Source of the DNA: Desulfomicrobium sp.
GTDB lineage: Bacteria > Desulfobacterota > Desulfovibrionia > Desulfovibrionales > Desulfomicrobiaceae
Direction: 5' to 3'
Assembly (NCBI GenBank): GCA_040768745.1
Contig: JAXGMI010000001.1
Span: 1,632,001-1,696,000, forward strand
DNA length: 64,000 nt
Part shown: positions 1 to 64,000 of the stretch, piece after piece
How positions within the stretch are numbered: the first letter of the stretch is position 1
Layout of the letters: each line of letters begins with the position of its first letter
The notes under the pieces: model-generated
What the model was told of the DNA's origin: nothing
Databases searched by the model: none
Seen by the model: only the letters and a program-made list of their open reading frames with translations
Position numbers and translations under genes: made by a program

Positions 1-107
1 AGATAGAAAAGGCTGTGGGCATGAATATTTCTGTCATCACGACGGCCAAAACTGACAAAGAAGGCAAGATGCTGTTGAAGCTTCTTGGAATGCCCTTCAA
101 GAAGTAA
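1..107 (+). CDS. rplE: 50S ribosomal protein L5, 3' end (partial)
   Basis: Frame from position 3 reads [34 protein letters not shown], the L5 C-terminus; directly before rpsN as in the spc operon. Confidence 0.95.
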
Positions 108-120
108 GGAGGAACGTAAC

Positions 121-306
121 TTGACTCGCACATCGTTGATGGTCAAGGCACAGCGGAAACCAAAATTTTCCACTCGCCAATACAACCGGTGTCCCATTTG
201 TGGCCGTCCCAGGGCTTTTATGCGCAAATTCGGAATTTGTAGAATCTGCTTCAGGAACATGGCCCTTGCCGGTGAACTGCCAGGCGTAAGAAAATCTAGC
301 TGGTAA
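121..306 (+). CDS. rpsN: 30S ribosomal protein S14, zinc-binding type Z (61 aa, TTG start)
   Basis: RCPICGR...CRICFR...[18 protein letters not shown] before TTG at 121. Confidence 0.97.
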
Positions 307-321
307 TATTGAGGTATACTT

Positions 322-705
322 ATGTCTGTCATAGATCCAATCGCAGATTTGCTGACACGTCTTCGCAATGCTTACGGTGCGATGCATGCTTCCGTATCTG
401 TTTCGCCTAGCCGTATACGAGAAGCAGTGTTGAAGATTATGCATGAAGAAGGATATATCAATGGATATACTTCCGATGAAAATAATTTAGTTGTTGATTT
501 AAAATACCACGAGAATAAGCCTGTTGTAGCTGGTTTGAAACGAATCAGTAAGCCAGGTCGTCGTATTTATGTCGGGGCGAAATCAATTCCTTCTGTGCAG
601 AACGGGCTTGGCATCTGTGTTTTGTCGACTTCTAAAGGTGTTCTCGAAGGGAAAAAGGCTGCTGAAGTAGGCGTTGGCGGCGAACTTCTTTGTGAGATTT
701 GGTAG
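322..705 (+). CDS. rpsH: 30S ribosomal protein S8
   Basis: DPIADLLTRLRNA...SKPGRRIY...GGELLCEIW. Confidence 0.98.
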   Translation: MSVIDPIADLLTRLRNAYGAMHASVSVSPSRIREAVLKIMHEEGYINGYTSDENNLVVDLKYHENKPVVAGLKRISKPGRRIYVGAKSIPSVQNGLGICVLSTSKGVLEGKKAAEVGVGGELLCEIW

Positions 706-714
706 GAGATCGCA

Positions 715-1254
715 ATGTCACGAGTTGGTAAATTGCCGATTAGCATTCCCAGTGGTGTTGATATTAAAATTCAGGATCGCAATATAGTGGTCAAGGGTCC
801 AAAAGGTACTCTGACTTTAGCCAATCATCCGGCAACTCATGTTGCTATTGAAAATAATTCCATTTCAGTCGCCCCGAGTGATGATTCCTCCTTTGCCCGG
901 GAACAGCATGGATTGCGGCGGACCCTTCTGGCGAATGCCATTGTTGGTGTCACCAAAGGTTTCGAGAAATCCCTGGAAGTGATAGGCGTTGGGTACAAGG
1001 TAAATGTGCAGGGCAATACTGTTGTACTTAACGTTGGGTTTTCTCATCCTGTTAATTTTGTCCTTCCTGATGGGATACAAGCTAAGGTTGAGAACACCAA
1101 AATCACCGTCAGCGGCTGCGATAAGCAATCTGTCGGGGAAGTGGCGGCACAGATACGCAGAGTGCGGCCGCCGGAGCCTTACAAAGGTAAAGGTATCAAG
1201 TATTCTGATGAGACTATCCGTCGCAAGGCCGGCAAATCCGGTGGTAAAAAGTAG
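715..1254 (+). CDS. rplF: 50S ribosomal protein L6
   Basis: MSRVGKLPI...[13 protein letters not shown]. Confidence 0.98.
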
Positions 1255-1262
1255 GAAATGTT

Positions 1263-1616
1263 ATGAAATTTTCTCGTGATGAAGCCCGTTTGAAGCGCAA
1301 GGCCCGGATCCGGAAAAAGGTCAACGGCACTATGGAACGTCCGAGACTCGTTGTCTTTCGGTCAAACAAGCACATTTACGCCCAAATCATTGATGATCTC
1401 GCAGGGGTCACCCTTGCGGCAGCTTCGACTCTCAGTCTCGAAGGTGACAATATTCGTTTGACTACAGAGAATGCGAAGTTGGTTGGAAAAAAAGTAGCCG
1501 AGGAAGCGATCAAGAAAAGCATCACATCAGTGGTCTTTGATCGTAACGGCTTCGTCTACCATGGTCGAATCAAGGCCGTTGCCGATGGAGCCCGAGAAGG
1601 CGGCTTAAATTTTTAA
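1263..1616 (+). CDS. rplR: 50S ribosomal protein L18
   Basis: [20 protein letters not shown]...[27 protein letters not shown]. Confidence 0.98.
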
Positions 1617-1628
1617 TCGAGGACATCC

Positions 1629-2120
1629 ATGCAGCAGAATGAATTTGAACTCATTGAGAAAATTGTCTATCTCAATCGCGTCGCCAAAGTTGTGAAGGGT
1701 GGCCGAAGATTTAGTTTCAGCGCTCTAGTGGTTGTTGGTGATGGCAAAGGGACTGTTGGATTCGGACTTGGTAAAGCCAATCAGGTTCCTGATGCGATCA
1801 AAAAGGCTACAGATAGAGCTCGCAAGAGCATGCAAAAGGTCGAACTTCTCGATGGTACAATTCCTTATGAGATCGTAGGAAATTTTGGAGCCGGACACGT
1901 ACTTCTTAAACCTGCATCAGCGGGAACTGGAATTATCGCCGGTGGTCCTGTTCGTGCGGTCATGGAGGCGGTTGGCGTACACGACATTCTCACAAAGGCA
2001 ATAGGGACAAACAATCCGCACAATGTTCTTCGTGCCACCTTTGCTGGCTTGCGCTCACTACGTAGTGCTGAAAGTGTTGGGAAAATGAGAGGTAAGCCAC
2101 TCTCCATCAAGCGAAAATGA
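1629..2120 (+). CDS. rpsE: 30S ribosomal protein S5
   Basis: [24 protein letters not shown]. Confidence 0.98.
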
Positions 2121-2133
2121 GTAGGTGTGAGTT

Positions 2134-2304
2134 ATGATCAACGTAAAGCTCGTTAAAAGCGTGATAACGCAGAAATCAGTTCAGCGAAAGACGATCAAGG
2201 CCCTCGGGTTCACGAAACTCAATCAGGTCCGGTCCTTTCCTGACAATGAAAGTGTGCGTGGAATGATTGATAAAGTTAAGCATCTCGTAGAGGTTATATC
2301 ATAA
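2134..2304 (+). CDS. rpmD: 50S ribosomal protein L30 (56 aa, not in ORF track)
   Basis: Hand translation MINVKLVKSVITQKSVQRKTIKALGFTKLNQVRSFPDNESVRGMIDKVKHLVEVIS*; between rpsE and rplO with TAATG overlap. Confidence 0.95.
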   Translation: MINVKLVKSVITQKSVQRKTIKALGFTKLNQVRSFPDNESVRGMIDKVKHLVEVIS

Positions 2305-2750
2305 TGAACCTGCATGAATTGTATCCGTATCCCGAAGAGCGGGCCAAGGTGAAGCGAAGAGGGAGGGGAACGGCTTCTGGTCAGGGGGCTACCTCAGGCA
2401 AAGGTCACAAAGGGCAAAATGCTCGGACTGGCGGTGGTGTCTCCACACATTTCGAAGGTGGGCAGATGCCGTTGTACCGTCGCTTACCCAAGCGCGGTTT
2501 TAAAAATCCTTTTCGGGTCACCTATCAAGTCGTGAATTTGTCGATGTTGTATGCAGCTTTTGCGGAGAAATCTGAAGTAACTTTGGACGATCTGTACTCT
2601 TCTGGATTAGCCAAACCCATGCAGCCGATAAAAGTGCTTGGCAGTGGGGATGCGAGTAAAGCACTCAAAATTACTGCGCATAAATTCAGCAAGCAGGCGA
2701 TGGAAAAAATTTCCGCAGCTGGCGGCGAAGCTATTTCCATTGAAGGATAG
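2304..2750 (+). CDS. rplO: 50S ribosomal protein L15
   Basis: RGRGTASGQGATSGKGHKGQNAR...FEGGQMPLYRRLPKRGF. Confidence 0.98.
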   Translation: MNLHELYPYPEERAKVKRRGRGTASGQGATSGKGHKGQNARTGGGVSTHFEGGQMPLYRRLPKRGFKNPFRVTYQVVNLSMLYAAFAEKSEVTLDDLYSSGLAKPMQPIKVLGSGDASKALKITAHKFSKQAMEKISAAGGEAISIEG

Positions 2751-2759
2751 GGTGCGATT

Positions 2760-4073
2760 GTGAGCATACCCAAAGGCGTTAATGCCGGAATGTCCGAATT
2801 GAAGAAAAAATTCTTTTGGACGTTTCTTCTCTTAGCCGTATATCGCATTGGCATCCATCTTCCAGTTCCTGGAGTTGATGGGAGTGCCCTGGCGGATTTT
2901 TTCGCAAGCGCTCAAAATACCCTTTTCGGGCTTTTTGACATGTTTTCTGGTGGAGGATTGAAAAATCTTTCTATTTTCGCATTGGGAATCATGCCATACA
3001 TTTCTGCTTCTATCATTTTGCAATTGCTGACGGTAGTGAGCCCAGAACTCAAGAGATTAAGCAAAGAAGAAGGTGCTTCGGGACGAAAAAAGATCACACA
3101 GTATACACGTTATGGAACTGTGCTCATTTCAGTCATACAGGGTTTGGGTATAGCTGTTGGCATTGAGAGCATGTCCAGCCCAACAGGAGCTCCAATCGTC
3201 TTTATGCCTGGCTGGGGATTCCGAATTATCACAGTTTTGACCCTTACTGCCGGGACAATTTTTGTCATGTGGCTGGGAGAAAAGATCACGGAGCGCGGAA
3301 TTGGTAATGGGATCAGTTTGATCATATGCGCAGGTATTATAGCTGGGCTGCCCAGCGGGATTGGGATGTCGTATCGCCTGTTCACAGCGGGCGATGTTTC
3401 CCTGTTCACCGTGTTGTTGGTTGTGATCGTCATGGCTGGTGTTCTGGTGGGCATTACGTTCATGGAGCGCGCCCAAAGGAGAATTCCCATCCACTACGCC
3501 AAGCGGATGGTTGGCCGGAAAATGTATGGTGGGCAAACGAGCCATCTGCCGCTGAGAATCAACACCGCAGGTGTGATTCCGCCTATTTTCGCCTCATCGA
3601 TTCTCATGTTTCCAGCCACCATAGCTAATTTTTCCGATATTGAAATCCTGAATCGGATGTCAGAATATTTTAGGCCAGATTCGTTTATTTATAACCTTTG
3701 CTTCGTTGGCTTTATTGTTTTCTTCTGCTTTTTTTATACCGCTATCGTATTCGATCCTAAGGAAATTTCGGAGAATTTGAAAAAACAGGGGGCTTTTGTA
3801 CCTGGGATACGACCTGGTTTCAAAACAAACGAATATATCGACAAGGTTCTAACCAGATTGACTTTGTGGGGGGCTTTATATATCTCCACCGTCTGCGTTT
3901 TGCCAATGGTTCTGATGAAGCAATTCAACGTTCCCTTCTATTATGGCGGAACGTCCCTGCTCATCGTTGTTGGCGTATCCATGGACACCATGGCGCAAGT
4001 TCAATCTCATTTGATTTCAGGTAGGTATGATGGCTTGTTGGCAAAAGCCAAGATCAAGGGCAGGCAGGGTTGA
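2760..4073 (+). CDS. secY: Preprotein translocase subunit SecY
   Basis: SIFALGIMPYISASIILQLL, WLGEKITERGIGNGISLII, FVPGIRPG; multiple TM segments. Confidence 0.98.
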   Translation: MSIPKGVNAGMSELKKKFFWTFLLLAVYRIGIHLPVPGVDGSALADFFASAQNTLFGLFDMFSGGGLKNLSIFALGIMPYISASIILQLLTVVSPELKRLSKEEGASGRKKITQYTRYGTVLISVIQGLGIAVGIESMSSPTGAPIVFMPGWGFRIITVLTLTAGTIFVMWLGEKITERGIGNGISLIICAGIIAGLPSGIGMSYRLFTAGDVSLFTVLLVVIVMAGVLVGITFMERAQRRIPIHYAKRMVGRKMYGGQTSHLPLRINTAGVIPPIFASSILMFPATIANFSDIEILNRMSEYFRPDSFIYNLCFVGFIVFFCFFYTAIVFDPKEISENLKKQGAFVPGIRPGFKTNEYIDKVLTRLTLWGALYISTVCVLPMVLMKQFNVPFYYGGTSLLIVVGVSMDTMAQVQSHLISGRYDGLLAKAKIKGRQG

Positions 4074-4834
4074 AAAAATTTCGCGGCATTTTTCTGAAAA
4101 ACGCTCAGGAAATTGCCATGCTCGGTCAAGCAAACAGGTTTGCTGCCATTATTCTGGAAGAAATCGGTTCGAAAATTGTTCCTGGCGTTACGACAGCAGA
4201 ACTTGAAATCATCGCAAACAAGTTGTGTGATGAACACGGGGTTGATGCTGCTTTCAAGGGGTATCTTGGGTTTCCTTTTGCCCTTTGCTGCTCTGTGAAT
4301 GAACAAGTAGTGCACGGATTCCCGAGTGAGAGACCCTTGATCGAAGGTGATATTGTTTCCATTGATTTTGGGGTTAAATTTCAGGGTTTTTATGGAGATA
4401 CAGCCAAAACGTTTCCTGTAGGAAGTATAGATAAAGACGCGGCACACTTGCTGGATGTGACCAGGGAATCCCTTTTCAAGGGTATAGCCCAGGCCCTTCC
4501 AGGAAATGATCTTTATGATATTTCCCGGGCTGTACAGGAGTACGTGGAGGCTTGTGGCTATTCTGTAATTAAGCGTTTTGTTGGGCATGGCATAGGCCGG
4601 TCTCTTCATGAAAAGCCAGAAGTGCCTAATTATGTTCCAAAAAACTGCTCGCGGGTAGCATTGAAGCCCGGGATGGTATTAGCCATTGAGCCGATGGTCG
4701 CTATGGGATCCGATCAAGTCGAAATCCTCTCCGACGGATGGACTGCAGTGACCAGTGACAGAAGCCTGGCCGCTCATTTTGAGCATTCAGTGGCTATAAC
4801 CAAAGATGGTCCACTCATTCTCAGCCAATTTTAA
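4070..4834 (+). CDS. map: Type I methionine aminopeptidase
   Basis: SVNEQVVHGFP, DIVSIDFG, GHGIGRSLHE, AIEPM, AHFEHSV metal-site motifs. Confidence 0.97.
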   Translation: MKKFRGIFLKNAQEIAMLGQANRFAAIILEEIGSKIVPGVTTAELEIIANKLCDEHGVDAAFKGYLGFPFALCCSVNEQVVHGFPSERPLIEGDIVSIDFGVKFQGFYGDTAKTFPVGSIDKDAAHLLDVTRESLFKGIAQALPGNDLYDISRAVQEYVEACGYSVIKRFVGHGIGRSLHEKPEVPNYVPKNCSRVALKPGMVLAIEPMVAMGSDQVEILSDGWTAVTSDRSLAAHFEHSVAITKDGPLILSQF

Positions 4835-4870
4835 ATGGCGAGAAATTGTTGAAACTCTTCGGGGGATACG

Positions 4871-4984
4871 ATGAAAGTAAGGCCTTCAGTTCGTAAAATT
4901 TGTCCGAAATGCAAAGTCATTAAGCGCAAAGGTGTGCTTCGTGTTATTTGCGAAAATACTCGGCATAAACAAAGACAGGGTTAA
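4871..4984 (+). CDS. rpmJ: 50S ribosomal protein L36 (37 aa, Cys-containing form, not in ORF track)
   Basis: Hand translation [37 protein letters not shown]. Confidence 0.97.
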
Positions 4985-4999
4985 GGATAGGGGGAAATT

Positions 5000-5371
5000 G
5001 TGGCAAGACTAGTTGGTGTTGATTTGCCAAGAAACAAACGGCTCGATATTGCGTTAACATATATATATGGCATCGGCCGAGCTACAGCTTTCAAAATCCT
5101 TGATGCAACGGGTATCGATTGGACAAAAAGCAGTGATGATTTAACTGGTGATGACATAAATGCACTTCGTAAGGAGCTTGAAGCGAATTACAAAGTGGAA
5201 GGCGATCTTCGGCGTGAAGTCGTTGCCAATATCAAGCGTCTTATGGATATCGGATGTTATCGTGGTCTGAGGCATCGTCGCGGTCTTCCCTGCCGAGGGC
5301 AGCGTACGCACACCAATGCGCGCACCCGCAAGGGACCACGCAGAGCCATCGTCGGCAAGAAGAAAAAGTAA
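5000..5371 (+). CDS. rpsM: 30S ribosomal protein S13
   Basis: ALTYIYGIG...[26 protein letters not shown]. Confidence 0.98.
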
Positions 5372-5390
5372 TTGGTGGAGACGTTAAGAT

Positions 5391-5780
5391 ATGGCAAAGC
5401 CTCAACGAGTGATCAAGAAAAAGGAAAAGAGAAATATTCCTGTTGGTATTGCGCATGTGAACAGCACATTTAACAATACCATAATCACCTTCACAGACCC
5501 AACCGGTAATGTCGTCAGTTGGGCAAGCTCCGGAGCGTCGGGCTTCAAGGGCTCACGCAAAAATACTCCTTTTGCGGCCCAAAAGGCTGCAGAAACAGCA
5601 GCCCGTAAAGCAATGGACTGCGGTATGCGTACAGTAGGCATCCTGGTTAAAGGGCCTGGCTCAGGGCGAGAATCAGCAATGCGCGCTATTAATGCTGTTG
5701 GGATGCGTGTTTCATTTATTCGTGACGTCACCCCTATTCCGCACAATGGATGTCGGCCACCCAAACGTCGTAGAGTATAG
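5391..5780 (+). CDS. rpsK: 30S ribosomal protein S11
   Basis: STFNNTIIT...[14 protein letters not shown]...[18 protein letters not shown]. Confidence 0.98.
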
Positions 5781-5794
5781 AGGGAGAATTTACA

Positions 5795-6421
5795 TTGGCT
5801 AGATATACAGGCGCTAAGTGCAGAATTTGCAGGAGAGAAGGCGGTAAGCTTTTTCTCAAAGGCGATAGGTGTTATACTGATAAATGTGCTTTTGAACGTC
5901 GGGCATACGCTCCAGGCGATCACGGGAAAGCCAGAAAGAAACCCAGTGATTATGCGTTGCAGCTCAGAGAAAAGCAAAAAGTCAGAAAGATGTATGGAAT
6001 ACTTGAAGGTCAATTCCGTCGTTATTTCGAAGAAGCGGAACGACGTAAGGGAATAACTGGTGCAGTGCTGCTCACTTTGCTTGAAACGCGTATTGATAAT
6101 GTTGCATACAAGCTGGGCTTTGCGCACTCCCGCAACCAAGCTCGCCAGATGGTCCGGCACGGTATTTTCCTGCTGAATGGGCGTCGGGTGAGTGTACCAT
6201 CCATCCAGATGAAGTCCGGAGATGTTTTGGAGGTGCGTGACAAGACGCGGAAAAATCTTGTCATCACAGAGTCTCTTGAGGTTGTCGCTCGTCGTGGGGT
6301 CCCGGCATGGCTTGAAGTCGATCCGGGAGCAATGAAAGGTTCGGTCAAGGCTCTTCCAACCAGAGAAGATATTACGTTCCCAATGACAGAGCAGTTGATT
6401 GTTGAACTCTACTCCAAATAG
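5795..6421 (+). CDS. rpsD: 30S ribosomal protein S4 (Cys4 form)
   Basis: [16 protein letters not shown]...[25 protein letters not shown]. Confidence 0.98.
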
Positions 6422-6433
6422 CAGGCGGTAAAC

Positions 6434-7480
6434 ATGAGTTCTACGTATAGCGGAGACAAGAAGGTTTACGTCAGAAATTGGGCAGAGTTGGTTCGGCCTG
6501 AGCAATTGGAAAAGGATTCCAAATGCAGTTCAATGTATGGACGTTTTGTATGTGAGCCGTTGGAAAGAGGTTTTGGAACCACAATTGGAAATGCTTTGCG
6601 GAGAGTTTTGCTCTCTTCGTTGCAGGGAGCTGCGCCAGTATCGTTGAAGATAAGGGGAATTCAGCATGAGTTCACGACGATTCCTGGCGTCAATGAAGAT
6701 GTCACCGATATAGTTCTGAATTTGAAGCAGCTGCGTGTCGCCATGAACACGCCCGAACCCCAGAGAGTACAGCTCATTGCGAATGCAAAAGGTGAGGTGA
6801 AAGCGTCTGCAATTACCGAAAACCAGCACATCAAAATACTCAATCCAGAGCTGCATATTGCCACTCTTTCAGAAGACATTGACCTTGTGATGGATATCGA
6901 AATCAGGATGGGCAAGGGGTATGTGCCGGCTGAAATGCATGAAGACCTTGATCATGAAATCGGGATCATCACTCTGGATTCGAGTTTTTCTCCCATTCGC
7001 AAGGTTGCGTACGCAGTGGAGCAGGCCCGTGTCGGACAAATGACAAATTACGACAAGCTGATCATGGAAGTCTGGACAGACGGTTCTGTAACACCTGAAG
7101 ACGCTCTGGCGTTCAGCGCGAAGATCCTCAAAGAGCAGCTTACAGTATTCATCAATTTTGATGAGGGCTCTGCAGATATCGAAAAGGCCAAATCCAAGCC
7201 TCAAGATAAAATCAATGAAAATCTCTTCAAGAACATTGAAGATCTCGAGTTGCCTGTCCGGGCAAGTAACTGCTTGAAGAGTGCTGGAATTCATATAGTA
7301 GGAGAATTGGTGCAAAAGACCGAAGCCGACCTGCTGAAAACAAAGAATTTCGGCCGTAAATCACTGGAAGATATTCGGCGAGTCCTGGAAAGCATGGGGC
7401 TGGATTTTGGAATCAGAGTGGATAATTTTGAAGAATTGTACCAGGATTGGTTAAAGAGGAACGAAGAAGATGAGGCATAG
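6434..7480 (+). CDS. rpoA: DNA-directed RNA polymerase alpha subunit
   Basis: [22 protein letters not shown]; alpha-[11 protein letters not shown]...NFGRKSL. Confidence 0.98.
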
Positions 7481-7886
7481 AAAATCAGGACGCAAGCTTG
7501 GCCGTTCATGGGAGCATAGAAAGGCCATGATGAAAAATATGGCTCGTTCTTTGGTTGAGCATGAACGCATCCGCACTACCGAAGCCAAGGCCAAGGAACT
7601 GAGAATTCTCGCTGACAAGCTCGTGACCATGGCTCTCGCGGACAGCCTGCATGCTCGCAGGCAGGCGTATACGGTATTGGGAAGCCATCACAGCGTAAAA
7701 AAGCTTTTTGATGAAATTGGTCCGCGTTTCAAGGAAATTGCCGGTGGGTATACCCGTGTTGTGAAGTTTGGTGTTCCGCGAGTCGGAGACGGCGCCCCCA
7801 TGGCAATGATTGAGTTTACTCGCCTCGGCGCGCAGTTTGCCGAAGCGGACGCTAAGCCAACCGAGTCTGCACCGGACAAAGAGTAA
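7470..7886 (+). CDS. rplQ: 50S ribosomal protein L17
   Basis: [12 protein letters not shown]...[15 protein letters not shown]...GGYTRVVK. Confidence 0.98.
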
Positions 7887-7891
7887 GCATG

Positions 7892-7917
7892 AAGGCAGTT
7901 TCGGCTGCCTTTTTTTT
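7892..7917 (+). terminator. Rho-independent terminator of the alpha operon
   Basis: AAGGCAGT-TTCG-GCTGCCTT hairpin followed by a T run just after the rplQ stop. Confidence 0.9.
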
Positions 7918-7959
7918 ATCAGCTTGTATCGACGTTATCTATATTAGGAATAGTAATTC

Positions 7960-8877
7960 ATGGATATTCGAAAGATAGAGGCTTTTTCCAAAGTTTTTGA
8001 ACATGCCAGTTTTTCCAAGGCTGCCAAGTCTCTTTTCCTTTCCCAGCCGACCATCAGCGCGCACGTCGCTTCCCTTGAAGAGGAACTCGAGGTTGCGCTT
8101 TTTGACCGCATCGGAAGAACCGTTGTTCCTACAAAGGCAGGGGAAATACTATATCAGCATGCTCGAAAAATCTTTGAGGCATCAGAGCTTGCCATTAATG
8201 AAATCCGCAAATTGCATGATCGGGTGACGGGCAGGTTGGAAATAGGTGGCAGCAGCATCCCGGCAAACTATATCATGCCGGCATATCTTGCCCAATTCTG
8301 GCAGATGTATCCTGAAGTGGTCATGAACCTGCACATTGGAGATTCTGAGGAAATTGCCAGCCTTGTTCGGGAGAATGTGCTCATGCTTGGGGTGGTCGGA
8401 GGGATATTCCCTGGGACTGACCTTGTCTATGAGCCGATCGCCCGAGACGAGCTCGTCTTGGTCATGGCACCGAAAATCTACATTCAGTACCAGCACTTGG
8501 ATCCTGTCGAGATGCTGCGCAAGGTTCCCTGGGTGCTCAGGGAGGAAGGTTCTGGCACCCGCGCGGCCATGGATGAGAGTCTCACCACCCTCGGAATTGA
8601 CATCCTCAGTCTTAACTGCGTGATCATGGTCAGAAATGCAGGGGCCGTGGCACGTTGCCTGTCCGCAGGGATGGGAGCGGCCATTACCTCCGCCATCACG
8701 GTTGCAGATGCCCTTGCGGCTGGCCACCTGGTGGCCATCGACATTCCGGGATTGATCATGGAGAGGTCCTTTTTCATAGTTTTTCATCGAAAAAGAACGC
8801 TTTTTCCGGCCGCCGTCAAATTGATCGAATTTCTGAAAATGAACGTCACCAATGTCGGCGTGGGAGGACAAAAATGA
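7960..8877 (+). CDS. LysR-family transcriptional regulator (selenium-metabolism-associated, CysL-like)
   Basis: LysR HTH (SFSKAAKSLFLSQPTISAHVASLEEEL...LFDR), REEGSGTR motif; stop overlaps selD start (ATGA). Confidence 0.9.
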   Translation: MDIRKIEAFSKVFEHASFSKAAKSLFLSQPTISAHVASLEEELEVALFDRIGRTVVPTKAGEILYQHARKIFEASELAINEIRKLHDRVTGRLEIGGSSIPANYIMPAYLAQFWQMYPEVVMNLHIGDSEEIASLVRENVLMLGVVGGIFPGTDLVYEPIARDELVLVMAPKIYIQYQHLDPVEMLRKVPWVLREEGSGTRAAMDESLTTLGIDILSLNCVIMVRNAGAVARCLSAGMGAAITSAITVADALAAGHLVAIDIPGLIMERSFFIVFHRKRTLFPAAVKLIEFLKMNVTNVGVGGQK

Positions 8878-9920
8878 TACAGAAGCCTCTGGTTCAGACA
8901 GTCACCGCCGCAGGCTGAGCAGCCAAGATTTCTCCAGGGGACCTGGAGTACGCGTTGTCCGGCCTGGAAATTCCAACTGATGACAGAGTTTTGGTGGGCC
9001 TCGGAAACAGCGAGGATGCAGCCATTGTGCAATTTCCAGCGGGAAAGGCCCTGGTGCAGACTGTCGATTTTTTTACACCCATAGTGAATGATCCTTTTCG
9101 GTTTGGGCAGATTGCTGCGGCCAACTCCCTGTCCGATGTGTACGCCATGGGAGGTGAACCGTATGTGGTCATGAACATCGTCTGTTTCCCGATAGACTCC
9201 ATGGATGTTTCGGTGTTGCGCGCGATGATCCACGGAGGACTCCAAAAAATAGGTGAAGCAGGTGCGGTCTTGGTCGGCGGCCACAGTGTCCAGGACAAGG
9301 AGCTCAAATATGGACTGTCGGTATCCGGGGTTATCGATCCTGAATGCTATGCGTCCAATGCAGGATTGCGCTCTGGAGATTGGCTCATACTGACCAAGCC
9401 CGTCGGGTCAGGGGTGCTGGCCACAGCTGTCAAAGCGGAATGGCCCGACGCCCTGAAACATGAAGAGGAAATTTATCGCTGGGCCTCCCGTTTAAATCGC
9501 ATTCCCGGTGAAGCGATTCGCCGCTTCAGGCTACGTGGAGCCACTGATATAACCGGTTTCGGTCTCGGTGGGCATCTGTTGGAAATGGCCAAGGCGTCAG
9601 ACCGCACGATCAGCCTTGTTGTCCGTGATGTTCCCCTCATGCAGGATGCATATCAGCTTGCCAGTATGGGACTTGTGCCCATGGGAAGTCATGCGAACAA
9701 AAAGTTTTGCCACAAGACAGTGCATGTGGATGAAGGTCTGGATGCGGTCATGGTGGATCTTATGTTTGATGCGCAGACATCAGGCGGTTTGGTTCTGGCA
9801 GTGCCAGAGGCGCAAAGGGATGAAGTCGTCGCATGGCTCACGCAACATGGAGAGCTGGCTGCCGTGATCGGGCGGGTTGAACCTTTGCGCCAAGACGGCA
9901 AACGGCTTGTACTGTGGTGA
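8874..9920 (+). CDS. selD: Selenide, water dikinase SelD, selenoprotein form (Sec at UGA 8916-8918, residue 15)
   Basis: MIQKPLVQTVTAAG-UGA-AAKISPGDL continues in frame into the 8955..9920 ORF (EDAA, QTVDFFTP, NSLSDVYAMGG, GGHS, TDITGFGLGGH, DAQTSGGL); UGA sits at the catalytic G[C/U]xxK position. Confidence 0.95.
8932..8948 (+). promoter_or_regulatory. Putative bacterial SECIS hairpin of selD
   Basis: Perfect stem CTCCAGG-GGA-CCTGGAG beginning after a 13-nt spacer from the UGA, with a G-initiated apical loop. Confidence 0.75.
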
Positions 9921-11419
9921 AGGTCGAGATCATAGTTGTCACGGGAGATGTTCGGAGTGTACAGGCGAGGTTGGGACAACCTTTGCTGCATGTTCTTTTT
10001 GAGGCCAATCTCAGCCAAGGTTGGGCGCTTTGTGCTGGAGCGGGCAGCTGCGGCAAATGCAGGATCAGGTTTCTGGACCATGCCCCACAGGCGCAGTGTG
10101 AGGAACATGCGCTTATACAGCAAGAGGACCTGGAACACGGTTGGCGATTGGCCTGCAAACATGTGGTGACTCGCGACTGCAGGATCCAACTCAGGACATT
10201 GCCCCGGCAGCGTTCAACATCTGAAGAGGGCGAGCTGCTTGCCATAGATGTGGGGACGACCAGGATAAAATGGGCGGTGGATGGAAAGAGGAATAGGGCT
10301 GTCGAACATGCCATGATCAATCCCCAAATGGGTGTCGGGAGCGAGATCATGTCCAGACTCAGCTATGCCCTTTCCTCGGAAACGGCGCAAAGCCATCTGC
10401 GGGAAGTGCTCGTCTCTGCAATCAAGCAGCTTGTCAAGGATTCTGGGGCAAGGAGCTTGGCTGTGGGCGGGAATACCACCATGATAGCCATGCTCTTGGG
10501 GTTGCCACTCCAAGGGTTGGCCTTTGCCCCCTATACGCTGCCCTGGCGGGGCGATGAAACGGTCGGATTGGGGAATGGATTGCCACCAGCCTATGTGCCT
10601 CCACTTTTGGGGCCCTTCATAGGTGCAGACATCAGCGCCGGACTGGCTGCAGTATGTGCAAAAGAGCCGGAATACCCTTACCTTCTCGCCGACCTGGGAA
10701 CCAATGGTGAGTTTGTGCTGGCTGTGGACGAGGACCATTTCTTCGCCGCGAGTGTTCCCATGGGGCCGGCCATTGAAGGTGTTGGACTTTGTTGTGGGTC
10801 CATGGCTGGAGATGGGGTGGTAAGTAAGGTGAGAGTGGGGCAAAAAGGACTGCACGTGGATGTGCAAGGGGCCATGGCAGGAATTTCCGGAACCGGCTAC
10901 GTGTCCTTGCTGGCGGTTCTGCGCCGGATTGGACTGCTGGACGAGGATGGCCATTTTCAAGTGTCATCGTCCATTCCCTTGACCCAACAAATCGCTTCCA
11001 AAATAGGCGCACATCCCCTGGGAAAAATTCTGCAGCTGAATGAGGAAATTTTTCTGGCTGAGAGAGACGTCGAGGAATTCCTGAAGGCAAAGGCAGCAGT
11101 CAATGTGGCCATCGGGAGTCTCGTCCGTCGAACAGGATTGGGCGTGGCCGACATCAATTCGATTTATCTGGCCGGAGCCCTGGGCGAGTACGCCGACTGC
11201 CTTGACCTTATGGAACTCGGATTTTTCCCACGATGTTGGCAGGAACGTATTCTCGTGGAAGGAAATACATCATTGGCAGGGCTGATGCTGGCTCTCGAAA
11301 AACTGGAAGTCAGGGAGTGGTTGTCCAATCTGCCCCTGAAAGTGTCCGTTGAGAACCTCGTGGAGCAAGAGGATTTCGAGACTCATTTTCTGAACGCTAT
11401 GCGTTTTGTCTGGATGTGA
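9914..11419 (+). CDS. ASKHA-family ATPase with N-terminal 2Fe-2S domain (RACo / DUF4445-like)
   Basis: CAGAGSCGKC...RLAC ferredoxin motif; AIDVGTT, ADLGTNGE, GPAIEG, LAGALG, GNTSLAG motifs. Confidence 0.88.
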   Translation: MVKVEIIVVTGDVRSVQARLGQPLLHVLFEANLSQGWALCAGAGSCGKCRIRFLDHAPQAQCEEHALIQQEDLEHGWRLACKHVVTRDCRIQLRTLPRQRSTSEEGELLAIDVGTTRIKWAVDGKRNRAVEHAMINPQMGVGSEIMSRLSYALSSETAQSHLREVLVSAIKQLVKDSGARSLAVGGNTTMIAMLLGLPLQGLAFAPYTLPWRGDETVGLGNGLPPAYVPPLLGPFIGADISAGLAAVCAKEPEYPYLLADLGTNGEFVLAVDEDHFFAASVPMGPAIEGVGLCCGSMAGDGVVSKVRVGQKGLHVDVQGAMAGISGTGYVSLLAVLRRIGLLDEDGHFQVSSSIPLTQQIASKIGAHPLGKILQLNEEIFLAERDVEEFLKAKAAVNVAIGSLVRRTGLGVADINSIYLAGALGEYADCLDLMELGFFPRCWQERILVEGNTSLAGLMLALEKLEVREWLSNLPLKVSVENLVEQEDFETHFLNAMRFVWM

Positions 11420-11441
11420 AGGCCGTCAGACGCAGATCATT

Positions 11442-11816
11442 TCATATTTTAGCCTGAATGGCCTCGTGGATGCGTCGAGATACGACCTCGTCTCCAAGGT
11501 ATCCGACTCGAATGGATACCTCTGTCGTGGTTGAACTTTGGGTATTGAGGGTTATCCAGACATCGCGTTCACCATCCTTGGTGTTGATGGAGGCGCGACT
11601 CAATTGTTTCTGGGGGTCAAGGACTGGCAGCCCCAACGATTCGCAACCTGCAATGGTCGCTTTGTACGTGGCTTCAAGATCAGCATTATAGGTGCGTTTG
11701 AGCTGCCCGGCAACATAGGTGTAGGTCCCAACTGCCGTGGCACCACCTACGATCAGGGCTGCGCAACCAGTGCTCAGCATGACCAGAATGATCAACATGT
11801 TTTTGAGAACAGTCAT
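11442..11816 (-). CDS. Small lipoprotein, DUF3568-like
   Basis: GGAGG RBS before ATG 11816; lipobox-like STGC then GGATAVGTYTYVAGQL and C-terminal IRVGYLGDE...RIHEAI. Confidence 0.75.
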   Translation of the reverse strand: MTVLKNMLIILVMLSTGCAALIVGGATAVGTYTYVAGQLKRTYNADLEATYKATIAGCESLGLPVLDPQKQLSRASINTKDGERDVWITLNTQSSTTTEVSIRVGYLGDEVVSRRIHEAIQAKI

Positions 11817-11879
11817 GTTTTTCCTCCATTGATACTGTAATTGAAGTCTACGTTGTTTCAGAGTCAATGAAAAGATCTG

Positions 11880-13610
11880 TCATTCCAGGGAAAGAATATC
11901 CTGCACCGCCAGTTCTGGCTGCATGAGACCATTGAATTTGGTCAAGCGTGGCGTGTAAGCGACTCTGACCTCACGCTGATCCAGTGAGGTCTTTTGCCAG
12001 CGTTCTCCCTGACGCCAAGCCACGGCGCGCATGGTCGTGCCGTCTGTGGAATCACTCAGAAACAGCTCCAGATGTTTTTTTTGGCCAAAGAAACGGTGGC
12101 GCAAAATGGACAATGGTGGAGACAGAAAGATTGGGCGTGGATTGCCCTGTCCGTAAGGCTGGAGCAGCTCCAGCTCCTTGAGCAAGGTGGCTGTGACCTG
12201 CGAAAAAGGAAGCTCCATATCCAGCTCGAGAATGGGAGGGGCGGGGTTGGTTCCGAGCTGCTCCTCCACTGCCCAGGCGAAAAGACTTTTCAGGTTGACG
12301 AGCTGAAAGGGTTCAAGTTTGAGTCCAGCGGCCTGTTTGTGACCTCCGAATTTATACAGACACTGCTTGCAGGATAAGAGCGCCTGATAGAGGTCAAAGG
12401 ATGGAGTTGATCTCCCCGAGCCCTTGAAAATACCATTTTCTTTGGTCAGGATCAGACATGGTCTGTGAAATCGTTCTACGATGCGAGAAGCCACGATGCC
12501 GATAATCCCCGAATGCCAGTGCTCGGAATGGAGAACGAAGCCTGGCAGGTGCAACTGAGATTCGGCCTGGGCAATAGCCTCTTCAAGAATTCGTTGTTCT
12601 TCCAGTTTGCGCTTGGCATTGAGCTTGTCGAGCTGTGTGGCCAAGCTGCGGGCTGTTTCGCTGTCCTTTTCCAAGAGAAGCCGCAAGGCGAGGTCAGGAT
12701 CCCCAATGCGTCCAGCAGCATTGATGCGTGGAGCCAAAGCGAAACCAATGGTGCCGGCGCCTACACGTTCATCCGGACCAAGTCCGCTGATTTCCTTCAG
12801 CGCCTGGATTCCTGGTCGGCGTCCTTCCTCGATGAGAAGCAGCCCGTTTTTCACCAGGATACGGTTTTGCTCGTCCAGGGGCACGACGTCCGCTATGGTG
12901 CCAAGGGCAACAAGATCCAGGTAATCCCTGATGTCTGCCTGCGGACCAGGCAGGAGTCGATTTAAGGCTCCCATGAGGAGGAAGCTCAGACCCACACCGG
13001 AAAGTTCTTGGCTGGGCCATCCATCCAGTTTTGGATTGATAATGATATCGGCTTCGGGAAGTGTCTGGCCCGGCAGGTGATGGTCCGTGACAATCACATC
13101 CATACCAAGTGCCTTGGCTTCCTGAATTTCCTTGATATTGGCGATGCCGCAATCGACGGTCAAAAGCAGCCCGACTCCCAGCGCGGCTAAGTTGCGAATA
13201 CCCTCGGAGTGCAATCCATAGCCGAAGTCCAGCCTGTCCGGGATATGATGAACCACCTCGACATTTCTATGGCTCAGAAAATCCTTGACCAAGGCTGTGG
13301 CAGTGATCCCGTCCACATCGTAGTCCCCCCATACGGCAAGCCTGCGGTTTTGGGCCAAGGCGTCGCGAATCAGTATTGCTCCTGCTTCAATGCCTGGCCA
13401 TTTTTCCAGGGGGTACAGATATCTGAGCCCGGGGCTCAGATATCTGTCCATGGCGGCTGGCGAGGACAGCCCACGCAGGGTCATCAAATGGACAAGGAGG
13501 GGACTGACTTCCAGACGCTCGGCGATAGCTCGCTGCTGGGCGTGGCTCAGAGCCGCGCCCAATGGAGGTGCTTTGAGTGTCCAAGTCGTCAGGGTCTCGG
13601 GCATAGGCAT
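11880..13610 (-). CDS. recJ: Single-stranded-DNA exonuclease RecJ
   Basis: GDYDVDG, TVDCGI, TDHH, GTIADVVPL, PRINAAGR, GGHKQAAG motifs. Confidence 0.96.
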   Translation of the reverse strand: MPMPETLTTWTLKAPPLGAALSHAQQRAIAERLEVSPLLVHLMTLRGLSSPAAMDRYLSPGLRYLYPLEKWPGIEAGAILIRDALAQNRRLAVWGDYDVDGITATALVKDFLSHRNVEVVHHIPDRLDFGYGLHSEGIRNLAALGVGLLLTVDCGIANIKEIQEAKALGMDVIVTDHHLPGQTLPEADIIINPKLDGWPSQELSGVGLSFLLMGALNRLLPGPQADIRDYLDLVALGTIADVVPLDEQNRILVKNGLLLIEEGRRPGIQALKEISGLGPDERVGAGTIGFALAPRINAAGRIGDPDLALRLLLEKDSETARSLATQLDKLNAKRKLEEQRILEEAIAQAESQLHLPGFVLHSEHWHSGIIGIVASRIVERFHRPCLILTKENGIFKGSGRSTPSFDLYQALLSCKQCLYKFGGHKQAAGLKLEPFQLVNLKSLFAWAVEEQLGTNPAPPILELDMELPFSQVTATLLKELELLQPYGQGNPRPIFLSPPLSILRHRFFGQKKHLELFLSDSTDGTTMRAVAWRQGERWQKTSLDQREVRVAYTPRLTKFNGLMQPELAVQDILSLE

Positions 13611-13714
13611 TTCTACAGAGAAGTTTGTTGCTTTGACAGATGCGGGTCCTTCAATATAGTCGTTTTTTCTTCAACTGCAAGATCTTTGATTTCTTGCATT
13701 TTTGTCATGGTCAA

Positions 13715-13729
13715 AGGCACCGTAATTGT
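13715..13729 (+). promoter_or_regulatory. Possible sigma54 promoter of the DUF2156 gene
   Basis: AGGCAC-CGTAA-TTGT versus consensus TGGCAC-N5-TTGC, about 30 nt before ATG 13758. Confidence 0.4.
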
Positions 13730-13757
13730 TGTGTATCTTTTTTTGTTGCGAGGTTGA

Positions 13758-14645
13758 ATGAACACAAATTTTCGGCCTGTTTCTCTGGAGGGACAGGCAG
13801 AGTATAATCAAAAATTGGCACTGTGCGGGCAGAAAGCGTCCGACTACAGCTTCATCAACTTGTGGGGTTGGGGCCGCGAATACGGACTCGAGTGGTGTTT
13901 CACGGAGGAGTACGTGCTTCTTCGGCAGACTATACCCCAGACCTTGTACTGGGCTCCTATTGGGAACTGGGTGGGTGCGGATTGGAAGGCGTTACAGGAG
14001 AGCCTCCCCATGGATACATGTTTTATTCGTATCCCAGAGGAGTTGAAGAATATCTGGGAAACAAGCCTGGATGGGGTGCGAGTCAAGGAGTGCAGAGAAC
14101 ATTGGGATTATCTGTATGATGTGAGGGAATTGACCGAGCTCAAAGGACGCAAGTTCCACAACAAAAAAAATCTGGTGAATCAGTTTCTGCGCGAACATGA
14201 GTCCAGGTTTGTGATCTTGGACGAGCGGACGGTGGAGTGCGCCATGGCTTTACAGACCGATTGGTTTTTGTGGCGCAACTCGGAAAACGATCAGACCCTG
14301 GAGGCCGAAAACCGGGCCATCATCAAGGTCATGCAGGACTGGTCTCGACTGGGCGGACTGATTGGCGGGGGGCTGGTGGTGGAGAATAAAATGATTGCCT
14401 ACACCATTGCCGAGGCCCTGGACGAAAGCAGCATTGTCATTCATTTCGAGAAAGGCTGCCCATTGTTCAAAGGGGTCTATCAGGCAATCAACCAGATTTT
14501 CTTGGAGCAATGCTGCCAGGGATTCCAAACCGTCAATCGTGAGCAGGACTTGGGAGACGAAGGACTGCGCAAGGCCAAACTCAGTTACAATCCAGTCGCA
14601 TTTTTGAAAAAATACCGGGTTTGTCTGAAAGGGGGGCTCGTCTAG
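13758..14645 (+). CDS. DUF2156 / phosphatidylglycerol-lysyltransferase-like GNAT-fold protein
   Basis: SDYSFINLWGW, DYLY...LKGRKFHNKKN, IHFEKG, NREQDLGDEGLRKAKLSYNP. Confidence 0.85.
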   Translation: MNTNFRPVSLEGQAEYNQKLALCGQKASDYSFINLWGWGREYGLEWCFTEEYVLLRQTIPQTLYWAPIGNWVGADWKALQESLPMDTCFIRIPEELKNIWETSLDGVRVKECREHWDYLYDVRELTELKGRKFHNKKNLVNQFLREHESRFVILDERTVECAMALQTDWFLWRNSENDQTLEAENRAIIKVMQDWSRLGGLIGGGLVVENKMIAYTIAEALDESSIVIHFEKGCPLFKGVYQAINQIFLEQCCQGFQTVNREQDLGDEGLRKAKLSYNPVAFLKKYRVCLKGGLV

Positions 14646-16882
14646 TCGAGCTTTTCCCAGAATCCGCAGTCCTTGGAAGGGCAGGCCAAATGTAGTCCTC
14701 TGATCTTTGTCTCCCTGCGGACAAGAATTTTGGAGTCACAAAGGGGGCATGGTCGTGCCACGGGCTGGTCCCAGACCGCATAGTCACATTTGGGGTAGTT
14801 GCTGCAGGAGTAGAAAAGTTTTCCCCTGCGGCTGGTCTTCTCCACCAGTTCTCCTCCGCAGCCCTCGCGGGGGCAGGCCACGCCAGTGCCCATGGACTTG
14901 GAATTCCGGCACTGGGGATAGTTGGAGCAGGCTATGAACCTCCCACCGGTTTTTGTCTTTTTGACGACCATTCTCCCATTCTGACACTTGGTGCAAGGGC
15001 CGAGGTCTTCGGGAACCGGCTCCAGCGTGATCCTGATTTCTCCCTGATCATTACGGGTGTAGTTGCTGGTGAAGGAACAGGTCGGGTAATCAGCGCACCC
15101 CAGAAACGTCCCGTTCTTTCCGAACTTGACCACCAAGCGAGCCCGGTTGCACTGGGGGCAGGTCAGGCCCGTGTCCATTCCGGACTTGACCTGGGCCATG
15201 GTCTCACGCGCCTTATCCAGGGCTGGATAAAAGTCCTGTGCGAAGTTCTGGAGCAGCTCTATCCAATTGATCCCGCCTTCGGCCACGCGGTCCAGGTTTT
15301 CCTCCATGCGGGCCGTGAATCCTGCGTCCATGAGTTGGGAGAAATGTTCGACCAGCAGGTCACAGACAATAATTCCAAGATCCGTGGGAAGAAAGTGTTT
15401 GTCCTGGACCTGAACGTAGTCTCGTTCAGTCAGGGTGGAAATGATGGCCGCGTAGGTGGACGGGCGGCCGATACCCAGTTCTTCGAGTTTATGAACCAGA
15501 GATGCCTCGGAAAAACGGGCCGGGGGCTGGGTAAATTTCTGTTCCTTGTGCAGCTGTTGCAGGTGCAGCTCCTGACCGCGCAGTAGTTTGGGCAGGCCCG
15601 GGGCGTCGCTTTCTCCAGCCTGGGGCTGGATGCTCAGGAACCCCGGGAAAACGAGTCGCTCACCCTTGGCTCGCCACAGGGCTGGTCCGCTCTCAATCGT
15701 TATCACCGTATCCCAGAAGCGGGCCGAGGCCATTTGTGATGCCATGAAGCGTTCCCAGATCAGCCGATAGAGCTTGTACTGTTCAGGGGGAAGACTGGCC
15801 TTGACTGAATCAGGAGTCAGACTGGGGTCAACTGGCCGGATGGCTTCATGGGCATCCTGGGCGCTGCCCTTGCTTTTGAATACCCTGGGCTTCTCGGGGT
15901 AGAATTCCTGCCCCAGAACCGTTGAAATCCAGCTTCGGGCAGCGTCTCGGGCTTCATCGGAAATGCGGACCGAGTCAGTGCGCATGTAGGTGATGAGGGC
16001 CGTTGTCCCGTGTTGTCCAAGTTCCACGCCTTCATAAAGACGTTGAGCCACGGACATGGTGCGCTTGGCGTTGAAGCCCAGTCTGGTGCTGGCCTCCTGC
16101 TGCAGGGTGGAGGTGATGAACGGTGGACGCGGGTGACGAAGCCGCTCTTTCTCTGCGATATCACTGACCAGGTAGGGGCAGCCTGTGAGGCGCTCCTCCA
16201 AAGCCAAGGCCGCAGGCGCATTGCCTATGGAGGGCTTGAGACCGTCAACCTTCCACAGATCGGCTTCAAAGGCCGGAGGGGTCGTCCCCTGGACTCTGAT
16301 TTTGAAGCTCCAGTATTCCTCGGACACAAAGGCCTGTCGCTCCCGCTCCCGATCCACGATAAGCCGCAAGGCCACAGACTGGACCCGCCCGGCGGACAGC
16401 CCACGTTTGACTTTTTTCCACAGCAAGGGCGAAATTTTGTACCCGACTAGGCGGTCCAAAATGCGCCGAGCCTGCTGGGAATCGAACAGCGGTTTGCGCA
16501 GTTCGGTGGGGTGGGCCAGTGCTTCCTTGACTGCTTTGGATGTAATCTCGTTGAACTGGATGCGCTTCAGGTTGGGATTTGCTTTACGAATGATTTCAGC
16601 AACATGCCAAGCAATAGCCTCACCTTCGCGATCCGGGTCCGGGGCGAGGTAAACGGTATCGGCTTCCTTGGCGGCGGATTTAAGCTTGCTGACGACTTTG
16701 GCCTTGCCGGGGATGATTTGGTAGTCGGGGCTGAAGTCGTTGTCCTCGTCCACGCCGAGGGTTTTGGCCGGAAGATCCCGGACGTGGCCAACGGAAGCCT
16801 CCACCTCAAAACCGCTTCCGAGAAATTTCTTTATGGTTTTGATTTTGGCGGGTGATTCAACAATGATTAAGTCCTTGCCCAT
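14642..16882 (-). CDS. topA: DNA topoisomerase I
   Basis: IIVESPAK, DPDREGEAIAWH, SAGRVQS, ITYMRTDS, C-terminal C4 zinc ribbons. Confidence 0.98.
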   Translation of the reverse strand: MGKDLIIVESPAKIKTIKKFLGSGFEVEASVGHVRDLPAKTLGVDEDNDFSPDYQIIPGKAKVVSKLKSAAKEADTVYLAPDPDREGEAIAWHVAEIIRKANPNLKRIQFNEITSKAVKEALAHPTELRKPLFDSQQARRILDRLVGYKISPLLWKKVKRGLSAGRVQSVALRLIVDRERERQAFVSEEYWSFKIRVQGTTPPAFEADLWKVDGLKPSIGNAPAALALEERLTGCPYLVSDIAEKERLRHPRPPFITSTLQQEASTRLGFNAKRTMSVAQRLYEGVELGQHGTTALITYMRTDSVRISDEARDAARSWISTVLGQEFYPEKPRVFKSKGSAQDAHEAIRPVDPSLTPDSVKASLPPEQYKLYRLIWERFMASQMASARFWDTVITIESGPALWRAKGERLVFPGFLSIQPQAGESDAPGLPKLLRGQELHLQQLHKEQKFTQPPARFSEASLVHKLEELGIGRPSTYAAIISTLTERDYVQVQDKHFLPTDLGIIVCDLLVEHFSQLMDAGFTARMEENLDRVAEGGINWIELLQNFAQDFYPALDKARETMAQVKSGMDTGLTCPQCNRARLVVKFGKNGTFLGCADYPTCSFTSNYTRNDQGEIRITLEPVPEDLGPCTKCQNGRMVVKKTKTGGRFIACSNYPQCRNSKSMGTGVACPREGCGGELVEKTSRRGKLFYSCSNYPKCDYAVWDQPVARPCPLCDSKILVRRETKIRGLHLACPSKDCGFWEKLD

Positions 16883-17009
16883 AATGTTTGGGGCCTATAT
16901 CCAGAATCCGAAGCACAGGGCAAGCGGTAATTCCCGTATATTCCGCCACTGCCGCACCGCTGGATTTTCAACCAGTCGGGAGACCCTTTACATTGACTGG
17001 ATACAACAC

Positions 17010-17927
17010 ATGTCCACCACATACCGGGCTGGATTTATCGCTCTCATTGGCCCTCCCAATGCGGGCAAATCCACGTTTCTGAACACGGTCCTGGGTGAAA
17101 AGATTGCCATTGTCTCGCCCAAGCCCCAGACCACGCGAACCAGTATCACTGGAATTCATACCACGGCCCATGAGCAGATTGTCTTTCTGGACACTCCCGG
17201 CATTCATGTGGCCCGGGGCAGGCTGAACCGTCTCCTGGTGGATACGGCCTGGAAAGCGCTCCAGGAAGCCAACGGGGCGATTCTCTTTCTCGACGGCGCA
17301 AAATATGTGGGTCATGAGACGGCGTTGGAGCGGGACACGAAACCCATGCTCGGCAGGCTCACATCCATGGGCATTCCTCTGGCAGTCGCCTTGAACAAAA
17401 TCGACCAGATCAAGCCCAAGGAAGTGCTGCTGAGCCTTTTGGCTTTTTGTTCCACACGTTGGCCTGGGGCTGAACTGGTGCCTGTTTCGGCCCGGACCGG
17501 CGAAGGATTGGAGCGGCTGCTTCATGTTGTCCGTGATTTTTTGCCAGCCAGTGACCGGATTTTCCCCGACGACCAACTCAGTACAGTTCCAGTCCGCTTT
17601 TTGGCTTCAGAAATCATCCGTGAGAAGCTTTTCATGGTTCTGGAGCAGGAACTGCCCTACAATGTGGCGGTCGAAATTGAATCCTGGGAAGAGCTGCGCG
17701 AGCAGAATATGACGGTGGTCAACGCCATCATCTACACGTCAAAAAACAGTCATAAAGGCATGATCGTGGGACGTCACGGCGAGAATCTGAAGAAGATCGG
17801 GCAACAGTCCAGGAAGGAGCTCAAAGACCTCCTCGGAACCAAGGTCCATCTTGAGTTGTGGGTCAAGGTTCGCGAAGGGTGGACCGAGGACGGCCAGTTC
17901 ATGCATTCCCTGGGCCTGGGCTCTTAA
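17010..17927 (+). CDS. era: GTPase Era
   Basis: GPPNAGKST, PQTTR, DTPG, NKID, KH domain; ATG 17010 gives normal Era length. Confidence 0.96.
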   Translation: MSTTYRAGFIALIGPPNAGKSTFLNTVLGEKIAIVSPKPQTTRTSITGIHTTAHEQIVFLDTPGIHVARGRLNRLLVDTAWKALQEANGAILFLDGAKYVGHETALERDTKPMLGRLTSMGIPLAVALNKIDQIKPKEVLLSLLAFCSTRWPGAELVPVSARTGEGLERLLHVVRDFLPASDRIFPDDQLSTVPVRFLASEIIREKLFMVLEQELPYNVAVEIESWEELREQNMTVVNAIIYTSKNSHKGMIVGRHGENLKKIGQQSRKELKDLLGTKVHLELWVKVREGWTEDGQFMHSLGLGS

Positions 17928-17950
17928 CGAGGGGATGAAGCGAGAAAATT

Positions 17951-18637
17951 ATGGCGTTAATCAAGCGCTGGCAGGATGTTCTTGAGCTCATGTCCCTGGC
18001 TGCAGCCAAGGCTGGACGCGATCCTGGGTCCGTTCGTTTGGTGGCCGTGTCCAAGCTCCATCCTGCTCAGGATATACTGACCCTTTTTGAAGCTGGACAG
18101 CGTTCCTTCGGAGAGAATTACGTTCAGGAAGTCCTGGCCAAGATGGAGGTCCTGCCCAAAGAAATCGACTGGCACTTCATTGGGCACCTGCAAAGCAACA
18201 AGGTAAAGAGCGTGGTGGGTCGGATCGGGCTCATCCACGGACTGGATTCTCTCAAACTGGCGCATTCGTTGCATGAGCGGGCAGCAGCTATGGCTCTCGT
18301 GCAAGACGTGCTGGTGCAGGTCAACCTGGCAGAAGAAAGGCAAAAGAGTGGAATCCTTGAAGCAGACCTCCCTCATCTGGCAGAATTTCTGTCAGGTGCC
18401 AGAAACCTCCGCTGGCGGGGGCTCATGCTGATACCTCCTTTTTTTGATGACCCAGCAAAGGCCCGTCCATATTTCATCCGCCTGCGCACCCTCAACGAGA
18501 AGCTGCGCAAGGAGTACGGCCTGCCTCTTCCGGAGTTGTCCATGGGCATGACCGGCGACTTTGAGACGGCCATTGCAGAAGGCGCCACGCTGGTGCGCAT
18601 CGGGACCAAGATTTTTGGCCAGAGGAACATCCTCTGA
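17951..18637 (+). CDS. yggS: YggS-family PLP homeostasis protein
   Basis: LVAVSK, FGENYVQE, WHFIGHLQSNK, LSMGMTGDFETAIAEGATLVRIGT. Confidence 0.95.
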   Translation: MALIKRWQDVLELMSLAAAKAGRDPGSVRLVAVSKLHPAQDILTLFEAGQRSFGENYVQEVLAKMEVLPKEIDWHFIGHLQSNKVKSVVGRIGLIHGLDSLKLAHSLHERAAAMALVQDVLVQVNLAEERQKSGILEADLPHLAEFLSGARNLRWRGLMLIPPFFDDPAKARPYFIRLRTLNEKLRKEYGLPLPELSMGMTGDFETAIAEGATLVRIGTKIFGQRNIL

Positions 18638-18657
18638 GGGCTAAGGACGCACGTTTT

Positions 18658-19413
18658 ATGGATCTGGCCACCATCATCGGAATTCTGGTTGCCTTTGGAC
18701 TGGTCATCGCCGCCCTGGGCGGGGAAGCAGTTCTTTTTTTTGACGCATCCTCCCTCCTCATTGTCATGGGAGGGACCATCGGTGCGGTGCTGGTGACCTA
18801 TCCTTTGGAGACGGTGCTGGGTTTGATGCAGATCGTCAAAAAGACGTTCATGACCAGGGCCACGGAACCGAGCGAACTTATCCCACAGTTCGTGGACTAT
18901 GCCAACCGAGTGCGGCGTGAGGGCATTCTATCCCTGGAAGCACACGTGAAGAACATTTCTGACGATTTTTTGCGCAAGGCCTTGCAACTCACTGTGGACG
19001 GACTGGATCCACAAATGATCCAGGAAATCCTGGAGACAGAGATCGCCTGCCTGGAGGAGCGGCATCTGAAGGGGGCGGAAATCATGCAAACTTTTGGCAC
19101 CCTGGCCCCCGGGATGGGCATGGTCGGCACGATCATCGGTCTTGTGCTCATGCTCAAACGACTCAATGATCCGAGCAGCATCGGCCCGGCAATGGCCTTG
19201 GCGCTCCTCACGACATTCTACGGGGCCGTCCTGGCAAATCTCGTTTTCAACCCCATGGCGGGCAAGCTCAGGGCCAGAAGCCGGGAAGAGGTGCTGATCC
19301 GTTCCATGATCGTGGAGGGCATCATGTCCATTTCACGAGGAGAGAACCCGCGCATCCTGGAGGAAAAGCTCAATAGTTATCTCCCTCCCAGGGAACGCAT
19401 AGTCCGGCCATAG
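18658..19413 (+). CDS. motA: Flagellar stator A subunit (MotA/PomA family)
   Basis: RREGILSLE, APGMGMVGTIIGLV, IGPAMALALLTTFYG. Confidence 0.93.
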   Translation: MDLATIIGILVAFGLVIAALGGEAVLFFDASSLLIVMGGTIGAVLVTYPLETVLGLMQIVKKTFMTRATEPSELIPQFVDYANRVRREGILSLEAHVKNISDDFLRKALQLTVDGLDPQMIQEILETEIACLEERHLKGAEIMQTFGTLAPGMGMVGTIIGLVLMLKRLNDPSSIGPAMALALLTTFYGAVLANLVFNPMAGKLRARSREEVLIRSMIVEGIMSISRGENPRILEEKLNSYLPPRERIVRP

Positions 19414-19423
19414 GAGGCAGGGT

Positions 19424-20260
19424 ATGGTCAGGATGAAGGAGAGGGCAAAGGACCCGGATCGGCCTATCCCGCCCTGGATGATCACATTTTCCGATTTGGT
19501 TACCCTGCTAATGACGTTTTTTGTGGTTCTGGTGTCCATGGCCTCCCTGACTGACGAATATAAGCGTAAGGTGGCCCTGGGTTCCGTTTCGGGCATTTTT
19601 GGAACCGGGGCTCAGAGTCTCGATGATCTGACTACCTTGGACTTGAGGCGGAAAGTTGATCCAGGACCGATCAACGAGTTCAAAGACTTGACGCCAGTCA
19701 AGATTCGATTGCGGGAAAAGCCTGACCAGGACTTGCGTTTCGAGTCCAATCGTTTTTTCCAGCGTCTTTCCATGGGTGTTGATGCACTTTTTGCCCCTGG
19801 TTCATCGGAGTTGACGGCAAGGGGACGCGAGCTTCTCTATCAGATTCTCCCCGTGATCATGGACAGTTCCTACCCGATGATCCTTGCTGGACATGCCGGT
19901 GAGGGGCTTGAGGAATTCGGTCCGGAGTATCAGCCCAAACTGGGTTCCAAGGTCGATTTTTCATGGAGCCTTTCTTTGGCCCGTGTGCAGTCCGTATACC
20001 GCTATTTTGTCGATGCCGGCATCTCTGCGGACAAGTTGCGGATTGAGGCATTCGGTCGCTTCCGGCGGGGCGGAAGGGCTGGGGGGAAAGAGGGGGGCAC
20101 GTTCAATGGGCGGGTGGAGATCACCCTTGATAGGAGGATTGGCAGCTGGGGCCATGAAATTGCTGAAGCTACAGCCTTGCCTGCAAACGGCGAGAAGTCA
20201 AAAAACAGCATCAGCGTGAAGGACTTCCTTTTCCGTTTCGATTTGCCCGGAGGAGAATGA
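19424..20260 (+). CDS. motB: Flagellar stator B subunit, copy 1 (degenerate OmpA-like domain)
   Basis: WMITFSDLVTLLMTFFVVL TM helix with conserved Asp; OmpA-like C-terminal domain. Confidence 0.85.
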   Translation: MVRMKERAKDPDRPIPPWMITFSDLVTLLMTFFVVLVSMASLTDEYKRKVALGSVSGIFGTGAQSLDDLTTLDLRRKVDPGPINEFKDLTPVKIRLREKPDQDLRFESNRFFQRLSMGVDALFAPGSSELTARGRELLYQILPVIMDSSYPMILAGHAGEGLEEFGPEYQPKLGSKVDFSWSLSLARVQSVYRYFVDAGISADKLRIEAFGRFRRGGRAGGKEGGTFNGRVEITLDRRIGSWGHEIAEATALPANGEKSKNSISVKDFLFRFDLPGGE

Positions 20261-20991
20261 TAACCGTGCGGAAGCGTGCAACTTCCACATCCCACGGCCC
20301 GGCCATGGTTTGGATGATCACATTCACTGATCTGATGACCTTGTTGCTGACCTTTTTTGTCCTGCTGTTGTCCATGTCCTCCATGGACAGATCAATTCTT
20401 CACGACGTGACCTCACATTTTCTCGGCGATATGGGATTGGCACCCAAAAAAGGGGCCGGGAGGATACCTGCCCAGTTCGAGATCATGAGCAACGTGTTGG
20501 TTGATCCTGTTGAGGCGCTGCACAATCCGCAGAGGATCAAGGATTTGCTTTTTCCTGACGAAGCTCTGCCCGAAGGCATGGCCCGAAGCACGCTGGAAGA
20601 AAATCTCCAGGTACTCGTGCGGCCCGAGGGAGTGGCGCTGGTGCTTTCGGACGAGCTTCTTTTCGAAACGGGGCAGAGCGATCTGCGCCCGGAAGCCAGG
20701 AAGCTTCTGTCCGGCTTTGGGGCCTTCCTGGCCAGTGTGCCTGTACCCGTCAACGTTGCAGGATACACGGACAACATTCCTGGAATCAGGAAAGATAATC
20801 ATGTGTTGTCGGGAGAGCGGGCCATGTCGGTGTTGACCTACTTTCTGGAGTTTGGATTCGAGCCTCGGCGATTCTCTGTATCGGCATACGGGGAACTCTT
20901 CCCCGTGGCTGACAATACCACGCCCGAAGGAAGGGCGAAAAACCGCAGAGTCGAAATTCTGCTCAAGACAACCGGGATAACGTATCTTTAG
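20257..20991 (+). CDS. motB: Flagellar stator B subunit, copy 2
   Basis: WMITFTDLMTLLLTFFVLL; canonical GYTD...LSGERA...NRRVEI. Confidence 0.9.
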   Translation: MITVRKRATSTSHGPAMVWMITFTDLMTLLLTFFVLLLSMSSMDRSILHDVTSHFLGDMGLAPKKGAGRIPAQFEIMSNVLVDPVEALHNPQRIKDLLFPDEALPEGMARSTLEENLQVLVRPEGVALVLSDELLFETGQSDLRPEARKLLSGFGAFLASVPVPVNVAGYTDNIPGIRKDNHVLSGERAMSVLTYFLEFGFEPRRFSVSAYGELFPVADNTTPEGRAKNRRVEILLKTTGITYL

Positions 20992-21005
20992 GCCCGGATT
21001 TCGCA
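20990..21005 (+). promoter_or_regulatory. Putative sigma54 promoter of fliLMNOPQ
   Basis: AGGCCC-GGATT-TCGCA with exact GG-N10-GC spacing, about 22 nt before ATG 21027. Confidence 0.55.
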
Positions 21006-21026
21006 TATATGCAGCAGGAGGGACAG

Positions 21027-21569
21027 ATGGCTGACAAAAAGGTACAAGCCCCGGAAAAAGAAGAGAAGAAAGGCAGGATTAAGCTGAAGCTGACTATTCT
21101 GCTTCTAGTTGTCCTCGGAGTGCTGGGCGCAGGCGGATTTGCAGCCTGGAAGTTTTACGTTCAGCCCAGGATGACTCAATGGATGCAGGGGAACGCCACC
21201 TCCACGGACGTGAGCGGTCAGGGAGAGACCAGGAAAGCGGAGGACAAGGGAGGTTATCCCGCTGCAGGGGGACAACTGGTGACCCTGGAGCCATTTGTGG
21301 TCAACCTTGCAGACCCCATGGGCCGGCGCTACCTCAAGGCGAATATGGATGTGGAGGTGACTGACGGGGACGTGGCAGCAGAGTTGAATGCGGCTATGCC
21401 CAAGATCAAGGATGCCCTTTTGCTGCTGCTCTCGAGCAAATCTTTTGCAGACATCAGCAGCATGGACAAAAAGATCGAACTGAAGAACGAGATTGTTGAC
21501 AGGTTGAATCTGATCATTGGCAAGGCCAAGGTGCGGAATGTGTACTTTACGGAATTCGTGGTGCAGTAA
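21027..21569 (+). CDS. fliL: Flagellar basal body-associated protein FliL
   Basis: N-terminal TM helix, FVVNLAD...RYLK, VYFTEFVVQ; GGAGG RBS favours ATG 21027. Confidence 0.93.
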   Translation: MADKKVQAPEKEEKKGRIKLKLTILLLVVLGVLGAGGFAAWKFYVQPRMTQWMQGNATSTDVSGQGETRKAEDKGGYPAAGGQLVTLEPFVVNLADPMGRRYLKANMDVEVTDGDVAAELNAAMPKIKDALLLLLSSKSFADISSMDKKIELKNEIVDRLNLIIGKAKVRNVYFTEFVVQ

Positions 21570-21587
21570 GTCAAATTCGGGCGGCGT

Positions 21588-22565
21588 ATGAGCAAGATTC
21601 TCAATCAGGAAGAGGTCGATGCCCTGCTGCGTGGCATTTCGGGGGGAGAGATCGAAACCGAAGATGAGGTTGTTGAGACTCCCGGGGGCATTGTTTCCTT
21701 TGACCTGGCCAACCAGGATCGGATCATCCGCGGGCGCATGCCTGTCTTGGAGATCATCAATGACCGTTTTTCGAGGTTGATTACCAGTGCATTGGCCAAC
21801 ACCATGCGCAAACGTGTCGACGTGAACCCTATCTCCATCGACATGTCCAAGTTCGGGGAGTTCATGCGTTCCCTGCCTGTGCCGACAAGCATAAACATAT
21901 TCAAAATCGATCCGTTGCGCGGCAATGCCCTTCTCGTGGTGGACACGCGCCTGGTGTTCTCCCTGGTGGAAAATTTTTTTGGCGGCGCAGGCACCCAGCC
22001 CAAAATCGAAGGCCGTGATTTTACTCCCATTGAGCAGTCCATCATCACCAAGGTGGTCAAGATCATTCTCTCCAACCTCGAAGATGCTTGGCGGCCGGTG
22101 CACGAGGTCAGCATCGAACTCCTTCGTTCGGAAATAAATCCGCAGTTTGCCACCATCGTGCCTCCAAGCGATGTGGTTGTTGTCATCTCCTTTGAAGTGG
22201 AGCTGGAGAACGCCTTGGGTTCCATGCTTTTGGCACTGCCCTACGCCACCATTGAACCCATCCGATCCAAGCTCTATGCCGCCTTCCAGACGGAGCGGTT
22301 GGAAATCGACCATGCCTGGATTTCTCGCTTCCGGGACAGGCTCATGGAAACTCCTGTGGACCTGGAAGTCACTTTTGGAACCACCCAGTTGACCGGGCGG
22401 CAGATCTTGAACTTACAGGTGGGGGATATCATCCTCCTGGATCAGGACGAAGAGGATCTCCTTTCTGCCCAGGTGCAAGGCATCCTGAAATTTTTTGGAC
22501 AGCCTGGCTTCGTCAAGGGCAACAAGGCGTTCAAAGTCATCAAGGAACAGGAACTCAATTACTAG
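21588..22565 (+). CDS. fliM: Flagellar motor switch protein FliM
   Basis: ILNQEEVDALL CheY-binding peptide, EGRDFTPIE, EINPQFATIV. Confidence 0.96.
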   Translation: MSKILNQEEVDALLRGISGGEIETEDEVVETPGGIVSFDLANQDRIIRGRMPVLEIINDRFSRLITSALANTMRKRVDVNPISIDMSKFGEFMRSLPVPTSINIFKIDPLRGNALLVVDTRLVFSLVENFFGGAGTQPKIEGRDFTPIEQSIITKVVKIILSNLEDAWRPVHEVSIELLRSEINPQFATIVPPSDVVVVISFEVELENALGSMLLALPYATIEPIRSKLYAAFQTERLEIDHAWISRFRDRLMETPVDLEVTFGTTQLTGRQILNLQVGDIILLDQDEEDLLSAQVQGILKFFGQPGFVKGNKAFKVIKEQELNY

Positions 22566-22574
22566 GGGACAGAG

Positions 22575-23141
22575 ATGGTTGAAGATCAGGACAAGTTGGC
22601 TGCAGAATGGGCCGCAGCCCTCGAGCAGCAGGCCGCAGAAACTGGGGTTGCAAAGAGCGAGCAGGATCTGTCCGACGCATGGACGAATGCGTTGCAGGAA
22701 CAGGATAAGGCCGGCTCTGACCGGGCGTTGGCGGACGAGTGGGCCAAGGCCTTGGCCGATGAAGAGCAGAGTAAAATCCACAAGGAAAAGAAGCAGAAGC
22801 AGCTTTCAGCCAAGAGCAGGGATTTTGAGTACAAGGATTTGACAGGCGAGGCCAAGGCCGCAAAGAAAGAAGAAAGCGTCCGCAGAGACCTGGATTTCAT
22901 TCTGGATATCCCCTTGGATGTCTCGGCTCAGCTGGGGAGCACAAAGCTCCTGATCAATGAACTCCTGCAACTGGGTCAGGGTTCGGTCATCGAGCTGAAC
23001 AAGCTGGCAGGAGAGCCCCTGGAGATCATGGTCAACGGGAAACTCGTGGCGCGGGGTGAGGCGGTGGTCATCAACGAGAAGTTCGGGGTGCGCTTGACGG
23101 ACATCATCAGTCCCATCGAACGGGTGAAGCAGCTTGGATAA
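22575..23141 (+). CDS. fliN: Flagellar motor switch protein FliN
   Basis: LDFILDIPLDVSAQLG...GSVIELNKLAGEPL...FGVRLTDI. Confidence 0.95.
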   Translation: MVEDQDKLAAEWAAALEQQAAETGVAKSEQDLSDAWTNALQEQDKAGSDRALADEWAKALADEEQSKIHKEKKQKQLSAKSRDFEYKDLTGEAKAAKKEESVRRDLDFILDIPLDVSAQLGSTKLLINELLQLGQGSVIELNKLAGEPLEIMVNGKLVARGEAVVINEKFGVRLTDIISPIERVKQLG

Positions 23142-23490
23142 TGCAACGATGACCGGCGCTGGGCTGGGGCTCGGGCTTGCATCAGTCAAAATGGCCGCAG
23201 CCTTGCTTGTGCTTCTGGCTGTCATTTTTCTGGGGTTGGCCCTGCTCAAACGCTATGGCGTGGCCGCCCGCCTGCAAGGGCGCGGATCAGGCCTGCTGCA
23301 GGTCGAGGAGCGGGTCTCCCTTTCTCCACGCAAACAGCTGGTGGTGGTCCGGTTTTTGAATAGGCTCCTGGTGGTAGGCGTAACCGATACCGGCATCACC
23401 CTCATTGCCGAACACCAGGAAGATCATGAAACAGACAGGAATTTTCAAAGCGCCTTGGAGCGCGAGAACGGGAAGAATTCTTCTCGTTAG
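23134..23490 (+). CDS. fliO: Flagellar biosynthesis protein FliO
   Basis: Single TM helix then LQVEERVSLSPRKQLVVV...LVVGVT; between fliN and fliP. Confidence 0.88.
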   Translation: MDNATMTGAGLGLGLASVKMAAALLVLLAVIFLGLALLKRYGVAARLQGRGSGLLQVEERVSLSPRKQLVVVRFLNRLLVVGVTDTGITLIAEHQEDHETDRNFQSALERENGKNSSR

Positions 23491-24217
23491 TCTGATCCTG
23501 GGATTTCTTCCCGCCCTGGCCTTCGGGGCCGACGGACCCAATCTCCCTTCCCTTTCCCTGCAGCTCACGAGCGGGCAGGCTGAGCCTCAAAAAGTGGCCG
23601 TGGCTCTGGAAATCATGGCCCTGCTCACGGTTCTCTCCCTGGCTCCTTCTATTGTCCTTACGGTGACGTCCTTCACCCGCATCATCATCGTCTTTCACTT
23701 TCTGCGTCAGGCCATGGGCACTCAGCAGATGCCACCCAACCAAGTTCTTGCCGGGCTAGCCATTTTCATGACGGTGGTCATCATGATGCCCATGGGCAAG
23801 CAGATCAACGACACGGCGCTGCAACCCTATCTGAAGGAAGAAATCGGCTACTCCGATGCCCTGCACAAGGCGGAAAGTCCATTACGGTCTTTTTTGTTCA
23901 AGCATACCAGAGAGAAGGACCTGTCCGTATTTTTTTCCATTACGGGGCTGGAGCGGCCTAAAACCAAAGAGGACGTGCCAACCATGGTTCTGGTGCCTGC
24001 GTACATGATCAGCGAACTCAAGACTGGATTTCAGATCGGGTTTCTCATCTACATCCCCTTTCTGATCCTGGACATGGTGGTGGCAAGCATTCTCCTTTCC
24101 ATGGGCATGATGATGCTTCCGCCAGTCATGGTTTCACTGCCGTTCAAGGTGCTGCTTTTCGTCATGGTTGACGGGTGGAACTTAATCATTGGCTCTCTCG
24201 TCAACAGTTTTGTCTAA
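23426..24217 (+). CDS. fliP: Flagellar export protein FliP
   Basis: TSFTRIIIV, QQMPPNQVL, PAYMISELKTGFQIGF, MGMMMLPP, VDGW; start estimated. Confidence 0.96.
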   Translation: MKQTGIFKAPWSARTGRILLVSLILGFLPALAFGADGPNLPSLSLQLTSGQAEPQKVAVALEIMALLTVLSLAPSIVLTVTSFTRIIIVFHFLRQAMGTQQMPPNQVLAGLAIFMTVVIMMPMGKQINDTALQPYLKEEIGYSDALHKAESPLRSFLFKHTREKDLSVFFSITGLERPKTKEDVPTMVLVPAYMISELKTGFQIGFLIYIPFLILDMVVASILLSMGMMMLPPVMVSLPFKVLLFVMVDGWNLIIGSLVNSFV

Positions 24218-24239
24218 CCAGAACTTCCAGGTGTACGGA

Positions 24240-24509
24240 ATGACCCCCGAATTCATTATCGGTTTTGCCCGCCAGTCCATCGAGTTGACCCTGGCCATCG
24301 CCCTGCCCATGCTCGGAGTGGGTCTGGGCGTGGGCGTCATCGTCAGCATTCTGCAGGCCGCAACCCAGATTCAGGAAATGACCCTGACGTTTGTGCCCAA
24401 GATCATTGCCGTTTTTGTGGCCCTCCTCATTTCTTTTCCCTGGATCATGGACAAGATGATCACCTTCACGCGGGATATCTTTTTAAATTTTCCGCAGTAT
24501 ATCAGGTAA
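24240..24509 (+). CDS. fliQ: Flagellar export protein FliQ
   Basis: MTPE...QAATQIQEMTLTFVPK. Confidence 0.96.
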   Translation: MTPEFIIGFARQSIELTLAIALPMLGVGLGVGVIVSILQAATQIQEMTLTFVPKIIAVFVALLISFPWIMDKMITFTRDIFLNFPQYIR

Positions 24510-25256
24510 CGAGAGTGCGGCCTGTCTCCGCAGCATTTCAGTCATGATCATGGCGCCCGCCTGAGCGACATTCAGCGAGTCAAATCCGCCCCGCATGGGA
24601 ATGGTGAGCAGGGCCTCGCAGCGTTTCTGAACGTTGGGGCGAATGCCTTTGTCTTCATTTCCGAGCACCAGGACCGCTGGAAAACGAATTGTGCTTTCGA
24701 AGACTGAGAGTGCATCATCCTCCATGCCGGAGCCGTAGACCGCGAGCCCTGCCTCGACGCAAGCGTCCAGTGCCCTGGCGAGATTGACGACCTGGCACAA
24801 TGGGATTTGGTCCAGAGCGCCCGCCGCAGCTTTGGCCGCAGCAGGCCCCAGAAAGGCCGCGCGGTCACGGGGGAAAAGAAGCCCCGCTCCGCCCAAGGCG
24901 TGGAGAGTGCGCGCCAGCGTGCCCACGTTCCCGGGGTCTTGGACCTGGTCCAATGCTATGATGAGGGGAAACAGAGACGACCCTGCCCCTGAGATGAGTT
25001 CTTCCAGATCCACGAGGCGCTGCTGACACAGGCGGGCAATGACACCCTGGTGGTTGCCCGTGAACATGCGGTCCAACTCCGTTCGTGGCACCTTGCGGAA
25101 TCTGATTCCCGTCTCCCGGCATTTCGTAATGATTTCACCAAGTCCAGCCCCTTCCTCGGCCAGAAAGATCGTGTCCACGACTTCCGGTCGCGAGGAGAGG
25201 AGCTCAAACACTGGCTTTCGACCGGGCGTAAGGTGATGGGCGGAGTTTGATTGCAT
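24483..25256 (-). CDS. TrmH/SpoU-family RNA methyltransferase (RlmB-like)
   Basis: HQGV, LDQVQDPGNVG, LGNEDKGIR, IPMRGGFDSLNVAQA; start estimated (25256 or 25262). Confidence 0.88.
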   Translation of the reverse strand: MQSNSAHHLTPGRKPVFELLSSRPEVVDTIFLAEEGAGLGEIITKCRETGIRFRKVPRTELDRMFTGNHQGVIARLCQQRLVDLEELISGAGSSLFPLIIALDQVQDPGNVGTLARTLHALGGAGLLFPRDRAAFLGPAAAKAAAGALDQIPLCQVVNLARALDACVEAGLAVYGSGMEDDALSVFESTIRFPAVLVLGNEDKGIRPNVQKRCEALLTIPMRGGFDSLNVAQAGAMIMTEMLRRQAALSLPDILRKI

Positions 25257-25391
25257 TTTCATTTCGCAGTCCATCCCGACTCCGGGGTCGGTTTGCTTTT
25301 TGTTTTTTTTTTCTGTACCAGGGCAAAATGTTCGATCTCGCTGCATCGTGCGGACACGCTGCAGGGGCCAACTTTTGACCAGGAGATTGTT

Positions 25392-27032
25392 TTGACAGTT
25401 GATCTACGCGCGCTTGTCCTCGTCGCGGTTCTTGTCCTGGCCGGCTGTATGCCTGCCAAGAAGGCGCAGGGACCGGTGCAGGCCGTACCCAATGTCGGAG
25501 TTGCGACCCAGGATTCAGGTCCGGCTGGAGTTCCTTCCTCAACTACGGCGCCAGGGACGGAAGTGGCCAGCCAGGATGAGGATATCGACCCGACAGATGT
25601 CCTGCAGGGACGGGAGAACCTGCCCGAAGCCGAGGCCCTCTCCGCTGAGGAAAAGCGGATCCTTGATATGGATATATCATTCCCTGTGGGCCTGGATACA
25701 GACGAAAATGAGGATGTCCAGCGCTATTTTCACTACTACACCCATGTTCATCGCGGCACCATGGAAGGTTGGCTCAAACGGGCTCAACTCTATCTGCCGC
25801 ATATCCGCAAGCGGTTTCTGGAAGAGGGACTGCCGGAAGATTTGATCTATCTGCCTTTTGCAGAAAGCGGGTTCAATACCTTCGCATTGTCCAAGGCCGG
25901 GGCCAGCGGTGTATGGCAATTCATGCCCCAGACAGGTATCAATTATGGGTTGGCCGTGGATGCCTGGGTGGATGAGCGCAGGGATCCCTACAAATCCACA
26001 GAAGCGGCCATCAAGTATCTGAAGAAACTGTATGATATCTTTGGAGATTGGCCTTTGGCCCTGGCCGCGTACAACGCCGGGGAGGGAGCCATTGACCGGG
26101 CCATGAAAAAGACCGGCTGCGAGGATTATGTCAGCCTTTGCAGGACCTCTGCGGTGCTGAAGGAAGAGACCAAACTCTATGTCCCCAAGTTTCTGGCCTT
26201 GGTCAAGATTGCCCGCAACCTCGAAAAACTGGGTTTTGCACCCATTGATTGGAGCAAGCGTCCAGCGGTTCCAGCCAAGCTGCAGGTCAAACCAGGGACA
26301 GATCTCCTTGGTCTGGCCCACAGCATGGGACTGGACTGGAAGGCGTTCCGCGAACTCAACCCTGTTTTCCGCAAGCAGGAGGCTCCATCCGATCGTTTGG
26401 CACAAGTGGCGGTTCCCGGGCATCTTGTGGCCAAGGCCGAAGAGTATTTGAAGCGTCCGGTAGTGCCCAGGAAGACCGAACTCGCCATGTACAGGATCAA
26501 GCCTGGAGACACGTGGTGGAAAGTCGCCCAGAAATATGGCGTTTCGCCCAAGGCGCTGCAGGAAGCCAATAAATCCACCGGTGCCAGTCGGCTTCAGGTC
26601 GGGAAGTCATTGCGGATTCCTGGTAACGCCAAGGAAGTGGGACCTGCAGATGTCGCCCAGACCAGAAAATGGGCTTCCAAGCGGGCCAATTACATTGTGC
26701 GTCAGGGGGACACAGTCTGGTCCCTGGCCAGGAAATTCAACACGGATGCGGCTTCCCTGCTCAAAGCCAACGGTCTCAATTCAGGAGAAACCGTCAAGGT
26801 GGGGCAGAAGCTTTTCGTGCCTGACGCCGGCAGTGTCGAGATCAGGGAGACCAAGGCCAAAGCTGACGCTGTGCGTCAGGAGCGAGTCAGCTACCAGGTG
26901 CAGGCCGGGGACACTTTGTGGAACATTGCCAAGCGATTCGGGGTCAGTCCCGGGGAAATCCGAAAATGGAACAATCTGGCGGAAAATGACTCCATCCGAC
27001 CAGGTGACAGACTCAAGGTTCTCATTCGCTAG
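25392..27032 (+). CDS. Lytic transglycosylase lipoprotein with three LysM domains (MltD-like)
   Basis: AGGAG RBS + TTG 25392; lipobox LAGC; AESGF, GVWQFM, DERRDP, AAYNAGEG; three LysM repeats (GDTW, GDTV, GDTL). Confidence 0.9.
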   Translation: MTVDLRALVLVAVLVLAGCMPAKKAQGPVQAVPNVGVATQDSGPAGVPSSTTAPGTEVASQDEDIDPTDVLQGRENLPEAEALSAEEKRILDMDISFPVGLDTDENEDVQRYFHYYTHVHRGTMEGWLKRAQLYLPHIRKRFLEEGLPEDLIYLPFAESGFNTFALSKAGASGVWQFMPQTGINYGLAVDAWVDERRDPYKSTEAAIKYLKKLYDIFGDWPLALAAYNAGEGAIDRAMKKTGCEDYVSLCRTSAVLKEETKLYVPKFLALVKIARNLEKLGFAPIDWSKRPAVPAKLQVKPGTDLLGLAHSMGLDWKAFRELNPVFRKQEAPSDRLAQVAVPGHLVAKAEEYLKRPVVPRKTELAMYRIKPGDTWWKVAQKYGVSPKALQEANKSTGASRLQVGKSLRIPGNAKEVGPADVAQTRKWASKRANYIVRQGDTVWSLARKFNTDAASLLKANGLNSGETVKVGQKLFVPDAGSVEIRETKAKADAVRQERVSYQVQAGDTLWNIAKRFGVSPGEIRKWNNLAENDSIRPGDRLKVLIR

Positions 27033-27056
27033 AATGGTCCAGAGATGATGATGTTG

Positions 27057-27088
27057 AAACGGCAGGCGCAAGACCTGCCGTTTTTTTT
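27057..27088 (+). terminator. Rho-independent terminator after the mltD-like gene
   Basis: AAACGGCAGG-CGCAAGA-CCTGCCGTTT ending in T8. Confidence 0.85.
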
Positions 27089-27253
27089 ACTGCGTGCACC
27101 GGGACAGATCGGCAGCTAGGGGAAGGGATTCATCGTCAAGAGGGCAGTCGGAAAAGGAGAATCCAAGAGAGGTTGCCCGAGCATCCTCGGGTTTTTCCAC
27201 ATCTGCCTCTGCGCCGGCAGATCCGGGTTTGGTCCAACGGGAAGGAGGGCAGG

Positions 27254-28066
27254 TCAAGCCCTGATCTTCGTTCCCAGGGTCTGTTCGAGCAGTGCCAGTG
27301 CCTGCGCAAAGTCGAATCGGAGGCCAGTCCAGCGTTCGAATTGGGCCAGTCCCTGGCCCACGAACATGGGCAACCCATGGAGAATCTCCACCCGCTCACG
27401 TTCCGCCTGGGCCAGAAGAGGGGTTTGTCTGGGATTGTAGACCAGATCGTAGACAAGGGAGATGCCGTGCAGGGTGTCCTTCCACGGGGAGAGGGACTGA
27501 AAGGGACCGGACATGCCCAGGGGCGTGGTGTTGACCAGCAGGTCTGGACGCACTGTGTGGCGTTCGGACCAGGCCACATGATCGGCTTGAAAGGAAAGGG
27601 CCAAACGGTCGGCCCGGGTTTGCGTCCGGGCCGAGAGACATACCGTCCAACCAGCCTTGTGCAGACCGCAGAGGGCTGCCCGTGCCGCCCCGCCAGCCCC
27701 AAGAATGAGCGCGGTTCCGGGCTTGATGCCGCGTTCCAGAAGTGGAGCCATGAACCCGGTCACATCTGTGTTGTCCCCCCAGAGCTTTCCGTTTTGCCAG
27801 AAGAGGGTATTCACGGCGCCAATGAGTCTGGCGTTTTCAGCCAGTTCGTCGACCATGGGTATGACCGTTTCCTTGTGCGGGATGGTCACGCTGAGGCCGT
27901 GGATGGGCAGAGTGCGCAGCGCGGCCATGAAGGCGGGAAGCTTTTGCGGCGGCGTGTCCCAAACATGGTAGGAGGCCTGGACATCCAGTTCTCGAAAGGC
28001 CCAGTTGTGCAGGACAGGGCTCAAGGTGTGTGCAAGGGGGTGCCCGATGATGCCGAAGAGTTTCAT
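27254..28066 (-). CDS. aroE: Shikimate dehydrogenase
   Basis: GHPLAHTLSP, VTIPHKE, GAVNT, NTDVTG, GAGGAARA, DLVYNP. Confidence 0.95.
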   Translation of the reverse strand: MKLFGIIGHPLAHTLSPVLHNWAFRELDVQASYHVWDTPPQKLPAFMAALRTLPIHGLSVTIPHKETVIPMVDELAENARLIGAVNTLFWQNGKLWGDNTDVTGFMAPLLERGIKPGTALILGAGGAARAALCGLHKAGWTVCLSARTQTRADRLALSFQADHVAWSERHTVRPDLLVNTTPLGMSGPFQSLSPWKDTLHGISLVYDLVYNPRQTPLLAQAERERVEILHGLPMFVGQGLAQFERWTGLRFDFAQALALLEQTLGTKIRA

Positions 28067-28141
28067 GGCAGCCTCCCGGTTGTGGTGAGAAAAAGGAGAG
28101 AGACAGCCCGGGGCCACTTGCCGACCCCGGGTGGTCAGGAG

Positions 28142-28699
28142 TTACACGTACTGCCCGTGGGCAATGACGTAATCGGCCCCGGCCTGGATGGCTGCGGCGT
28201 TTTTGGGGATCATATGGCTGTAGTGTTCGGAGATGACTGAACCAAGGCTGTCCTGGACTTGTTTGACAGGCAGGACACCGGTGGCTTGCACATACGCTCC
28301 AATGGCGACCATGTTGGCCATGCGGCTGTTGCCCAAGCTGTCCGCTATTTCGTTCACCGGCACGGCATAGACCTTGACCCGGTTTTTGTCGGACTTGACC
28401 GGGTCAATGAGGGAGGAGTTGAGGATCAAGATCCCTCCGTCCTGCAGCTGGGGCTGGAACTTGTCCAGGGACGGTCCGTTCATGATGATCAGACTCACAG
28501 GCGAGCGGATGATGGGTGAGCCGATGACGTCATCAGATACGACTACGGTGCAGTTGGCCGTGCCCCCACGCATTTCAGGACCATAGACCGGGATGTATGT
28601 CACGTTCAGCCCCGCGTTCATGCCCGCATAAGCCAGGAGATTGCCGATGAGCATGACGCCCTGGCCTCCAAATCCGGCGATGATTGCATCCTGGTACAT
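28142..28699 (-). CDS. 2-oxoacid:ferredoxin oxidoreductase gamma subunit
   Basis: IAGFGGQGV, YGPEMRGG, ANMVAIGA. Confidence 0.92.
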   Translation of the reverse strand: MYQDAIIAGFGGQGVMLIGNLLAYAGMNAGLNVTYIPVYGPEMRGGTANCTVVVSDDVIGSPIIRSPVSLIIMNGPSLDKFQPQLQDGGILILNSSLIDPVKSDKNRVKVYAVPVNEIADSLGNSRMANMVAIGAYVQATGVLPVKQVQDSLGSVISEHYSHMIPKNAAAIQAGADYVIAHGQYV

Positions 28700-28701
28700 G
28701 C

Positions 28702-29463
28702 TCATTTTTCCTCCTTGGCCAGCACGTCCTTGAAGTTCCCCAGGGGGAAGTAGGGGATCATTTCCGTTTCAATGCGCTTGTTGGCCTGGATCGGGGTCAT
28801 GCGCCAGTTGGTCGGACAAGTTGCCAGTACCTCCACAAAGGAAAACCCGATCTCCTTGGTCTGGCATTCGAATGCCTTGGTGACGGCCTTTTGGGCTTTT
28901 TTGATGTTCTTGATGTTGTTTACGGCCACGCGCTCGGCAAAGGCAACTCCACCCAGGGACGCAATGATTTCAGTCATGCGAATGGGCATGCCTTCGTTCT
29001 CTCGGCACCGCCCGCCAGGACAGGTGGTGGTTTTCTGTCCGACCAGGGTGGTCGGGGCCATCTGGCCGCCGGTCATGCCGTAGACGGTGTTGTTGACGAA
29101 AATCGTGGTGATGTTCTCGCCTCGGTTGGCGCAATGCATGATTTCAGCCATTCCGATGGAAGCCAAGTCACCGTCACCCTGGTAGCTGAAGACGATCTTG
29201 TCGGGCCTGGCCCGTTTCACACCTGTGGCTACGGCAGGGGCGCGTCCGTGCGGCGATTCGATGGCGTCCAGGGAAAGGTAGTTGTAAATGAAGACCGAGC
29301 AGCCAATGGAGCCGATGAGGATGGTCTTGTCCACCAGGCCCAGTTCGGTGATGGCCTCAGCCACCAGGCGATGGGCAATGCCGTGGTGGCAGCCCGGGCA
29401 GTAGTGGGAGGCCCTATCCGTGAGGACCTCGGGGTAGTTGGTGACGCGAATTTCCTGATTCAT
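28702..29463 (-). CDS. 2-oxoacid:ferredoxin oxidoreductase beta (TPP-binding) subunit
   Basis: [26 protein letters not shown]...NN, YGMTGGQMAPTT, TCPT. Confidence 0.93.
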   Translation of the reverse strand: MNQEIRVTNYPEVLTDRASHYCPGCHHGIAHRLVAEAITELGLVDKTILIGSIGCSVFIYNYLSLDAIESPHGRAPAVATGVKRARPDKIVFSYQGDGDLASIGMAEIMHCANRGENITTIFVNNTVYGMTGGQMAPTTLVGQKTTTCPGGRCRENEGMPIRMTEIIASLGGVAFAERVAVNNIKNIKKAQKAVTKAFECQTKEIGFSFVEVLATCPTNWRMTPIQANKRIETEMIPYFPLGNFKDVLAKEEK

Positions 29464-29465
29464 GC

Positions 29466-30527
29466 TCATCCCTCCAGCGCCTTCAGAATGGGTTGCTCGA
29501 AATCGTCGGGAGTGGGCAGGTTGCCTGGCAGTTGGCCATGGAAGGCCGAGTCGGCCACGGTCCGGATGGCCAGACGCACGTCCTCGACCATCTGGCCCAT
29601 GTTGTGCTCGATGGTCAGGAAGCGTTTGCCCTGCCTCGCCAGATCCAAGAGTACCGCGGAAGGGAAGGGGAAAAGGGTGATGGGCCTCACCAATCCGACC
29701 TTGTGCCCCTGGGCGCGCAGCTTACGGATTGTGCTCTTGACGATGCGGCCTATGGAGCCGAAGGCCACAACGATGAGGTCGGCGTCTTCGGTCAGGAACA
29801 GTTCCTGGTCTGTTTCAACCTGCATGGCCCTGTACTTGGCGGCCAGCTTTTCATTCTGCCCGGCCAGGGCTCCGTCATCGAGAAAGAGAGATTTCAAGAG
29901 GCGCGGGGCTCGGCTCTTGGCCCCCTGCAAGCCCCAGTCCTGGCCTTCATCCGGGTCCAGACCCTGTGGGATCCATGGCACCAGGGGCTCTTTCATCTGG
30001 CCGATGATGGCGTCGGCCAGAATCATGACGGGGTTGCGGTACTTGAAGGCCAGGTCAAAGGCCTTGATGGTCAGGTCGTAGGCTTCTTGTACGGTGCCCG
30101 GGGCAAGGACCAGCAGGTGGTAGTCGCCGTGACCCCCGCCCTTGGTGGCCTGGAAATAGTCGCCCTGAGAGGGGCCGATGTCCCCCAGGCCGGGGCCACC
30201 GCGGCTGACGTTGACAATGACTCCGGGAATTTCGCTGCCAGCCATGTAGGAAATGGCTTCCTGCTTCAGGGAAATGCCGGGGCTGGACGAGGAGGTCAGG
30301 GCGCGGATGCCACATCCGGCAGCGCCCAGGAGCATGTTGGCCGCGGCCACTTCGCTTTCCGCCTGAACAAACTGTCCACCGGCCTCGATCATGGCTGCGG
30401 ACATGAATTCGGGGATGTCATTCTGGGGTGTGATGGGGTAGCCGAAAAAGCACTTTGCGCCGGCGGTCAGAGCACCGTGGCAAATGGCTTCATTTCCTTT
30501 GACGAAAATGCGCTTGGGCGTGCTCAT
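29466..30527 (-). CDS. vorB: 2-oxoacid:ferredoxin oxidoreductase alpha subunit (VorB-like)
   Basis: KGNEA, GYPITPQ, QAESE, SSSPGISLKQE, RGGPGLG, GGHGDY; true start ATG 30527. Confidence 0.9.
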   Translation of the reverse strand: MSTPKRIFVKGNEAICHGALTAGAKCFFGYPITPQNDIPEFMSAAMIEAGGQFVQAESEVAAANMLLGAAGCGIRALTSSSSPGISLKQEAISYMAGSEIPGVIVNVSRGGPGLGDIGPSQGDYFQATKGGGHGDYHLLVLAPGTVQEAYDLTIKAFDLAFKYRNPVMILADAIIGQMKEPLVPWIPQGLDPDEGQDWGLQGAKSRAPRLLKSLFLDDGALAGQNEKLAAKYRAMQVETDQELFLTEDADLIVVAFGSIGRIVKSTIRKLRAQGHKVGLVRPITLFPFPSAVLLDLARQGKRFLTIEHNMGQMVEDVRLAIRTVADSAFHGQLPGNLPTPDDFEQPILKALEG

Positions 30528-30763
30528 GCAGCACCTCCTTTGGCGGATTCCGTCTTGAAGACGTTGATGGCATAATCTGGGCAGATCATGGCGCAAAACG
30601 CGCAGCCCTTGCATTCGGTCATCATTTCGGCGGTGACTTCGGCCACCTTGTATCCTTTCTGATTGAACCGGTTCGATTGCTGGATAATGCCGGTCGGGCA
30701 GACTTCGGTACAGAGCAGGCAGCCCTTGCAACGGTCTTCCCGGAACTCGACTCTACTCGGCAT
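30524..30763 (-). CDS. 2-oxoacid:ferredoxin oxidoreductase delta subunit (2x4Fe-4S)
   Basis: CKGCLLCTEVCP and CKGCAFCAMICP. Confidence 0.93.
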   Translation of the reverse strand: MPSRVEFREDRCKGCLLCTEVCPTGIIQQSNRFNQKGYKVAEVTAEMMTECKGCAFCAMICPDYAINVFKTESAKGGAA

Positions 30764-30819
30764 GGAATACCTCCACGGGAGATGATGTTAACATGACCAT
30801 GACAGAAGATGAGATTGCT

Positions 30820-31905
30820 TCAGCGGATGACCATGGCGTCTCCATAGGAAAAGAAGCGAAAGCCTCTCTTTACCGCATGATCGTAGGCATCGATAATCTG
30901 TTGCCTCCCCGCCAGTGCGCTGACCATAATGATTAGGGAGGAGCGGGGCAAGTGGAAGTTGGTGATGAGCTGGTCAACGACCTTGAATCTGTATCCGGGA
31001 TAAATGAAAATGTCGGTCCAGCCCCGGAAGGGGCCAATCTCTCCGAGGTGCGAGGCCATGCTCTCCAGGGTGCGGGTCGTGGTCGTGCCCACGGCCACCA
31101 CGGGACGCCCTTCGGCCTTGGCCCTGGCGATGGTCACGGCGGTTTCCTCCGGCACTTCGGCGTATTCGGCGTGCATGACATGCTCGCGGATGTCGTCGCA
31201 GCGCACGGGGCTGAAGGTGCCGTAGCCCACGTAGAGCGTGACCTCGGCCGTACGGATGCCGCGCCCTTCCAGGGCGGCCATGATCCCCGGCGTGAAGTGC
31301 AGCCCGGCCGTGGGCGCGGCCACGGAGCCGAGCTTGTCCTCGCGGGAGTAGACGGTTTGGTAGCGGTCGCGGTCTTCGCCCTTGTCCTCGCGGCGGATGT
31401 AGGGGGGCAGGGGGATGTGTCCCCGCCTCAGGAAATGGTCGGCCAGTTCGCCCCGCCAGCGCAGGCGGACGCGGCTGCGGCCGAACTCGCCCTTCTCCAG
31501 GACCAGGAGTTCCAGGCCGTCGAAATGCAGCCGTTCGCCCGGCCTGGGGCCCTTGGAGGCTTTGAGCAGGCCTTCGGCCTCGGCCGCATTCCAGCCGTCC
31601 GGGCCGGTTTCTGGCTCGATCAGGGACAGGGGCGTGAGGAGCAGGAACTCAGCCCTGCCGCCGGACTCCTTGTGCCCGATGAGCCGGGCCGGGAGGACCT
31701 TGGTGTTGTTGACGACCATCAACGCGTCCTTGGGCAGCAGTTCCGCGACGTCCGCGAACATGCAATCGCGCAGCTCTCCGCTGGAGCGGTCGAGCACCAG
31801 CAGTCGCGACGCCCCGCGCCGCTCGGCCGGGTCCTGGGCGATCTGGGACTCGGGCAGGTCGAAATCGTAGGATTGGAGATTGAATTCCTCGGGGATAGCG
31901 GTCAT
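30820..31905 (-). CDS. queA: S-adenosylmethionine:tRNA ribosyltransferase-isomerase
   Basis: YDFDLP...[50 protein letters not shown]. Confidence 0.97.
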
Positions 31906-31988
31906 GTTTTCCTCATGTCCACGTGCTGCTAGCCCAAGCGGCCGGGAATCGCAATTCTCCCCAACCACCATCAACCGCCGGCCCGAAT

Positions 31989-33272
31989 ATGACATCAGAC
32001 ATTCTGGATTTCGACCGCCAGCACATCTGGCACCCGTATACGTCCATGCGCGACCCCCTGCCCGTGCGCGAGGTAGTCTCCGCGTCTGGTGTGCGTCTGC
32101 GCCTTTCCGACGGCCGGGAACTGATCGATGGCATGTCCTCCTGGTGGGCGGCCATCCACGGCTACAACCACCCGGTCCTGAACGCCGCCATAACAAACCA
32201 GCTTTCGCGCATGGCCCATGTCATGTTCGGTGGCCTGACGCATGAGCCAGCCGTGGAACTTTGCCGCACCCTTGTGAATATGACCCCTCCCTCTTTGACG
32301 AGAGTATTTCTGGCGGATTCGGGTTCTGTGGCCGTGGAAGTGGCCATCAAGATGGCCTTCCAGTTCTGGATCTGTCAGGGCAGGCCGGAAAAGAGCAGAC
32401 TTTTGACCATTCGCGGGGGGTACCACGGCGACACCTTCGCGGCCATGAGCGTGTGCGATCCGGTCAACGGTATGCATGAAATTTTTGCCAATGTCCTGCC
32501 CCGGCATTATTTCCTCCCCCGTCCGCGCTGCCGGTTTGGAGAGGATTGGGACGAGGCGGACGCTGCTCCCGTGCGCGATGTCCTGGAGCGCCACCACCGG
32601 GAAATCGCGGCTGTCATCCTGGAACCCGTGGTGCAGGGCGCGGGAGGGATGCACTTCTATCATCCCATGTACTTGAAGAGAGTACGTGAATTGTGTGACG
32701 CATTCGACGTGCTGCTCATCGCCGACGAGATCGCCACCGGCTTCGGGCGCACGGGTAAGCTCTTCGCCTGCGAGCATGCCGAGATCAGTCCAGACATATT
32801 GTGCCTGGGCAAGGCATTGACAGGCGGATATATGACCCTGGCCGCGACCCTGGCCACGGATCGCGTGGCCGAGGGGGTGTGCGCGGGTCGACCCGGGGTG
32901 TTCATGCATGGTCCCACGTTTATGGCCAACCCCTTGGCCTGCGCCGTGGCCAGGTCCTCATTGGAGGTGCTGGTTAAAAACAATTGGGCCGCGCAATCGG
33001 CCAGGATCGAGGCTTTGCTCAACCAAGGTCTTGATCCGTGCCGAAAATTGCCATATGTGTATAATGTACGAGTCCTCGGATCCATAGGGGTAGTGGAGCT
33101 CCGGGAGCCCGTACAGATGGCCGAAATTCAGACCGCTTTTATCGAAGAGGGCGTCTGGGTTCGTCCCTTTGGCCGTTTGGTGTACGTGATGCCTCCATAC
33201 ATCATGGAAGACCAGGACCTGGCCGTTTTGACCAAATCCTTGGTTCGGGTGGTGGAAGTGCATTGCAGTTGA
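31989..33272 (+). CDS. bioA: Adenosylmethionine-8-amino-7-oxononanoate transaminase
   Basis: [58 protein letters not shown]. Confidence 0.96.
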
Positions 33273-33340
33273 TGTTCTCCTCCCCCGTCCACAAACGACC
33301 GGTTGTCGCTGTGGGCGGCAGCCCAAAAGGAGAACATCGG

Positions 33341-34786
33341 ATGCAAAAAAATTACGCGTGGCTGTTCTGCCTGGCCGCCATTGGCCTGGGATTTTTCGGC
33401 GCGTTGCCCGATGCCTTGGCCGCAGACGGGGACCTGCATCATGAGGCCGAGGAAATCGGAAAGCACCTGGGCGTGATGTGGGTGGTGCCCTTCGCATGCA
33501 TGCTCCTGTCCATCGCCATTATGCCCCTGGCCATTCCCCACTTCTGGCATCATCACTACGGCAAGGTCTCCGCGTTCTGGGGTCTGGCCTTTCTGGTGCC
33601 CTTCGCCCTGGTCCACGGGCTCGATCTGGCCTTCTATTCCGTAGTGCACACCCTGTTGCTGGAGTATATCTCCTTCATTGTCCTGCTCTTTTCGCTGTTC
33701 ACCATTGCCGGTGGGGTGTGCCTGCGCGGGTCCCTGGTGGGCAAGCCTGTGGTCAACACGGTCATCCTGCTGATCGGGACCCTGCTGGCCAGTTGGATGG
33801 GGACCACCGGCGCGGCCATGCTGCTCATCCGGCCGCTCATGCGGGCCATCTCGCACCGCAAGTACAAGGTGCACACCATCGTCTTCTTCATCTTCCTGGT
33901 GGCCAACATCGGCGGCAGCCTGACTCCCCTGGGCGACCCCCCGCTGTTTCTGGGCTTCCTGAAGGGTGTGTCCTTTTTCTGGACCACGATCCACATGCTC
34001 ATCCCCTTCGCGGTCCTCTCGGCCATCCTGCTGGGCCTGTATTTTGCCATCGACACCTACCTGTTCAACAAGGAAGGCCGCCCCGAGTCCCCTGACGCAG
34101 GACAGGATGGACGCCTGCGTCTGGAAGGAACCCACAACCTGCTCCTGCTGGGCGGCGTGATCGCCGGCGTGCTCATGAGCGGCATGTGGAAGCCCAAGGG
34201 AGGGATGACAATCTATCACGTGCACGTCGAGCTGCAGAACATCGTGCGCGACATCCTGCTCCTGGTCCTGGCCGCCGTGAGCCTCAAGACCACGGCCGCG
34301 GAGATCCGGCGCCGAAACGAGTTCGACTGGGAGCCCATCCGCGAGGTGGCCAAGCTTTTCGCCGGCATCTTCATCTCCATGATTCCGGCCATCTCCATCC
34401 TGCGCGCGGGCATGGACGGCGCCCTGCGCGGCGTCATCTCCATGGTCAAGACAGCCGACGGCCTGGACAATCACACCATGTACTTCTGGCTGTCCGGCGG
34501 TCTTTCGAGTTTCCTGGACAACGCCCCAACCTATCTGGTCTTCTTCAACACCGCCGGCGGCGACCCGCAACGGCTCATGAGCGAGGTCGGCACGCTGCTG
34601 GCCATCTCGGCGGGCGCGGTGTTCATGGGCGCCAACACGTACATCGGCAACGCTCCGAACTTCATGGTCCGGTCCATAGCCGAGTCCGGCGGGATCAAGA
34701 TGCCCAGCTTCTTCGGGTACATGGCCTGGTCCGTGGGCATCCTGGTGCCGTGCTTCGTGCTCATGAACATCCTCTTCTTCCACTAA
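33341..34786 (+). CDS. Putative sodium:proton antiporter (IT/NhaD-ArsB superfamily), copy 1
   Basis: Many TM helices; ANIGGSLTPLGDPPL, SSFLDNAPTY, GANTYIGNAPNFMV hairpin motifs; GGAG RBS. Confidence 0.85.
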   Translation: MQKNYAWLFCLAAIGLGFFGALPDALAADGDLHHEAEEIGKHLGVMWVVPFACMLLSIAIMPLAIPHFWHHHYGKVSAFWGLAFLVPFALVHGLDLAFYSVVHTLLLEYISFIVLLFSLFTIAGGVCLRGSLVGKPVVNTVILLIGTLLASWMGTTGAAMLLIRPLMRAISHRKYKVHTIVFFIFLVANIGGSLTPLGDPPLFLGFLKGVSFFWTTIHMLIPFAVLSAILLGLYFAIDTYLFNKEGRPESPDAGQDGRLRLEGTHNLLLLGGVIAGVLMSGMWKPKGGMTIYHVHVELQNIVRDILLLVLAAVSLKTTAAEIRRRNEFDWEPIREVAKLFAGIFISMIPAISILRAGMDGALRGVISMVKTADGLDNHTMYFWLSGGLSSFLDNAPTYLVFFNTAGGDPQRLMSEVGTLLAISAGAVFMGANTYIGNAPNFMVRSIAESGGIKMPSFFGYMAWSVGILVPCFVLMNILFFH

Positions 34787-34826
34787 ATCGAAAGCAGGGC
34801 GGCTCTGCCGCCATGGAGGAACGACC

Positions 34827-35291
34827 ATGATAAAGGTAGAAAAAGTGCTTATCCCGGTGGACGGGTCCGATTCGTCCAGGAATGCGACCAAGTACGGCGC
34901 GCACCTAGTCAATTCCAGAGACCCGAAGATCTACCTGCTGAACGTCACGGAGCCGGTGAACATGACCATCGGCGGAGAGATGGCCGAGCGGGTGCGCAAG
35001 GCGGCCGAGGCCAAATCCCTGGCCCTTCTGGAGGAATACAAGAAACTGCTCGAGCCCTGCGGTATGGACGTGGAACTCATCTCGCGCAGCGGCCGTCCGG
35101 ACTACGTGATTCTGAACGTCCAGGACGAGCTGGACTGCGACCTCATCGTCATCGGCTCCCGCGGCCTCTCTGTCCTGGAGAACGTGATCATGGGCAGCGT
35201 GGTCACCCGCGTGCTGGAAGGGGCGACCTGTCCGGTGCTGGTCACCCGCAACCTCAGGCTGAAGTATCTGCAGGACGCCTGCGGACTCTGA
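34827..35291 (+). CDS. Universal stress protein, copy 1
   Basis: KVLIPVDGSDSS, DLIVIGSRG...MGSVVTRVL...CPVLV. Confidence 0.93.
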   Translation: MIKVEKVLIPVDGSDSSRNATKYGAHLVNSRDPKIYLLNVTEPVNMTIGGEMAERVRKAAEAKSLALLEEYKKLLEPCGMDVELISRSGRPDYVILNVQDELDCDLIVIGSRGLSVLENVIMGSVVTRVLEGATCPVLVTRNLRLKYLQDACGL

Positions 35292-35315
35292 TTTCGCTTC
35301 GAGGGAATGCATTAC

Positions 35316-35348
35316 GGGTCGGCCTCCGTAAGGGGGCCGGCCTTTTTT
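35316..35348 (+). terminator. Rho-independent terminator after USP copy 1
   Basis: GGGTCGGCCTCC-GTAA-GGGGGCCGGCCT followed by a T run. Confidence 0.85.
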
Positions 35349-35761
35349 CATCATTCCCCGGTTTCTTGGAAAGAATGGAATGGTTCCAGGCGCATGGGGA
35401 TGTTTTTTTCCTGCTTGTCTGGATTTGTGATGCATCGTCCGCAGGGCGCGACTGACAGGGTCTTGCTCGAGGCTCTTGCTCCAATCGATGATATGTTATA
35501 TTCGGCTCGCCGTGAGCGTGCTGGGTTCCATGGCCATCGTTTTTTGACGCCAGTGCGCAGGACAGATCCGGAAGCCCCTTGCAAAGTTGCATCCGGATTC
35601 GCCCTCGGGAAGTTGGCAGGAATGATGTCATCACATCATCATGGGCCAGATCTGTTTTTTGTCAGGGTGTCGAGAGATGGGCTGGGCGCCGGTCACGATG
35701 CCTTCAACGTTCATGTGAATGGTGCGTCGCGCCAAGCGGCGGCCCAAAAGGAGAACATGGG

Positions 35762-37201
35762 ATGCGAAAGAGTTCTGTCTGGTTTGTTTGCCTGGCGGTC
35801 ATTGGTCTGGGTGTGTTCGGCATGTTGCCCGATGTCTGGGCCTCGGGAGGGGATCTCCATCACCAAGCCGAGGAAATCGGCAAACATTTGGGTGGGCTGT
35901 GGGTTGTGCCCTTTGCCTGTATGCTTCTCTCCATTGCCATCATGCCCCTGGCCATGCCCCATTTCTGGCACCATCATTATGGCAAGGTGGCAGCATTCTG
36001 GGGGCTGGCATACCTGATACCCTTTGCCATTAGCCACGGGTTCGATCTAGCGCTGTATCAAGTTGCGCACACTATGTTCCTGGAATACTTTTCTTTTTTA
36101 ATTCTGCTCTTTTCACTTTTCACCATCGCCGGCGGCGTGTGCCTGCGCGGATCCCTGGTAGGCAAACCGCAGGTCAACACCGCCATTCTGCTGATTGGCA
36201 CCCTGCTGGCCAGCTGGATGGGGACCACCGGTGCGGCCATGCTGCTCATCCGGCCGCTGATGAGAGCCATCTCCCACCGCAAATACAAGATTCACACCAT
36301 CGTCTTTTTCATCTTCCTGGTGGCCAATGTCGGCGGCAGCCTGACGCCCCTTGGCGACCCGCCACTGTTTCTCGGCTTCCTGAAGGGCGTGTCCTTCTTC
36401 TGGACCACCGTGCATCTTTTTATGCCCTTTGCAGTTGTTTCTGGCATCCTTTTGGCCATTTACTTTGTTATTGACACGGTCCTCTTCAATAAGGAAGGCC
36501 GGCCCGAATCCCCGGATGCGGGCAAGGACGGTAAGCTGCGCCTGGAAGGCTCCCACAACTTGCTCCTGCTGGCCGGCGTGGTCGGCGGTGTGCTCATGAG
36601 CGGCATGTGGAAGCCAGAAGGTGGATTCAGCATTTATCATGTGCATGTGGAGCTCCAGAATGTCGTGCGTGACATCCTGCTTCTTGTCCTGGCCGCCATC
36701 AGCCTGAAGACCACTTCCACAGAGATCCGACGTCGCAATGAATTTGAATGGGAGCCAATCCGTGAAGTGGCCAAGCTGTTCTTGGGCATTTTCATTTCCA
36801 TGATCCCGGCGATAGCCATTCTCCGTGCGGGAGAGGAAGGTGCTCTGCGCAGTCTCATCGCCCTGGTCTCGACCAACGGCGTACCCAACAACGCCATGTA
36901 TTTCTGGCTGACCGGAGCTTTGTCGAGTTTCCTGGACAACGCCCCGACCTACCTGGTGTTCTTCAACACTGCTGGCGGTGATGCGAACGCTCTGATGAAT
37001 CAGGTACCGACGCTCATGGCCATTTCTGCTGGTGCGGTGTTCATGGGTGCCAACACGTATATCGGCAACGCTCCGAACTTCATGGTCCGGTCCATAGCCG
37101 AGTCAGGCGGGATCAAGATGCCCAGTTTCTTCGGGTACATGGCCTGGTCAGTGGGCATCCTCATTCCGTGCTTCATACTGACGACCCTGCTCTTTTTCTA
37201 A
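35762..37201 (+). CDS. Putative sodium:proton antiporter, copy 2
   Basis: Colinear, highly similar paralog of 33341..34786 with the same GCCCAAAAGGAGAACAT leader. Confidence 0.85.
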   Translation: MRKSSVWFVCLAVIGLGVFGMLPDVWASGGDLHHQAEEIGKHLGGLWVVPFACMLLSIAIMPLAMPHFWHHHYGKVAAFWGLAYLIPFAISHGFDLALYQVAHTMFLEYFSFLILLFSLFTIAGGVCLRGSLVGKPQVNTAILLIGTLLASWMGTTGAAMLLIRPLMRAISHRKYKIHTIVFFIFLVANVGGSLTPLGDPPLFLGFLKGVSFFWTTVHLFMPFAVVSGILLAIYFVIDTVLFNKEGRPESPDAGKDGKLRLEGSHNLLLLAGVVGGVLMSGMWKPEGGFSIYHVHVELQNVVRDILLLVLAAISLKTTSTEIRRRNEFEWEPIREVAKLFLGIFISMIPAIAILRAGEEGALRSLIALVSTNGVPNNAMYFWLTGALSSFLDNAPTYLVFFNTAGGDANALMNQVPTLMAISAGAVFMGANTYIGNAPNFMVRSIAESGGIKMPSFFGYMAWSVGILIPCFILTTLLFF

Positions 37202-37243
37202 TCGCGAGCAAATGGGCGGGCTCACCGCCAGGGAGAAAATCTG

Positions 37244-37708
37244 ATGATCAAGATTGAACGTGTGTTGATACCCGTGGACGGGTCCGATTCGTCCAGGAAT
37301 GCGGCCAAGTACGGGACCCAGCTGGTCAATGCCCGCAACCCCAAGATATACCTGCTGAACGTCTGGGAACCGGTCAACATGACCATCGGCGGGGAGATGG
37401 CCGAAAAACTGCGGCAGAACGCCGAGGCCAAATCCATGGCCATGCTGCAGGAATACAAGAAACTGCTCGAACCCTGCGGCATGGAAATAGAACTCATTTC
37501 CCGCAGCGGCCGTCCGGACTACGTGATTCTGAACGTCCAGGACGAACTGGAGTGCGATCTCATAGTCATCGGTTCACGGGGCCTTTCGGTCCTGGAGAAC
37601 GTGATCATGGGCAGCGTGGTCACGCGGGTGTTGGAAGGAGCCAGCTGTCCTGTGCTGGTGACGCGCAACCTGCGGTTCAAGTACCTGCAGGACGCCTGCG
37701 GAATCTGA
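37244..37708 (+). CDS. Universal stress protein, copy 2
   Basis: Close paralog of 34827..35291, same length (154 aa). Confidence 0.93.
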   Translation: MIKIERVLIPVDGSDSSRNAAKYGTQLVNARNPKIYLLNVWEPVNMTIGGEMAEKLRQNAEAKSMAMLQEYKKLLEPCGMEIELISRSGRPDYVILNVQDELECDLIVIGSRGLSVLENVIMGSVVTRVLEGASCPVLVTRNLRFKYLQDACGI

Positions 37709-37732
37709 CCCCGGCAGAACAGCAAAGAAACG

Positions 37733-37763
37733 AAAGCCGGCTCCTGGTGGGGCCGGCTTTTTT
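37733..37763. terminator. Probably bidirectional terminator between USP copy 2 and the zraR-like gene
   Basis: AAAGCCGGCTCC-TGGT-GGGGCCGGCTTT with A-rich left flank and T-rich right flank. Confidence 0.85.
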
Positions 37764-39121
37764 CATCTGGTGGTCAGGCCATGTTTTTTCAGACGGTACT
37801 GCAGGGTGCGGCGGCTGATGCCCAGGGCCTGGGCCGTACGCTCGCGGTGCCCATGGCATTTGCGCAGAGTCTCCTCCAGCGCCTGGCGTTCGGCGAGTTC
37901 CAGTGGACTGTTCAGAACATGGAGACTGGGCTCAAGCAACGGTCTTTCTTTGTGTTGGAGGTGCTCTGGCAGATCACGCAGATCCAGGATGTCCCCTCGG
38001 CAGAGAATCAAGGATCGCTCCAGCACGTTTTCCAGCTCCCGCACGTTCCCACGCCATTCATGGCGGCCGAGGGCATCAAGGAATTCTCTGGATACCGATC
38101 GGATGGGTTTACTGTTTTTACGACCCAGCTTGGCAAGGAGAAAATCAACCAGCAAGGGGATGTCCTCCGGGCGTTCGCGCAGGGGGGGGATGCGTATTTC
38201 GAGGACGTTCAGACGGTAATACAGGTCTTCCCGGAATGTGCCTGCGGCAATCATGGCCGGCAGGTCACGGTTGGTGGCGGCAATGAAGCGCACGTCAACA
38301 TTGACCGGGGCCACGCCCCCCAGAGGCTCTACAATCCGTTCCTGCAGGGCTCGCAGGATTTTGGCCTGCAGGGTCAGGGGCAGTTCGCCGATTTCGTCCA
38401 GGAAAAGGGTCCCTCCGCTGGCCAACTGAAAGCGACCGGGTTTGTCCTGGGCCGCTCCGGTGAAGGCTCCGCGGATGTAGCCAAACAGTTCGCTCTCCAG
38501 CAGGCTTTCTGGCAGGGCTGCACAGTTGACCTTGATGAGCGGACCTTTGGCGCGCAAGCTGCGATCATGCAGGAGCTGGGCAGCCAGTTCCTTGCCTGTG
38601 CCGGATTCGCCGAGGATCAGGACATTGGCCTCGCTCGGTCCGACCTGTTCAATGAGCTCTACGACCCGGCGGATGGCTGCGCTGTCCCCGATAATGCGGG
38701 TTTCGCGCATCTGACCGATCTGCTTTTTCAATTCCCGGTTTTCCAAAGCCAGGCGGGAGTGCTCCACGGCTTTCTGGATCACAGCCAAAAGCTCGTCGTT
38801 GTCAGCAGGCTTGGTCAGGTAATGAAAAGCCCCGCTCTTCATGGCTTCCACCGCGCTGCCCACATTGCCAAAGGCAGTGAGCATGATCACCGGCGGAAAG
38901 GTTCCTTGTTCCTGGAGCCGCTGCAGCACCTCCAGGCCGTTCATGCCCGGCATGCGCATGTCGAGCAGAATGGCGTCAACCTGCTTGCTTCGCAGCAGAT
39001 TCAGACCCGTGGATCCGTTGTCGGCTTCGAGGACTTTGAACCCCGCATCACCCAGGACAACGCGGACCATGAGTCGGTGGGCTGGTTCATCGTCAATGAT
39101 CAGGACTGTGTGTTGCGTCAT
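37763..39121 (-). CDS. Sigma54-dependent response regulator (ZraR/NtrC-like)
   Basis: Receiver domain (DMRMP), GESGTGKE, GAFTGA, FLDEIGE, WRGNVREL, Fis-type HTH. Confidence 0.93.
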   Translation of the reverse strand: MTQHTVLIIDDEPAHRLMVRVVLGDAGFKVLEADNGSTGLNLLRSKQVDAILLDMRMPGMNGLEVLQRLQEQGTFPPVIMLTAFGNVGSAVEAMKSGAFHYLTKPADNDELLAVIQKAVEHSRLALENRELKKQIGQMRETRIIGDSAAIRRVVELIEQVGPSEANVLILGESGTGKELAAQLLHDRSLRAKGPLIKVNCAALPESLLESELFGYIRGAFTGAAQDKPGRFQLASGGTLFLDEIGELPLTLQAKILRALQERIVEPLGGVAPVNVDVRFIAATNRDLPAMIAAGTFREDLYYRLNVLEIRIPPLRERPEDIPLLVDFLLAKLGRKNSKPIRSVSREFLDALGRHEWRGNVRELENVLERSLILCRGDILDLRDLPEHLQHKERPLLEPSLHVLNSPLELAERQALEETLRKCHGHRERTAQALGISRRTLQYRLKKHGLTTR

Positions 39122-40809
39122 GCCAGGTTCTCGGCAGGTTGAGGGAAGAAGAGGGAAACAGTCGTTCCCTGGTTTGGGGTTGATGCAATGGACACTGAAC
39201 CGCCATGCTCCTGCATGATGCCGTGGACAATAGCGAGGCCTAAACCCGTTCCGTGATCACGAGTGGTGAAAAAGGGTTCCAGGGCGTGTTCCTGTTCTGC
39301 AGGGGTCATGCCGCGACCATTGTCCTGAACCCGAATCCACACACCGTGGGCACCAGACTCGCTGGTCAGCCGGATCAAGCCCCCAGCCTTCGGGATGGCT
39401 TCCAGGCTGTTTACGATCAGGTTGATAAGGGCCTGCTTGAGTGCATCACGGTCTGCATGCAGCGATCCTGCCTCCAGGTTTTCCTCCAGGCGGCATTGTT
39501 TGGTCTCCAGGTCCATACCCAGAAGGGTGCGCAATTCCCGGAGAATATCCGAAAGAGTGAGGAAGTTACAAGACAATTGGCGGGGCTTGGCCAGGAAAAG
39601 GAGGTCCGTGATGACTCGATTCAGGCGGTCAGCCTCCTGAACCATAGTCCGGGCGTAGAGCTCTTCCGGGTCTCGGCCGGCCAGTTTCTTGGAGAAGAAT
39701 TGGGCGAACCCCCGCAATGCCGAGAGGGGGTTGCGGATCTCGTGGGCCACTCCCGCGGCCATGCGGCCGATGGCGGCCAGTTTTTCATTGCGATGCAGCT
39801 CCTGCTCCAGACCGGCCAACTCGGTCCGGTCGCGGATGAGGATGAGCCCTTGCCCGGAACCGTCCTTGAGCGGAAGACGGAGGATCTCCAAGTTCTTGCC
39901 CGCTGTCGTGCATGTGCTCCACTCCTGTTCTCCTTGTGGGGGAAGGTTCAGTCCCAAGGAGCAGAAAAGGCGGGCAAAGGGCTGTCCGATGACATCCTGT
40001 CCCTCCAGAAGCATCAAGGCCGCAGGATTGGCAGCCATGACAGTGCCGTCAGCGGAAATGGTCAGCAGGCCGTCGGGCATGTTGTCCAGGAGACGGGCGT
40101 TGAAGGATTCCAGACGCTGCAATCGTCGGCCCTGGTCCTTTCGCTGCATGAAGCTCATGAACAGAATCCAGAACACAATGGTCACAGCCAAAATATAGCC
40201 GGTTTGCAGGATGGCTGTGCGCTTGTACTTGCTGAATGAGGCGAGATGTTGGGTCATATCCACGCCAATGAGCAGCAGTGGAGGCTGGCTGTCCGGTGGA
40301 CATTGGCCATCCGTGCATTGGCCGCCCACGGCCAAGTGGCTGATCCGACCCAGAACCAAGATGGGCTGACCTTCGAAATTCATCTCCCCGCTCCATTCCC
40401 CTGCATTGCCCATGCGTTCCCAGGCGATGGTTGGCAACTGAAGTTGAATGGATCTGGGATCGTTGTGCGAGGAAAAGAGGATGTGCCCCAGGGGATTGAA
40501 GAGGCCGATAAACCGGGCGTCGGTACGGGTGATGTATTCCTGCAGGAGGTCTTTGATCTGGTTCCGATGCATGAGCAGAGCCGCGTGGGAATGTGCCGCC
40601 GCAGCGGGCAGGTGCAGTTCCCGGCGCAGGTTGATCTCCATCCCGGCAGCGATAGAACGGGCGGTAACGAGGGCGTGTTCGCGAAAGGAGTCCTGCTGCT
40701 GACGCAAATTACGCCAGGTGGAGAAGCTGAGAGCTATGCCCAGGACAAATACGGCCAACGTGGCGACCAAGATCGTCGGGCCGCTTCGATCAGGAATGAC
40801 GACATCCAT
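39118..40809 (-). CDS. Sensor histidine kinase (ZraS-like)
   Basis: Two TM helices, PAS-like segment, AHEIRNPL H-box, N box, DNGRG, PFFTT, GTGLGL. Confidence 0.9.
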   Translation of the reverse strand: MDVVIPDRSGPTILVATLAVFVLGIALSFSTWRNLRQQQDSFREHALVTARSIAAGMEINLRRELHLPAAAAHSHAALLMHRNQIKDLLQEYITRTDARFIGLFNPLGHILFSSHNDPRSIQLQLPTIAWERMGNAGEWSGEMNFEGQPILVLGRISHLAVGGQCTDGQCPPDSQPPLLLIGVDMTQHLASFSKYKRTAILQTGYILAVTIVFWILFMSFMQRKDQGRRLQRLESFNARLLDNMPDGLLTISADGTVMAANPAALMLLEGQDVIGQPFARLFCSLGLNLPPQGEQEWSTCTTAGKNLEILRLPLKDGSGQGLILIRDRTELAGLEQELHRNEKLAAIGRMAAGVAHEIRNPLSALRGFAQFFSKKLAGRDPEELYARTMVQEADRLNRVITDLLFLAKPRQLSCNFLTLSDILRELRTLLGMDLETKQCRLEENLEAGSLHADRDALKQALINLIVNSLEAIPKAGGLIRLTSESGAHGVWIRVQDNGRGMTPAEQEHALEPFFTTRDHGTGLGLAIVHGIMQEHGGSVSIASTPNQGTTVSLFFPQPAENLA

Positions 40810-40830
40810 GCCGGCCTCGTTGAGCAAAAG

Positions 40831-40858
40831 GGCAAAGGCCGCCGGAGCGGCCTTTGCC
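40831..40858 (-). terminator. Strong hairpin (terminator/attenuator) between zraP-like and zraS-like genes
   Basis: GGCAAAGGCCGC-CGGA-GCGGCCTTTGCC, followed on the minus strand by CTTTT. Confidence 0.65.
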
Positions 40859-40884
40859 TGTGCAAGGGAGGGGGAGAGAGGGAT

Positions 40885-41358
40885 TTACGTTCTTGAAGCG
40901 GACGGGCAACACGGGGCGGAACTGGTGCCGTTGCCAGCACCACTGGAGGTTGCTCTGCATTGTGGCCGTGGTCCGCAGCCTCTGCCGGATTCAAAAAGAA
41001 CAGGTTTCCCGGTGATCTCGGACAACTCCAGGCGGTAGTCGGCATTGAGCTTGTTCTTGTTCGCCTGCAGCTCGTTCACCTCGGCCATGATCTTGTCCAG
41101 GGACTTTTGGTCCACAGGTGTGCTGGCAAAGAGGTTTTCCATAGCCTGGTGCTTGGCGCTGAGCTCTTTGTGCAGGGCAAAAAGCCGTTCATGGTGAATG
41201 TCCGTGGCCTTCCGAACTTTTTCTTGCTGTTCCGGAGTCAGGCTGGACATGAAGTCCTGGTAGTGTCCCTGTCCCGGACAGCCGCCCTGGAAGGCCTGAG
41301 CTCCGGCTACAAGGGCCAGGGTCAGAACGAGGGCGGGTATGAGGTTCCTGAGGTACAT
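40885..41358 (-). CDS. Periplasmic heavy-metal sensor / ZraP-Spy-CpxP family protein
   Basis: Signal peptide ending AQA, LTPEQQ motif, helical-hairpin pattern; directly upstream of the kinase and regulator. Confidence 0.8.
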   Translation of the reverse strand: MYLRNLIPALVLTLALVAGAQAFQGGCPGQGHYQDFMSSLTPEQQEKVRKATDIHHERLFALHKELSAKHQAMENLFASTPVDQKSLDKIMAEVNELQANKNKLNADYRLELSEITGKPVLFESGRGCGPRPQCRATSSGAGNGTSSAPCCPSASRT

Positions 41359-41417
41359 GTGAGCTCCTGTCAATCACTTTGGAGAGAGGTTGTGTGCCTT
41401 TTGTTCATCACAGTTAT

Positions 41418-41434
41418 AGCATGCTCCATGCCAA
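41418..41434 (-). promoter_or_regulatory. Sigma54 promoter of the zraP-like operon
   Basis: Minus strand TTGGCAT-GGAGC-ATGCT (GG-N10-GC); upstream AT tract with IHF-like TTTCAACGTGTTG. Confidence 0.7.
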
Positions 41435-41493
41435 TTTTTTCTATATTTTATTTCAACGTGTTGAATCTTGATTGAGCTGCGACGCATGGATTT

Positions 41494-41513
41494 ATGTGCT
41501 ATTTTTTGCACAT
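41494..41513. promoter_or_regulatory. Putative enhancer (UAS) palindrome for the sigma54 activator
   Basis: ATGTGC-TATTTTTT-GCACAT, 60-80 bp upstream of the sigma54 site. Confidence 0.55.
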
Positions 41514-41550
41514 ATTTCCGGATTGTGCAAGAGCGTGCGTCCACCCAGCC

Positions 41551-41577
41551 TTGCCTTTCCGGGGGAAAGTTTATAAT
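41551..41577 (+). promoter_or_regulatory. Putative sigma70 promoter of the His-rich peptide/cbiX unit with embedded palindrome
   Basis: Perfect TATAAT at 41572-41577; TTGCCT 15 nt upstream; CTTTCC-GGG-GGAAAG in between. Confidence 0.5.
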
Positions 41578-41625
41578 CTTAAAAAATTATGTTCGGCGTC
41601 TGCAAGCAGGCGCGAGGAGGCTCAG

Positions 41626-41793
41626 ATGTGCAAGGGATGCGGATGTCTGCGAGGCAAGACCACGGTCAAGGAAGTTCATCACGACCACGAACACAGCCAT
41701 GGGGATCTGACCCACAGTCACCCCCACGATCACGACCATGACCACACGCATGATGAAAACAGGCCTGTAGCGCACGAAGACCACAAGCATTGA
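41626..41793 (+). CDS. 55-aa CxxCGC / His-rich putative metal-binding peptide
   Basis: GAGGAGG RBS before ATG 41626; MCKGCGC N-terminus and 15 His in 55 residues. Confidence 0.8.
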   Translation: MCKGCGCLRGKTTVKEVHHDHEHSHGDLTHSHPHDHDHDHTHDENRPVAHEDHKH

Positions 41794-41844
41794 TTTGGTG
41801 GGGGGCTGCCCTCAAGGGCAGCCCGAGCTGTGGAGGACCGTCCC

Positions 41845-42249
41845 ATGACCAAGACGGGAATGATTGTGCTTGGGCACGGCAGCAGGCGCAGAGAAGTGGC
41901 GTCATCTTTCGAGGCCCTGGTCGGACGGGTGGCGGCCAGGGTGTCCGGAGCGCCGGTGCTTCCGGCTTTTTTCTCCTTAGGAGAACCGACCTTGGCCGAT
42001 CAGGTCCGAAAACTGACAGCTCAAGGGTGCAGTCGAATCGTCATCATGCAGTATTTTCTCTATAACGGGGTGCATATCGAGCACGATATCCCCAAAATGA
42101 TAGAGGGCCTCAAAGAAGAATTTCCCGGTGTTGCATTCGTGATTCAGCCAACGCTGGAAAACGACCCGGCCATGGAACAGCTGCTGGTGGAGAGACTGCT
42201 GACGGCCATGGACATGCAGGAGGAGAGCAGCCCTCCAGTGAAGACATAG
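41845..42249 (+). CDS. cbiX: Small single-domain CbiX/SirB-type sirohydrochlorin chelatase
   Basis: IVLGHGSRR and YFLYNGVHIEHDIP carry both chelatase His ligands; GGAGG RBS; 134 aa. Confidence 0.85.
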   Translation: MTKTGMIVLGHGSRRREVASSFEALVGRVAARVSGAPVLPAFFSLGEPTLADQVRKLTAQGCSRIVIMQYFLYNGVHIEHDIPKMIEGLKEEFPGVAFVIQPTLENDPAMEQLLVERLLTAMDMQEESSPPVKT

Positions 42250-42390
42250 CCAGCGCAGAAGGCTAAAGCCAGCGCAGAAGGCTAAAGCCAGCGCAGAAGG
42301 CTAAAGCCAGCGCAGAAGGCTAAAGCCAGCGCAGAAGGCTAAAGCCAGCGCAGAAGGCTAAAGCCAGCGCAGAAGGCTAAAGCCAGCGCA
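42248..42390. repeat. Perfect tandem array of AGCCAGCGCAGAAGGCTAA (19 bp x 7, plus 10 bp)
   Basis: Units start at 42248, 42267, 42286, 42305, 42324, 42343, 42362 and a partial at 42381; no mismatches, no spacers. Confidence 0.98.
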
Positions 42391-42394
42391 TACG

Positions 42395-42583
42395 TTATTT
42401 TTCGAGCACGGCGGCCTTGACCGCCTCAATCCCCACCCTGGCCACAAACTTGGCCGTACGCTCCTTTTTCTTGGCATTTTCTTTGTAGAAGGCCAGCAAC
42501 TTTCTAACCAATCCCAGGGTCTCATCCCTGTTCAGATTCGTGGCCAGGAGGTCGGCCACCCTGGCCTGGGCCCCTGCATTCAT
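42395..42583 (-). pseudogene. Probable C-terminal remnant of a nitrite/sulfite-reductase-domain protein
   Basis: NAGAQARVADLLATNL...KLLAFYKENAKKKERTAKFVARVGIEAVKAAV resembles the tail of NIR_SIR domains; the preceding GG and GC cofactor motifs are missing. Confidence 0.6.
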
Positions 42584-42720
42584 ATCCTCTGCATTTGTGG
42601 TTTGAACATTGACGCAGACCGTCTCATGCATTGAGACTGCCCTCGGGGGGTGCGCTGTGACATTGGCGGCCTCATCGCATGGCACAGGGCCTGACACAGT
42701 CTTTCCCGTCTGGCCCAGCA

Positions 42721-42761
42721 CAAGAACGGCAAATGCCTCGTGAGTGCATATGCCGTTCTTG
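42721..42761 (-). terminator. Long hairpin downstream of putA
   Basis: CAAGAACGGCA...TGCCGTTCTTG 11-bp perfect arms 23 nt beyond the putA stop; weak U tail. Confidence 0.55.
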
Positions 42762-42784
42762 TTGCGCTTGATGCATGGGGCCTG

Positions 42785-45700
42785 TCAGATGATCCAGTCG
42801 TCGTCAGCCTCGATGGGGGCGAATCCTCGACGCATGGTGTTCTCGCAGACAACGCGGGGATCCATGAACTGCAGCAGATAGTCGGGACCACCCGCCTTAG
42901 AGCCTATGCCGGACATGTTGAAGCCACCGAAGGGGTGACGCTCCACCAGGGCACCGGTGGAACCGCGGTTCAGATACAGGTTTCCGACATTGAATTCGGC
43001 GCGAGCCTTTTCCAGATTCCGGGGGCTGCGCGAGAACACTGAGCCGGTCAAGGCATAGCGGGTGGAATTGGCCCATTCCAGGGCCTGTTCAAAGTTTTTG
43101 GCCTTCATGACCGAGAGGATCGGTCCAAAGACTTCCTCCTGGGCGATGCGGTGCTCCGGGGTGATGCCCTCGACAATGGTCAGAGGGACGTAATACCCTC
43201 CCTCCGGGGCAGGAGTGCACACCAGGACGTTGCCTTCGCTCTTGCCAATTTCGATATACTTGAGGACGTTGGCCTTCGCCTTGTCGTCCACCACCGGTCC
43301 CATGAAAAAGGCCGGATCCTCGGCAGGGCCGATGGCCAGGGACTTGGCCCCTTCCAGCAGGCGCTCAGTGAATTTGGCGTAAATGGGCTCGACCACAATG
43401 ACCCTCGAGCATGCCGAACACTTCTGGCCCTGGAAGGCGAAGGCCGAATGCAGCACTTCCCTGATGGCCTCGTCCAGATCCGCATCGTCGTCAATGATGA
43501 TGGCATTCTTGCCGCCCAGTTCGGCGATGACCCTCTTGATCTGCTGTTGTCCAGGATGAACCACGGAAGCCCTGTTGATGATCCGGTGTCCGACTTCCAT
43601 GGAGCCGGTGAAGGCGATGAGCGCGATGTCCGGATGCTCCACCAGATAGTCGCCCATGACCGACCCGCGGCCGGGTACGTAATTGAACACGCCGGCGGGC
43701 AGCCCGGCCCTGCGGAAGATTTCGGACAGGGTGAACCCGACAACCGAGGACGGGCCGGCCGGTTTGTAGATGACCGGATTGCCTGTGACGATGGCCGCGG
43801 CACTCATGCCGCAGCTGATGGCCAGGGGAAAGTTCCAGGGGGCGATGACTGCGGCGATGCCCTTGGGCTGATAGATGAGCTGGTTCATTTCTCCAGGAGC
43901 CCGGCCCATGCGCTTGGGTTTGCCATAGCGCATCATCTCCCGGGCATAGTACTCCAGGAAGTCGATGGCCTCGGCCACGTCGGCCTGGGCCTGGTCAAGC
44001 TGCTTGCCCACCTCAAGGATCTGCCAGGCGGACAACGTGTAGATTTCCTTGCGGGCGATGGCTGCGGCCTTGAGCAGATATTCGGCCCTCTCTTCCGGGG
44101 ACAGGGCCTTCCATGCCGGTGCCGCCTTTTTGGCGGCCTCGATGGCCAGGTCGATCTCTTTCGTGGATGCTTGGCAAATGGTGCCGATGAGCTCGCTTGG
44201 ATTGGCTGGGTTGACGGAAGGCAAGGTGTCGGTTGTGCGCACTTCTTTGCCCCCGATGACAAGCGGGTATTCCTTGCCAAGCTGGGCACGCACTTCGGCA
44301 ATGGCGTCTGTGAAGGCCTGCCGCACGCTCGGCTTCGAGAAATCGGCGAAAGGCTCGTTTTCAAACTGGGGCAATCCCTTGGTTTCCTGGCGGGATCGTG
44401 GCTGGCGCTGGATCTTTTCGCGCTCCACGGTCAGGACCGGGTTTTCCAGCAGACGTTCTATCTCGGCTTCTTCGGCGAAGGACTGGCGCAGGAAGGACTC
44501 GTTGGCAGTGTTTTCCAGCAATCTGCGGACAAGGTAGGCCATGCCTGGCAGCAGATCGCCGTAGGGTGCATAGAGGCGCACCCGTCTGGCCACGTTCAGC
44601 AGGCCTTTGCGCACGGGCTCGGCCATGCCGTAAAGAACCTGGAACTCATAGCGATCCTCGGGCACATTCAAGGCCTTGGCCGTTTCCATGACTGCGGCAA
44701 TGGTGCGGATGTTATGGGATGCGCACCCGAAATGACAAATGTCGTGGTTTTCCAGGATCAGTCGGGCCTGCCGTTCGTACGCGGCGTCTGTTTCGGCCTT
44801 GATGGTCCAGACTGGAATGTCCCAGCCGTTCTGCTTGGCGATGACGGTTTCGTAGTCCCAGTAAGCCCCCTTGACCAGGCGAATGGAGACGGGCAACCCT
44901 TTGGCTCTGGACCATGCCAGAAGGTCTGCCAGATCCTGATCCGTATCCTTCAGATACGCCTGCAGCACGATGCCCAGGTGGGGATAATCCCTGAATTCAT
45001 CGCTTTCCCGCAGCCGGCGGAACACTTCCAGGGTGATCTCCTTGAACTTGTACTGCTCCATGTCGATACGCATGAACCCGTTCATTTCCTTGACCTTGCG
45101 CAGGATCGTTTCCAGTCGGTTCTGGATGCCCCGGACTGAACCTTCGAAATCCTTTGGTGAGGCCTGGGAAAAAAGGGCGGTGGGTTTGACGGAGATGTTG
45201 ACCCGAGGGGAGTGCCCCCAGTCCAGGTCCCTGCCTCCCAAAGCCGGCCACTTGGCGAATTCCGTGCTCAGCGCCCCAAGAAGCTCCATATATTCAGTAA
45301 GATAGGCGTCGGATTCAATTTCGCTGACCGTTGCTTCACCCAGGATATCCACGGTGAAGGCGAATCCATCCTTGCGGATCTTTTTGAGATTCTTGATGGC
45401 ATCGCCAGTGTTCTCCCCGATGATGAACTGTTTGGCCATGCCTTCGATGTTCGAGCGGATGGTCTTGGCCATGATGCCGGCAGCCAACTTGCCACCTAGA
45501 CCAGAGCCCATGGCTCCCGCGCCCCATTTGAGGACCTTGGGCACGTCCTGGTCATCCCCGGCAAAATATTCGTCTATATGGCGGGACAGCGATTCGGAAC
45601 TGTTCAGGTACGGGAGCACGTCCACGAAGCGGAAGAGCTGAATCTTGAAATTTTCGTTCTGCATGGACCAGTCCATGACTTTGCCGGTCCACCACCCCTT

Positions 45701-45790
45701 GTTGAAGATGGAAGGGGCCTCTCCGGAAATGCTGGCGAAGAACTCCTTGCCGCGGTCAGTGATTTTGTTGTCCAAATCCGAAAAGTTCAT
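42785..45790 (-). CDS. putA: Bifunctional proline dehydrogenase / L-glutamate-gamma-semialdehyde dehydrogenase
   Basis: DILGE, IDME, RLVKGAYWD, SHN, YLVRRLLENTAN; ALDH motifs PWNFP, FTGS, ELGGKN, GQKCSA, EEVFGP. Confidence 0.97.
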   Translation of the reverse strand: MNFSDLDNKITDRGKEFFASISGEAPSIFNKGWWTGKVMDWSMQNENFKIQLFRFVDVLPYLNSSESLSRHIDEYFAGDDQDVPKVLKWGAGAMGSGLGGKLAAGIMAKTIRSNIEGMAKQFIIGENTGDAIKNLKKIRKDGFAFTVDILGEATVSEIESDAYLTEYMELLGALSTEFAKWPALGGRDLDWGHSPRVNISVKPTALFSQASPKDFEGSVRGIQNRLETILRKVKEMNGFMRIDMEQYKFKEITLEVFRRLRESDEFRDYPHLGIVLQAYLKDTDQDLADLLAWSRAKGLPVSIRLVKGAYWDYETVIAKQNGWDIPVWTIKAETDAAYERQARLILENHDICHFGCASHNIRTIAAVMETAKALNVPEDRYEFQVLYGMAEPVRKGLLNVARRVRLYAPYGDLLPGMAYLVRRLLENTANESFLRQSFAEEAEIERLLENPVLTVEREKIQRQPRSRQETKGLPQFENEPFADFSKPSVRQAFTDAIAEVRAQLGKEYPLVIGGKEVRTTDTLPSVNPANPSELIGTICQASTKEIDLAIEAAKKAAPAWKALSPEERAEYLLKAAAIARKEIYTLSAWQILEVGKQLDQAQADVAEAIDFLEYYAREMMRYGKPKRMGRAPGEMNQLIYQPKGIAAVIAPWNFPLAISCGMSAAAIVTGNPVIYKPAGPSSVVGFTLSEIFRRAGLPAGVFNYVPGRGSVMGDYLVEHPDIALIAFTGSMEVGHRIINRASVVHPGQQQIKRVIAELGGKNAIIIDDDADLDEAIREVLHSAFAFQGQKCSACSRVIVVEPIYAKFTERLLEGAKSLAIGPAEDPAFFMGPVVDDKAKANVLKYIEIGKSEGNVLVCTPAPEGGYYVPLTIVEGITPEHRIAQEEVFGPILSVMKAKNFEQALEWANSTRYALTGSVFSRSPRNLEKARAEFNVGNLYLNRGSTGALVERHPFGGFNMSGIGSKAGGPDYLLQFMDPRVVCENTMRRGFAPIEADDDWII

Positions 45791-45809
45791 CTATCGCTCC
45801 TGAAAGGAT

Positions 45810-46295
45810 CTATTTGGGTGATTTTTTGGGTTGCCTGCATTTGACGAAATCCATGGACAGGGCCTGGGTTTCTTTCAGGGTGTCCAGGACCAGAGTGGTC
45901 CGGCTGTCCCGCACTCCTGGTATTTCACCGAATTTTTTCATCAAGATTGTCAGAGTATCTGTGCCGCTGACCCGGGCTTTGACCAGATAGTTGTATTCTC
46001 CGGCTGTCCAATGCACCTCCTGGACTTCCGGGAAGGCGGCAATCTGGCGGCCGATGTCAGAACTACCCACGGAATCAGAAGTCTTGATCTGGATGAAGGT
46101 GGAAAGGGAAATGCCCAAAGCCTTGGGATTCAGCCGGACCTCGAAGCCCTGGATGATGCCTTTCTGTTCCAGTTTCTTGACCCGTTCCAGGACTCCCGAA
46201 GGCGCCATGCCGATGAGTCGGGCCAGCTCAGCGTTTGAAATTTTTCCGTTTGATTGAAGAATATTCAAAATTTTGATGTCTGTTTTGTCTAACAT
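45810..46295 (-). CDS. Lrp/AsnC-family transcriptional regulator (PutR-like)
   Basis: LDKTDIKILNILQ...SNAELAR...ERVKKLE HTH; 19 nt upstream of putA. Confidence 0.9.
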   Translation of the reverse strand: MLDKTDIKILNILQSNGKISNAELARLIGMAPSGVLERVKKLEQKGIIQGFEVRLNPKALGISLSTFIQIKTSDSVGSSDIGRQIAAFPEVQEVHWTAGEYNYLVKARVSGTDTLTILMKKFGEIPGVRDSRTTLVLDTLKETQALSMDFVKCRQPKKSPK

Positions 46296-46318
46296 GTGTA
46301 TCACCTTTAATTTTTCAT

Positions 46319-46347
46319 AATATAATTCTAATAATTTTACACGTCAA
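46319..46347 (-). promoter_or_regulatory. Sigma70 promoter of lrp-putA
   Basis: Minus strand TTGACG-N17-TATATT with an AT-rich spacer. Confidence 0.7.
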
Positions 46348-46553
46348 CGAAGATCGTATATAAAAGAGAATCCGGGATCTGCAAAGTTGTGTGACCCCAA
46401 GGGCGAAGGAAGTGGCGCGGTGATTTGCCTGGGCAGGGTTGTTTTGTGTTCTGCAGCAGAACAGAAACGTTTGCCGAGGCGGCGAAGGGCAGCCGGGGCA
46501 TTGTCAGGAAGAGGAGGTGCGGAGGTCGGGCAAGGGCGGCATGAACCGTCCGA

Positions 46554-47222
46554 TCAGCCGAGGACTGCTGTCTTGAAGGCCTGATGGCGGGTGGAATAGG
46601 GCGGATAACCAAAAAAGGCGGAGCCGGACACGAGCACGTCCGCACCAAGCTCGGAGAGTTCCCGGGCATTTTCCAGGGTCACTCCTCCATCGACCTGGAC
46701 AAGGGTGCTGAGGTTTCTGGCTTTGATCATCGCGGACACGTCTTTGATCTTGTCCTTGCAGAAGGGAATGAAGGATTGCCCTCCGAATCCAGGGTTGACG
46801 GTCATGATCAGAACCATGTCCAGCTGGGGCAAAACATAGTCAACAACGGCCAGGGGCGTGGCGGGGTTGAGAGACAGGCCGACGCGCATGCCCGCCTCAC
46901 GGATGGCGCTCAACGAGCGTTCGAGATGTATGGTGCTTTCAGCGTGGATGCACAGCAGATCTGCTCCGGCTCCGGCGAAGTCGTTGATGTACCGTTCCGG
47001 CCGTTCAATCATCAGGTGAACGTCGAAAAAGAGGCTGGAGGTCCTGCGCAGGGCTTTGATCACCGGAGGGCCGAAGGTGATATTGGGCACGAAGGCTCCG
47101 TCCATGACATCCCAGTGCACCCACTGCAGACCCGCCTTTTCCAGTGCCTCCAACTCAGCCTGCAGGTTGCCGAAATCCGAGGACAGAAGGGACGGAGACA
47201 GGATGAATTCCCTGGCCATCAT
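46554..47222 (-). CDS. rpe: Ribulose-phosphate 3-epimerase
   Basis: SPSLLS, HWDVMDG.FVPNITFG, DVHLMI, MTVNPGFGGQ, VDGG. Confidence 0.97.
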   Translation of the reverse strand: MMAREFILSPSLLSSDFGNLQAELEALEKAGLQWVHWDVMDGAFVPNITFGPPVIKALRRTSSLFFDVHLMIERPERYINDFAGAGADLLCIHAESTIHLERSLSAIREAGMRVGLSLNPATPLAVVDYVLPQLDMVLIMTVNPGFGGQSFIPFCKDKIKDVSAMIKARNLSTLVQVDGGVTLENARELSELGADVLVSGSAFFGYPPYSTRHQAFKTAVLG

Positions 47223-47671
47223 TCCTCTCCCATTTTGAAATCGACCTGGATTTTGAACATCTTGGTCGCCGGCAGGTTCAAGATGGGCACCCCGGTCTTG
47301 CTGGTCACTTCAGCCAGAGTCGCCTGCACCTCTTCCCAGGATGGGGCTATGAAGGTGAACCATACGTTCTGACGATGAGCCCGCAGGTAGTTATGGGTCA
47401 CGCCCGGAAGACGGTTCACTTCAGCGATGAACGTGTCCAGCTTTTCGTCCGGCACGGCGGCCGAGCAGAGGGTTGAACGCCAGCCGAGCTTTCCGGACTG
47501 GAAATTGGCTCCGATGCGGCGGATGACCCCTTTTTCCGTCAAGGTCCGCACCCGGGCCAGGGTTTCAGCCTCGGTCAGTCCGACTTGGCGGCCTATTTCT
47601 GAGTAGGGGCGCTTCTCCAGGGGAAAAGCGGTCTGGATGATGTCCAGTATTTTTTTGTCGAAGTTGTCCAT
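47219..47671 (-). CDS. ahbA: Siroheme decarboxylase alpha subunit (AsnC-like)
   Basis: QTAFPLEKRPY, GVIRRIGANF, GVTHNYLR, NVWFT; in the ahb cluster. Confidence 0.88.
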   Translation of the reverse strand: MDNFDKKILDIIQTAFPLEKRPYSEIGRQVGLTEAETLARVRTLTEKGVIRRIGANFQSGKLGWRSTLCSAAVPDEKLDTFIAEVNRLPGVTHNYLRAHRQNVWFTFIAPSWEEVQATLAEVTSKTGVPILNLPATKMFKIQVDFKMGEE

Positions 47672-47683
47672 CGGCGCCCCGGA

Positions 47684-48862
47684 TCAGGGTTTTTGCTGGC
47701 CTGCGAGTTTGGGGGTGTAGGAGCAGAGGGGTTCCTCGCCCATGTAATTGTGGTCCATGGAATGGGCCCTGGCCCGGCATCCGCCGCAAACCTTATGATA
47801 TTCGCAGATCCCGCATTTGCCTTCGTACTCGTCCTGATTGCGGAACTGCTTGAACTGTTTGGAGCTTTTCCAGATTTCGGGGAAGCGGGTTGTGCGCACG
47901 TTGCCGCAGTCCAGCTCCAGGTAACCGCATGGCTGCACCTGGCCCACGTGGGAAATAAAGCAAAATCCCGTACCGCCCAGACAGCCCCTGGTCATGGCGT
48001 CCAGCCCGAAGTTTTCCACCGTCACGGGCACGCCCTCTGCCTTGGCCCGCTGGCGCATGATGCGGTAATAGTGCGGGGCACAAGTGGCCTTCAGGTGCAT
48101 CTTCGTGGTCTTGCGGAAGTCGTAGAACCAGTTCAGCACGTCCTCGTACTCCTGGGCCGTGATGACTTCAGCTCCCAGCTGGGCAGCCCGGCCGGTGGGC
48201 ACCAGAAGGAAGATGTGCCAGGCTGCGGCTCCAAGACTTTGGCACAGGTCGAAAATCTGCTTGAAGCTGCCGAGATTCGCCCTGGTTACCGTGGTGTTGA
48301 TCTGGAATTCGATGCCTGCCGCCTTCAAATACCCGATGCCGCGCATGGACGCGTCAAAAGCGCCCTGCACACCCCGGAATTCGTCGTGACTGGCTGCGTC
48401 AGGGCCATCGATGGAGATGGAGCAGCGCTGCACCCCCGCCTCGCGCATCATGGCGCCCGTTTCCGGGGTGATGAGGGTCCCGTTGGGAGACATGACGCAG
48501 CGCAACCCCTTGTCCGTGGCGTAGCGGATCAGTTCGTATACGTCGGGACGCATCATGGGGTCACCGCCAGTGAAGATGATGATGGGGTTGCCCACTTCGG
48601 GGAAGGTGTCGATGAGTGCTTTGGCCTCGACCGTGTCCAGTTCGCCCTCATAGGGCTCGAGGCGGGCTTCGGCCCGGCAGTGCTTGCAGGCCAAGTTGCA
48701 GGATCGGGTCACTTCCCAGGCGATGAGCTTGCATGCCGGAGAGCCGTCGGCCAGGGTTCTGATCATGCCACCGGGATGGCCGCCGGGCTTGGTTCCCGGG
48801 TGAGCTGTTGGATGGGCGCCCAGATTGCCGAGGCCTTTGCCGTGTTGGGTATGGCTGTGCAT
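47684..48862 (-). CDS. ahbD: Radical SAM heme b synthase
   Basis: WEVTRSCNLACKHCRA, KATCAPHYYR, GCLGG, SPASM CxxC...CGGCRARA. Confidence 0.92.
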   Translation of the reverse strand: MHSHTQHGKGLGNLGAHPTAHPGTKPGGHPGGMIRTLADGSPACKLIAWEVTRSCNLACKHCRAEARLEPYEGELDTVEAKALIDTFPEVGNPIIIFTGGDPMMRPDVYELIRYATDKGLRCVMSPNGTLITPETGAMMREAGVQRCSISIDGPDAASHDEFRGVQGAFDASMRGIGYLKAAGIEFQINTTVTRANLGSFKQIFDLCQSLGAAAWHIFLLVPTGRAAQLGAEVITAQEYEDVLNWFYDFRKTTKMHLKATCAPHYYRIMRQRAKAEGVPVTVENFGLDAMTRGCLGGTGFCFISHVGQVQPCGYLELDCGNVRTTRFPEIWKSSKQFKQFRNQDEYEGKCGICEYHKVCGGCRARAHSMDHNYMGEEPLCSYTPKLAGQQKP

Positions 48863-49839
48863 CAGAGATGTCCCGCCTTGAGCAGATCATTGGTGAAGTA
48901 CGAGAGGATCAGGTCGGCCCCGGCTCGTTTAAGGGCCAGGAGGCTTTCCATGGCCACGGCCGTCTCGTCGATCCATCCGTTCATGGCCGCGGCTTTGATC
49001 TGGCTGTATTCCCCACTGACCTGGTACGCGGCGACAGGCAGGTCGAATCTGTCCCGGACCTGCCGAATGATGTCAAGATATGGCAATCCCGGCTTGACCA
49101 TGAGGATGTCCGCTCCTTCGGCCACATCGGCGGCTGCCTCGCGCAGCCCCTCCCGGCCGTTGCCCGGGTCCATCTGGTAGGTCTTGCGGTCCCCGAATTT
49201 GGGGGCGCTTTCTGCGGCGTCCCGGAACGGCCCGTAGAAGGCAGAAGCATACTTGACCGCGTAGGACATGATCGGCGTGTTGAGAAATCCCGCCCCATCC
49301 AGGGCCTGGCGTATGGCCGCCACGCGACCGTCCATCATGTCTGAAGGGGCGATGATATCCGCTCCGGCTTGGGCCTGGGCCACGGCGGTGCGGGCCAGAA
49401 GTTCCAGGGTCGGGTCGTTCTGCACCTCGCCCACTGGGGAGACCAGGCCACAATGCCCGTGGGAGGTGTACTCGCAAAGACATGTGTCAGCCACGACGAT
49501 GAGTTCGGGCCATCTGCCCTTGATCTGACGGATGGCCCGCTGCACGATACCCGCATCAGCGTAGGCCTGGGAACCGGCAGGGTCTTTTTGGACCGGGATG
49601 CCGAAAAGGATGAGACTTTGAAGCCCCGCATGCACCGCTTCGCCGACTTCGGCCATGAGCTGGGACAGGCCCAGCTGGAACTGGCCAGGCATGGAGGCGA
49701 TGGGTTTTCTGAAATCAGGGTCCGACTCCACCACGAAATAGGGCTGGATCAGATCTTCCCTGCCCAACCGGGTCTCGCGGACCATATCCCGCAACGCCTT
49801 GGATGAACGCAGCCGGCGGCCGCGATAGAACGAACGCAT
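48862..49839 (-). CDS. hemB: Porphobilinogen synthase
   Basis: [41 protein letters not shown]. Confidence 0.97.
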
Positions 49840-49849
49840 GACGCCCTCC

Positions 49850-51043
49850 CTAGATCGGCTCGCCGCTGATTTCCTCGTCCGTCAGGTAGCAGGCCGGATC
49901 GTGGGCCCAGAAATCATCATAAAAAGCTTCGGCCCGGGCCCGGAAATTGCCGCCGCAGATGTTCAGGAACCGGCAGGTGGCACATCGCCCCTTCACGTGC
50001 GGCCGCTTGTCCTTCAGTTTGTGCAGCAGTTCTATGCCCTCGTCCATCCAGATCTCGGAGAAGGGGCGCTGGAGTACGTTCCCGAAGGTGTGATGGCGCA
50101 TGAACTGGTCCGCGTGCACCGAGCCGTCCCAGGAAATACACCCGATGCCCCGGCCGGAGGAGTTGCCCTCATTCATTTTGAGGAGTTCCAGTACTTCAGC
50201 CGCGCGCTTGGGATCCTCCTTCAAAAGACGATAGTATACGTAAGGCCCGTCGGCGTGGTTGTCCACGGTCAGAACTTCCTTGGGCAGGCCTCTGTCGTGC
50301 AGGTCCCGGGTCCGGTCCATGATCAGGTCCACTACAGCCCTGGTTTCGGCATGATCCAGGTCTTCTTTGATCAGCTCAGAGCCGCGACCAGAATACACCA
50401 GATGGTAAAAACAGATTCTCGGCACGTTCATGGTCTCGATCAGATTGAAGAGGTGGGGGATCTCGGCGGCGTTTCTTTTGTTGATGGTGAAGCGCAATCC
50501 GACCTTGAGTCCCTCGGCCTGGCAGTTCTCCACGCCCTTCAAGGCCTGTCTGTAGGATCCGGAAACCCCTCGGAATTGGTCATGCACAGTCTCGGCGCCG
50601 TCCAGGGAGATGCCGACATAGGACAGCCCGACTTCTTTGAGTTCCCGGGCCTTGGCCTTGGTGATGAGGGTGCCATTGGTGGAGATGACGGCGCGCATGC
50701 CCTTGGATGTAGCGTATTTGGCCAGTTCGACCAGATCTTCGCGGACCAGGGGCTCGCCGCCGGAGAAAAGCATGACCGGCGCCCCAAATCGGGCCAGGTC
50801 GTCGATGATGGTCTTGGCCTGATCCGTGGAAATGGGATCCTTATGGCTGCTCGGCTCCACGGCGTGGGCGTAGCAGTGCACGCATTTCAGGTTGCAGCGC
50901 TGGGTCATGTTCCAGACCACAACGGGTTTCTTGTCTTTGGCGAATTGCAGCAGATGGGAGGGAAGCTGGGAGGAGTGGCGCCCGTAGCGCAGGGCATCGG
51001 ATGGTTCCACAGTGCCGCAGTACAATTTCGAGATACCGATCAT
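49850..51043 (-). CDS. ahbC: Radical SAM Fe-coproporphyrin synthase
   Basis: [47 protein letters not shown]. Confidence 0.92.
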
Positions 51044-51193
51044 GGTTGCCTCATGTGAGCCATTGCGCTCGTCTGGGTGACATTAATCTCCGCCAGGAGT
51101 CATGGTTGGCGGGCTTTACGAAAAAACGGGTCTGAACCTTGCCCTAATGGTTCCCTTTGTCAAGTCAAGGCAAAGGGCTTGGGGGAAGCGCAG

Positions 51194-51220
51194 GACGCCA
51201 ATCCGCTCCGGATTGGCGTC
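51194..51220. repeat. Perfect 12-bp intergenic inverted repeat
   Basis: GACGCCAATCCG-CTC-CGGATTGGCGTC between the YIP1-like gene and ahbC. Confidence 0.7.
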
Positions 51221-51301
51221 GAGAGTTGGCAGCGGTCCGCAGAAAGCGGCCATAACGAAACGGTCTGTCATGGCAGGAGGGCGCACGCCCATCCTGGCCG
51301 T

Positions 51302-52198
51302 TCAGACTCTTCCGAAGAGCAGGGTCAAGACGATGGCCACGACAAAAGCCAGGAGCATGGGCAGGATCAGGACCGCCAGGACTTGCTTGTTCGTCGCGTT
51401 GTGCACGTGTCTCAGCCCGAGAAATTTGTAGACGGTCACACCGATCATGGCCAGAGGCAGCCCAATGTAGGGCACGACCATGAGCAGCATGGGTGCGGAA
51501 CTGTAGACTTCAGCCCGGAACGTGCCCTCGAAGCCCTTGGTGTCCGCTTTGAAGAGACGCAAAAAGAAGTGATTTATGGCTGTATCGAAAAAAAGAAAAA
51601 TCGAAACCTGCAGCGGGTAGAGAATGAGGGCCAGTCCGGCTTGCAGGTTGTGGCCCAGGTTTTCTGTTATCATACTGGGAGGCAGGATGCCCAGCAACTG
51701 CCAGAGGGATTGAGACAGGGCCACGGACTCGATGATGATGAGAAAAAAGAGGAGCGGCTTGATGAAGCCGTGCCCTACGGGCATGGCCGAAAAAAAGCGT
51801 TTCGGGTTGGACAGCACATCCAGGAATGTCCGGGCAAAGGCCTGGGGATAGCCGGAAGAGGCCAGTTCCCAGGCCGGCAGTTTCGGTTCGACAGGGTCTT
51901 CCGACTCGGACGTATCCTCTTCGCTTTCCTGGTCCAAGGCCTCCAAACCCTTCCACAAGTCCTCATCCTTGGGGGGCTCCGCAGGTTGGGGCGGAGCAGA
52001 GGGAGGAGCGGTCGGTGTGGCCGGTTCTGGGTTTTCTGACTGCGGCTGGGATTGAGTTTGTTCAGGGTCAGGGATGGCGATTTCCCGGAATTTGAAGCGA
52101 TGTTTGCATTTGGGGCAAGTTGCCATGGCCGCTTTGGGAGGCAGACTCGCTTCATCGACGTCGCGGCCGAATCCGCAATTGGGGCACGTAATGTTCAT
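51302..52198 (-). CDS. Zinc-ribbon (MJ0042-type) + YIP1-like membrane protein
   Basis: CPNC...CPKC N-terminus, Pro/acidic linker, PWE motif, several C-terminal TM helices. Confidence 0.75.
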   Translation of the reverse strand: MNITCPNCGFGRDVDEASLPPKAAMATCPKCKHRFKFREIAIPDPEQTQSQPQSENPEPATPTAPPSAPPQPAEPPKDEDLWKGLEALDQESEEDTSESEDPVEPKLPAWELASSGYPQAFARTFLDVLSNPKRFFSAMPVGHGFIKPLLFFLIIIESVALSQSLWQLLGILPPSMITENLGHNLQAGLALILYPLQVSIFLFFDTAINHFFLRLFKADTKGFEGTFRAEVYSSAPMLLMVVPYIGLPLAMIGVTVYKFLGLRHVHNATNKQVLAVLILPMLLAFVVAIVLTLLFGRV

Positions 52199-52415
52199 GG
52201 TAAGCGCATTCTCCTCTTGCCAGAAGGCTGATACCTGCTCTCGTCCGGATTGGCAACCGCGCCTGCTGGGGACGGAAGAGGGCCTTGTTGCATCGAGGAC
52301 AATGTGGCAGTACCGATCTCCCCGTTATCTTGGTTTGGCCCTGAAATAGCTGGTCATTCCAGGGCGAGATTCTGTATGGCAACGGTGTTGTCGAGCGGCT
52401 GTGGAGGCACGTTGG

Positions 52416-52823
52416 CTAACGGGCGTAGTAGGCTGCGGCCTTCGGTGGAGACGGGTGCGGGGTGTGGCATATCTCGGCAAAAGCGGACCTGAACGCGGAC
52501 AGGATGGTGACGACCTCGTCGATGGGTTCCTGGGTCATTTTGAGATTGGCCTGAAGCAGGCGCGCGTTACAGTACATGTAGAGTGTGTGCAGAGTTCGGG
52601 CGATCTCTCCTCCTCTTTCCGTGTTCAAGGACCCGTCAAGCTCGGCGATGATGTCCAAAGCCTGGGAGATGAGCACGCCCTTTTGGGCGAAGTTCTTCTC
52701 CTGCATGTGGATCTTGGCCTGTTCCAGGAATGTGATGGCCCCGTCATAGAGCATGACCACGAGATGGCCAGGGGTGGAGGTGGTGACCTGGGTCTGCATG
52801 TAGGCGGTTGCGGCTCTCTGCAC
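52416..52823 (-). CDS. fliS: Flagellin chaperone FliS
   Basis: AY.QTQV.T.TPGHLVVMLYDGAI...GGEIA..L..LY.Y. Confidence 0.95.
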   Translation of the reverse strand: MQRAATAYMQTQVTTSTPGHLVVMLYDGAITFLEQAKIHMQEKNFAQKGVLISQALDIIAELDGSLNTERGGEIARTLHTLYMYCNARLLQANLKMTQEPIDEVVTILSAFRSAFAEICHTPHPSPPKAAAYYAR

Positions 52824-52835
52824 TGTGAAATCTCC

Positions 52836-54920
52836 TTATTTTGAGCTGCCGGATAAGCTTTTGATCTGGGACTCCAACTGGGTCTGGATACTTTCGTAGG
52901 TTCCGAGCAACGCTTCCAGATTGGCGAACTTGAGCCGCAGGTTGCTTTCAAGAAGGGTCAGCCGCCGCTCTTCATAGGCGATTTTTTCGTCGATGGAATC
53001 CATGATGTCCTGGTAATTGTCCTTCAGGATATCCAGGGTGCCGGTCAACGGATCGGTCAGCTTTTTGATTTCCTGATACAGCTCTTCGGTCTTGCCTGAC
53101 TTGATCTGGATTTGGCCGTTGAAAATCCGCGCCTCGGACAGGTTCAGCACTTCGATGGCCAATCCGCGGGCAGGGTTGCCGTCTCCGTCCGCAGTGATCT
53201 TGGTCCCCTCTATGCGGGCTGCATAGCCATTGATGGAGGCCGAAATGACTTCACCCGTTGCGCTGACTTCATAGCTGACCGAAAAATCACCTGCACTGGT
53301 CACCCCTCTGATGGAGGAGGCGTATCTGAAATTTGGGGATTCCGTGGGCACGCCGTCGACGGTCTCCTTGGTCGACGGATACATGTCCGCGCTGAAGAGT
53401 CGGCCCACGGCGTCAGGTTCGGATGCAAGGGCCGAGGAAAAGGCGCCTTTGTCGAAGACAAGGAGGCCGAAGGTGGCGGAGCCTTCATTCGTGTCCGTGG
53501 TGATGCCGAGACTGCCCAGAGAGACGAACGGGTCCATGTCAAAGTCAAAGCCCAGTCCTTTTCTGGAGAGAATGTTCTTCAGGTTCTGCTGAATCATCTG
53601 CACGCCATAGTTTCCCGTCAGGATGGAGGAGTTGACCTCCTTGCCTTCCGTCGTGACCTGGGTCTGCTCCTTGATGAGGGTCAGCACCGTGTTGATCCCA
53701 TCCACAAAGGTTTGCACGTTCTGTATGACCGCGGCGGCGTCGATGCTTGTGGTCAACGTGGTTGAGCCCGGGGCGGCCAGGTTCATGGCCACCCCGGCGA
53801 TGACGTCGGATACGGTATTGGTGGGACGTTCGATATACCCGTCGGTTGCCCCAAGAATCTGGGTGAACTTGTCGGATTGGAGTGTGGTCGCCGATGTTCC
53901 TGGCATATTGACGATGGAAATCTGGTTGGCCGAGCCGGGGTCACCCGTAAGCGTGAATTCGAGATCCCCAGAGGCGTTCGTCAAAGCCGATGCCTGGAAC
54001 GCGGACGATGGCAACCTGGCCAGTACGGCAATGTTCACGGCTGTGGCCAGTTCCGCATAGGTGGTTGTGCTGCTGAGGGACACGGAAAAAATGTTTCCCG
54101 CATAGGTGAACTTGAATGCGCCGCCTGCCCCAGATACGACGGACGCGGGGGTGCTGCCCGTAATGGCAGCGGTCAGGGTGTCGGCTGTGGGCGTTGCCGT
54201 GTGAGGCCACCCGTCAACAACGAGCTGCGCGTTGCCGGAGTTCTGGGTTTCAATGAACTGGCTTTGCCCAAAGTTTGCCAGCAGTTCGGAGGAAGTCAAA
54301 CTTTCATCGATGATGAAATCATTGCCGGCACCGAGGTCCATGCCGCGGATTTGCAGTCGAAATCCGCTGCCATCATTGATCATGCTGGCGCGGACATAGT
54401 TGCGGTTCTCTGGGTCGGAATTGATCAGTTTTGCGAATTGGGATAGGGTTGTGGTCGATGTCACATCCACGGATATCTGACGATTCCCATAGGTGAAGGA
54501 AAATGTTCCTGCGGAACCGCCACTGATGACGTCCTCTGGGGAGGAAAAAATTGCCGCCCCCATGTGCATGTCGGTGGTGGCCATGGACACAACGGTTACA
54601 AGATGGGAACCTTGTTCCGCTTCGCTGGTGGCCGAAGCCGTCATGGCTGTGGAGTTGGACGACGCCACCGTCTTGATCAGGAATTCGTCCGCCGTGTTCA
54701 TGGACGACAGGGTTGTGTTCAGGTTCAGCATGGCGACGCTCAGGGCGTCAAAGGCGTCACTTTTCTGTTCCCACTCTGCGCGCCATGTTTCCAGGCGGTT
54801 GGTGTTGGTTTTTTCCACCTCCACCAACTGGGTGACCAGGGAATCGAAATCCGTGCCCGAACCAAGGCCGGTGAACCTGATTGCTCCTGAAATCAGCGAT
54901 GTGGACAGATCGTCAGCCAT
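52836..54920 (-). CDS. fliD: Flagellar filament cap protein FliD
   Basis: FTGLGSGTDFDSLV N-terminus, NTVSDVIAGV, coiled-coil C-terminus; start ATG 54920 lies downstream of the sigma54 site. Confidence 0.93.
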   Translation of the reverse strand: MADDLSTSLISGAIRFTGLGSGTDFDSLVTQLVEVEKTNTNRLETWRAEWEQKSDAFDALSVAMLNLNTTLSSMNTADEFLIKTVASSNSTAMTASATSEAEQGSHLVTVVSMATTDMHMGAAIFSSPEDVISGGSAGTFSFTYGNRQISVDVTSTTTLSQFAKLINSDPENRNYVRASMINDGSGFRLQIRGMDLGAGNDFIIDESLTSSELLANFGQSQFIETQNSGNAQLVVDGWPHTATPTADTLTAAITGSTPASVVSGAGGAFKFTYAGNIFSVSLSSTTTYAELATAVNIAVLARLPSSAFQASALTNASGDLEFTLTGDPGSANQISIVNMPGTSATTLQSDKFTQILGATDGYIERPTNTVSDVIAGVAMNLAAPGSTTLTTSIDAAAVIQNVQTFVDGINTVLTLIKEQTQVTTEGKEVNSSILTGNYGVQMIQQNLKNILSRKGLGFDFDMDPFVSLGSLGITTDTNEGSATFGLLVFDKGAFSSALASEPDAVGRLFSADMYPSTKETVDGVPTESPNFRYASSIRGVTSAGDFSVSYEVSATGEVISASINGYAARIEGTKITADGDGNPARGLAIEVLNLSEARIFNGQIQIKSGKTEELYQEIKKLTDPLTGTLDILKDNYQDIMDSIDEKIAYEERRLTLLESNLRLKFANLEALLGTYESIQTQLESQIKSLSGSSK

Positions 54921-54965
54921 ACATGCCCCTGCACAAAGAAGTTGCGAGTCGACTGTCAAATGCCT

Positions 54966-54981
54966 AGCAAGCCTGATGCCA
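54966..54981 (-). promoter_or_regulatory. Sigma54 promoter of fliD-fliS
   Basis: Minus strand TGGCAT-CAGGC-TTGCT, near consensus. Confidence 0.8.
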
Positions 54982-54998
54982 GGCTGTTCCCTGTGAGG

Positions 54999-55032
54999 AA
55001 AAGAAAGGCCGGGCCGCGTGTGCGTCCCGGCC
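54999..55032 (-). terminator. Rho-independent terminator of fliC
   Basis: GGCCGGG...CCCGGCC stem followed on the minus strand by TTTCTTTT. Confidence 0.75.
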
Positions 55033-55064
55033 AGGAGTCGGTCAAGAACGGGTACTGGGTGTCA

Positions 55065-55955
55065 TTATCCCTGCAGGAGCTGCAGGGCCATCTGTGGCAG
55101 GCTGTTGGCCTGCGAGAGCATGGCTACGGCACTCTGGGTCAGGATCTGGTTCCTGACGAAGTTGGTCATTTCCGTGGCGACGTCCACGTCGGAGATCCGT
55201 GATTCTGCTGCCTGCAGGTTTTCGGCCTGGATGGTCAGGTTGGTGATGGTGTTTTCCAGACGGTTCTGTAGGGCGCCGAGGTTCGCGCGGATGTTGTCCT
55301 TGGTGGTGATGGCCGTGTTCAGGGCATCCAGGGCATTCTGGGCATTGGCCTGGGTGGAGATATCGTGGCCCGCAGTTCCAGCGGCAGTGCTGTTGCCCAC
55401 GCCCAGGGCCGCGGCCGTGGCGTCGCCGATGGCGATGTAGTAGTAGTCCTCGTCACTGTCGTTGCCCGTGCCGAAGTGGACCTTGAGCTGGCCTGTGGAT
55501 GTCGCAGCTGTTCCATCATGCGGTCCGGAGAGGTTTCCGTTCAGCAGATAAATGCCGTTGAAGTCCGTTGCGTTGGCGATACGGGTGATTTCCGAGGCCA
55601 TGGCCTGGTACTCGGAATCGATGATCGCGCGCTGATCCGACGTGTAGGTGCCGGTGGCCGCCTGGGTGGCCAGCTCCTTCATGCGGATCAGCTTTTCATC
55701 GATGACCTGCAGTGCGCCATCGGCAGTCTGAATCAGGGAAATGGCATCGTTGGCGTTGCGTACGCCCTGGTTCAGGGACGAGATGTCCGCGCGCATGAGT
55801 TCGCGGATGGCCAAGCCGGCGGCGTCATCGGCGGCGCTGGTGATGCGCAGGCCCGAGGACAGACGGCTGGTGGACGTGGACAGGCTGTTGTAGGCGGTGG
55901 CCAGGTTGCGGGACGCGTTCATGGCCATCAGGTTGTGGTTGATTACCAAAGACAT
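55065..55955 (-). CDS. fliC: Flagellin
   Basis: MSLVINHN, LSSGLRI..AADDAAGLAI, LGALQNRL, AESRISDVDVA. Confidence 0.97.
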   Translation of the reverse strand: MSLVINHNLMAMNASRNLATAYNSLSTSTSRLSSGLRITSAADDAAGLAIRELMRADISSLNQGVRNANDAISLIQTADGALQVIDEKLIRMKELATQAATGTYTSDQRAIIDSEYQAMASEITRIANATDFNGIYLLNGNLSGPHDGTAATSTGQLKVHFGTGNDSDEDYYYIAIGDATAAALGVGNSTAAGTAGHDISTQANAQNALDALNTAITTKDNIRANLGALQNRLENTITNLTIQAENLQAAESRISDVDVATEMTNFVRNQILTQSAVAMLSQANSLPQMALQLLQG

Positions 55956-56035
55956 GACAATTCCTCCTTGAAGATGATCGGCTTCCTTGCCTTGGGGTTC
56001 AGCAGCGTCTGGGCTGCATCGTGTACTTGAAGGAT

Positions 56036-56062
56036 GAATCGGCAGGACTTGGATTTTCTTTA
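56036..56062 (-). promoter_or_regulatory. Sigma28 (FliA) promoter of fliC
   Basis: Minus strand TAAA-N15-GCCGATTC. Confidence 0.8.
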
Positions 56063-56095
56063 GGAGTTTTCGTCCGATTTTTTTCGAGAATCTTT

Positions 56096-56839
56096 TTATT
56101 CGAAATCGAAGATGTTCTGACGCGCTTCGTCCGGACTGATGCCCCGGGATCTGGCAATGGATTCGAGGTTGTCCTCAGCGTCGGATTTACGCAGGTAGAG
56201 GGGGTGGGGGGGATGGACAGAATAATGCGCCCGGCAGGCCAAGCCGAGCAGCAGTGCGGGCATGGGCGTGTCGAAGCAGGGAGGGAGAATGCGGGCCTTC
56301 GGCAGGTCGAGCAGTGCCTGATTCCTGCGCAGCCCGCTGCCCAGCAGGTGGACAGCCCCCGAGCGACTGGTGAGCAGATCCCCCACCTTGCTCAGGGGGA
56401 GAGGCTGGATGCCTGTCAAAGGCCCCCTTCCGTCAAAGCCCTGGACATAGACCTGGGCCTTGCGGGCATGGGTCAGGACCCAGACCTCGTCAGGGAGCAA
56501 AGGGGCGATCTGTGCGGCCAAAAGGGAAGGGTACTCCAGCCCGGCCATGGGGATGGAGAAAGGTCTGGCCAGTCCGTACATGGATGCATGAGAGATGCGC
56601 AGCCCGGTGAACGAGCCAGGTCCGCGCACGCAGGCAATGCCCGCCAGATCCTTCACCCTGACATTGGCGAGCCTGAGTCCCCGTTCAATGGAGGTGTGCA
56701 GGTGCCGGATGGATTGTCCAGGGCAGAGGATTTCTTCACTGAACAGAAGCTGCTGTGGGGAGCCCAGGACGACCTGCATGCGCTCCTCCGCGCAGTTCAG
56801 GGCGAGAAACATCTCACTGGAAATGGCGCAGGATGTCAT
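56096..56839 (-). CDS. tsaB: tRNA threonylcarbamoyladenosine biosynthesis protein TsaB
   Basis: RGPGSFTGLRI, HARKAQVY, PLYLRKSDAE; start uncertain. Confidence 0.9.
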   Translation of the reverse strand: MTSCAISSEMFLALNCAEERMQVVLGSPQQLLFSEEILCPGQSIRHLHTSIERGLRLANVRVKDLAGIACVRGPGSFTGLRISHASMYGLARPFSIPMAGLEYPSLLAAQIAPLLPDEVWVLTHARKAQVYVQGFDGRGPLTGIQPLPLSKVGDLLTSRSGAVHLLGSGLRRNQALLDLPKARILPPCFDTPMPALLLGLACRAHYSVHPPHPLYLRKSDAEDNLESIARSRGISPDEARQNIFDFE

Positions 56840-57878
56840 TGATAGTCGCGAAAACCATGAGCATGAAGAGGAGCGTCATGCCGATCCGCAGTGCGATTTG
56901 TTGAATCTGCGGGCTCAACGGTTTTCCGGTGATGGTTTCCAGAAAGAAAAAAAGGATATGTCCGCCGTCAAGGACAGGAATGGGCAGCAGGTTCAGTATG
57001 CCCAGATTGATGCTGATGAGGGCGGTCAGGGCCAGCAGATTGATGAGTCCTGTCTGTGCTTCCTTATGGATCATCTCCGAGATGAGGATGACCCCGCCCA
57101 TGTCTGTCCAGGGGATGACCCGTTCCACAAGCTTGATGATGCCCATGACCATGAGACCGCTCACATCCCAAATTTGTCGAGCCCCCTGTACGGATGCGGC
57201 AAAAAATCCCAATTCCCTGGTCATCAGTTCACCCTTGGGTGCGATACCCAACATGGGCATTGCTTTCACTTCACCGAAAAGATTGCGCTTCTCTTGGATA
57301 CGGGGGGTGACATGCAGGGTGAATTCTTGGCGGCCACGGATCACGGTCAGTTCCATTGCATCGCCCTGGTTGGCTTCGATGCGCTGGACCAAGTCACTCC
57401 AGACAAGGATCTCGCGCCCGTCGACAGTCACAATGCGATCATCGGGGAGAATGCCGGCGTCGGCTGCTGCGCTGGAGTTGGTCACCTGGCCGATGACCGG
57501 GAGCATTTCCTGCACACCCTGAGTCCAGGCCAGACCCCAGAAGATGATCCAGGCCAGCAGGAAGTTGAAGACCGGACCGGCCAGGACAACCAGCATGCGC
57601 TGCCAAGGGGGGCGGCGCGAAAAGGATTCTTCAGGTGTGAACCCTTCCGGAAGCTCGGCATCGGGAGATTCGCCGACCAGTTGGACGTAGCCTCCCAGGG
57701 GAAAGACGCAGATACGGTAATCAGTCTTGCCCCGCTTGAATCCGAAAAGCCGTGTTCCAAAGCCCAGGGAAAAGACGTTGACGCCCATGCCCAGGCTTCT
57801 GGCCAGCACGAAGTGCCCCAGTTCGTGGAAGAAGATCAGCCCGCCCAGGACCAGAACGACGGCCAGAATACTCGTCAA
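56814..57878 (-). CDS. rseP: RIP metalloprotease RseP
   Basis: HELGH, AGPVFN, PDZ domain, NLLPIPVLDGG. Confidence 0.95.
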   Translation of the reverse strand: MTSILAVVLVLGGLIFFHELGHFVLARSLGMGVNVFSLGFGTRLFGFKRGKTDYRICVFPLGGYVQLVGESPDAELPEGFTPEESFSRRPPWQRMLVVLAGPVFNFLLAWIIFWGLAWTQGVQEMLPVIGQVTNSSAAADAGILPDDRIVTVDGREILVWSDLVQRIEANQGDAMELTVIRGRQEFTLHVTPRIQEKRNLFGEVKAMPMLGIAPKGELMTRELGFFAASVQGARQIWDVSGLMVMGIIKLVERVIPWTDMGGVILISEMIHKEAQTGLINLLALTALISINLGILNLLPIPVLDGGHILFFFLETITGKPLSPQIQQIALRIGMTLLFMLMVFATINDILRHFQ

Positions 57879-59086
57879 AATGCGCCCTCCGCGATGGCAG
57901 CCTCGGCCAGGGATCGCGTTTCCGCATCAATGGCCAGAATGTGGTCCAGGTTGTCCACAGGAAGCGAGTCGTGCCCATCGAGCATGCGGTCGATGAGTCT
58001 GGCAATGCCCGGGAAGGACACACGGCCATCAAGGAATGCCTGCACTGCAATCTCGTTGGCGGCATTGAGGACCACCGGGTGGCTCGGCCCGGCCAGCAGG
58101 GCCTCCCTGGCCAACCGCAGGCAGGGGAAGCGCACCACATCCGGGGATTCGAACGTAAGGACTCCGACCTTGGCCAGATCGAGCCGTTCCAGACCGATGT
58201 GCAGACGCTGTGGATAGCCCAAGCAATACCCAATGGGAATTTCCATATCCGGCATGCCCAGGTGTGCCAACTGCGAACCGTCCGCGTATTCGACCAGCGA
58301 GTGGACGATGGACTGCGGGTGGACAACCACCTCCACTTCGTCAGGCTTGGCCCCGTAGAGGTGTACTGCTTCGATAACTTCCAGGCCTTTGTTCATCATC
58401 GTTGCGGAATCGATGGAAATTTTTGCTCCCATGGACCAGTTTGGGTGTTTCAAGGCCTGAGCAGGGGTGACAGCGTGGATCTCTTCCAGGGAAGTGGTCC
58501 GAAATGGGCCTCCCGATGCGGTCAGAATCAGGCGCGAGACAGTTGTTCCGTCGTGGCCAATGAAGGCCTGGAACAGGGCGTTGTGCTCCGAATCGACAGG
58601 GAGAATCGCTGCCCCGCTGCCCCTGCAGACTTCCCGGAAAATACCCCCGGCCAGAACCAGGGCCTCCTTGTTGGCCAGGCAGAGCACCTTGCCGGCCCGC
58701 GCCGCGGCCAGGGCGGGAACGAGTCCGGCGGCTCCGACCTGGGCGGCCAGAACAAGATCCGCTTCCGGGAGGGTGGCCAGAGCCGTGTATCCGTCCAGGC
58801 CGATGAAGATCCGGGGTGTGTAGCCGGCCGGCAACAGATCGCGCAGGGTCCTGGCGTGTTGTTCCTCCAGCACCCCGAGGTAAGGCGGGCGGAACTGATC
58901 GGCCTGCCGGGCCAAGAGGGCCATGTTTCGGGCTCCGGCCAGAGCAACGATGTGCAGGTATCCGGGATTCTTTGCTGCCACCCGCAGGGCACTGGTGCCG
59001 ATGGAGCCCGTGCTGCCAAGGATCGCAATGGCCCGCGGCCCTGTGCGGTTGAAGACAGGGGAGGACAGGCCTGAGATATACTTCAT
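57875..59086 (-). CDS. dxr: 1-deoxy-D-xylulose-5-phosphate reductoisomerase
   Basis: LGSTGSIG, LANKE, PVDSEH, TASGGPF, HPNWSMGAKISIDSAT. Confidence 0.97.
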   Translation of the reverse strand: MKYISGLSSPVFNRTGPRAIAILGSTGSIGTSALRVAAKNPGYLHIVALAGARNMALLARQADQFRPPYLGVLEEQHARTLRDLLPAGYTPRIFIGLDGYTALATLPEADLVLAAQVGAAGLVPALAAARAGKVLCLANKEALVLAGGIFREVCRGSGAAILPVDSEHNALFQAFIGHDGTTVSRLILTASGGPFRTTSLEEIHAVTPAQALKHPNWSMGAKISIDSATMMNKGLEVIEAVHLYGAKPDEVEVVVHPQSIVHSLVEYADGSQLAHLGMPDMEIPIGYCLGYPQRLHIGLERLDLAKVGVLTFESPDVVRFPCLRLAREALLAGPSHPVVLNAANEIAVQAFLDGRVSFPGIARLIDRMLDGHDSLPVDNLDHILAIDAETRSLAEAAIAEGAF

Positions 59087-59889
59087 GGCTTTCCGCCGGC
59101 AAAGAAGTCGAAGAGGGCGGCCAGTGCGCAGTAGAGGGGGAGGACAAAGAGCAGGCTGTCGATGCGGTCCAGAATGCCGCCGTGGCCAGGGAGGATCCAG
59201 CCCGAATCTTTGATCCCTCTCCAGCGTTTGAGGCCGGATTCAAAAAAATCACCCAGTTGGGCGGCCAGGTTGAGAGCTGCGCCCAGGAAGGCAAAGTGGA
59301 ACCATGGTGCGGCGCCCAGGGCGTATCCCATGGCGGTGCACACGGCAATGCTGGCAACCAGGCCGCCGATGCTTCCGGCCCAGGTCTTCTTGGGGCTGAT
59401 GGAGGGCCAGATCTTGGGGCCGCCGAAATGGCTGCCGGCGTAAAAAGCCCCGGTGTCGGCCGCGAAGGTGGTCAGCAGGACCAGGGCGATCTCCGTTCCG
59501 GACAGGAAGCGTCCCAGACGGAGGATAAAAGGGAGATACAGAATGCCGAAGAGCAGGATCTGGCAGTCTGGAAAGGCATCAGGAGCTTTGTCCTGGTCGT
59601 AGACAAGCAAGAATCCAATGGCCACAGCCAGCAGAGCCAGGCAGACCAAGGCGGAACCATTCCAGTCCAGAGGTGCCCAGATCAGACCCAGGGCCAAAAA
59701 AAAACCAGCGACTTTCCAGGGTAATTTTTCCAGTCCTGGCCAGAACATGGCGTAGAATTCCATGAGTCCCAGACAGGCCACCACCGAGAGCACGAGGCTG
59801 AGGACCGGATCTCCGCAAAAAATGGCCCAGGCCAGGAGTGGGAGCAGAAGCAGAGATGTCAGGATGCGCTGATAATGGGTTGCCGTCAT
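59083..59889 (-). CDS. cdsA: Phosphatidate cytidylyltransferase
   Basis: DTGAFY, SPKKTW.G, GDFFES.LKR...KDSG.ILPGHGGILDRIDS. Confidence 0.95.
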   Translation of the reverse strand: MTATHYQRILTSLLLLPLLAWAIFCGDPVLSLVLSVVACLGLMEFYAMFWPGLEKLPWKVAGFFLALGLIWAPLDWNGSALVCLALLAVAIGFLLVYDQDKAPDAFPDCQILLFGILYLPFILRLGRFLSGTEIALVLLTTFAADTGAFYAGSHFGGPKIWPSISPKKTWAGSIGGLVASIAVCTAMGYALGAAPWFHFAFLGAALNLAAQLGDFFESGLKRWRGIKDSGWILPGHGGILDRIDSLLFVLPLYCALAALFDFFAGGKP

Positions 59890-60587
59890 GCGGGTTGTTC
59901 TCCAGTGGTCCCGAATCGGCGATGACGGCGGCCAAATTCTGCCAGGGCTGCGTGCAATTCGGGTGCGTGGAAATCGGGCCAGGCCACGTCGGTGAAGTAC
60001 AGTTCGCTGTAGGCGGTCTGAAAAAGGAGGTAGTTGCTGAGCCGTTGCTCGCCGCTGGTCCGCAGGACCAGGTCTGGATCTGGCATGCCGGCTGTGTACA
60101 ACTCCCCGCCGAACATGGCCTCGGTGACGTCTTTGGCGGCCACGCCCCGTTGGATCAAGGCCTTGCAGGCGCGCAGAATTTCATGTCGCCCCGAGTAATT
60201 GAGGGCCAGATTGAGCATCATGGCCGTGCAGCCCCTTGTCCTGTCCATGGCATGGCGCAGCACCTGCCGGGTGGTCAGCGGGAGCTCGTCGAGCTCTCCC
60301 AGCACATTGAGGCGGATGGACTGTTCCACCAGGGATGGCAGCTCGGCGCTCAGGAAGTCACGCAGCAGGTCGAACAGGAATCCGACCTCCTGCGCCGGCC
60401 TAGCCCAGTTTTCCTTTGAGAAGGTGTACAGGGTCAGGAAGGGAATGCCGAGCTTGCGGCATTCTCTGACGATTTCCCGGGCTGTTTCGGTTCCGGCCTT
60501 GTGTCCGGCGCTGCGCGAAAGTCCTCTGGCCTTGGCCCAACGGCCATTGCCGTCCATGATGATGGCGAGATGGGTGAGAGGAGGCAT
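59886..60587 (-). CDS. uppS: Undecaprenyl diphosphate synthase
   Basis: HLAIIMDGNGRWA, FSKENW.RP, RTSGEQRLSNYL. Confidence 0.96.
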   Translation of the reverse strand: MPPLTHLAIIMDGNGRWAKARGLSRSAGHKAGTETAREIVRECRKLGIPFLTLYTFSKENWARPAQEVGFLFDLLRDFLSAELPSLVEQSIRLNVLGELDELPLTTRQVLRHAMDRTRGCTAMMLNLALNYSGRHEILRACKALIQRGVAAKDVTEAMFGGELYTAGMPDPDLVLRTSGEQRLSNYLLFQTAYSELYFTDVAWPDFHAPELHAALAEFGRRHRRFGTTGEQPA

Positions 60588-60595
60588 GATCAGGA

Positions 60596-61150
60596 TCAGA
60601 TCTCCATGATTTCCTTCTCTTTCTCCGCAAAGACCGCATCGGCCTTCTTGACGAATCCATCCGTCACCTTCTGCACTTCCTCCTGGGCCTTGTGCAGGTC
60701 GTCTTCGCTCAATTCCTTGGCGCTTTGCAGCTTTTTCAGACTTTCGTTCACGTCCCGTCGAACATTGCGGATGGCCACCTTGGCCTCTTCCGTGAATTTT
60801 TTTGCCATTTTGACCAGGTCCCGGCGGCGTTCCTCGGTCAGAGGCGGAATGTTGATGCGGATGGACCGGCCGTCATTGATGGGCGTCAGGCCCAGGTCCG
60901 ACTTCATGATGGCCTTCTCAATGCTGTTGAAGGCGTTGCGGTCCCAAGGTGAAATGGAGATGGTCCGGCTGTCCGGGATGGAAACCGAAGCAACCTGATT
61001 GAGCGGAGTTGGCGTGCCGTAGTATTCAACCTTGATGCCGTCCACCAATGCGGTGGAGGCACGGCCTGTGCGCAGCTTGGCGAAATCCTTTTCCAGGCTG
61101 TCGATGCTTTTCTGCATCCTGTTTTTACAATCGGTTACGTGCTTTTCCAT
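60596..61150 (-). CDS. frr: Ribosome recycling factor
   Basis: [35 protein letters not shown]; true start ATG 61150. Confidence 0.97.
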
Positions 61151-61151
61151 G

Positions 61152-61871
61152 TTAGTCTCCTTGTACGATCGTTCCGATGTCCTCGCCCATGACCACCCGC
61201 TTGATGTTGCCAGGCACAAAAAGATTGAAGACTCCGATGGGGAGCTTGTTGTCCATGCATAGGGAAATAGCCGCCGAGTCCATGACCCGCAGACGGCGTT
61301 GCAGCACATCCAGATAGCTCAGCCGGGTGAACATGACCGCATCGGGGTATTTTTCCGGGTCCTTGTCGTACACACCGTTGACCCGGGTGGCCTTCAGGAT
61401 GGCCTCGCATTTGAGTTCCATGGCCCGGATCACTGCGGCAGTGTCTGTGGTGAAATAGGGGATACCCGTGCCGGCCGCGCAGATGACCACACGTCCCTTT
61501 TCCAGGTGGCGGATGGCCCGACGGCGGATATAGGGCTCGGCCACTTCCTTCATGTCGATGGCGGTCATGACCCGGGTGGTGATGTTCTGCTTTTCCAGGG
61601 CATCCTGGACAGCCAGGGCATTCATGACCGTGGCAAGCATGCCCATATAGTCCGCAGATGCCCGGTCCATGCCTTTGGAGGATACGGAAACACCGCGAAA
61701 GATGTTTCCACCGCCGATGACAAGGCTGAGTTGGACACCCAACGTGGCCGCCGAGGCCACTTCCTGACAGATGGATTGAATGGTCTGGGGTTCGATGCCA
61801 AAGCCCTGTTCTCCAGCCAGGGCCTCGCCGCTCAGCTTAAGCATGACCCTGCCGTATCGGAGTTTCTGCAT
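61152..61871 (-). CDS. pyrH: UMP kinase
   Basis: [34 protein letters not shown]. Confidence 0.98.
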
Positions 61872-62009
61872 TGATCAGTACCTCATGGTGGACGGTGAAC
61901 GAAAGGAGGCCGGGGTTTCCCAGCCTCCTTCTCGGATGAGGCTATACCCATTTCGCGCCAGGGGCGCAACAAGAGGCTTTTGTTTGTCCCGGAAAACAGA
62001 GGGGAGGCC

Positions 62010-62034
62010 AAAAAAAAGGGCCTTGCGGCCCTTT
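62010..62034 (-). terminator. Rho-independent terminator after tsf
   Basis: AAAGGGCC-TTGC-GGCCCTTT with an A8 run on the plus strand. Confidence 0.85.
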
Positions 62035-62036
62035 CC

Positions 62037-62840
62037 CTATGCGCCCACCGCGAACCGGAAAAACCGGACCACGTCGGCGCTTTTTCCGAGAAGATCCTTG
62101 ATGGTCTTCTTGTCGTCCTTGATGAAGACCTGCTCGCGCAGGCAGACTTCCTGATAGTACTTACGGATGCGTCCCTCGACGATCTTTTCCGCGATCTGGG
62201 CCGGCTTTCCTTCTTCCTTGGCCTGGTTCAGGTAGATTTCCTTCTCCTGGGACAGGGTCTCGGCAGGGATCTGATCGGGGGTCACACACAGAGGGTTGGC
62301 GGCCGCGATCTGCATGGCGATGTCTTTGGCCAGTTCCGGGGTGACAGCGCCGGTCAGTTCGACCAGCACGCCCAGCTTCTTGTTGGAATGGACGTAAGTA
62401 CCGATGGCGCCGGCACCGGGCAGCTCGACAAATGCCAGCCGTCCGACCTGCATGTTTTCCCCGATCTTGCCAATGAGGCCGGTCAGGTCGGTGGCTTCAA
62501 CCGGCAGGGCGGTCATATCGGAGGTTTTCCTGTCCAGGGCCAGTTTGGCGATGCCTTCGGCCAGGGCGATGAATTCCTCGTTTTTCGCCACGAAATCGGT
62601 TTCGCACTTGAGCTCACTCATGGCCGCGGACTTTCCGTCTTTGGCCACGACGATGGTGATCAAACCTTCGGTTGTTTCCCGGCCAGCCTTCTTGGCGGCC
62701 TTGGACAGACCTTTTTCACGCAACCAAGCGATGGCTTTTTCCTCGTCCCCATCACATTCGGTCAGGGCCTTCTTGCAGTCCATCATACCTGCGCCGGTCC
62801 GGTCGCGCAGATCTTTAACCATTGAAGCAGTGATACTCAT
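62037..62840 (-). CDS. tsf: Translation elongation factor Ts
   Basis: VKDLRDRTGAGMMDCKKAL, ELKCETDFVAKN; start ATG 62840. Confidence 0.97.
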   Translation of the reverse strand: MSITASMVKDLRDRTGAGMMDCKKALTECDGDEEKAIAWLREKGLSKAAKKAGRETTEGLITIVVAKDGKSAAMSELKCETDFVAKNEEFIALAEGIAKLALDRKTSDMTALPVEATDLTGLIGKIGENMQVGRLAFVELPGAGAIGTYVHSNKKLGVLVELTGAVTPELAKDIAMQIAAANPLCVTPDQIPAETLSQEKEIYLNQAKEEGKPAQIAEKIVEGRIRKYYQEVCLREQVFIKDDKKTIKDLLGKSADVVRFFRFAVGA

Positions 62841-62841
62841 C

Positions 62842-63627
62842 TTAATATTCCTCTTCGTCTGTGTCTTCAGAGTCGAAATCTTCAGTGGTGATCGGAACAT
62901 CCACAGCCGGGACCTTGGCTTTGGGCTGCAGGGGGGTGTCCTTGGCGCTGGCCAGACCCTCCAGGCAGGCGTCGGACATGGCTCCGGCAAAGAGCTTGAT
63001 GGCCCGGATTGCGTCGTCATTGCCCGGAATGATGTAGTCGATCAGGTCGGGGTCACAGTTGGTGTCCACCACGGCCACAATGGGGATGCCCAGCTTGCGG
63101 CATTCTTTGACCGCGATTTCCTCGCGGTGTGGATCGATGATGAAGGCGGCCGCTGGTGGTTCTTCCATGTCCTTGATCCCGCCCAGGGTCAGGTTCAGCT
63201 TGGCCACTTCGCGCTCCATGCCCACGATTTCCTTTTTCAGAAAGCGGTTCACGGAGCCGTCCTCGAACATGCCTTCCAGTTTTTTCAGACGGGCGATGCT
63301 GCTACGGATGGTCTGGTAGTTGGTCAGAGTGCCGCCCAGCCAGCGGTTGGTGACATAGTACATGCCGCAGCGTTCGGCTTCGGTCTTGACCACATCCTGG
63401 GCCTGGCGTTTGGTGCCGACAAAGATGATCTTGCCGCCACGGGCCACTGTATCGGACATGAAGTCGTGCGCTTTTCGGTACAGCTTCACGGTCTGTTGCA
63501 GGTCGATGATGTGGATGCCCTTGCGCGCTCCGAAGATGTAGGGCCGCATCTTGGGGTTCCAGCGCCGGGTCTGGTGACCGAAATGCACACCGGTCTCCAG
63601 CATTTGCTTCATACTGACATAAGGCAT
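62842..63627 (-). CDS. rpsB: 30S ribosomal protein S2
   Basis: [38 protein letters not shown]; start ATG 63627. Confidence 0.98.
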
Positions 63628-63715
63628 GGGGAGTCTCCTTGGTTTTTTTCCTCCGCCCGCGTCAGACCAGTCGGCCAAACCAAAGGGCTGCGGGCGTGTG
63701 GAGTGTGTGAGAACT
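63628..63715 (-). promoter_or_regulatory. Putative rpsB leader (S2 autoregulatory structure)
   Basis: Minus strand CTCACACAC...CGCCCGC...GCGGGCG-GAGG: ACACAC motif, GC stem and GGAGG as in known rpsB leaders. Confidence 0.6.
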
Positions 63716-63755
63716 GAAGCCGATACGCGAGATCAGAAGGGTTTGCAAGCGGAAA

Positions 63756-64000
63756 TCAGACCCGGGCGATGAGGGGAATGACAATGGGGTCGCGTTCCAG
63801 GACCTTGCGGAAAAAACGTCGCAGGGACGAGCGGATGCGTTCTTCCAGTTTATAGACTTCGCCGTTGGGATTGCCCTCCATGATGTCGAGAATGATGCAT
63901 TTGGCGTCTTCCAGGACATGGGCGAAATGCTGTTCAAAGATGAACCCTTTGGATTCGATGCTCGGGCCGAAGACGATGGTCCCGAGTTCGTCCTGGATCA
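63756..64000 (-). CDS. rnj: Ribonuclease J, 3' end (partial)
   Basis: Hand translation GPSIESKGFIFEQHFAHVLEDAKCIILDI...IRSSLRRFFRKVLERDPIVIPLIARV*, typical RNase J C-terminal domain. Confidence 0.85.
   Translation of the reverse strand, partial: IQDELGTIVFGPSIESKGFIFEQHFAHVLEDAKCIILDIMEGNPNGEVYKLEERIRSSLRRFFRKVLERDPIVIPLIARV

Follow-up and report, generated by a model that had tools for sequence, protein, structure and literature searches.

The closest described counterparts of the gene product reported here are segments of proteins, or whole small proteins, that hold metal, or are proposed to do so, through Cys and His. In Escherichia coli, HypB carries CxxCGC at residues 2 to 7, directly behind the initiator Met, and a low-complexity, His-rich stretch comes next. 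Cys2, Cys5, and Cys7 form a picomolar Ni(II) site with the N-terminal amine. The isolated extension has no ordered structure; it touches both the G-domain and SlyD and is required for hydrogenase maturation (passages of PMC12284835). The same passages present the SlyD tail of E. coli as a disordered, His/Cys-rich nickel reservoir that feeds HypB. Further His-rich heads occur in the HypB proteins of Bradyrhizobium and Rhizobium, that of B. japonicum holding 9 Ni per monomer and also taking Zn, Cu, Co, Cd, and Mn (PMC7055735, in part). Hpn, from gastric Helicobacter, is a 60-aa nickel store with 28 His that contacts HypA and HypB (PMC4671568, in part). Finally, the class II chelatase CbiX-L bears a Cys/His-rich C-terminal extension, a His-rich Fe-S segment proposed for metal storage (PMC7689651, in part). 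How nickel is stored and moved for the NiFe(Se) hydrogenases of sulfate reducers is poorly known, and the fused GTPase makes it difficult in E. coli to say what the high-affinity site of HypB itself contributes.

The window analyzed here, a 64,000-nt stretch of the genome of a Desulfomicrobium species, contains a separate gene for a microprotein that combines such a Cys head with a His-rich tail (Table 1). Translation gives the 55 residues, 15 of them His, that the first-pass annotation had read from the sequence, and the strong ribosome-binding site that it named is in place. As it also stated, the ORF list makes the gene visible solely within a longer frame (41494-41793), there is no GTPase domain, and a chelatase gene follows. 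The upstream TATAAT that it pointed out is present, and the TTGCCT/TATAAT pair, read by eye, is kept 5′ of the members from the genus Desulfomicrobium; a sigma-70 promoter scan nevertheless made no call upstream of the gene, because the spacer is 15 nt. An alternative −10 element, TAATCT, would give 17-nt spacing. Across the whole 3.09-Mb genome, a pattern scan for GGAG followed by MCxxCGC finds a single site, that of this microprotein. The gene is readily overlooked or annotated with a wrong start, and 7 of 12 other database proteins carry upstream extensions.

Table 1. Features of the microprotein locus (positions within the window)
Feature	Position	Strand	Basis
Sigma-54 response regulator, after the histidine kinase	37763-39121	-	neighbor of divergent system
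Histidine kinase, after the ZraP-like gene	39118-40827	-	neighbor of divergent system
ZraP-like gene, divergent	40885..41358	-	PF13801; Zra models below cut-offs
Probable sigma-70-type promoter, TTGCCT (41551-41556) and TATAAT (41572-41577), 15-nt spacer	41551..41577	+	sequence
Ribosome-binding site GAGGAGG, 5 nt 5′ of the ATG	41614..41620	+	sequence
55-aa MCxxCGC/His-repeat microprotein gene	41626..41793	+	ORF, conservation, dN/dS
CxxCGC head, codons 2-7 (Cys2, Cys5, Cys7), predicted amine plus three-thiolate Ni site	41629..41646	+	motif; chemistry from E. coli HypB
Alternating-His segment with GD turn, codons 19-40, probable beta-hairpin with His on one face	41680..41745	+	motif; hairpin modeled in a 106-aa member
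9-bp GC hairpin between microprotein gene and cbiX	41803..41824	+	sequence
Small CbiX-type class II chelatase, 134 aa, the genome's only CbiX	41845..42249	+	PF01903, E 5e-24

The ORF is a conserved gene under purifying selection. A full-length match was found in 24/24 genomes searched from the same genus, and in all 20 same-genus loci that were read, the exact start, stop, and ribosome-binding site are preserved, the upstream frame is not, and cbiX lies within ∼110 nt on the 3′ side. Among 21 genes of 55 codons, the median dN/dS is 0.10 (98 of 210 pairs, taken at pS 0.05-0.7), variable columns number 18, 23, and 52 at codon positions 1, 2, and 3, and 24 of the 26 invariant residues show synonymous variation. 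Copies in Desulfomicrobium sp. records are 78-85% identical. RNA-library contigs, which attest presence and cannot rank expression, span the ORF wholly or partly in three of four runs, with none in run X10; two studies give contigs at 41602-41830 and 41603-41799, and a third gives one at 41688-42277. The shared left end at 41602/41603 is a weak hint, as is the end of one contig at 41830, just past the GC hairpin, which lacks a T-run in the window genome and has one in most relatives.

To delimit the family, 301 genomes of the order Desulfovibrionales were searched for a ribosome-binding site followed by MCxxC[G/N..]C. The homologue search that the first-pass annotation had proposed was productive: the pattern matched 90 genomes against 4 matches for a reversed control, and a free, His-rich MCxxCGC ORF is present in 79, of which 74 were read directly and 5 were accepted by a full-length profile match (E ≤ 1.3e-19). 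The remaining 11 (G040, G052, G506, G541, G548, G602, G627, G631, G641, G666, and G675) were dropped on reading as nonfamily. Four putative MCxxCGC micropeptides of 14-18 aa were also rejected, each lying, by eye, in frame at the 3′ terminus of a longer coding region. No HypB was found among the order's pattern matches that were read. Profile A1 under-detects long-tailed members (57/301 genomes), and a wide profile also draws unrelated His-rich proteins; for this reason, the family was counted from ORFs that had been read. Nearly all Desulfomicrobiaceae genomes have the gene (27/29); elsewhere its occurrence is patchy, with 0/49 in one large genus.

The 80 distinct members, 78 of them complete, range from 53 to 136 aa with 22-44% His. 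Spacing between successive His is 2 in 1,451 of 1,845 cases, and the alternating-His/GD-turn motif is found in 69/80 members. Residue 6 is Gly in 75, Asn in 4, and Ala in 1 of these members, which were gathered by the head motif, while residues other than Cys and His vary strongly. GGAG stands 4-12 nt ahead of the ATG in 80/80, partly a selection effect, since many members were collected with a GGAG pattern. AlphaFold is uninformative for the window peptide (pLDDT 58, pTM 0.13), which is predicted to be largely disordered. For a 106-aa member, it models a beta-hairpin (27-43/49-65) with pLDDT 78-91 across residues 31-60; because the His alternate, one face of such a hairpin would carry them.

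No named family emerged from Pfam, from NCBIfam above cut-off, from PDB sequences, or from the ESM Atlas, whose first cluster consists of 61 "hypothetical" members and may be the microprotein's own. Two source-named members among 10 proteins looked up are both annotated as hypothetical. A search of 1.84 billion representatives returned 16 matches, comprising 13 members or close variants, one 124-aa variant, a HypB fragment, and an unrelated 1,553-aa protein. In the full-text literature (main texts, with few subscription journals), no paper was found on a free MCxxCGC His-rich protein or its family. The family is thus real and order-wide, and apparently an undescribed variant of a metal-handling module. 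Variants were seen at its edges: a 106-aa protein that has lost the Cys head (L172:2489-2809, plus strand) and a 124-aa protein with two CxxC pairs and a duplicated His hairpin (L026:1124-1500, minus strand). A second family of ∼85 aa with alternating His and no Cys head (L173-L176, L179, and L180-L186; for example, L179:2506-2769, minus strand) occurs mostly in genomes with no MCxxCGC pattern match, and one of its genes converges on nikR. This Cys-free family is possibly a functional replacement for the microprotein.

Similarity searches bear out the likeness to the HypB nickel site and His linker on which the first-pass annotation was built. The family profile retrieved 94 longer proteins; 79 are HypB with an MCxxCGC start, and no chelatase is among them. 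Some HypB heads share an HxHxH-turn-HSHPH repeat with the microprotein, and one aligns with 22/44 identities, His hairpin included. Of 11 Cys-bearing members scanned against NCBIfam, 10 rank HypB_prefix_1 (NF053667) first, and no score reaches its cut-off of 30 bits: the window peptide scores 21.6, the best of 13 proteins scanned scores 27.6, and the genome search gives 29.2. In a shuffle control, the observed likeness to HypB heads was reached by 0/200 under both designs, a result biased by the fact that the targets came from the microprotein family's own profile.

Within the order itself, HypB is short wherever it was read: 31 genes in 28 genomes all lack an N-terminal extension and encode 217-235 aa starting at the G-domain. 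For the phylum's other orders, 387 genomes were searched with a somewhat stricter pattern, which gave 53 sites in 52 of them; reading 49 of these sites showed 34 HypB genes with a fused head, 15 sites of other kinds, and not one free His-rich peptide. The head thus stands alone in this order and is joined to HypB in the others, and the free microprotein and the HypB-fused extension have a complementary distribution. Apart from the G3E GTPase domain (TIGR00073) that it lacks, the microprotein differs from the HypB extension in having its own probable promoter, ribosome-binding site, and conserved stop, in occurring where HypB has no extension, and in lying, as far as neighbors were scanned, neither beside hypA nor in a hyp or hydrogenase cluster. 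Like the extension, it is largely disordered, in its case by prediction.

The nickel setting of the window genome is also relevant. It encodes NikR and two NiFe-family hydrogenase large subunits, one with the in-frame TGA expected for NiFeSe, and no CODH above cut-off. Its SlyD-like protein (141 aa) has no His/Cys tail, and the microprotein, for its part, has no PPIase domain. Hpn and Hpn-2 resemble the microprotein as small, stand-alone, His-rich proteins of ∼60 aa with a few Cys. By description, however, the His of Hpn cluster in runs where those of the microprotein alternate, and Hpn has two Cys pairs in place of a HypB-type N-terminal site. Hpn expression depends on NikR; no conserved NikR box was found upstream of the microprotein genes in a search whose positive control was weak. 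On our best reading, the microprotein would be like Hpn or the HypB head in function and a member of neither family, Hpn being set apart by description.

We consider it somewhat more probable than not that the microprotein is a small cytoplasmic nickel store or buffer, derived from the HypB N-terminal extension and encoded as a separate gene. This reading follows from the pairing of a HypB-type tight site with a tail suited to several ions, in cells that have neither a HypB head nor a SlyD tail. Removal of Met1 is expected where residue 2 is small, and since Cys2 is small, Met1 would be cleaved and the freed amine would form, with Cys2, Cys5, and Cys7, one very tight, square-planar Ni(II) site of the type described for E. 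coli HypB. Metal binding would then fold the alternating-His tail into a hairpin that holds several further ions weakly, as in His-rich HypB heads and Hpn; tail length, the main difference within the family, would set capacity. Ni(II) would thereby be buffered between uptake and a route through HypA and short HypB to the NiFe and NiFeSe hydrogenases, and the peptide would replace the two E. coli stores missing from the window genome, the HypB head and the SlyD tail. It would probably also take Zn, Co, and Cu to some degree. The microprotein is accordingly a candidate for a second, independent Hpn-like nickel store, and because it offers the head as a free, synthesizable 54-residue peptide in culturable bacteria, it makes the question of the HypB site testable.

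The metal store or chaperone role that the first-pass annotation offered is compatible with these data. Of its two proposed clients, CbiX and NiFe(Se) hydrogenase maturation, the hydrogenase option gains, since the distribution complements that of HypB extensions. The same complementarity, together with short HypB in 16/16 peptide-positive genomes tested, would also fit a split HypB. Here the peptide would bind the short HypB G-domain in trans (possibly also the tail-less SlyD) and either pass on Ni(II) or gate the GTPase cycle, as the extension does in E. coli while covalently attached; the isolated E. coli extension also touches both of these partners, and hydrogenase maturation depends on it (passages of PMC12284835). 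In its strict form, HypB would have split in the ancestor of the order, its regulatory head becoming a free gene that acts in trans on the bare G-domain. This would yield a natural two-piece HypB, with a storage capacity tuned by tail length and a high-affinity site whose disputed role could be probed by a small deletion or by mixing purified parts. We nevertheless regard both the trans-acting role and the ancestral split as unlikely. The peptide stands beside hypAB in no locus read, and its variable non-Cys/His residues are unlike a fixed interface. Of 14 genomes tested that lack the peptide, 11 still encode a short HypB, as do 5/5 of another genus, so the peptide is dispensable. Against the strict form, the His hairpin motif also appears in CbiO tails, permease loops, and Fur extensions, so that convergence or module shuffling is possible. 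In a HypB tree of 74 rows, the 28 main short HypBs form one group (86/99) within a polytomy, and short HypBs do not fall inside an extension-bearing clade; the tree gives no direction of change because the outgroups sampled are extension-bearing only. Dispensability, the wider spread of the hairpin, and the tree also weigh against the nickel-store reading, as do the HypB_prefix_1 scores below cut-off, the lack of hyp or NiFe-hydrogenase genes among the neighbors scanned, and the lack of a conserved metal-regulator box upstream.

Neighborhoods and regulation bear on whether the microprotein has a dedicated client at all. Outside the lineage with cbiX, neighborhoods vary widely and consist mostly of housekeeping genes; no hyp or NiFe-hydrogenase genes adjoin the microprotein among the neighbors scanned, while FeFe-hydrogenase genes flank two members and hydF flanks several. 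In one bacterial family, 5/5 His-rich members read adjoin metal or cofactor uptake genes, and other members flank zupT, DUF4198, or family-5 ABC binding proteins, both observations standing without a background rate. In the family with the uptake genes, one member is convergent with a DUF4198-NikL-like-CbiM-CbiQ-CbiO operon, which carries a NikR-like site at 2 mismatches. Upstream of the microprotein genes themselves, NikR, Zur, and Fur boxes (consensus from PMC545781, in part) are not conserved, with 4, 2, 7, 1, and 1 of 80 at loose thresholds and a weak own-genome positive control. A free search for dyads gave no clear family-wide motif, the best reaching 7/57 against a shuffle maximum of 4.

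Such variety would suit a general sink for excess Zn, Cu, Ni, and Co with no dedicated client, an explanation that we find improbable. Consistent with it are the gene's own probable promoter and, usually, a terminator-like element (3′ of 48/78 members against 5/234 shuffles), the divergent placement beside a ZraP-like system in Desulfomicrobium, a position 5′ of zupT in one genome, and the presence of the Cys-free His-rich family in genera with no MCxxCGC family. His-rich HypB heads and Hpn, moreover, take many metals (PMC7055735 and PMC4671568, in part). Yet members across the order retain the exact HypB-type head starting at residue 2, which would be superfluous for a nonspecific sink, and the gene has no Zur box upstream. 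The zraP-like gene, furthermore, has a separate sigma-54-type element (41418-41434, minus strand, identified by eye against the consensus), and its kinase/regulator system is probably controlled separately from the microprotein gene. Several TGCA-containing palindromes, also seen by eye, lie within 41418-41530, between the zraP-like gene and the microprotein promoter, and are probably activator sites of the divergent system.

The other proposed client was the chelatase next door. The microprotein would then be a metal donor (Co or Fe, for cobalamin or siroheme) to the downstream small CbiX and a detached equivalent of the CbiX-L extension, which it resembles in placing a Cys motif and a His-rich segment by a class II chelatase in Desulfomicrobium. 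One RNA contig runs from the microprotein gene into cbiX, although it is no proof of a single transcript, and the genome's lone CbiK match, encoded together with an ABC transporter, opens by eye with a hydrophobic, signal-like stretch. We judge this option quite improbable, and it has weakened since it was proposed, because cbiX lies directly 3′ of 26/80 members, 25 of them in Desulfomicrobium, with a terminator-like element usually between. A further 4 members have cbiX at 1.6-4.7 kb, and none was seen for ∼50 members in 0-11.7 kb of downstream DNA; the link to a chelatase is thus confined to one lineage. In CbiX-L, the motif is MxCxxC, an Fe-S motif fused to the chelatase, as opposed to MCxxCGC in a separate ORF in 20/20 loci here, and the longer relatives of the microprotein are HypB. 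Two Desulfomicrobiaceae genomes with no peptide also lack hypB, NiFe hydrogenase, and cbiX; they represent one small-genome lineage, so this co-loss does not separate Ni from Co. Beyond cbiX, 7.5 perfect copies of a 19-bp unit begin at its stop codon (42248-42390); no further copy is present in the genome or in the relatives' loci examined, and the array may reflect recent expansion or an assembly artifact. An alternative heme cluster (ahbC, hemB, ahbD, and an ahbA-like gene; 47219-51043, minus strand) lies 5-9 kb from the small CbiX gene.

That the ORF arose by chance or is the remnant of a decayed hypB, as the lack of a Pfam family or of an NCBIfam family at E up to 1e-5 might suggest, is hardly credible given the selection, the kept start and stop, the spread across the order, and an intact hypB at C2:271424-272059, on another contig and adjoining a gene recognized by eye as hypA-like; the view that this is a stand-alone gene thus holds.

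MCxxCGC starts were also seen on other proteins in the phylum. Stand-alone ORFs of 10-11 codons with an MCxxCGC head and a Gly/Lys end (L223:1513, plus strand; L224:1521, minus strand; L226:1513, plus strand) were found in one family that does not belong to the order, in three genomes, each with a strong ribosome-binding site and a hairpin downstream, and could encode a minimal metal-binding peptide. Conserved Cys-rich microproteins of 34-38 aa that begin MCxxCGC (L218, L225, L255, L256, L257, L259, and L260) occur in several families of the phylum; the three scanned gave no NCBIfam match, and by composition they would be metallothionein-like. Finally, L234:1511-2311 (plus strand) encodes a MinD/ParA-like ATPase of 267 aa, possibly CooC-like, with an MCxxCGC start and a few His.
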